Counted from the first letter of the stretch, positions 1-26,940 are shown. The stretch is 26,940 bases of DNA from a virus (IMGVR_UViG_3300036943_000417:1-26940), one strand, 5' to 3'. Numbers and translations: made by a program. The notes: generated by a model from the sequence alone, not told the origin.

Positions 1-926
1 TCGACTCGGCGGGGGCCGATCCCGACGACGTTCTCGCGATTCAAGTCTCCAACCGTGACGTGTACACGATAGGGGAGCGGACGACCCAAATCTGGGTGAA
101 CACCGGGGCGGCAGTCTTCAATTTCCAATCCATTCAGGGAGCATTCATAGAGAAGGGGTCCGTCTCTCCTTTTGCCTCTTGCGTGGGGAATAACGCAGTC
201 TATTTCGTCTCGCGGGACTACAACGGGCAGGGCGAGGTCGTCCAAGTGGTCTCCCGTCTCGCAAAGGTCATCTCTACTCCCGCCATCACCCGCCAGATTC
301 AGTCTTGGGGTGACCTCGGGGATGTTCAGCTCTTCTCCTACGAGCAGAAGGGTCACACACATATCGTCGTAATGTCTCCGAACGCCAGAGAGACGCTCGT
401 GTTTGACTCGACAACCGGACAGTGGCACGAGCGGTCCTCACGCTTCCTTGATGGTACGGAGATGGTAAACGGGCAATGGCGCGTGACCTCCCATACTTTC
501 TTCGCTCGAGCCTCCCGGCATGTCGTGGGGGACATGGGGAACGGGAAGCTCTACACGCTGGACCCCGACGCGTACGACGAGGACGGGGAGGAGATGATAT
601 CGGTTCGCCGGACTCCAATCTTTCGCTCGAATCAGGAGCGGATAACGATTCACGAGCTACAGGTCGTTACGGAACCTGGGGTGGGACTCGTGACGGGAGA
701 GGTGCAGGACGTAAGCCCGCAGGGGATTCTCCGTTGGTCGCGAGACGGGGGTCGGAGGTGGTCCGCCGGGGAGGACATTCCTCTCGGGCCGATCGGGGAG
801 ACGGAAAACAGGGCGCGGGTCATCCAACTCGGGCAAGGGGATAACTGGGTATTCGAGCTGGCTATCTCAGCCCGAGTGAAGCGGGTGATCAAGGATGCCA
901 TAGCGGAAGTAGAGAGGGATACATGA
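1..926 (+). CDS. P22 gp10-like DNA-stabilisation / tail hub protein (5'-truncated by window edge)
   Basis: Frame +3 is open from the window start (DSAGADPDDVLAIQ...). Motifs YEQKGH, FDSTTGQWHER, VVGD..NGKLY.LD, GVGL and LRWSRDGG..WS are typical of gp10-like proteins. It lies upstream of the GNAT and ejection genes. Confidence 0.85.
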   Translation, partial: DSAGADPDDVLAIQVSNRDVYTIGERTTQIWVNTGAAVFNFQSIQGAFIEKGSVSPFASCVGNNAVYFVSRDYNGQGEVVQVVSRLAKVISTPAITRQIQSWGDLGDVQLFSYEQKGHTHIVVMSPNARETLVFDSTTGQWHERSSRFLDGTEMVNGQWRVTSHTFFARASRHVVGDMGNGKLYTLDPDAYDEDGEEMISVRRTPIFRSNQERITIHELQVVTEPGVGLVTGEVQDVSPQGILRWSRDGGRRWSAGEDIPLGPIGETENRARVIQLGQGDNWVFELAISARVKRVIKDAIAEVERDT

Positions 927-1150
927 GTTTAGGCCTACCATCACTCCCGAAAACCGAAATGTTTATCGGAGGGATAATGTCCATGGAGTGGCAGGAGTTC
1001 TTCCGCCTGCTGTTCGAGCGTGTCGGGGGGTACGAAGATTTGCCCGACAATGAGTTGCTGACGATAGATGAGGAACACAGGGTAACATTTACCTGGGATG
1101 GAACTGTCGTCGGAGTATGGATTGACGGAGTGTTTGTGAAGAATATATAA
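923..1150 (+). CDS. Small virion/tail-associated protein (tail-needle gene position)
   Basis: ATGA overlap with the gp10-like stop. The N-terminal P...MS.EW..FF..L..R.GG pattern is of the kind seen after gp10-like genes. Function inferred from synteny. Confidence 0.55.
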   Translation: MSLGLPSLPKTEMFIGGIMSMEWQEFFRLLFERVGGYEDLPDNELLTIDEEHRVTFTWDGTVVGVWIDGVFVKNI

Positions 1151-1189
1151 TGTAGAACCCCGGGGAAGGGGTCATGGGAGGAGGATGGA

Positions 1190-1759
1190 ATGGAAGCGGA
1201 ACTGAGGAGCAGAGGGGGCCGAATTAGGCTCGCGAGGATCGACGATATCCCGCGCATACTGCAGATGGCTTACGGGTTTCACGAGGATGCGATTCGACCG
1301 TTGGGTCTGGGGTATTCCCCCGCAGACTTCGGGGCCTATCTCGTATTCCTCATCCAGTCCCCGATCGCATCCGTCTTCGTCCTTGAGGGGGACCTTGAGG
1401 GGGACCTTGAGGGGGACCTTGAGGGGAGGGGAATCCAGGGAACGATAGCGGGTCTGATCTCCCCATGGTTCATGCAGGGGTCGGACGTCATCCTCACGGA
1501 GCAGTGGGTGTGGGTGGAACCTGAAGCTCGTGGGGGCGGGGCATTCTCCCGTCTCCTGGAAGCCCTGACCCAATGGGGGGTCGGACTCGGGGCCACCAAG
1601 CTCTGCATGGTCGCGATTGGGAGCGGGACCGAGGAGCAGGTGCGGGAGTTCTATGCCCGAAGGGGCTTCACCTACATGGAAACGCACTTCATCAAAGACT
1701 TGAGCTTAGGATCGGGCGCGAGGACGGGTCCGGGATCGGGCGTGAGGGAGGAGGAATAA
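1190..1759 (+). CDS. GNAT-family acetyltransferase (virion-module GNAT)
   Basis: IRLA..DDIP.I start, WVWVEPEARGGG acetyl-CoA motif A and FY.RRGF motif B. GGAGGAGG RBS upstream. Sits just before the ejection genes, as P22 gp14 / T7 gp13-type genes do. Confidence 0.85.
   Translation: MEAELRSRGGRIRLARIDDIPRILQMAYGFHEDAIRPLGLGYSPADFGAYLVFLIQSPIASVFVLEGDLEGDLEGDLEGRGIQGTIAGLISPWFMQGSDVILTEQWVWVEPEARGGGAFSRLLEALTQWGVGLGATKLCMVAIGSGTEEQVREFYARRGFTYMETHFIKDLSLGSGARTGPGSGVREEE
1381..1426 (+). repeat. 12-bp tandem repeat CCTTGAGGGGGA x3.8 (LEGD repeats inside GNAT)
   Basis: Read directly from the sequence; in-frame expansion. Confidence 0.95.
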
Positions 1760-2871
1760 TGGCTATCGGAACAGCAGCAGCATTAATCGGTGGGGCAGCT
1801 TTGGGGGCTGGAGGTTCTATTCTGGCCGCGGATAAGCAATCGAGCGCGGTCAGCTCCGCAGCATCTTCTCAGGCTCAAGCCACCTTGGCTTCGACTCAGA
1901 TGCAGCTCGATTTCCTTCGCGAGAACCGCGCGGACATCGCGGAGGCAGTGGAGGCGGGGCGTATCGATCTGAATCGGGGGTTCAATCTCGCGATGAGAGA
2001 GATACGTAAGGGGTACAATAAAGCGATAAACAGTACAAGACGGGGGTACGGGGCAGCGATTAAGGATGTGAACCAGGGATACAATAAGGCGATAAAATTC
2101 TCGGATAGGGGGTATAATCGTGCAATAGCGGAGTTGAATCCTTTAACGGGTCTCCAGGAGTACAATCAGGCTCGCGGACTCCTCGAGGACCCATCCTCGC
2201 TTGCCGAGCGTCCGTCCTACCAGTTCCAATTTGACCAGGGAATAGAGGCTATGCAGGGGGCCTTCTCGCGAGGGTCCGGGGGCGGTCTGTCCGGACGTGG
2301 AATCCAATCGGCACAGGAGTTTGGACAGAACCTGGCATCCACCGCGCTTGATGCAGAATTGAATCGACTTTTCCCATTCATCAATACGGCAGTTCAGGCT
2401 CGTGCGAATACAGCTAACCTTGAGGTGGGCAGGGGGACAGACCGGGCAAACCTACAGACCGGCAGGGCTACTAGTCTTTCGAATCTTGAGGTGGGCAGGG
2501 GGACAGGACTTGCAAACTTACGGACCAATAGGGCCGCAAACCTTGCAAATATGCAGGTTGGTAGGGGGTCGGCAATGGCCAATCTGACACTCGGAGGGGC
2601 TACAGGCCAGGCCAACGTCTCCGGTCAGTATGCGCCGGGAATTGCCGCCGGGATCCAACAGCAGGGAACAATTCAGGCGAACCAGGCGATCCAGGGAGCC
2701 AATGTCCAAACTGGACTCTACTCCAATCTGGCCAACGTGGGGACTCAATTCATGAATACGGCAGCCACCAACCCCGGCCTATTCAGCTCTCCCGCTTCGA
2801 CTCCCCAACCGTACAACCCGTGGGTCACGGTTCAAAACCCGTTGGGTCTCACTCCCGGCCAGGGACTATAA
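1759..2871 (+). CDS. DNA ejection / pilot protein (P22 gp7-like)
   Basis: True start is ATG 1759 (TAATG overlap, GGAGGAGG RBS). Hydrophobic Gly/Ala N-terminus MAIGTAAALIGGAALGAGG, P.YQF..DQG motif, GGGLSG, two blocks of 11-aa repeats. Confidence 0.8.
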   Translation: MAIGTAAALIGGAALGAGGSILAADKQSSAVSSAASSQAQATLASTQMQLDFLRENRADIAEAVEAGRIDLNRGFNLAMREIRKGYNKAINSTRRGYGAAIKDVNQGYNKAIKFSDRGYNRAIAELNPLTGLQEYNQARGLLEDPSSLAERPSYQFQFDQGIEAMQGAFSRGSGGGLSGRGIQSAQEFGQNLASTALDAELNRLFPFINTAVQARANTANLEVGRGTDRANLQTGRATSLSNLEVGRGTGLANLRTNRAANLANMQVGRGSAMANLTLGGATGQANVSGQYAPGIAAGIQQQGTIQANQAIQGANVQTGLYSNLANVGTQFMNTAATNPGLFSSPASTPQPYNPWVTVQNPLGLTPGQGL

Positions 2872-2880
2872 GGAGGAATT

Positions 2881-4182
2881 ATGCCGACTTTACCGCAGTT
2901 ACAGCAGTTTCAAGTCCCAAATTACGCAGCGGACCTTCTCACTAAGCAGACCACGGCCCAGCTCGCACAGACAGCCCGGCAGAAGGTGCAAAACGAAGCC
3001 GCCCTCGAGATGCAAAAGCTGGGCTTGAGGAACCGCGAGATTGGAGTCTCGGAGGGGAGACTGGGGCTGGATATCCAGAAGCAGCAGGCTGAAGTCGCCA
3101 AGCTCCAACGGGAACAGGCAATCGACGCCAACGAGTTCGCGCTCAACCTCCTGACGGGGGTCAACTCCGAGGAGGACCTCTCGATTGCCAAACGTCAGTT
3201 TCTCTCCCGTTACCCGGAGCACCTCCAGATGGTGAATCAAGTCCTCCCGTCTTATACCCCGACTTCAGTCCGCCTTATCCGCAACTCGCTACGGGACGAG
3301 ACCACACGCCTGAAGCAAGAGGAGCTCGCCTTCTCCCAGGCGATGGACGTCGGGAGATTCGGGCTGGAGAGGAGAGAGCAACAGCTCGACGAGCGGAAGC
3401 AGACCTTCGAGGAGACGAGGCCGAGGGGCTACGCTCCCGGAACCCTCATCAAGACTCCAGGGGGGACGGATCAGCAAGTTCCCACGGCTCCACCCAAACC
3501 CGACTTCGAACTCTTCACGGATTCGGAGGGGAACCAGGCGTATCTCGCAAAGGGCGCAAGTGTCCCGTCGGGATGGACCCGCGTGGATAAGCGTACCGGT
3601 CCTGCCGTCAACGTGTATACGGGGGACTTGGCCCGCACGACTCGCACCAAGGTGGAGTCCGAGATCATCGAGGGGGTGAAGAATGTCCAGTCCTTCCGCA
3701 AGACGGGGGAGATGTTCAAGGATGAGTACCTGGAGGTAATGGGTAAAGGGAAAAAGAAGGCGGCTGAGATTATGGACAAGGCCGGAGTCTCGACGGAAGA
3801 TCAGAGGAAGTACATCAACGAGTACGCCCAGTGGTTCCGCCAGGCCAAGTCCGACTTCCTTGCCTACCGTAAGTGGGTGACGGGTGTCGCGGGAGGGGAG
3901 AAGGAGATGCAAGAGATTGCCACTGCCTTCCCCGATCCGGTGAACAACAGTCCCGAGCAGTACAAGGCGAACCTGAAGTCAATCGAGGAGACGACGAAGC
4001 GGGTACTCCAGCTGAATGCAGACTTCCTCCGCCTCGGGATCGACATGGACCAGCCTCTATCCGTTGTGCTGGAGCAGGCGAAGGAGAAGGGGTTTGACCA
4101 GTTGCCACCCGGAACCCCCCAGGTCATCCGCTACACCCGTGACGCCAACGGAAATCTTGTTCGAGAGGAGGAGGTCAGATGA
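2881..4182 (+). CDS. Second DNA ejection protein (gp20-like position)
   Basis: AAGGAGG RBS, Gln/Ala-rich helical N-terminus, synteny between the gp7-like and the large ejection gene. Confidence 0.65.
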   Translation: MPTLPQLQQFQVPNYAADLLTKQTTAQLAQTARQKVQNEAALEMQKLGLRNREIGVSEGRLGLDIQKQQAEVAKLQREQAIDANEFALNLLTGVNSEEDLSIAKRQFLSRYPEHLQMVNQVLPSYTPTSVRLIRNSLRDETTRLKQEELAFSQAMDVGRFGLERREQQLDERKQTFEETRPRGYAPGTLIKTPGGTDQQVPTAPPKPDFELFTDSEGNQAYLAKGASVPSGWTRVDKRTGPAVNVYTGDLARTTRTKVESEIIEGVKNVQSFRKTGEMFKDEYLEVMGKGKKKAAEIMDKAGVSTEDQRKYINEYAQWFRQAKSDFLAYRKWVTGVAGGEKEMQEIATAFPDPVNNSPEQYKANLKSIEETTKRVLQLNADFLRLGIDMDQPLSVVLEQAKEKGFDQLPPGTPQVIRYTRDANGNLVREEEVR

Positions 4183-4220
4183 TGGAGCGAATGGGACCAC
4201 GAGAGGAGGAGGTCAGATGA
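4162..4220 (+). repeat. 21-bp direct repeat CGAGAGGAGGAGGTCAGATGA (4162-4182, 4200-4220) creating 13-aa mini-ORF 4179-4220
   Basis: Exact repeat of RBS+ATGA. Mini-ORF MMERMGPREEEVR overlaps the upstream stop and the downstream start by ATGA. Confidence 0.9.
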
Positions 4221-6589
4221 AGAAGGTAGTAGGTCCAGAGGGTCAGGAGTTTGAGTTCCCGGATGACGTAACGCAAGAGGAGATAGACTCCGTGGTCCAG
4301 CGGGAGCTTGGGTCTCAAGACGCGGGCGGAATCCCCGACCCCACCTTTGGGGGGCCTGGCTCCGTAGCCGCTCTTGACCCCGCTTCTGCAGCTCAGACCG
4401 AGAAGGGGGCCTCGATGGGGAGGGCAATCGCACTCGAAGCTCCACAGACTCTCGGAGGGGTAGCGGGGGGCCTGACCGCAGCCACCGGCCTGACCGCCGG
4501 TGGTCCCGTTCTTCTCCCGCTCGCAGTGGGTGCCGGCGTTGGAGGAGCTTTCGGGGAGTCCATGAAGCAAATCGGACAGCACCTCTCGGGTTCGCTCGAC
4601 GCACCCGCGACGTCAACGGAAGCGGCCAAACGGATAGGGGAGGCGGCTTTAACCGAAGCGGGGTTCGAGATGGTTGGGGGGTTGGTCGCGAAGGGATTCG
4701 GGAAGATCCTCGCCCCGTTTCGCAAGGAGACGATCCCTGGCCTCGCGACAGCCTCGAAACGGTTCGAGGATCAGATTAAGCCAGTCCTCCTCCCCTCCGA
4801 GGCCACCGAGTCTCGAGTCTTGGATATCCTCGGGAACATTAGCGAGTCGAGCCTCATCGGGGGAAACGCGATAGCCAAATTCAAGACCAAACGGGGGGAA
4901 TTCTTCGACGATTTCGCGGACAGTATGATTGACCAATTCGGGCAACGGGTAAGCCCGGACGAGTTGGGGTCTCTGTTCGTCACGGCACTCGAAGCGAAAC
5001 GGAAAGTCCACAAGGAAGCGGCAGACGTGCTGTACAATAACGTGCAGGCCCTCATCCCTCCCGACGAGATAGTGAAGCGGACTGAAGTGAAGCTGGTCCC
5101 CACGGGCATCGCCGACGAGTATGGGAATCCGATAACGAGGACGGTTGAGAAGGAAGTGGAGGAGGTAATCCCGGGCTTCCGCATCCCCACCCGTAGCCTG
5201 CGCGACTTCTCGTCCAAGGTCCGCGTGCATTCCACGGAGCTCGGGGGAATAGAGGCGAAGAACGCGGGGGACGACCTGATGGATGCGATCAATGGGTTAC
5301 CCGAGGGACTTTCCTTCCAGGAGGCGAAAGAGTTACGCTCGCGACTCATCAGTCGAATCGATGAGTTCAGCGTCATAAACAAGAAGGCTCCGGCAATCGG
5401 GAAGGCGAAAAAGCTCGTAAGCCTGTTGGACAAGCAGATGGCAGACTCACTTCGGGGACTGAAGGCTCCGGGGGTGCGGGCCGCTAGTGGAGAAAATAAA
5501 CTATATCATGGAACCAACAAGACTCTCAAGTCCGGCAAGGATATGGACAAGGGACATAGAGGGTACTTCTTAACTGAAGACCCAAAGGTAGCATCCAAAT
5601 TCGGCTCCAACGTGTATGAGGCTTCAGTAGACGGACTGAAAACCTTCGACGCCCGAGACCCCGAACACTTGAATAGATTCTTGGATGAGTGGAACAGGAA
5701 AGGGTATACGTATTACAGAAATCCGAAGATGCTTGCAGAGACCGGAAATCATGCCTTCTACGAAGACTGGAAGGTTAAGGCTACCCTGGAAGACCTGGGG
5801 TACAACGCTAATTGGCAACTGGAGGATAAGGCAAATACGATAAGGGTTTTTAGTAGAAAATCTATTAAGGAGTTTAAGAAGCCCACACCCGCCACCCCCC
5901 AGCAGACTCCCTACGAAGCCTGGCGCATCGCGAATCGCTTCTACCGCGAGGGCCAGGAGAAGTACAACAACACACTCCTTCGTCGCCTCGTGAAGCTCGC
6001 GGATGACACGGGTACTGGAGCGGAGAACATAGCCCCCGCAATCTTCAAGCCGGGCCAAGTCTCCAAGGTCCGCAAGGTGAAGCGCGCTCTCGGGGAAGGG
6101 TCGGACGAGTGGCGCAACCTGAAGGGCTTCTTCATCCAACATCTGCTCTCCAAGTCAACCGACGTGAACGGGAACCTGGTCGGCAAGCGCATCATCAACA
6201 ACATGAGCGGAAAACCTAACTCGTTTGGTATGCCAGTCCTCACTGAAGTCTTCACCGGGCCGCAGATTCGTGCGCTGGAGGATTTCGGCCGCGTGCTCCA
6301 AGCGACTCAAGCCAGCCAGGGAGAGGGAGCAGGCCGCATGCTCATTCAGCTTGCGCAGGGTACTGCCGTGGGCCGCATCCTACTCGCGGGGGCCATCGAA
6401 CCGGCAACCGCCACTGTCATCCTCGGACCTCCCCTCCTCTCCAAGATGATGCTCAACCCGAAGACCGCAAAACTTTTGACTGAGGGAATCAGCACCCCCG
6501 CCGGGTCCGAGGCCGCGGCCGGTCTCCTCTCGCGCATCGTTGCCGCATCCGAGAGAGTAAAGGAGCGAACCAGGGGGGAGGGGGAATAA
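4217..6589 (+). CDS. Large DNA ejection protein (gp16-like position) with internal ART-like domain
   Basis: Start ATG 4217 after GGAGG. N-terminal V.GPEGQEFEFPDD.T.EEI motif, Gly/Ala-rich membrane-like segment, helical body. Internal YHGT...GYFLTED..VAS.F segment at about 5485-5883. Confidence 0.75.
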   Translation: MKKVVGPEGQEFEFPDDVTQEEIDSVVQRELGSQDAGGIPDPTFGGPGSVAALDPASAAQTEKGASMGRAIALEAPQTLGGVAGGLTAATGLTAGGPVLLPLAVGAGVGGAFGESMKQIGQHLSGSLDAPATSTEAAKRIGEAALTEAGFEMVGGLVAKGFGKILAPFRKETIPGLATASKRFEDQIKPVLLPSEATESRVLDILGNISESSLIGGNAIAKFKTKRGEFFDDFADSMIDQFGQRVSPDELGSLFVTALEAKRKVHKEAADVLYNNVQALIPPDEIVKRTEVKLVPTGIADEYGNPITRTVEKEVEEVIPGFRIPTRSLRDFSSKVRVHSTELGGIEAKNAGDDLMDAINGLPEGLSFQEAKELRSRLISRIDEFSVINKKAPAIGKAKKLVSLLDKQMADSLRGLKAPGVRAASGENKLYHGTNKTLKSGKDMDKGHRGYFLTEDPKVASKFGSNVYEASVDGLKTFDARDPEHLNRFLDEWNRKGYTYYRNPKMLAETGNHAFYEDWKVKATLEDLGYNANWQLEDKANTIRVFSRKSIKEFKKPTPATPQQTPYEAWRIANRFYREGQEKYNNTLLRRLVKLADDTGTGAENIAPAIFKPGQVSKVRKVKRALGEGSDEWRNLKGFFIQHLLSKSTDVNGNLVGKRIINNMSGKPNSFGMPVLTEVFTGPQIRALEDFGRVLQATQASQGEGAGRMLIQLAQGTAVGRILLAGAIEPATATVILGPPLLSKMMLNPKTAKLLTEGISTPAGSEAAAGLLSRIVAASERVKERTRGEGE

Positions 6590-6638
6590 TTCAAAACCAG
6601 GGGAAGGAGGACTCGATGCCAGAGGGGTGCGAGATCCA

Positions 6639-6797
6639 ATGAAGGGAAAGGAGGACTCGATACCAGAGAAGATTAACGGGAAAAAGTTGACGAAGAAAGA
6701 GCACCGGCAGTGGAAGAAGGTAAAGGAGAAAGCCGGGCCGGCCGCCGCAACCGCTGCAGTAAAGAAAGGAAGATCCAAGGGGAAGGGGGCCAAATGA
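6639..6797 (+). CDS. Small very basic protein (possibly ChaB-like); alternative ATA start at 6660
   Basis: Translated by hand: MKGKEDSIPEKINGKKLTKKEHRQWKKVKEKAGPAAATAAVKKGRSKGKGAK. ATGA-coupled at both ends; below the ORF-track cut-off. Confidence 0.5.
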   Translation: MKGKEDSIPEKINGKKLTKKEHRQWKKVKEKAGPAAATAAVKKGRSKGKGAK

Positions 6798-6826
6798 TGA
6801 GGGGGATCCAAGAGGAGGAAAGCCAG

Positions 6827-7045
6827 ATGAGGAGTGAAGATTGGAGTGGTGAAGGTAGGAGGCACGGAGACGTATGCCCGGATCACAGCGGAATCTTCGC
6901 GCGAATTAAGAGTCTGGAGGCCCGCGGGGAGAGATGGGATTCGGCCCTGGAATCCGTCGTTAACAAGATAAACGTGATTCTCGGGAGCGTTCTCGTTTGC
7001 GCTCTGGGGATTATTGGTAATTTAATCGTCCGAATTGTGAGGTGA
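6827..7045 (+). CDS. Small membrane protein, holin/XhlA-like (alternative start 6794)
   Basis: GAGGAGG RBS, C..HSG..ARI..LE coiled-coil segment, then one C-terminal TM helix (VILGSVLVCALGIIGNLIV) and a basic tail. Confidence 0.6.
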   Translation: MRSEDWSGEGRRHGDVCPDHSGIFARIKSLEARGERWDSALESVVNKINVILGSVLVCALGIIGNLIVRIVR

Positions 7046-7077
7046 CCCGCGAGGTGACACCCAAATTGTGAGGTAAC

Positions 7078-8406
7078 ATGAGCGTAGGATTAACACAGAC
7101 CCCCAAGTTTACCGCCTTGGACTCCAACGGGAATCCGTGGGCAGGGGCTAAACTTTACACGTACGAAACGGGGACAACGACACCCAAGACGTCTTGGACC
7201 GACGCCACGAGGGCGACTCCGAACCTAAATCCCATAATCCTCGACAGCTACGGGCAAGCCGATGTCTGGATCGATTCGGTTGGCGGTAATTACCGGCTGA
7301 AGCTCGTGGACCCGGAGGGAAACACGATATGGACCGTGGATGAGGTGGAGGGGAAACTGGGTGTAGTGACTGCTGGATTGGATCCGGGAGACGTTCTGCA
7401 GGTGGACCAGGCCGAGGCGAGTACGGCAACGGCTACGACGACAATCCTGGGGACAGCCACAACCAAGCATTTACTGACCGGGAACGTCACGATCACCGGG
7501 TTTACAGGAACAGCCGGGGTGACATACCATTGCCGGGCAGATGAAATATTTACTTTAACCCATCATGCAACAAACCTGATCATCACCCAGGGAGCTGCAA
7601 ACATCACAACCGCTGCCGGGGATACTTTTGATGTGCAGATGATTACCGGGACAACGGCGAGGATTGTGAATTATGCCAGGGCTACCGGGCATCCCATTAC
7701 ACCCCCGACTGCTAACCGCAACCAGATTATCAATGGTGGCTTCTTTGTGAATCAACGGGGGTACGTTTCAGGGACGAATACAACTTCCGCTAATGAATAC
7801 ACCCTTGATAGATGGCGGGTTGTAACCAGTGAACAGAGTGTCACATGGACGGACTTAGGTGGCAAACGGACTGTAACGGTTCCCGCTGGTGGGGTGGAAC
7901 AAGTGATTGAAGGTGCTTTTCTTCCTGCTGGGACTTATACGATATCCTGGGAAGGAACAGCTACGTGTGCCGTTGATGGGACAGCCAGAACGAACGGGGA
8001 AAGTTTCAGTGTTGCAGGTGGATCTAATGTCACTGTGAAGTTTTCTGACGGGACCGTGGCGAATGCTCAACTCGAAGCTGGCTCAGTGGCTACCCCTTTT
8101 GAGCAGAGGCCAATCGGGGTAGAGAGTAATTTATGCCATAGATATTACGTGCATACAATTCCAATAGGAGGCTCTGGGTATGCTACTGATTCCGGTCAAA
8201 CCGGCCGGGCTACCGCTTCGACATCATTCCCTACAGAGATGCGGGTTGTTCCTACAATATCTTATACCAATGATGGAGGTAATATGAGTGGCAGCTTAGA
8301 CGGTAGTACAGCAATAACGCTTCGTGGGTGTGTCGCCAATCAAACGGCAACTGATAGCGGGTCTGTGTATTGGAGTGGTAAAATAACGTGCGATGCAGAA
8401 CTATAA
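7078..8406 (+). CDS. Tail fibre / tailspike with N-terminal virion-binding domain
   Basis: N-terminus F..LDSNG.P.AGAKLYTYE.GTTTP...NPIILD..G is a podovirus head-binding-type domain. Thr-rich beta region. The C-terminal module NQIINGGF.VNQRG...YTLDRW...QLE.GSVATPFE.RP...C.RYY ends in DAEL and is visibly more AT-rich. Confidence 0.85.
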   Translation: MSVGLTQTPKFTALDSNGNPWAGAKLYTYETGTTTPKTSWTDATRATPNLNPIILDSYGQADVWIDSVGGNYRLKLVDPEGNTIWTVDEVEGKLGVVTAGLDPGDVLQVDQAEASTATATTTILGTATTKHLLTGNVTITGFTGTAGVTYHCRADEIFTLTHHATNLIITQGAANITTAAGDTFDVQMITGTTARIVNYARATGHPITPPTANRNQIINGGFFVNQRGYVSGTNTTSANEYTLDRWRVVTSEQSVTWTDLGGKRTVTVPAGGVEQVIEGAFLPAGTYTISWEGTATCAVDGTARTNGESFSVAGGSNVTVKFSDGTVANAQLEAGSVATPFEQRPIGVESNLCHRYYVHTIPIGGSGYATDSGQTGRATASTSFPTEMRVVPTISYTNDGGNMSGSLDGSTAITLRGCVANQTATDSGSVYWSGKITCDAEL

Positions 8407-8415
8407 GGAGACATT

Positions 8416-8835
8416 ATGATACAAACAGTTCAAATAACTGGAAATGGGTACTTGGTGAACGGCTCGATGCATGTACCGAATGCCCCAGGGAACCGTCATT
8501 ACCATGCGGTACAGGAATGGATCAAACAGGGTAACACCCCTGATCCTATCCCCGGCCCAACACCCGAAGAAATCCAGCGTAACCTCGCGGCTACCTTGGA
8601 TCGACACATCGACTCCGTGGCCCAGGCCAAAGGATACGACAACCGGATCACCGCAAGTCTCCGTGCCGCCAACCCTAAGAGCAAGTGGTATTCCGAAGGT
8701 ATTGCCTTCAGTGAATGGATGGACAACTGCTATGAAGTAAGTCTCTCGATTCTCAATGAAGTCAAAGAGGGAACCCGTGAGATACCAACTGAAACCGAAT
8801 TACTGGCCGAATTACCAGAAATAGTTTGGCCCTAA
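8416..8835 (+). CDS. Tail fibre assembly / chaperone protein
   Basis: AAGGAG RBS. VP..PGNRHY..V.EW...GN.P and HIDSVAQ.KGYD...E..AF..W.D.C...ELP.I.WP motifs typical of genes following tail fibres. Confidence 0.75.
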   Translation: MIQTVQITGNGYLVNGSMHVPNAPGNRHYHAVQEWIKQGNTPDPIPGPTPEEIQRNLAATLDRHIDSVAQAKGYDNRITASLRAANPKSKWYSEGIAFSEWMDNCYEVSLSILNEVKEGTREIPTETELLAELPEIVWP

Positions 8836-8949
8836 CCAGAGGCACCAGAACCTGTTGATGAAAAAGAAGCCCTGATCCGTCAGGAGATGCGGGAGATGGC
8901 GATTGAGAGATTGAAGGCTAAAGGTAAATTGAAAGGAGATATAAAATGA
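8836..8949 (+). pseudogene. Start-less coding remnant in frame after the chaperone stop (PEAPEPVDEKEALIRQEMREMAIERLKAKGKLKGDIK)
   Basis: Open in the same frame directly after TAA 8833-8835. Protein-like helical C-terminus that carries the RBS for the next ORF. Confidence 0.5.
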
Positions 8950-9104
8950 CAACACTAATCACCCCCCAAACCGCCGAGGCCCAATCGGCCAGCATTGACA
9001 TCAACATCGACAACAAACCCGTCACCCCTGCGGCATTTGCCCAAGGGAACTATCCCCAGGGGACCACGTTCCGGGTGATCGGCGGGGTGGTGGGTAGCGG
9101 GTAG
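8946..9104 (+). CDS. 52-aa ORF, possibly truncated structural gene (MTTLITPQTAEAQSASIDINIDNKPVT...)
   Basis: AAAGGAG RBS, ATGA overlap with the remnant's stop, ends 4 nt before the convergent polymerase stop. Confidence 0.45.
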   Translation: MTTLITPQTAEAQSASIDINIDNKPVTPAAFAQGNYPQGTTFRVIGGVVGSG

Positions 9105-9108
9105 CGGG

Positions 9109-11763
9109 TTACCCCCCTATCCCTTTCATGCTTCCCCATTTGGTTCCCGCCTTGAAGTCAACCTCCATGAGTACTAACATCTTATCCTTGACAGCGTTTT
9201 GCATGGTATTCCTCGCTACGGGAATAAACTCTTCCACCACTTCTTCCTCCACTTGGTATACTATATCATCGTGGATCTGGATAAGGGGTAGGACCTTGCC
9301 ATTGAACCTTGAACTTCGATAGACCGGAACCAGATCTCCCATAGCCTGCTTGATCACTCCCTGGGCACCTGATTGTATTGGGTAGTTCCCCGCCTGCCGC
9401 TCCGCCTCGATTCGACTCCACCTGTTGGTTGACTTGATCCCCGGGATGTACCGAATTCGACCCCACATGTCGCGGACATACCCGTAACGCTTGGCGTATT
9501 CCCCGTTGGCCTTCATGTAGGCCGCAATCCCGTGGTAGATCTCGAACCAAGCCTTTATCATCTGACGGCAGTCGTCCAGCGAATGGATCGTGGAGCCCCC
9601 CGTCACCAGCTCCCTGTGCAACCCCTCAGCCGTTATGAGGTTCAGGATCCCGAATCCCACTCGTTTCGCGGGGTATCGATGCTTCTTCTCGTCGATTCGG
9701 GAGACGGGGATCCCAAACATCTCGCTGGCTGTGATCGAGTGTATGTCCTCTCCACCCCAGAAGATCTCCAGCATCTTCTCGTCCTTCGCTTCGCTTGCGG
9801 CCACTCTCATCTCAACTTGGCTGTAATCCCCACTGAGTAACACGCAACCCTCGGGGGCAACGTAGCAGTCCCGGACTCGACGGCCCTCAGCGGATCGGGT
9901 GGGTTGGGCCATCAGGTTGGGCTTGCTAGACGAAAGTCGCCCGGTCGCCACCCTCGTCATCCGGAGCGTCGTCCGGATTCGTCCGTCAGGGGAGATGAGC
10001 TTCGGAATCGCATCCGCGTAACTCGACTTCAGCTTCGCATACCCGCGCCAATCTATTATGTCCTGGACCACGGTATGAAGCGGGAGGTAACGCTTGAGTA
10101 TGTCATCCGCCGTGGATTTCGCGCCTCCCTTCTTAGCCTTGTGCATCCCGCCCTTCTCGTGTAGCTTGAGCCTGTCATAGATCAACTCGGACATCTGGGG
10201 GGCTGAATTTGGGTTGAGTGTCACCCCCGGCATGTGGTGGCCCACGTTCAACTGTATTTTCCGTTGAAGCAGGTCCATCCGCCCCTGCAACCAATTCCCC
10301 AACTCCAGCAGGGCATCCAAGTCCACCGGCATTCCGTTCGCCATCATGTCCACGACCATGGGCATGGCCCGCATGTCCCGCTGGAGAGTCCCGTCCAGGC
10401 CCAGAGCTTCGATTCGAGCCGCGAGAAGAGGGTAAACCCGAATCGTAGCATCAGCGTCCCGTGCAGAGTAGAAGATTGCCTCCTCCTCGTCAATGTCGCA
10501 CAGCTCCCCCTCCTGCATAGGACCGAGAAGCTCTTCCACCACTTCTTTTCCCTCTTTCACTGCCTTCCATGCATCCCACGGGTTTACGTTCTTCTCCTCC
10601 ACCCCCTTCAGGATGCGGGTGATCTTGCGTAGTATGTTCTGCGGCTGGCGGACGTGGGGTTCCCCCTTCTTCCACTCCAGGACTGGTTCCGGGTCGGGGT
10701 ACTCCAAGCCCGCTGCCACCTCCAGGTACTCCATAGCCTTCTCCAGCGTTGCACCCGCAACCATCTCCGAGTAGGACGCCATCTTCATCCCGCAGTGGCG
10801 GAAAGCTAGAGGCTTGAGTCCCTGGGGTTCGTTCTGCAGAAGGTAGGCCATAACCATAGTGTCCACGGGATTTGCGGGTTCGATCCCGACTTGGCGCAAG
10901 ACCGGGAGATCGTAGAGAGCGTTATGGATTACGGTCGTAACGTCTCGAGAGCCCAGGACGAGCTGAAGAGAGGCAAGCGAGGATGATTGGTCCGCCCCGA
11001 TCACCCAGGCTGTTCCAGGGGCTATCGAGAGGCTAAGACACCACATCTGGCCTCGCGCCCACTCCGTGTCCACGGCCACGACCAGCCTGCCAGGCACCAA
11101 ACCCTGCTCCTTGGCGTATAGCTGGATATGATCCGGGGAGAGGGGGAAGGTCGAGTGGTCTCCGATGACGTGGTAAGACTCGCGACCCTCATGATCGTCG
11201 GTTGGGGGGTAAGGGGCTATCTCCCCCTTCACCACCTTCCCCGCGAGCGCCATATCCGTATGGAACAGAATCATGGTCTCGGGGGAATGGAGTCCGGCTG
11301 CTGGATGGTACGTCGGGATGACGATCGTCTCGTGGCCCGCAACGGTTGCCGGGCGGGGGATTCCGTGAGTGAGTTCGACGTCGGTCGGGCCGAGGATCCA
11401 GCGGATGGCGGTCCGGCCCATAGCGATGATGAACTTGGGTTTCAGCCGTTTGATCTCGTTGGTGAGGTGACGGGAGGTGCACTCCTGGACTTCCGCTTCG
11501 GTTGGGGTGCGGTTCGCGGGCGGCTGGCAGCGGCAAACGTTATCGAGCCAGACTCCCTGGCGTGATATCCCGTTGAGGTCGAGGTGGTGGCGGGCCTCCT
11601 CCCCCGAGGATCCGATGAGCGGGCGACCCCACTTGTTCTCCTCCCAGCCCGGAGCCTCGGCGATGACCATGACGCGAGGATGGGGGACGGGGGTCGTGGA
11701 GTAGAACTCACCCGCTACGGGCTTCACGCCTCGGGCCGCGAGGGAGCATGCTTGACACTTCAT
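9109..11763 (-). CDS. polA: Family A DNA polymerase with N-terminal family-4 uracil-DNA glycosylase domain and 3'-5' exonuclease
   Basis: UDG: CxxC...AEAPG..E...GRP..G.SG...NVCRC.PP.NR.P...E...C...YHPAA. Exonuclease: VDTE, HNALYDL, DTM, YSARDA. Polymerase: TGRLSSSKPNL, motif A DYSQVEMR, motif B RYPAKRVGFGILNL, motif C QIHDD. Confidence 0.95.
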   Translation of the reverse strand: MKCQACSLAARGVKPVAGEFYSTTPVPHPRVMVIAEAPGWEENKWGRPLIGSSGEEARHHLDLNGISRQGVWLDNVCRCQPPANRTPTEAEVQECTSRHLTNEIKRLKPKFIIAMGRTAIRWILGPTDVELTHGIPRPATVAGHETIVIPTYHPAAGLHSPETMILFHTDMALAGKVVKGEIAPYPPTDDHEGRESYHVIGDHSTFPLSPDHIQLYAKEQGLVPGRLVVAVDTEWARGQMWCLSLSIAPGTAWVIGADQSSSLASLQLVLGSRDVTTVIHNALYDLPVLRQVGIEPANPVDTMVMAYLLQNEPQGLKPLAFRHCGMKMASYSEMVAGATLEKAMEYLEVAAGLEYPDPEPVLEWKKGEPHVRQPQNILRKITRILKGVEEKNVNPWDAWKAVKEGKEVVEELLGPMQEGELCDIDEEEAIFYSARDADATIRVYPLLAARIEALGLDGTLQRDMRAMPMVVDMMANGMPVDLDALLELGNWLQGRMDLLQRKIQLNVGHHMPGVTLNPNSAPQMSELIYDRLKLHEKGGMHKAKKGGAKSTADDILKRYLPLHTVVQDIIDWRGYAKLKSSYADAIPKLISPDGRIRTTLRMTRVATGRLSSSKPNLMAQPTRSAEGRRVRDCYVAPEGCVLLSGDYSQVEMRVAASEAKDEKMLEIFWGGEDIHSITASEMFGIPVSRIDEKKHRYPAKRVGFGILNLITAEGLHRELVTGGSTIHSLDDCRQMIKAWFEIYHGIAAYMKANGEYAKRYGYVRDMWGRIRYIPGIKSTNRWSRIEAERQAGNYPIQSGAQGVIKQAMGDLVPVYRSSRFNGKVLPLIQIHDDIVYQVEEEVVEEFIPVARNTMQNAVKDKMLVLMEVDFKAGTKWGSMKGIGG

Positions 11764-12122
11764 CGGTCCTCCCCATCCCGAATGGACTTGAACAACTCCA
11801 CTCTGGTCTCCCTGTCCTCTATGGGGTCTAGGTTCTTCATGGCTTCAGTGGCCCGACGCCAATTCTCCAGTTCCTCTTCGGTTTTACACGATATCACGTT
11901 GACTTTATACCCGGAGACGTCAAACGTATATCCCGTGTACTCTTCGACATCCGAGGTCAACTCCACTTCCGTTATGTGCCTGAGTATACCAAACATGTTT
12001 ACCGCCACAATCTCCGGGACTACGATATCGAAGTCCGAATCAGGTCTAGCGGGTCCATAAGCCCTGGTTCCAGTAAGAAATATACGCGGGCTATTATGTG
12101 CGATTTCCTCTGAGATTCTCAT
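11760..12122 (-). CDS. Minimal nucleotidyltransferase (Pol-beta superfamily)
   Basis: FLTGTRAYG.ARPDSDFDIVV (GS/T...DxD signature). Start 12122 after AAGGAGG. ATGA-coupled to the polymerase. Confidence 0.8.
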   Translation of the reverse strand: MRISEEIAHNSPRIFLTGTRAYGPARPDSDFDIVVPEIVAVNMFGILRHITEVELTSDVEEYTGYTFDVSGYKVNVISCKTEEELENWRRATEAMKNLDPIEDRETRVELFKSIRDGEDR

Positions 12123-12328
12123 CGGTCCTCCTTCGCCAAACCTGCGGCATTCAATCGCTCCACCCAACCTGCGGCATTCACGCGGTCCACAATCCCCTGA
12201 GCCAGCTCGTAATCCCGCAAGCTCACCTTAGTCTCGTCTCCCCTCTTCACCAGCCACAGATCGCACGTGCACGGTTTTCGCCCGCAGGTGCACTCTGCCA
12301 GCTCAACGCTCCATAGTGTGTCTTCCAT
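12119..12328 (-). CDS. Hypothetical small Cys-containing protein
   Basis: AAAGGAGG RBS, CTCGRKPCTC motif, ATGA overlap with the downstream gene. Confidence 0.6.
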   Translation of the reverse strand: MEDTLWSVELAECTCGRKPCTCDLWLVKRGDETKVSLRDYELAQGIVDRVNAAGWVERLNAAGLAKEDR

Positions 12329-12361
12329 TTGGTCCCTCCTTTGCGGGTAAAGGGTGGCGGG

Positions 12362-12571
12362 CTACTTGTGCCGCCACACCCGCATCAATTCGTTCTCGTT
12401 TCCCGTCCAATCCTGGAGCCTGCAGCCAGTTGGGAAGCGATAATCGTCGTTCATCCCCCCGACCTCACACTTGCTCCAGAACGGGCACTCACTGCAATTC
12501 TTAATTGTGACGTAATAACGCTTCGTCCGATCCGTCTGCTCCAGCGGGTTGAGGTTGACGCCTAATCCCAT
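12362..12571 (-). CDS. Hypothetical small Cys-rich protein
   Basis: I.NCSECPF..C...FPTGC.L.D pattern; overlaps the end of the HD gene. Confidence 0.6.
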   Translation of the reverse strand: MGLGVNLNPLEQTDRTKRYYVTIKNCSECPFWSKCEVGGMNDDYRFPTGCRLQDWTGNENELMRVWRHK

Positions 12572-13110
12572 AGCTTTATCCCCTTATAGTAGTTTGTTAG
12601 TTTCGCCTTCGTCCAGGCCCGAAGCCTATCGTGGAAACGGTACAAGTTTAACCAGGTCCGGCGCTCGCCGGGAACGTGGATCTCGTACATGGGGTTCTCC
12701 AGGTATTCCCAACCCTCCTCGCTAAGCCACGCGAGGGTAGCCCAGAGCCAAGAGGGGTAGGAGGCGGTCGCGGCCTTATCCACCCAACAGAAGGTGGAGG
12801 GTGCGAGGTTCATCCGCCGGGCAAAGAAGCGGGAGTGGCAAAGGACCTCCTCGTACCACCACTGGCTACGGGTTAAGCGATAGACCAGGTTGGCACCGAA
12901 GATGGAGTGCTGGTCGCCACAAGGTCCGTCCATGGTTCGGCAGCCCCAATAACCCCAATCATGCACAATAGCCGCGAGGATGCGACCGGGGAGGGATGGA
13001 GGCTTGGAGTCGGGATACGGGTAAAACTTAGACCACACCCTCAATACGAAAAAGGGGTGGATGGCGAATTGGTGGCAGCCGAAAAGCAGCGAGCGAGTTC
13101 CGAGTTTCAT
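12562..13110 (-). CDS. HD-domain phosphohydrolase-like protein
   Basis: H(QFAI)H...IVHDWGY...H...H(SR)...WVDK metal-ligand pattern. Start 13110 with AAGGAG RBS and ATGA overlap. Confidence 0.65.
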   Translation of the reverse strand: MKLGTRSLLFGCHQFAIHPFFVLRVWSKFYPYPDSKPPSLPGRILAAIVHDWGYWGCRTMDGPCGDQHSIFGANLVYRLTRSQWWYEEVLCHSRFFARRMNLAPSTFCWVDKAATASYPSWLWATLAWLSEEGWEYLENPMYEIHVPGERRTWLNLYRFHDRLRAWTKAKLTNYYKGIKLWD

Positions 13111-13718
13111 GAGTTCTCCTTTATTTCCTTTATGATCGCCTCGTTCCACCAGTCAGCCCATGCCTGGGCACGGGCGCCTTCAAGATGCACATTCCCAGCT
13201 GCAAGGTATCGCCTGTCTTTTTCAGAGTTGTCTACATGACGCCCCCAAAAACGAAAACGAACTTCGTTGAAGCTATTTATAAACCAGTACTGAGTTCCAT
13301 CCTTTGGTGCCTCAACCTCCGGCCTTGGCAACTCCACACCGCCGATGTTGATTGTCGGGTGTTCCTGTTGTTCTGTCTTTTTAATCTGCTCTGTAAAAAC
13401 CCATACCTTTCGTCCGGCTGGATACTTGTTGTTATTTGATTCGAGCAACAAAACCTCAACTGCCTCTCCCGATTGTTCCACCACAACTGCTCTCAGCGGT
13501 ATAGCAAAGCGAAATCTATCATAAACCAAAACGGTTTGCCCGGCCTGGAACGGGGGTTCTTTGCGGTGGTATTCAGCATATTCTATCCAGTTTGGCTGTC
13601 TGTCTAAAGCTTTCCAATGGTCCGCAGAATTCCATTTGAATTCCCACAACTCCCAAGGCCGTTCATAATTCTTGCAATCTTCCTCATACTGCTTTTTCAG
13701 TTCTTCGTGTGCCATCAC
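13107..13718 (-). CDS. Conserved-type phage hypothetical protein (AT-rich, apparently chimeric)
   Basis: Y.ED....PWELWE...P.W...Y.RK and TINIGGVE.P.P...P..G..Y...D...L..G.VH motifs flank an extra beta-rich segment. Lower GC than its neighbours. Confidence 0.7.
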   Translation of the reverse strand: MMAHEELKKQYEEDCKNYERPWELWEFKWNSADHWKALDRQPNWIEYAEYHRKEPPFQAGQTVLVYDRFRFAIPLRAVVVEQSGEAVEVLLLESNNNKYPAGRKVWVFTEQIKKTEQQEHPTINIGGVELPRPEVEAPKDGTQYWFINSFNEVRFRFWGRHVDNSEKDRRYLAAGNVHLEGARAQAWADWWNEAIIKEIKENS

Positions 13719-14437
13719 TCCCCTCCTGGATTTAATTGTTTAATTACATTTTTCGCAAGTTTAGGGCCTATCCCATCGATCCCCAGCAGCTCGTCTTCCG
13801 TTGCGGTCACGAAGTCCAGAGGATCCACAAACGCCTCCCCCATCTTCCGCGCCTTATCCCATCCGATACCGTCGAGTTGAGCCGCGAGACGGGTGACTAG
13901 GTTGGGCTTCCGGAGACTCGCGTACTCTTGGGGTTTCTGCCATTGGAGATGGGATTTATGCTTCGCCCAGGGCCGGGACCACCAACCGTAAACCGTATCA
14001 AGCCAGCGCCCTGTCTCCCACTGATTGCTGGTGGCGACGACCTGGACTCCGCAGAGAATGGAGACGGACTGAAGGAAAGCCCAGACGTCCCGCGCCATGA
14101 AGCGCCTCGACCCTTGCGCGATTGGGGTCCACCCGTTGCCCCTGGGCTTCATGAGGACGCCAGAGCGCCGATCGGGTCGCCATATCCCCTCTACCAGGAG
14201 ATACACGAAACCGTACTCCTCCTTCAACCCGATGAGCTGATGGCCCACTAGACGACCCGACGTCATACTCTGGATCAGGTCCCGGATCCCCTTGCGCTCT
14301 ACCCCGACGTCAATCTGACCCCGAGGCCCGCAACCGCTGAAGGCAAAGTCCGCGTATTCCAGGCGGCACAGGGCCTTGGGGGAATTGATGAACGGAAAGA
14401 TCTCCTTGGATCCCACTCTGTCATCGACGAGTATGAT
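13715..14437 (-). CDS. ERCC4/XPF-family nuclease with C-terminal HhH (probable non-AUG start)
   Basis: ILVDDR..S.E, L.YADF, VERKGIRDL..S...GRL..Q, LLVEG and HhH GIG.....GIGPK. AGGAGGT RBS at 14443-14449 precedes ATC/ATA codons. Confidence 0.85.
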   Translation of the reverse strand: MILVDDRVGSKEIFPFINSPKALCRLEYADFAFSGCGPRGQIDVGVERKGIRDLIQSMTSGRLVGHQLIGLKEEYGFVYLLVEGIWRPDRRSGVLMKPRGNGWTPIAQGSRRFMARDVWAFLQSVSILCGVQVVATSNQWETGRWLDTVYGWWSRPWAKHKSHLQWQKPQEYASLRKPNLVTRLAAQLDGIGWDKARKMGEAFVDPLDFVTATEDELLGIDGIGPKLAKNVIKQLNPGGE

Positions 14438-14780
14438 AGTACACCTCCTGTAGTTCTTCTTGACTGGGGGTATCTTCACAGAACTGGCAATTCATACATA
14501 TAGTTCTAAACCCCTCTGGAAAGTCATTCTTGATTATCCACGTGTAAAACTCAATATCTGAAGCCCTTAACTCTTTTTTGTGTTTAGTTCCTCCTCCATA
14601 TATATGGTCTATACTCAAACAGGCCAATCTATCTTCGCCACACAATACACACTCTAGTGTTCCATTACTATAGTAATTCAAAATCTTCAATTTATCGATC
14701 AACCTTCTGAACTTTTTACTTCTTCTTTGTCTTTCCTTTCTGTTTTCTGGGTTTCTATCATTCCACCTCTTTATGCCCAT
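14421..14780 (-). CDS. HNH endonuclease (probable homing/mobile)
   Basis: CVLCGE....LSIDHI.GGG..H......Y.W...N.FP.GF..ICMNC. Sharply AT-rich island at about 14480-14845. Confidence 0.8.
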   Translation of the reverse strand: MGIKRWNDRNPENRKERQRRSKKFRRLIDKLKILNYYSNGTLECVLCGEDRLACLSIDHIYGGGTKHKKELRASDIEFYTWIIKNDFPEGFRTICMNCQFCEDTPSQEELQEVYYHTRR

Positions 14781-14838
14781 TTTTTGGTTTCTTTTCTAGT
14801 TTTCAAACCCGGCTTTACTTCTACGGGCTTTTTATCTT

Positions 14839-15027
14839 TTAACTGCTCCACTCATCTGGTTCCTCCCTTTCCGTCTCGAACCGTTCCGTCTCGGATTCCA
14901 CCTCGGGCAACTCGTACCCGCGACCGGCGCAACAGGGGCAACTGGTTCCGTCCGCCGGCCCCTCTCCGGTCCCGGCGCAACAGGAGCAGTCCGGGAGCCA
15001 GCCTTCCTTCAACAGTTCCTCAAACAT
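14839..15027 (-). CDS. Small DnaJ-type zinc-finger protein with acidic tail
   Basis: Two CxxCxGxG motifs (CSCCAGTG, CPCCAGRG); GAGGAGG RBS before ATG 15027. Confidence 0.65.
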   Translation of the reverse strand: MFEELLKEGWLPDCSCCAGTGEGPADGTSCPCCAGRGYELPEVESETERFETEREEPDEWSS

Positions 15028-15430
15028 GGGTCCTCCTCGTCCTCGGATGTACCTGGACGTGTGCGTGAATTCCGAGGGACGCCCGATTCTGGTGGACGAC
15101 GCAACAAGCCATGTCGGGCCGCTTGGGGTCGTAGGTCCAACGTTCGTTGATTTCCCCTGCAATCTCGCGAATCTTCTCCCGAGGTCCGTAGCACCAGGAG
15201 CGCAGGTCGAGGGCGCGGACCGGGTCAGTTCCGTGAAGGTCGTTAGGGTGGGTTTGGGGTCGCCAGCTTTCCGTGACTACCACCCCATGGCGCTCCACCA
15301 ACCAGGTGAGGATGTCGAGGAGGTAGGGGTGGAAGACTTGAGTGGCAAATCCCATGGCGATGCTGGAGTCTTTGATCCAAAATTCTCCAGGGGATACGAT
15401 GTCTGGGGTTTGATATTTGATCAGGTTCAT
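15020..15430 (-). CDS. Peptidase M15-like zinc peptidase (candidate endolysin)
   Basis: VVTES.R...H....RALDLR...HAHVQV (H-x7-D...HxH). AAAGGAG RBS before ATG 15430. Confidence 0.7.
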   Translation of the reverse strand: MNLIKYQTPDIVSPGEFWIKDSSIAMGFATQVFHPYLLDILTWLVERHGVVVTESWRPQTHPNDLHGTDPVRALDLRSWCYGPREKIREIAGEINERWTYDPKRPDMACCVVHQNRASLGIHAHVQVHPRTRRTHV

Positions 15431-15462
15431 GGGTCTCTCCTTTACTAGTTTCGGGTAACGGG

Positions 15463-16194
15463 TTACATCCACGCGCTAGGGTCCACGTTTGGCAGAACGT
15501 TCATCGCCAGCATGGGGAAACTGCAGCTATCACCCTCCAAGACCTCTCCGGCCAAATCCGGGTTCTGTCTGCAGTCTTTCACCCAAAGGCAGAATTCTCC
15601 GCCAGACTCGGGGTCATACCGGTATACTTGAGCGTTCACTTGGACCAGAAACCCCATATCGGAGAAGCCCGCGCGCTCCCACTCCCCCGTCCTCTTGTCG
15701 TTGATGTATTGAGCCTTCATCTTGTGTAGTAGGATTAGGTTCTTGTCCCACTTGTACGCCTCGCGGATGAGGGCGCGGAATTCGGCGTTGACGGGTCCGT
15801 ACTGGTAGGGCATAACCTGCGTCAGTCTCCCGAACCTCGCCATCCTCAGGAGCTCCCAGATCTCCGTTGCCGTGTCCACCACGATCGAGCGAACCTCAGA
15901 GCCCTTCATCAGGTCGAGGTAGGCGGACTTGAATCGGTCCCACTCCGCCGGAGCCTCCTCCGCCGCATCCTCATCGATTCGCGCGACATCCTTCACCCAC
16001 ACTTCCTTCTCCTTTTCGAACTTCTCCGTCACTCCCTCCTCCCCGATATCTGTCGAGAAAAGGGCGACGGGTCCTGGAGCCGTGAGGGCGAAGTGTGTCT
16101 TTCCCTGCTTCTCCAGGCCGGCAACCGAAACGATAATCCGGTCATGGGACTCCCGATCCTGGGAGCGCGTGAAGTTATGCTTCTTGAGTGTCAT
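15463..16194 (-). CDS. AAA/RecA-like ATPase (AAA_24 / Sak4-like)
   Basis: Walker A GLEKQGKT, Walker B IVVDT, NLILLH; near a PD-(D/E)XK nuclease and an SSB-like gene. Confidence 0.8.
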   Translation of the reverse strand: MTLKKHNFTRSQDRESHDRIIVSVAGLEKQGKTHFALTAPGPVALFSTDIGEEGVTEKFEKEKEVWVKDVARIDEDAAEEAPAEWDRFKSAYLDLMKGSEVRSIVVDTATEIWELLRMARFGRLTQVMPYQYGPVNAEFRALIREAYKWDKNLILLHKMKAQYINDKRTGEWERAGFSDMGFLVQVNAQVYRYDPESGGEFCLWVKDCRQNPDLAGEVLEGDSCSFPMLAMNVLPNVDPSAWM

Positions 16195-16894
16195 TTTCCC
16201 GTCCTTCCTCCCTAACTATTTCCTGCCCCAAAATTACAGATGGGTCTACCTGAACCAGTAATCCGGTCAGAACACCCGCCCGGTATTTCTCGTTAGACTC
16301 TATAACCTCGTTCCAGTGTATACCCCCAATAAGCCTGGATATAACTCCCGCGTAAGAGTTAAGGGTTATGTTGTATCCTTTCCTGTAGTACTTCAGGACT
16401 CTAAGGGCTGACCCTCCTGCATCCTCGTTCCGCTGAGGGTAGGTGTATGACAGTCGTCGGGCTGCAAGATCCTGGTAGTAGTCTGGGTGAACCAACCCAC
16501 ACCACTCATGCGGGGATCCAACCTTGGGGTTGCACCAGAGAACGGCACAGGCGATCGTGAAGTCAAAACTGCCCAATACCTCCTTTGGGTGGGGATACAT
16601 CCACCTGGTGATCACCTGAATCGGATAGGGCTTAGATATAATGGTTAACGCGTTTTTGGTCTTTACGGTCTTCTTCGTAACTATGCTAAGTAGCTCCACC
16701 ACTTTGTCCTTCGTCCTGTCCGAGTCCACGAATAAGTCTATGTCATTTATACTGTCCCCCGTGATACAGCTTCGAATGAAACCACCCCCAATACAGACTT
16801 TGGGGCCTAATTCCTCCATCATATGGACTACTTCCTTGGGTATATGGCGCTTACACCACAGTATGTCTTCCTGTCTCATCTGCTCCTTTCTCAT
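16175..16894 (-). CDS. Nucleotidyltransferase, CCA/poly(A)-polymerase head-like
   Basis: IGGGFIRS.I.....NDIDLF, SFDFTI and R..KY..KGY motifs; AAGGAGGT RBS. Confidence 0.8.
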   Translation of the reverse strand: MRKEQMRQEDILWCKRHIPKEVVHMMEELGPKVCIGGGFIRSCITGDSINDIDLFVDSDRTKDKVVELLSIVTKKTVKTKNALTIISKPYPIQVITRWMYPHPKEVLGSFDFTIACAVLWCNPKVGSPHEWCGLVHPDYYQDLAARRLSYTYPQRNEDAGGSALRVLKYYRKGYNITLNSYAGVISRLIGGIHWNEVIESNEKYRAGVLTGLLVQVDPSVILGQEIVREEGRENDTQEA

Positions 16895-16912
16895 CTTACC
16901 TCCTTCAGGGGG

Positions 16913-16993
16913 TCACCCCCCTATAGTTTTCGCTATCCATCTCGCAACTGCCGCGACCGTCGCGAGGAGCGCTATCCACCAGACCCATCTCAC
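16913..16993 (-). CDS. 26-aa Trp-rich membrane peptide (MRWVWWIALLATVAAVARWIAKTIGG)
   Basis: GTGA overlap with the nuclease stop; fills the intergenic gap; single hydrophobic helix. Confidence 0.45.
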   Translation of the reverse strand: MRWVWWIALLATVAAVARWIAKTIGG

Positions 16994-17571
16994 GATTTCC
17001 CCCAGACCGCTTCCTTGTGCCGCAGGATCATGCGCCAGTTGTCCTCCAGCTCCTTCTCCGTGAATCGGATGCGGGCGACGCGGTAAACGGGACCGGATCC
17101 CCTGTAATCGCCATTTAGGTGAAAGATCCTCATGACGGCGACGGGGGTATCCAGCGCGTAGCAGTAGGACTTGACCTGGCACATGTAGTAGAAATTCTCC
17201 TCGGGACTGGAGCGGGTGGACTTCCATGCCGCCTTGTACTCCTCGACGACTATCGGAACCTCCCCCGCCGGGTCTTCCCCCGGGCACAGGTCGTTATTTA
17301 TCCCGTCCATGGACATCCAAATCCCGTCTCGGATGATCTGTGGGGGGCGGACCGCATACTTCTCCTTCATTATGCGAGACAGCACGTCTTCCCAGAGGAG
17401 GCCGATCTCGGCGGTCAATTGCATGTCGTTGAAACCGTCTCCCTTGTACCCCAGGCCCGTCGCCTTCTCCAGAGACTTGATGACTTCCCCGAGGTGGAGA
17501 CCGGGCTGGCGCTCCTCATCGTCCACGAACAGTGTCTGGGGCCATTTGGTGTCGGTTATCTGGACTTCCAT
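16990..17571 (-). CDS. PD-(D/E)XK exonuclease (Cas4/RecB-like)
   Basis: HL.EVI, G..WE, SMDGI, VEEYK and Q..SYC motifs; AAGGAGG RBS before ATG 17571. Confidence 0.8.
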   Translation of the reverse strand: MEVQITDTKWPQTLFVDDEERQPGLHLGEVIKSLEKATGLGYKGDGFNDMQLTAEIGLLWEDVLSRIMKEKYAVRPPQIIRDGIWMSMDGINNDLCPGEDPAGEVPIVVEEYKAAWKSTRSSPEENFYYMCQVKSYCYALDTPVAVMRIFHLNGDYRGSGPVYRVARIRFTEKELEDNWRMILRHKEAVWGKS

Positions 17572-17656
17572 GAGTCTTCCTCCTTGGTTGGGGGGCGACC
17601 CGATACGGGCCACCCCTTGCGGTTTGCGGCTTGCGGCTTGCGGGTTACCCTAGGGG

Positions 17657-18484
17657 TTACCCGAGCGAGAGTACCCCGTCGGTATAATCCCAGGGTCCAG
17701 CAGCCAGGAACTCATCCTTGAAGGTCAGTTGGATTACCTTGTTCCGGTCGGGATCGTCCGCCATGACCTTGAAGATCTTCGGGGTCAGTTCCTTTTTGGT
17801 CAGACCCTCACCCTCAGCCAGGATACCCATTACGATCTCCGTTGCTTTCTCGGTCATCTCGTCGGGGGCGTCGGCTTCAGCTTCTTCCTTTGGTGCGGCT
17901 TTGGTCTTCTCGGTGGACTTTGTGGCGGCCTTGGGGGGTGCGCCGGCGGGTGCGGCCTTCTTCCCTTTCGGTTTGCCCGCAGCCTTCTTCTCCCAGGGGA
18001 GTGCCAGGATTTCGCTCACGACGAGAATCGTTGGAGGCCCGTATTTCTCCTCCTTCTCCTTCTGCTTCGGGGTCTTCTTTACCCCCTTGCGCTCGGGGGC
18101 CGGGGTCTGGATGAAGTGGGCCTCCAGTCCGTCCAACACGCTTATGTCGCTCCCCAGCTTCTCTGCCGGGAATCCCACACCCACGAGGGCCTGGAGGAAG
18201 ATCCCGCCGTTGCTCGTCAGCCTGATGGAGTTTGCGGTCCCCACCTTCAGCAACTGCTTCCCGTCGTCCGAGGGGATCCAGTCGTCCGCTCGGCCCATGG
18301 ACCAGTACTGCTCGGTCTCGTCTCCGGCCACGTCCAGTACCATCTTGAGGCAGGGGGTGGGGTCTGCAGTCCCGTTGTAGTCAAACATGTCGAACCTGGC
18401 TTCCTTGACTACTGCGTCGCAATCGTCAATCAGGCCGGACCCTTCGATAAAACTTTCGGGGTTAAGATTAATGGCGTCACTCAT
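17657..18484 (-). CDS. Putative single-stranded DNA-binding / replication protein
   Basis: AAAGGAG RBS before ATG 18484; beta-rich acidic N-domain, Lys/Ala/Pro linker, small C-domain. Function inferred from position between helicase and nuclease. Confidence 0.5.
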   Translation of the reverse strand: MSDAINLNPESFIEGSGLIDDCDAVVKEARFDMFDYNGTADPTPCLKMVLDVAGDETEQYWSMGRADDWIPSDDGKQLLKVGTANSIRLTSNGGIFLQALVGVGFPAEKLGSDISVLDGLEAHFIQTPAPERKGVKKTPKQKEKEEKYGPPTILVVSEILALPWEKKAAGKPKGKKAAPAGAPPKAATKSTEKTKAAPKEEAEADAPDEMTEKATEIVMGILAEGEGLTKKELTPKIFKVMADDPDRNKVIQLTFKDEFLAAGPWDYTDGVLSLG

Positions 18485-18510
18485 AACTTTTCTCCTTTGC
18501 CTGTTTCGGG

Positions 18511-20046
18511 CTAAATCGGTTCTGGGATGAACCGTTCCACTCGATATGCACCGCCGAACCATTCGACGAGCAAGTGGCGGTTCCTCTCCAGAAACCATAC
18601 GATGTTATTGTCTATCACGAACGTTTCGCACTTGTCTTCCGCTGACCGACAACCCCTCCCAGTCGTCTGTATCAGTTGTTGAGCTACCTTGTAATTTATG
18701 AAGTCTTTGTCCCTTACGCTCCTCGCCCTGGAGATTGCCCCCCGGATATCCGGGTAGGGCATCTTCACTATCACCTGCCAGCGACACTCATCGTCGGGGA
18801 AATCCCAACCCGTAACCATTGACGGGCTGACGAGTATAGCGGGGGCAGGGGAAGACTTGAACGATCGGACGACGGACTCGGTGTTCTTCCGCTGATGGGT
18901 AATCATATGGGCCGCAAACTTGGACCGCTCCAGGACGAGATCCCGGCGGGCGTAGGACACTGTATGCACGATGCCCTTGGTCCCGAGCCGAGACTCCAGA
19001 ATCGAGTCGAGCCTCGCCAGCCAGATCCGGTTCTCCATCTCCCCTATCCTGTAGTTCATCTTCACTGTCGGGATATGGATGAGAGGGCGATGGGCCTCGG
19101 GGAAAGAGTGAGGGAACTCGCGGTAAACCATGGATCCCGACGGAATGCCGAGGAGCTGTGCCGTCTTAGGGACGATGGTGGCCGACGTGAGGACGACCGA
19201 AGGGATCCCGAGGAAGAGGGTAGACTCGGTGAAGGCGCGGGGCCATAGGGGGCTGAGGGAGACGGAAAACGGGTTGGACTCCCAGACCCAACTCGGGTCG
19301 AGTCCTTCCGTGAGCCGCTCCAGCTTCCCCTTGATCCGCGAGAAGGCCGCGAACCGGTTTTCCTTCCGCTGGACCTTGGCCTCCTCCACCTCGACGATGG
19401 CGTCCACTAGCCGCTCCCTGGCCCACTCCCGCCATCCGTCAGCCGTCTTGGGTAATGGGTTGTCCAGTCCCAGGAAGCGGGTCTCGGTCCGATTCTTGCG
19501 GCTGAATTGGACCGAAATGTGATCGATTACGTGGTCCACCGCCGCGTGCGCTTCGTCCAGGACCAGAGTCTCGAATTGGCCCAACCCCTCGGAGAACTCA
19601 TGCTGCGCCATCCAGTAGGCGTAATTCGTCACGACTACCTTGGCCCGCTGTGCCTCCCGGAGCCGGTCGTAATAGAAGCAACCCCCCTGGTCTCGAAGCG
19701 TACACTTGACCCCGAAGCTGCAGAGTCCTGAATCGCAGTTGACCTTGGTGTTCAGGCGGCAGGGGTAATTCCCGCGCCCTCGAATCTCCACTACCATCTC
19801 CCCGAACTCCTCCACGAGCTGAGTCTGGAGTCCTTTGGTGGACGTGAGGATGGCGGTCCGTCCGTCGCGGATCATGGCTGCCGTGATGTACGTCAAACTT
19901 TTCCCGAATCCCGTGGGGCAGACCGCGAGTTTGAATCGCGGAGAGTCCTGCTGCATGAGGAGACAGGCTTCGGCCTGGTGTGGCCTCCATTCGTCAAATT
20001 TGGGGGGCAACCCGAAGAACACGGGTGCCGGGAGTACGTCTTCCAT
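18511..20046 (-). CDS. dinG: DinG/XPD-family SF2 helicase with Fe-S cysteines
   Basis: Q motif WRPHQ, CPTGFGKS, GR.NY.C...C....C...C...C.YY, DEAH, TSAT, GWDFPDD.CR, Q..GR..RS..D. Confidence 0.9.
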   Translation of the reverse strand: MEDVLPAPVFFGLPPKFDEWRPHQAEACLLMQQDSPRFKLAVCPTGFGKSLTYITAAMIRDGRTAILTSTKGLQTQLVEEFGEMVVEIRGRGNYPCRLNTKVNCDSGLCSFGVKCTLRDQGGCFYYDRLREAQRAKVVVTNYAYWMAQHEFSEGLGQFETLVLDEAHAAVDHVIDHISVQFSRKNRTETRFLGLDNPLPKTADGWREWARERLVDAIVEVEEAKVQRKENRFAAFSRIKGKLERLTEGLDPSWVWESNPFSVSLSPLWPRAFTESTLFLGIPSVVLTSATIVPKTAQLLGIPSGSMVYREFPHSFPEAHRPLIHIPTVKMNYRIGEMENRIWLARLDSILESRLGTKGIVHTVSYARRDLVLERSKFAAHMITHQRKNTESVVRSFKSSPAPAILVSPSMVTGWDFPDDECRWQVIVKMPYPDIRGAISRARSVRDKDFINYKVAQQLIQTTGRGCRSAEDKCETFVIDNNIVWFLERNRHLLVEWFGGAYRVERFIPEPI

Positions 20047-20068
20047 AGTGGTCCCTCTCGTTTGGAGT

Positions 20069-20548
20069 TTACTCGTCGATGGAACTCAAGCTCGCTCGCT
20101 CTTGCCCCGCTACCAGATGCCCGAATTTCACCTCCAGTTGCTCCTCATAGCGTCGCCTCCAGTAACCCTCGGGCATCGACTTGATGTGGTTCTGCACGAC
20201 GCGGATTAGACGTATAGCTTCTCCCTTGCTTCCCGAGCTGAGGTGCCCGCTGATCCGCTCGCTAAGTTTATCGAACACCATGAGGAAGTCCGAATTCAAC
20301 TCCTCGTCCCGGATCAGCTCAAGGATCACGTCAACTTGGCCGCTGATCGAACTCACAGCCCCCTGCGTCGTCAGCCAGTTCAGGTGTCGATGGAGTGCGT
20401 GCCGGAGCAGATCTCCCTTCGTCCGATACGGAAACTTCTTGCTCGCCACCACTTTCTCCACTTGGGTCGCAACCTGAGGGAGTGTCCGAAACCAATGTCG
20501 GGCCGAATGTCCGTTCGTGTCTGTGGCCCCTATCCTGAATTCCTCCAT
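20069..20548 (-). CDS. Ribbon-helix-helix-type DNA-binding protein
   Basis: FR......QVEKVV.S..FPYRT.GDLLRHAL.RHL pattern; AAAGGAG RBS. Confidence 0.6.
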   Translation of the reverse strand: MEEFRIGATDTNGHSARHWFRTLPQVATQVEKVVASKKFPYRTKGDLLRHALHRHLNWLTTQGAVSSISGQVDVILELIRDEELNSDFLMVFDKLSERISGHLSSGSKGEAIRLIRVVQNHIKSMPEGYWRRRYEEQLEVKFGHLVAGQERASLSSIDE

Positions 20549-20557
20549 GCGTCTCCT

Positions 20558-20866
20558 TTATTCCGTTGCGGGTGCGGGTGCGGGTTTGGGTTGCAGCATT
20601 CCACGGCGAGAACCCCTCGTCCACGAGTCTCCCTTGCCATGTCTCGCCATAATCTTTCGCCCTCTAATCTTCTTCGCGGCTTCATCCAACGTCAGGTTGA
20701 GTGCAGACGCGATAGCCACCAGACAGTCAAAGGATGGGCGCGTTTCTCCCCTAAATACTCTGGAGAGATGGGGCCGGGAGTATCCCGTAAGACCTGCAAT
20801 TCGGGTCACACTCACGTATATAATCTTCCTTTTCTTCTTTGGACTCGTGTCGATGGTAAACTTCAT
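20558..20866 (-). CDS. XRE-family helix-turn-helix regulator
   Basis: SVTRIA.LTGYSR.HLSRVFRG.TRPS...L..IA.AL...LDE. Confidence 0.85.
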   Translation of the reverse strand: MKFTIDTSPKKKRKIIYVSVTRIAGLTGYSRPHLSRVFRGETRPSFDCLVAIASALNLTLDEAAKKIRGRKIMARHGKGDSWTRGSRRGMLQPKPAPAPATE

Positions 20867-21063
20867 CTTCTCTCCTCATCCAGGGGTACGTTGGGGAAGA
20901 ATATAGTCCCTGGCCCCTTGTCCCAGTCTGTCCTCCCATTAGGTCCAGGGCAGTAGTTTAGTGGGACGTACATGTCGTAGTGCGTGCTAAAGTAACCCGA
21001 AGCACAATGAGACTCGAGTCTGCGGCCGCAGTGCTTGCAGGGTGTATTTGGATGCCACTTCAT
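20863..21063 (-). CDS. Hypothetical small Cys/His protein, first gene of the replication operon
   Basis: AAAGGAG RBS, CKHCG...HC...C motif, ATGA overlap with the HTH gene. Confidence 0.6.
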   Translation of the reverse strand: MKWHPNTPCKHCGRRLESHCASGYFSTHYDMYVPLNYCPGPNGRTDWDKGPGTIFFPNVPLDEERR

Positions 21064-21415
21064 AATTACTCCTTTGGGGGTTACCCCCGGCTTCAGGGTC
21101 CAGGGTCCAGGGTCCAGGGTCCAGACCCAATTCCCCCGAGCTCCATCCCGTCTCCAGGTTCAACTCCAGATAACCCCGCCTGTTGTGTCCCGCACAATGG
21201 GGTTACCCTCGAAACGCGCGAAGCTTTTTTCTGGACGTGGTTCTTGGGAAAAGGAAACGGTCAACGCACAACGCACACCGTCAAGACAACACAGAAAATG
21301 AAGCTACCAAGAACGGAAAAGAACGAGGAGAGGCGGGATTATGTTGCCCGCCGGGGTTTCCCGCCTGGGGTTTCCCGCCTGGGATCCCCCGCCTCGACCA
21401 GAAAGGAGAGATTAT
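21064..21415. promoter_or_regulatory. Divergent intergenic control region with repeats
   Basis: Non-coding gap between divergent genes. Contains CAGGGTC x4 (21094-21121), GGGGTTTCCCGCCT x2 plus a degenerate third copy (21353-21394) and GGGTTACCC motifs. No clear sigma70 consensus identified. Confidence 0.55.
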
Positions 21416-21805
21416 ATGTGGGCTGAGCTGGAGAAGGCAAAGGCAGAGGTGAGGCGAGAGAGAAGTGGGACTAAACGCTCTCAACTCTTGCGTCGGATTA
21501 AGAGGCTCCAGGGGTTGATGGAGCGTGGGGTCGTGCGGGAGAACCCAACCCCCCAACCCAGACAGCGGGACGTGGATTGCGGTCTTACCCTTCCCCGCAC
21601 CAAACTCCACGCCATAGACCAGCGGCTCGACCATCAACTCTCGGATCGTATCGAGCGACAGAGACTCCAGAGGCGCAAAGCCAAACTGAAACGAGAAATT
21701 GCCGGGCGCGACCCCAAATGGTTTGCGGGTGACGGGCCTCGGTTTGAGGTTAAACGAAAGACCATACAGATTCTGGACGAACTGGAATCGAAGGAGGACC
21801 AATGA
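21416..21805 (+). CDS. Hypothetical Arg/Lys-rich protein, first gene of purZ cassette
   Basis: AAAGGAG RBS before ATG 21416; helical and highly basic. Confidence 0.6.
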   Translation: MWAELEKAKAEVRRERSGTKRSQLLRRIKRLQGLMERGVVRENPTPQPRQRDVDCGLTLPRTKLHAIDQRLDHQLSDRIERQRLQRRKAKLKREIAGRDPKWFAGDGPRFEVKRKTIQILDELESKEDQ

Positions 21806-21881
21806 CTCTTCATGGATTAGCCGCCGGGAGATTGACCGCCGGCCTTTGCCACTTAACACACCACAGGAAGGGAGGGACAAA

Positions 21882-23006
21882 ATGCAACAAGGGAAATTAA
21901 ACATCGTATTCGGGGGTCAGGCAGGATCGGAGGCCAAGGGGAAGCTCTCGGGGTTTCTGGCCGACCGTTACCCCCTCGACCTGCTCGTGATGACTGCCAG
22001 CCCCAACGCTGGTCACACCATCGTGACGCCTGGGGGAGAAAAGAGGGTGAGCTACCACCTTCCCGTCGCCAGCATCATGTGCGACTGTCCCATAGTCCTC
22101 ACGGCCGCGAGTTTGATAAACGTGAGGTCGTTTGAGGCTGAGCTGGAGTCCCTGGGACTTGATCCCCATCGCATCCTGGTGGACCCTCGCGCATCCATTA
22201 TCCACGAGCACCACATCGGACTGGAAGAGGACGGCGGGCTTTCCGACATCGGGTCCACACTCCAGGGGATCGGGGCCTGCCGGCGCTCGAAGATGGAGCG
22301 GAGGGGAAGGGGACATCACACGCTGGCGGGTCATATCCGCGACGTGTTCAAGGTTATGGGGGTGAGGGTTATGACCTCCCCCTCCTCAATCCTGGTGAAC
22401 TCCCTGTTGGACAAGGGGGCCATGGTCCTATGCGAATCGACTCAGGGGTTCGACCTCGACCTGGAGCACGGAATCGATCCCGTGTATTGTACGTCAAAGA
22501 TGGTCAACCCGTCGATGATCGCGGCTGAAGCTGGGGTTGCCCCGCAACTCGTGGGAGATACGTTCGCCGTCCTGCGCCCTTACCCGATACGCGTGAACAA
22601 TCGGACCGGAACGAGCGGCCCGTATGCCGAAGCCCGCGAGATTACCTGGGATGACGTTCGCTTCCGGTGCGGCTGCCCGGAACCCCTGGAGGAGCTGACG
22701 ACGACCACAAAGCTCCCGCGTCGCGTCTTTGAGTTTTCCTGGGAACGCTTCCAGCACATGATCCGCGTCTGTCGCCCTACCCATCTCGCGCTCCAGTTCG
22801 CCAATTACCTCGACTGGTCCTGCTTTGAGACTTCCGCCGGACCGGACCAGCCTTTAGCCTTCCCCCCTTCCGTCTCCCTCTTCATTCAGCGGCTGGAGAC
22901 CTCCGGGGTCCCCGTCTCTTTCGTCGGAACCGGACCTGGCCACGAACACATGATCTGGCGGACCAATGCCCGCGAGCTGATGGAAAGGAGGCGTAATGGG
23001 TACTGA
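21882..23006 (+). CDS. purZ: PurZ, N6-succino-2-amino-2'-deoxyadenylate synthase (PurA paralogue)
   Basis: GGQAGSEAKGK (Ser at the PurA catalytic Asp13 position), PNAGHT, GSTLQG, TQG, YCTS, R.YPIRV..SGP, TTTTKLPRRVFEFS (Leu at PurA Arg303), QFAN (in place of PurA TKLD), GTGP. Short 374-aa form with GGAGG RBS. Confidence 0.88.
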   Translation: MQQGKLNIVFGGQAGSEAKGKLSGFLADRYPLDLLVMTASPNAGHTIVTPGGEKRVSYHLPVASIMCDCPIVLTAASLINVRSFEAELESLGLDPHRILVDPRASIIHEHHIGLEEDGGLSDIGSTLQGIGACRRSKMERRGRGHHTLAGHIRDVFKVMGVRVMTSPSSILVNSLLDKGAMVLCESTQGFDLDLEHGIDPVYCTSKMVNPSMIAAEAGVAPQLVGDTFAVLRPYPIRVNNRTGTSGPYAEAREITWDDVRFRCGCPEPLEELTTTTKLPRRVFEFSWERFQHMIRVCRPTHLALQFANYLDWSCFETSAGPDQPLAFPPSVSLFIQRLETSGVPVSFVGTGPGHEHMIWRTNARELMERRRNGY

Positions 23007-23475
23007 TCTCCCCCCTCTGCCGCCCGAAATGGTAAAGCTTGGTCCGAGACCCCCTGGTTCGAGGCCCCCCGATCCGGGGCTCTCTGGTCCCAACACCAAA
23101 CCTGCAGGCCACCAATGCGACTGTCCCCTCTGCCGTGAGATGAGACGGGAGTGGAATCTCCCCCTCCCCAACGACCCCAAGACTCCACTCGCGGACATGA
23201 TTTCCGACTTCCACCTCGCGCTCCAGTCCGTCGCCCGTGTGACCGCTATGGGAGTGGAGAAGCACGGACCCCTCGGGGGCTGGCGTAAGGTCCCCGGCTT
23301 CAAGCGAGACTATCAGAACAAGAAAGCCCGGCATGCAATCTCGGGCCTGGTGGACGACGGGGGGTTGGATGAGGAGAGCGGGCTTCCGCATCTGGCGCAT
23401 GAAGCTTGGAACGCTCTCGCGCTTCTCCAGTTCGCGCTCGAGTCGGAGGCACGGGTCGATAGTGGCCAGCCGTAG
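22996..23475 (+). CDS. DUF5664-type dATP/dGTP diphosphohydrolase domain protein
   Basis: AL..VA.V...G.EKHG...W..V......Y.....RH...D.ESGLPHLAH.AWNALALL. AAAGGAGG RBS; overlaps the purZ end. Pro-rich and CxCxxC N-terminal extension. Confidence 0.8.
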   Translation: MGTDLPPLPPEMVKLGPRPPGSRPPDPGLSGPNTKPAGHQCDCPLCREMRREWNLPLPNDPKTPLADMISDFHLALQSVARVTAMGVEKHGPLGGWRKVPGFKRDYQNKKARHAISGLVDDGGLDEESGLPHLAHEAWNALALLQFALESEARVDSGQP

Positions 23476-23500
23476 GGTCTCCTTGCCTGCTCCTTGAACG

Positions 23501-23537
23501 AAAAACAAAAAAGCCGGGGGGTTGCCCCTCCCGGCTT
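23501..23537 (-). terminator. Rho-independent terminator for the minus-strand operon (between convergent genes)
   Basis: On the minus strand: AAGCCGGGAGGG-GCAA-CCCCCCGGCTT stem-loop running into a T-rich tail (TTTTTTGTTTTT). Confidence 0.85.
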
Positions 23538-23574
23538 CTCGTCTCTCTTCCGTAGCCCTCTCCGGGCTTCGCGC

Positions 23575-23964
23575 TTAGCCCTTCTTGGGGGTGCGGAACT
23601 CCACGAAATCATAGCTCCACTTCTTCGTTGCCCCCTCGATTAGGGGTTGGATCTCCTCCGCGGGGATCCCCTTCTCCAGTAGCGCAACCGTGAGGAGCTG
23701 AGGGTTGATCGCTGATCCGCTACCCTTCCGCAGGCTGATGACCCCCACGCCCTCGACGGGGTTGGACTTCACCCCGAAGCTGGTCATGAGCGGGAGAACC
23801 TGCTCCTTTACGTCCTTCTTGATTGTCTCACCCTCATCGATCAGGGCTTTAGCCTTCGCCATTGCGACCGTCGCGCGGTCGAGTGTTGCCTTCAATTCTT
23901 TGTCCACCATTTCTGCCTTCAGTCCTTTGTCCGCCATTTCTGCCTTCATGCCTTTGGATCCCAT
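23575..23964 (-). CDS. Hypothetical phage protein with duplicated N-terminal KAEM.DK repeat
   Basis: AAAGGAGG RBS, coiled-coil N-terminus, 27-bp imperfect tandem repeat at about 23897-23949. Confidence 0.7.
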   Translation of the reverse strand: MGSKGMKAEMADKGLKAEMVDKELKATLDRATVAMAKAKALIDEGETIKKDVKEQVLPLMTSFGVKSNPVEGVGVISLRKGSGSAINPQLLTVALLEKGIPAEEIQPLIEGATKKWSYDFVEFRTPKKG

Positions 23965-24380
23965 AATGGTCCCTCCTTTAAAATTTTAATTCTTCGGTCT
24001 CTTTCCTTTGCTTCCCTGTCTTCGCGGACCTTATCTTCATTCGCTTCACGCCATCGCCTTCCGCGTTCCAGCTTCTTCTCCCGGCTCACCTCGGGGACGT
24101 ATCCGTACTCCCGGTAGACTTCTACCTGATGGAGCACGTGGTCAATTCCGTCGCGCAGGAGCTGGGATACGAGTTCCGGGTCTATGCCGCTCACCGGGCA
24201 CTTCCCGCAAACAACCATGCGGTTGACTTGCTGGGTGGGGAGCTGGTAGACTGATTGGCGATTCTTCAGCACCGTCTTTCCCTCTCCCCCCGGGACCCAG
24301 AATTCCCATGTCTCCTCGGTAAGCATGAGGATGGCCTCTTGAGCGAGAGCGCGATTAGCCTCACAGGAGCGACGACTCAT
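23946..24380 (-). CDS. Hypothetical protein
   Basis: Fills the operon gap; charged C-terminus. Start uncertain. Confidence 0.55.
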   Translation of the reverse strand: MSRRSCEANRALAQEAILMLTEETWEFWVPGGEGKTVLKNRQSVYQLPTQQVNRMVVCGKCPVSGIDPELVSQLLRDGIDHVLHQVEVYREYGYVPEVSREKKLERGRRWREANEDKVREDREAKERDRRIKILKEGPLWDPKA

Positions 24381-24415
24381 GTCGCAGGTGAGGCTTTCGC
24401 ACCAGATACGATCCG

Positions 24416-25213
24416 CTATTGAGGGTCCACCTCAGGTGCCAGGTCTGCCGTCTCGGCGGCCTTGGGTGTGGCTTTACCCTTGGCGGCCTTCGCCTTGCCC
24501 TTGGCGGCTTTGGCTTTCGCGGCCTTAACCTTCGCTTTGTCCGCCACGGCTTCCTCCTTTTCCTCCTTGGCCTCGACCAGGGCAGCGGCTTCCTTCTTTG
24601 CCTTTGCGGCTTTGGCTTTGGCTTCCCGCCGGGCTTTCGCAGCCACAGCCTTCTCCTCTTTCTCCTTCTCTGCCGTCACGAGCTCCCGCGTATTCATCCA
24701 AGCCAACACGTCGTCCACTCCGTCCAGCCCGTCCTTGGAGTCCTGGATGAGACCGCAGGTCTGCTTCAGGTCGAAGAGGGTCAGGTCGTGGCGGGTGTGA
24801 CTGGTCTTCATAGTTGAGCGGAATATGAGGCGCGTGATGATTTCCACGAGCGGGGGAAGGTCAGCTCCAATACCGTTCTCGACGGTAAACTCCAGGACTC
24901 CGGAGGCAGTATCCCACTCGATTTCCTCCGACTGGATGAGCATGCGGACCATTGATTTACGGGCGCGATTGTGCAGGCGGCCTATGGCAGGAGCGTCACC
25001 GACGATGAAAGTAAGCGGTCCGATAGGGGCTTCGGTGAGGCCCAGAACCATGATGTCTTCGGTGAGGCTGGAGAAGAAGTCCAGAGATGCCCGGTCTTTC
25101 TTCTCGAACGTGATCTCCAGACCCGTTTGGGTCTTGAGATGTTTGACGGTTGATGTGAGACCCTTGACGGGTTCGCTCTTGCCTTTGATGACTAGTGATA
25201 CGACGCAATTCAT
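24416..25213 (-). CDS. Hypothetical protein with Ala/Lys-rich histone-H1-like C-terminal tail
   Basis: AAAGGAG RBS; C-terminal KAKAAKGKAKAAKGKATPKAA low-complexity region. Confidence 0.75.
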   Translation of the reverse strand: MNCVVSLVIKGKSEPVKGLTSTVKHLKTQTGLEITFEKKDRASLDFFSSLTEDIMVLGLTEAPIGPLTFIVGDAPAIGRLHNRARKSMVRMLIQSEEIEWDTASGVLEFTVENGIGADLPPLVEIITRLIFRSTMKTSHTRHDLTLFDLKQTCGLIQDSKDGLDGVDDVLAWMNTRELVTAEKEKEEKAVAAKARREAKAKAAKAKKEAAALVEAKEEKEEAVADKAKVKAAKAKAAKGKAKAAKGKATPKAAETADLAPEVDPQ

Positions 25214-25379
25214 TAGTTCTCCTTTGCGGGGGTTCCCGCTAATTTGTGGGGGGTGGGTGGTCCCATGGTCCCCTGAGGTTGGGGGGATTTCTCCCCCGTG
25301 GTCCCCCTAGGATGGGGGTTAGGGGGTTTCCAGTATAATACCCCTAATCCCCCTTCCGTTATTCGACCCGCGAATAGGT

Positions 25380-25550
25380 CTAGAACGGGGGCTCGAGATC
25401 ATCACCATAAAGAAAAAGGATGAGCTCATAATGGTGTTCGACTTGGGACTCCAAGGCCGCAATCTGGTCTCGCTGTTCAAGCTGGATGTGGGCCAGGATT
25501 GCGAGCGCAAGTAGCAAACCAAGGATGCATGAGATGGAGAAGGCCTTCAT
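25380..25550 (-). CDS. Small membrane-anchored protein
   Basis: GGAGGAG RBS, ATGA overlap, N-terminal TM helix followed by a short coiled coil. Confidence 0.6.
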   Translation of the reverse strand: MKAFSISCILGLLLALAILAHIQLEQRDQIAALESQVEHHYELILFLYGDDLEPPF

Positions 25551-25750
25551 GCTCCTCCCCTCAGGGTCCGATCGTACATAGGTCGGGTGTCCCATCTGAT
25601 GGGGGCTACCCCGCGACCTGAAATGACGTTCCGGTGGAGTGAGGGGTCGTACCCTTCTGGGGGGTTGCAGATTGCGCACCATTCCGGGTTCATTCCGTGT
25701 TTGCAGCGGGTGCGGGCTTCGGGTTGCGGGCTTCGGGTGTCGAGTGTCAT
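25547..25750 (-). CDS. Small protein with C.HGM...WC..C zinc-binding motif
   Basis: AGGAAGGA RBS, ATGA overlaps on both sides. Confidence 0.6.
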   Translation of the reverse strand: MTLDTRSPQPEARTRCKHGMNPEWCAICNPPEGYDPSLHRNVISGRGVAPIRWDTRPMYDRTLRGGA

Positions 25751-26031
25751 AGTCCTTCCTCCAGTATTTCTTCGAGGTTATTGGGATAGTGGTTAGCGCT
25801 CATGGGTTGCGGGGTTGGGTCTGGCGTCTCCCATCCGATTCGCCACAGGTTGCATGGCATCGGGGGGTTGGGGATCCCGTAATTGGACAGGAATTTCTCC
25901 CCGGCCACGAAATCGCCCCCGCACCATACGTTGACCTCCTCCGAATCGAACGGGCAGGGCAGTCCACTGGCACATCCGTGGCCTTCAATATACCTCTGGT
26001 TGATCAAGCGTCTCATCTTTGTTCGTGTCAT
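25747..26031 (-). CDS. Hypothetical Cys-containing protein
   Basis: AAGGAGG RBS before ATG 26031. Confidence 0.6.
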   Translation of the reverse strand: MTRTKMRRLINQRYIEGHGCASGLPCPFDSEEVNVWCGGDFVAGEKFLSNYGIPNPPMPCNLWRIGWETPDPTPQPMSANHYPNNLEEILEEGL

Positions 26032-26090
26032 AGTTCCTCCTTGGGGTTTAGTCCCTCCCCCCGATTCGCCGGGTAGAGGAGATTGGGTGT

Positions 26091-26177
26091 TTACCGCAAA
26101 ATTGCATTCCAGGCCCATGCGTAACCTGCTGCCACTCCGGTAAGCCAGAATAGCCACAGACCCGCTATCCTCTTCAT
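26091..26177 (-). CDS. 28-aa Trp-rich membrane peptide (MKRIAGLWLFWLTGVAAGYAWAWNAILR)
   Basis: ATGA overlap with the DUF932 stop; basic N-terminus and a single hydrophobic helix. Confidence 0.5.
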   Translation of the reverse strand: MKRIAGLWLFWLTGVAAGYAWAWNAILR

Positions 26178-26890
26178 GCTGCCACCTGGCTGGCGTAATC
26201 ATTGCACAGGACCCGCAGGTCCGCTGTCCGTCTCCCAACCGAGAACAGGTTCAGGTCCCGGTTGATACGCGTTAGAGCTCCATGCCAAGGGTAAAGTCCG
26301 TCGTCCCCTGCCAGCTCCACTTCAGCCTGGTGCATTTCGCGGAATGCCCCGAATCGGTTTGCGGGTAGAATTCCCCTGTCCATAGCGTCGAAGGTAAGGG
26401 CTTTCATCTGCGGCTCAGGTAGCGGGATGGCACGCAGTCCCTCATGCCACTCGTGTAACTCTTTGGCCTGGTCCAGCGCCTTCCCGAATGCCGCGTCCGC
26501 CACGTACAGCAGTTCCTCAAAGGTCAATCCGCTGGTGTGTTTGCGGAATTCCAGGAACTGCCCGGAGAATTGCATGTTGGAGCAGGCAATGACGTGAGTC
26601 CCGGCTGCAACTCCGACGGCGAAGGTCTTCATCAGGCTGTTCCGGAATCCAAGCTGAACCAGGGATCCCCCGTCTCCCAGGGGGATGTCCAGGGTCCACG
26701 TTCCGAACATGTTGCGTCCCTTATTCCGTGTGCTGTAGGACTCGTTCACAACCTCTACCCCCTCTGCCTGGACTATAAGGTCGAGGCTGGCCAGCACTTC
26801 CTTGTGTGATATTGGGTGCCAAGTCTTCGTGTACTCCGGGGTCGGGATCGACTCGATCTCCGACCGGGTGTGACGTTCTTTCGGGTTCAT
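26174..26890 (-). CDS. DUF932-family protein
   Basis: T.TW.PI.H, MFG, LGFRNS....A.....G..V.ACSN..F, RKHT motifs; AAGGAGG RBS. Confidence 0.8.
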   Translation of the reverse strand: MNPKERHTRSEIESIPTPEYTKTWHPISHKEVLASLDLIVQAEGVEVVNESYSTRNKGRNMFGTWTLDIPLGDGGSLVQLGFRNSLMKTFAVGVAAGTHVIACSNMQFSGQFLEFRKHTSGLTFEELLYVADAAFGKALDQAKELHEWHEGLRAIPLPEPQMKALTFDAMDRGILPANRFGAFREMHQAEVELAGDDGLYPWHGALTRINRDLNLFSVGRRTADLRVLCNDYASQVAA

Positions 26891-26940
26891 GACTCCTCCT
26901 TCTCGTATACGATTTTGGATTTATTCTGTGGGTCATCCGT

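Follow-up and report, generated by a model that had tools for sequence, protein, structure and literature searches.

A phage that carries purZ encodes a family A DNA polymerase in which asparagine replaces Tyr766 (Klenow numbering), and among related UDG–exonuclease–PolA fusions (the UDG-PolA family) Asn or Thr at this position goes with purZ. We consider it fairly probable that the Tyr766-to-Asn change is an adaptation to Z-containing DNA, favoring Z:T over A:T pairs. Judging from sequence, UDG-PolA is likely an independently evolved Z-favoring polymerase, with a predicted selectivity for dZTP. The literature searched, outside which most subscription papers lie, held no description of the family, of a natural Y766N, or of a link between Y766A and Z.

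The window, i.e., the whole stretch of DNA analyzed, measures 26.9 kb and is part of a podovirus-like phage genome, as indicated by matches to head-closure, ejection and tail-fiber proteins. The motif B site (9631–9681) reads from the minus strand, inside the UDG-PolA gene, whose features are the following:

9109–11763, minus strand: uninterrupted ORF of 884 aa, the UDG–exonuclease–PolA fusion; the sole DNA polymerase seen in the window
11284–11685, minus strand: N-terminal UDG-superfamily domain, residues 27–160 (PF03167, E 6e-23)
Same ORF: 3'-5' exonuclease domain, residues 228–329, and PolA domain, residues 485–877
9811–9828, minus strand: motif A, with canonical residues at the catalytic (D646) and steric-gate (E651) positions
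9640–9642, minus strand: Asn708, codon AAC, equivalent to Klenow Tyr766 at the O-helix end; the purZ-tracking position
9637–9639, minus strand: Leu709, codon CTC, equivalent to Klenow Gly767; relaxed family-wide and, alone, not tracking purZ
9652–9678, minus strand: rest of motif B, with R696, K700, G703 (N761G, family-wide) and F704 (Phe762 type)
9265–9273, minus strand: motif C, His-Asp-Asp; the catalytic HD is kept and the third residue is Asp family-wide

Motif B aligned with the Klenow fragment without gaps, pairing R696 with R754, K700 with K758, G703 with N761, F704 with F762, N708 with Y766 and L709 with G767, while motif C reads QIHDD against QVHDE in Klenow. This alignment bears out the substitutions N761G, Y766N and G767L, and the HDD motif C, that the first-pass annotation had listed. 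Its statement that motif A and the exonuclease motifs are intact holds as well, the exonuclease residues D232, E234, D285 and D436 being present along with D646 and E651. The protein is a PolA by profile (PF00476, E 1e-91), by the Klenow alignment and by fold (Foldseek TMt 0.86): in an AlphaFold model of the protein alone, without DNA or dNTP (pLDDT 91), the O helix ends at residue 707, and the top fold match is the Klenow fragment. Asn708 thus occupies the place of a tyrosine described as universally conserved in family A polymerases (PMC3715850).

The substitution is common among relatives. In the query plus its 120 best homologues (n = 121), the residue pair at 766–767 was NL in 62, YG in 23, ND in 15, YM in 10 and YL in 4, with seven singletons; Asn stood at 766 in 82. 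Since G761 (119 of 121) and HDD (113 of 121) occur in Tyr-bearing homologues too, they are family traits. A further 134 representatives of 50% clusters had mostly Tyr at 766 (102), then Thr (16), Asn (7), Met (3) and Phe (2), four being unaligned at this position. The Asn site was also covered by contigs of four out of four public oil-field runs (24 runs were listed); these are assembled contigs, not raw reads. Within 9634–9679 they held five variant positions, all synonymous, one of them lying in the Asn codon itself (AAC/AAT). Because the NL motif is shared by many relatives and recurs in independent contigs and in those of the four runs, and because the catalytic residues are intact, we ruled out an assembly error, an option of the first-pass annotation, or a dead gene; the chance of either is practically nil.

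The phage collection contained no cultured family member (best identities 26–35%), and four genome-bin matches, only one with a named taxon, gave no usable host. Intein-like insertions were seen in one PurZ (L030:13384–14976) and in several motifs of family polymerases (P0056, P0059, P0091, P0109).

The genes of the window that bear on Z metabolism are these:

21882–23006, plus strand: purZ-type homologue of adenylosuccinate synthetase, bearing the PurZ signature Ser (best PDB match phiVC8 PurZ, E 3e-32; profile E 1e-61)
22996–23475, plus strand: homologue of DUF5664 dATP/dGTP diphosphohydrolases, overlapping the purZ end (PF18909, E 1e-14; phrog_801)
21341–21805, plus strand: uncharacterized ORF accompanying purZ in a common cassette, which lies on the strand opposite to the replication genes (synteny maps)
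12562–13149, minus strand: HD-fold protein upstream of the polymerase, a candidate nucleotide phosphohydrolase (invariant H..HD..H..H..D)

When aligned with characterized PurZ and PurZ0 enzymes, to which it is about 30% identical, the purZ product showed S16 at the place of PurA Asp13 (S14 in phiVC8), a serine found in every one of 20 clade members. Among the PurZ-diagnostic residues taken from bioRxiv 2025.10.22.683976 and PMC12884076, phiVC8 T262, F295, Y298, W252, Y244 and P233 are matched by T273, F306, Y309, W256, Y248 and P235 (numbering mapped by hand from the alignment). At phiVC8 F12 and S273 the window protein has Ala and Glu, the former counting against a Z-adapted system; the PurZ of Bacillus phage vB_BpsS-140 departs at F12 as well. 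The product is a putative PurZ, which would make the precursor of dZMP from dGMP and aspartate.

As for the neighbors of purZ and polymerase, a PF18909 match was present in 14 of 21 purZ-positive vs 4 of 24 purZ-negative records, and the HD-protein gene in 7 of 21 vs 0 of 24. The DUF5664-family enzyme of Wayne hydrolyzes dATP and dGTP (PMC12884076). Considered as a possible orthologue of S-2L DatZ/YfbR, the HD protein had no Pfam match; it resembled HD/PDEase folds at Z scores up to 7.5, with DatZ at rank 42 (Z 5.4) among generic HD folds, all with Z below 8. A purZ-type gene with PurZ residues, accompanied by the DUF5664 gene and the HD ORF, makes it likely that the phage genome holds Z (ZTGC), and UDG-PolA is encoded with purZ, as expected of a functional DpoZ.

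Some other genes of the window deserve mention. Two small ORFs of the replication block (11760–12167 and 16175–16894) are patchy among relatives; the second matches a nucleotidyltransferase PHROG and the first is similar by eye. A large putative ejection protein (4016–6589) weakly resembles ART-PolyVal (ADP-ribosyltransferase), at an E value of 7e-5 that does not reach the family cut-off, and a GNAT acetyltransferase with a short four-residue repeat lies among the virion genes (1190–1759).

To compare residue 766 with purZ, IMG/VR virus records were gathered by polymerase, not by purZ, and the whole record was then searched for purZ. The search covered 46 of the 72 loci of a first set (the longer contigs), 28 new contigs of a second and 50 of the 158 loci of later sets (new contigs). 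Left out of the count were one chance non-polymerase match, four near-duplicates (one Phe with purZ, three Tyr without) and 13 PolAs outside the family (among them two Phe without purZ and one Tyr with an Asp-type PurA-like gene). There remained 107 records including the window (set at 65% complete), or 100 after deduplication at 95% identity.

In these 100 records purZ was found with Asn in 17 of 21 cases, with Thr in 10 of 11, with Phe in 3 of 7, with Met in 0 of 3 and with Tyr in 1 of 58. Restricting the count to records at least 50% complete (n = 63) gave 16 of 17 for Asn, 6 of 6 for Thr, 2 of 4 for Phe, 0 of 2 for Met and 1 of 34 for Tyr; at 70% or more (n = 39), the values were 13 of 13, 4 of 4, 2 of 2, 0 of 1 and 0 of 19, respectively, and at 90% or more all Asn (10 of 10) and Thr (2 of 2) records had purZ, as against 0 of 14 with Tyr. 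Every purZ match inspected had the signature Ser (six Thr-linked matches of the later record set lie outside that inspection). A second search of 43 negatives from the first two record sets with Pfam PF00709, which recovered five of five positive controls, returned one weak match, of the His type, in record G032.

Column 766 was the best purZ predictor of 833 alignment columns (p 4e-14, the next column reaching 1e-7; 72 rows, kinship ignored). By contrast, N761G, HDD and G767L were ruled out as Z markers, being common in purZ-less relatives too: G761 was seen in 22 purZ-less records, and 13 purZ-less Tyr766 records at least 50% complete have lost Gly767. The co-occurrence proposed in the first-pass annotation therefore survives for Asn766, which goes with purZ where Tyr does not, and fails for the rest of the motif set. 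The second-best purZ-linked column was that of Arg701 (Klenow 759; window 9661–9663), with Arg in 34 of 34 purZ rows and 18 of 38 others. The equivalent residue is Arg in Ghobes DpoZ and in the PolAs of G087, G088 and G090, and Gln in phiVC8-like DpoZ.

There were exceptions. One record, L020, has Tyr together with a somewhat divergent purZ. Phe occurred without purZ in L340 (55% complete) and L382 (63%), as did Met in L410 (79%, with terminal repeats) and L373. Among the Asn carriers, L413 (49%) and three short records had no purZ. Met766 in family members without purZ was seen in L410, L373 and L354, as well as in proteins P0201, P0233 and P0240.

Two PurA-like genes found with Tyr were examined as possible counter-examples. 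The weak match in G032 carries His in the signature position and is missing the aspartate-binding loop. It was scored purZ-negative; if scored positive, it would be a second Tyr-with-purZ record, at 54% completeness. Highly divergent PurA-like genes of this sort lie directly before the Tyr766 polymerase in L047:2976–4013, L048:8874–9911 (G032) and L145:872–1615. In these, His or Arg occupies the Asp/Ser signature position and the aspartate-binding loop is missing; they are neither known PurA nor PurZ. In G129 the PolA is of the non-UDG type, and the accompanying enzyme is Asp-type and adjoins MT-A70, therefore not a PurZ. That cluster (L517:4198–10578) comprises PolA, an MT-A70 methyltransferase, the Asp-type PurA-like enzyme, a nucleoside deoxyribosyltransferase and PrimPol, and is possibly another adenine-modification pathway.

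This association could reflect shared ancestry of Asn766 and purZ in a few lineages, or else the loss of Tyr766 might answer modified DNA in general, rather than Z. On a careful (mixture-model) tree, 12 changes were needed for Tyr/non-Tyr and 13 for purZ. Seven independent pairs lay on well-supported branches, of which 4.7 agreed, 0 disagreed and 2.3 tied (median p 0.0625; the bootstrap was not fully settled); Asn-only pairs agreed in 3 of 4 (p 0.25). This ancestry-corrected test, not being significant, counts against the Z reading and speaks for common descent, and quick trees gave p 0.03–0.125, one of them with a median p of 0.03. Also in keeping with descent or a general response to modification are the Met and some Phe variants without purZ, and the ties of SPO1-like UDG-PolAs to modified pyrimidines (PMC10201439). 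Still, none of the pairs is discordant, and the state changed 12 times or more along the tree; purZ accompanies each of three different residues at 766 but shows no such tie to the neighboring position 767 (1.2 pairs agreeing, 0.2 opposite and 4.6 tied on the careful tree). Moreover, in five of the exceptional genomes, Pfam scans with partial coverage, spanning some 20 kb around the polymerase, turned up no common modification pathway. We consider an explanation by ancestry or by modification in general improbable.

The Asn carriers do not form one clade (AU p 2e-5; quick tree, columns 766–767 masked), and L298 (Thr, with purZ) is sister to L304 (Tyr, without purZ, 84% complete) with support 100/99. 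Synteny maps place the purZ cassette between two conserved genes in the window's clade; two Tyr-bearing sisters of that clade, L027 and L099, have both flanking genes with no cassette between them (in L099 the absence of purZ rests on synteny). Sequences with Tyr-Met or Tyr-Leu were nested among Asn-Leu ones on the unrooted trees, a hint that some Tyr states may be reversions rather than the source of a gain. With an ancestry-corrected p of about 0.06, coevolution of residue 766 and purZ is suggested rather than proven.

The UDG-PolA family formed a 100/99 clade on the careful tree that excluded both DpoZ groups and the SPO1/Serbin-type UDG-PolAs; SH-Ab 15497 and JSF33 fell outside it, as did Ghobes, a long branch and the single cultured representative used for its group. 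A cruder quick tree from a partial alignment placed Ghobes inside the family, and on it a union with the phiVC8 group was not rejected by an AU test (p 0.12). Identities of UDG-PolA to the DpoZs of SH-Ab 15497, JSF33 and Ghobes were 22–25%, lower than to bacterial Pol I (33%). The suggestion of an independent, non-DpoZ Z-polymerase in the first-pass annotation is thus upheld as regards its position outside both DpoZ clades and the Asn766–purZ link, though the signal lies in 766 alone and not in the motif set.

Like UDG-PolA, the phiVC8-like DpoZs (PolA cluster 18; SH-Ab 15497, phiVC8, PDB 7PBK) are exonuclease-bearing family A enzymes of purZ genomes with Tyr766 replaced, and their partner PurZ likewise has the ATP-type motif F-x-N-Y. 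Unlike it, they are only 22–24% identical, form a separate clade, combine Phe766 with Leu762 (Asn708 and Phe704 in the window), and measure about 620 aa with no UDG domain; their Z selectivity has been measured, whereas the window enzyme is known from sequence. Wayne-like DpoZ (cluster 19; Gordonia phage Ghobes) shares a purZ-type genome, a replaced Tyr766 and an Arg after the motif B Lys, but is 25% identical, lies outside the family on the careful tree, has Phe766 and is partnered by PurZ0 with DutZ/DmtZ. The unclustered UDG-PolAs of SPO1-like YungSlug and Serratia phage Serbin have the same UDG–exonuclease–polymerase architecture, yet they are 28–30% identical, belong to a separate clade and keep the canonical Tyr-Gly; in Serbin, the polymerase neighbors are thymidylate synthase and a deaminase, not purZ.

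Outside the family, too, PolAs of purZ genomes were without Tyr766: SH-Ab 15497, JSF33, Ghobes and G087 have Phe, G088 has Thr, and G090, with one of these two residues, likewise lacks the tyrosine. Both DpoZ clades have Phe at 766 in common and no other change (PMC8599892), which also speaks for an adaptation at this position. The G088 enzyme (L294:757–2607), akin to phiVC8-like DpoZ, carries Thr766 with Gln763 and adjoins purZ, being a second, independent case of Thr766. Two origins of DpoZ among NCBI viruses were described in a 2026 phylogeny (PMC12884076). According to a preprint, the UDG domain is associated with Z in Z-enriched metagenomes, for reasons not explained there; it also describes two new DpoZs, which could belong to the window's family.

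The Z:T pair is like G:C, with three hydrogen bonds and a 2-amino group in the minor groove. In Klenow, Tyr766 and Glu710 together shape the pocket for the nascent pair, and the Kd2 of Y766A was 79 vs 0.83 μM for template A–dTTP and 42 μM for template T–dATP, while for template G–dCTP it was 0.11 vs 0.20 μM, with normal closing (PMC3715850, Table 1 for the paired values). T–dGTP and G–dTTP errors were raised in this mutant (PMC3715850). In simulations, when template G is mispaired, its amino group clashes with Tyr714 and hydrogen-bonds to Ser714 (PMC12756729). The laboratory mutants Klenow Y766A and Y766S and Bst Y714S therefore resemble the window enzyme in the residue removed and offer a precedent for discrimination against A:T pairs (PMC3715850); they differ in being engineered, with Ala or Ser and natural bases only, from a natural Asn accompanied by G761, R759 and L767.

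A mutant that is poor on A:T and normal on template G provides a mechanism for favoring Z:T. Given the Klenow data and the likeness of Z:T to G:C, a small polar residue at 766 should penalize A:T and spare Z:T, though this extrapolates from natural-base assays of Ala and Ser mutants; the Klenow mutant has Ala where the window has Asn, and template C–dGTP lies outside the data used. In a genome that would be ZTGC, A:T pairs would then fail to drive finger closing for want of the tyrosine ring, while pairs bearing a purine 2-amino group (G:C and Z:T) would still do so, an effect to which the Asn amide may contribute by hydrogen-bonding to this amino group. Extra G:T errors would be corrected by the intact exonuclease, and dATP would at the same time be kept low by DUF5664 and perhaps by the HD protein.

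What counts against adaptation to Z is that Y766F Klenow is near wild type (PMC3715850), and that the Phe common to the two DpoZ clades was judged unlikely to set Z/A selectivity by Czernecki et al. (PMC8599892, PMC10201439). The phiVC8 DpoZ structure paper identified no single determinant of Z preference (PMC8599892). In addition, S-2L is described as having Z throughout its genome without a selective polymerase (PMC10201439), and two purZ records 92–100% complete had no PolA match: L278 (G089, 92%) and L270 (G084, 100%), as in S-2L.

The polymerase might be permissive and not selective: with three hydrogen bonds in all pairs the tyrosine would be dispensable, Asn would be tolerated or would mildly speed Z:T, and dATP-destroying enzymes would exclude adenine. 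Such relaxation would account for the same purZ association; it agrees with the dispensability of a selective polymerase in S-2L, with the retention of Tyr beside purZ in L020, and with DUF5664 adjoining purZ and the HD protein adjoining the polymerase. From pure relaxation, however, many residues would be expected at 766, but Asn is fixed in 82 of the 121 near sequences and has persisted while its codon varied synonymously, another clade has Thr fixed instead, and the Klenow data predict a real A:T penalty without Tyr. We regard a permissive enzyme as a rather unlikely, though serious, alternative to selection for Z:T.

It is far less probable that this is a mutator polymerase, as the first-pass annotation had also proposed, in which the loss of Tyr766 raises errors and is kept for diversification. 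Y766A and Y766S are indeed mutators in Klenow (PMC3715850), and the support is limited to these laboratory mutants; the purZ link would go unexplained, the exonuclease residues are invariant, and the change is old, being conserved in homologues down to about 40% identity.

Adaptation to Z thus remains our preferred reading. A bolder version of it, which we hold only tentatively, is that UDG-PolA constitutes a third, large Z-selective polymerase family, in which 766 switches repeatedly between Tyr and Asn or Thr with the gain and loss of purZ, and that 766 is the main Z-versus-A determinant in family A. If true, without Tyr the enzyme would accept only pairs that contain a purine 2-amino group, and one substitution would make Klenow or Taq Z-preferring. 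The family offers natural near-pairs, some 60–75% identical in the polymerase domain (59% for the window and L027), and because they differ at 766 and purZ, the Z/A question reduces to one point mutation. The results suggest further origins of Z-adapted polymerases, and the UDG-PolA family may account for the link of the UDG domain to the Z pathway in Z-enriched metagenomes.
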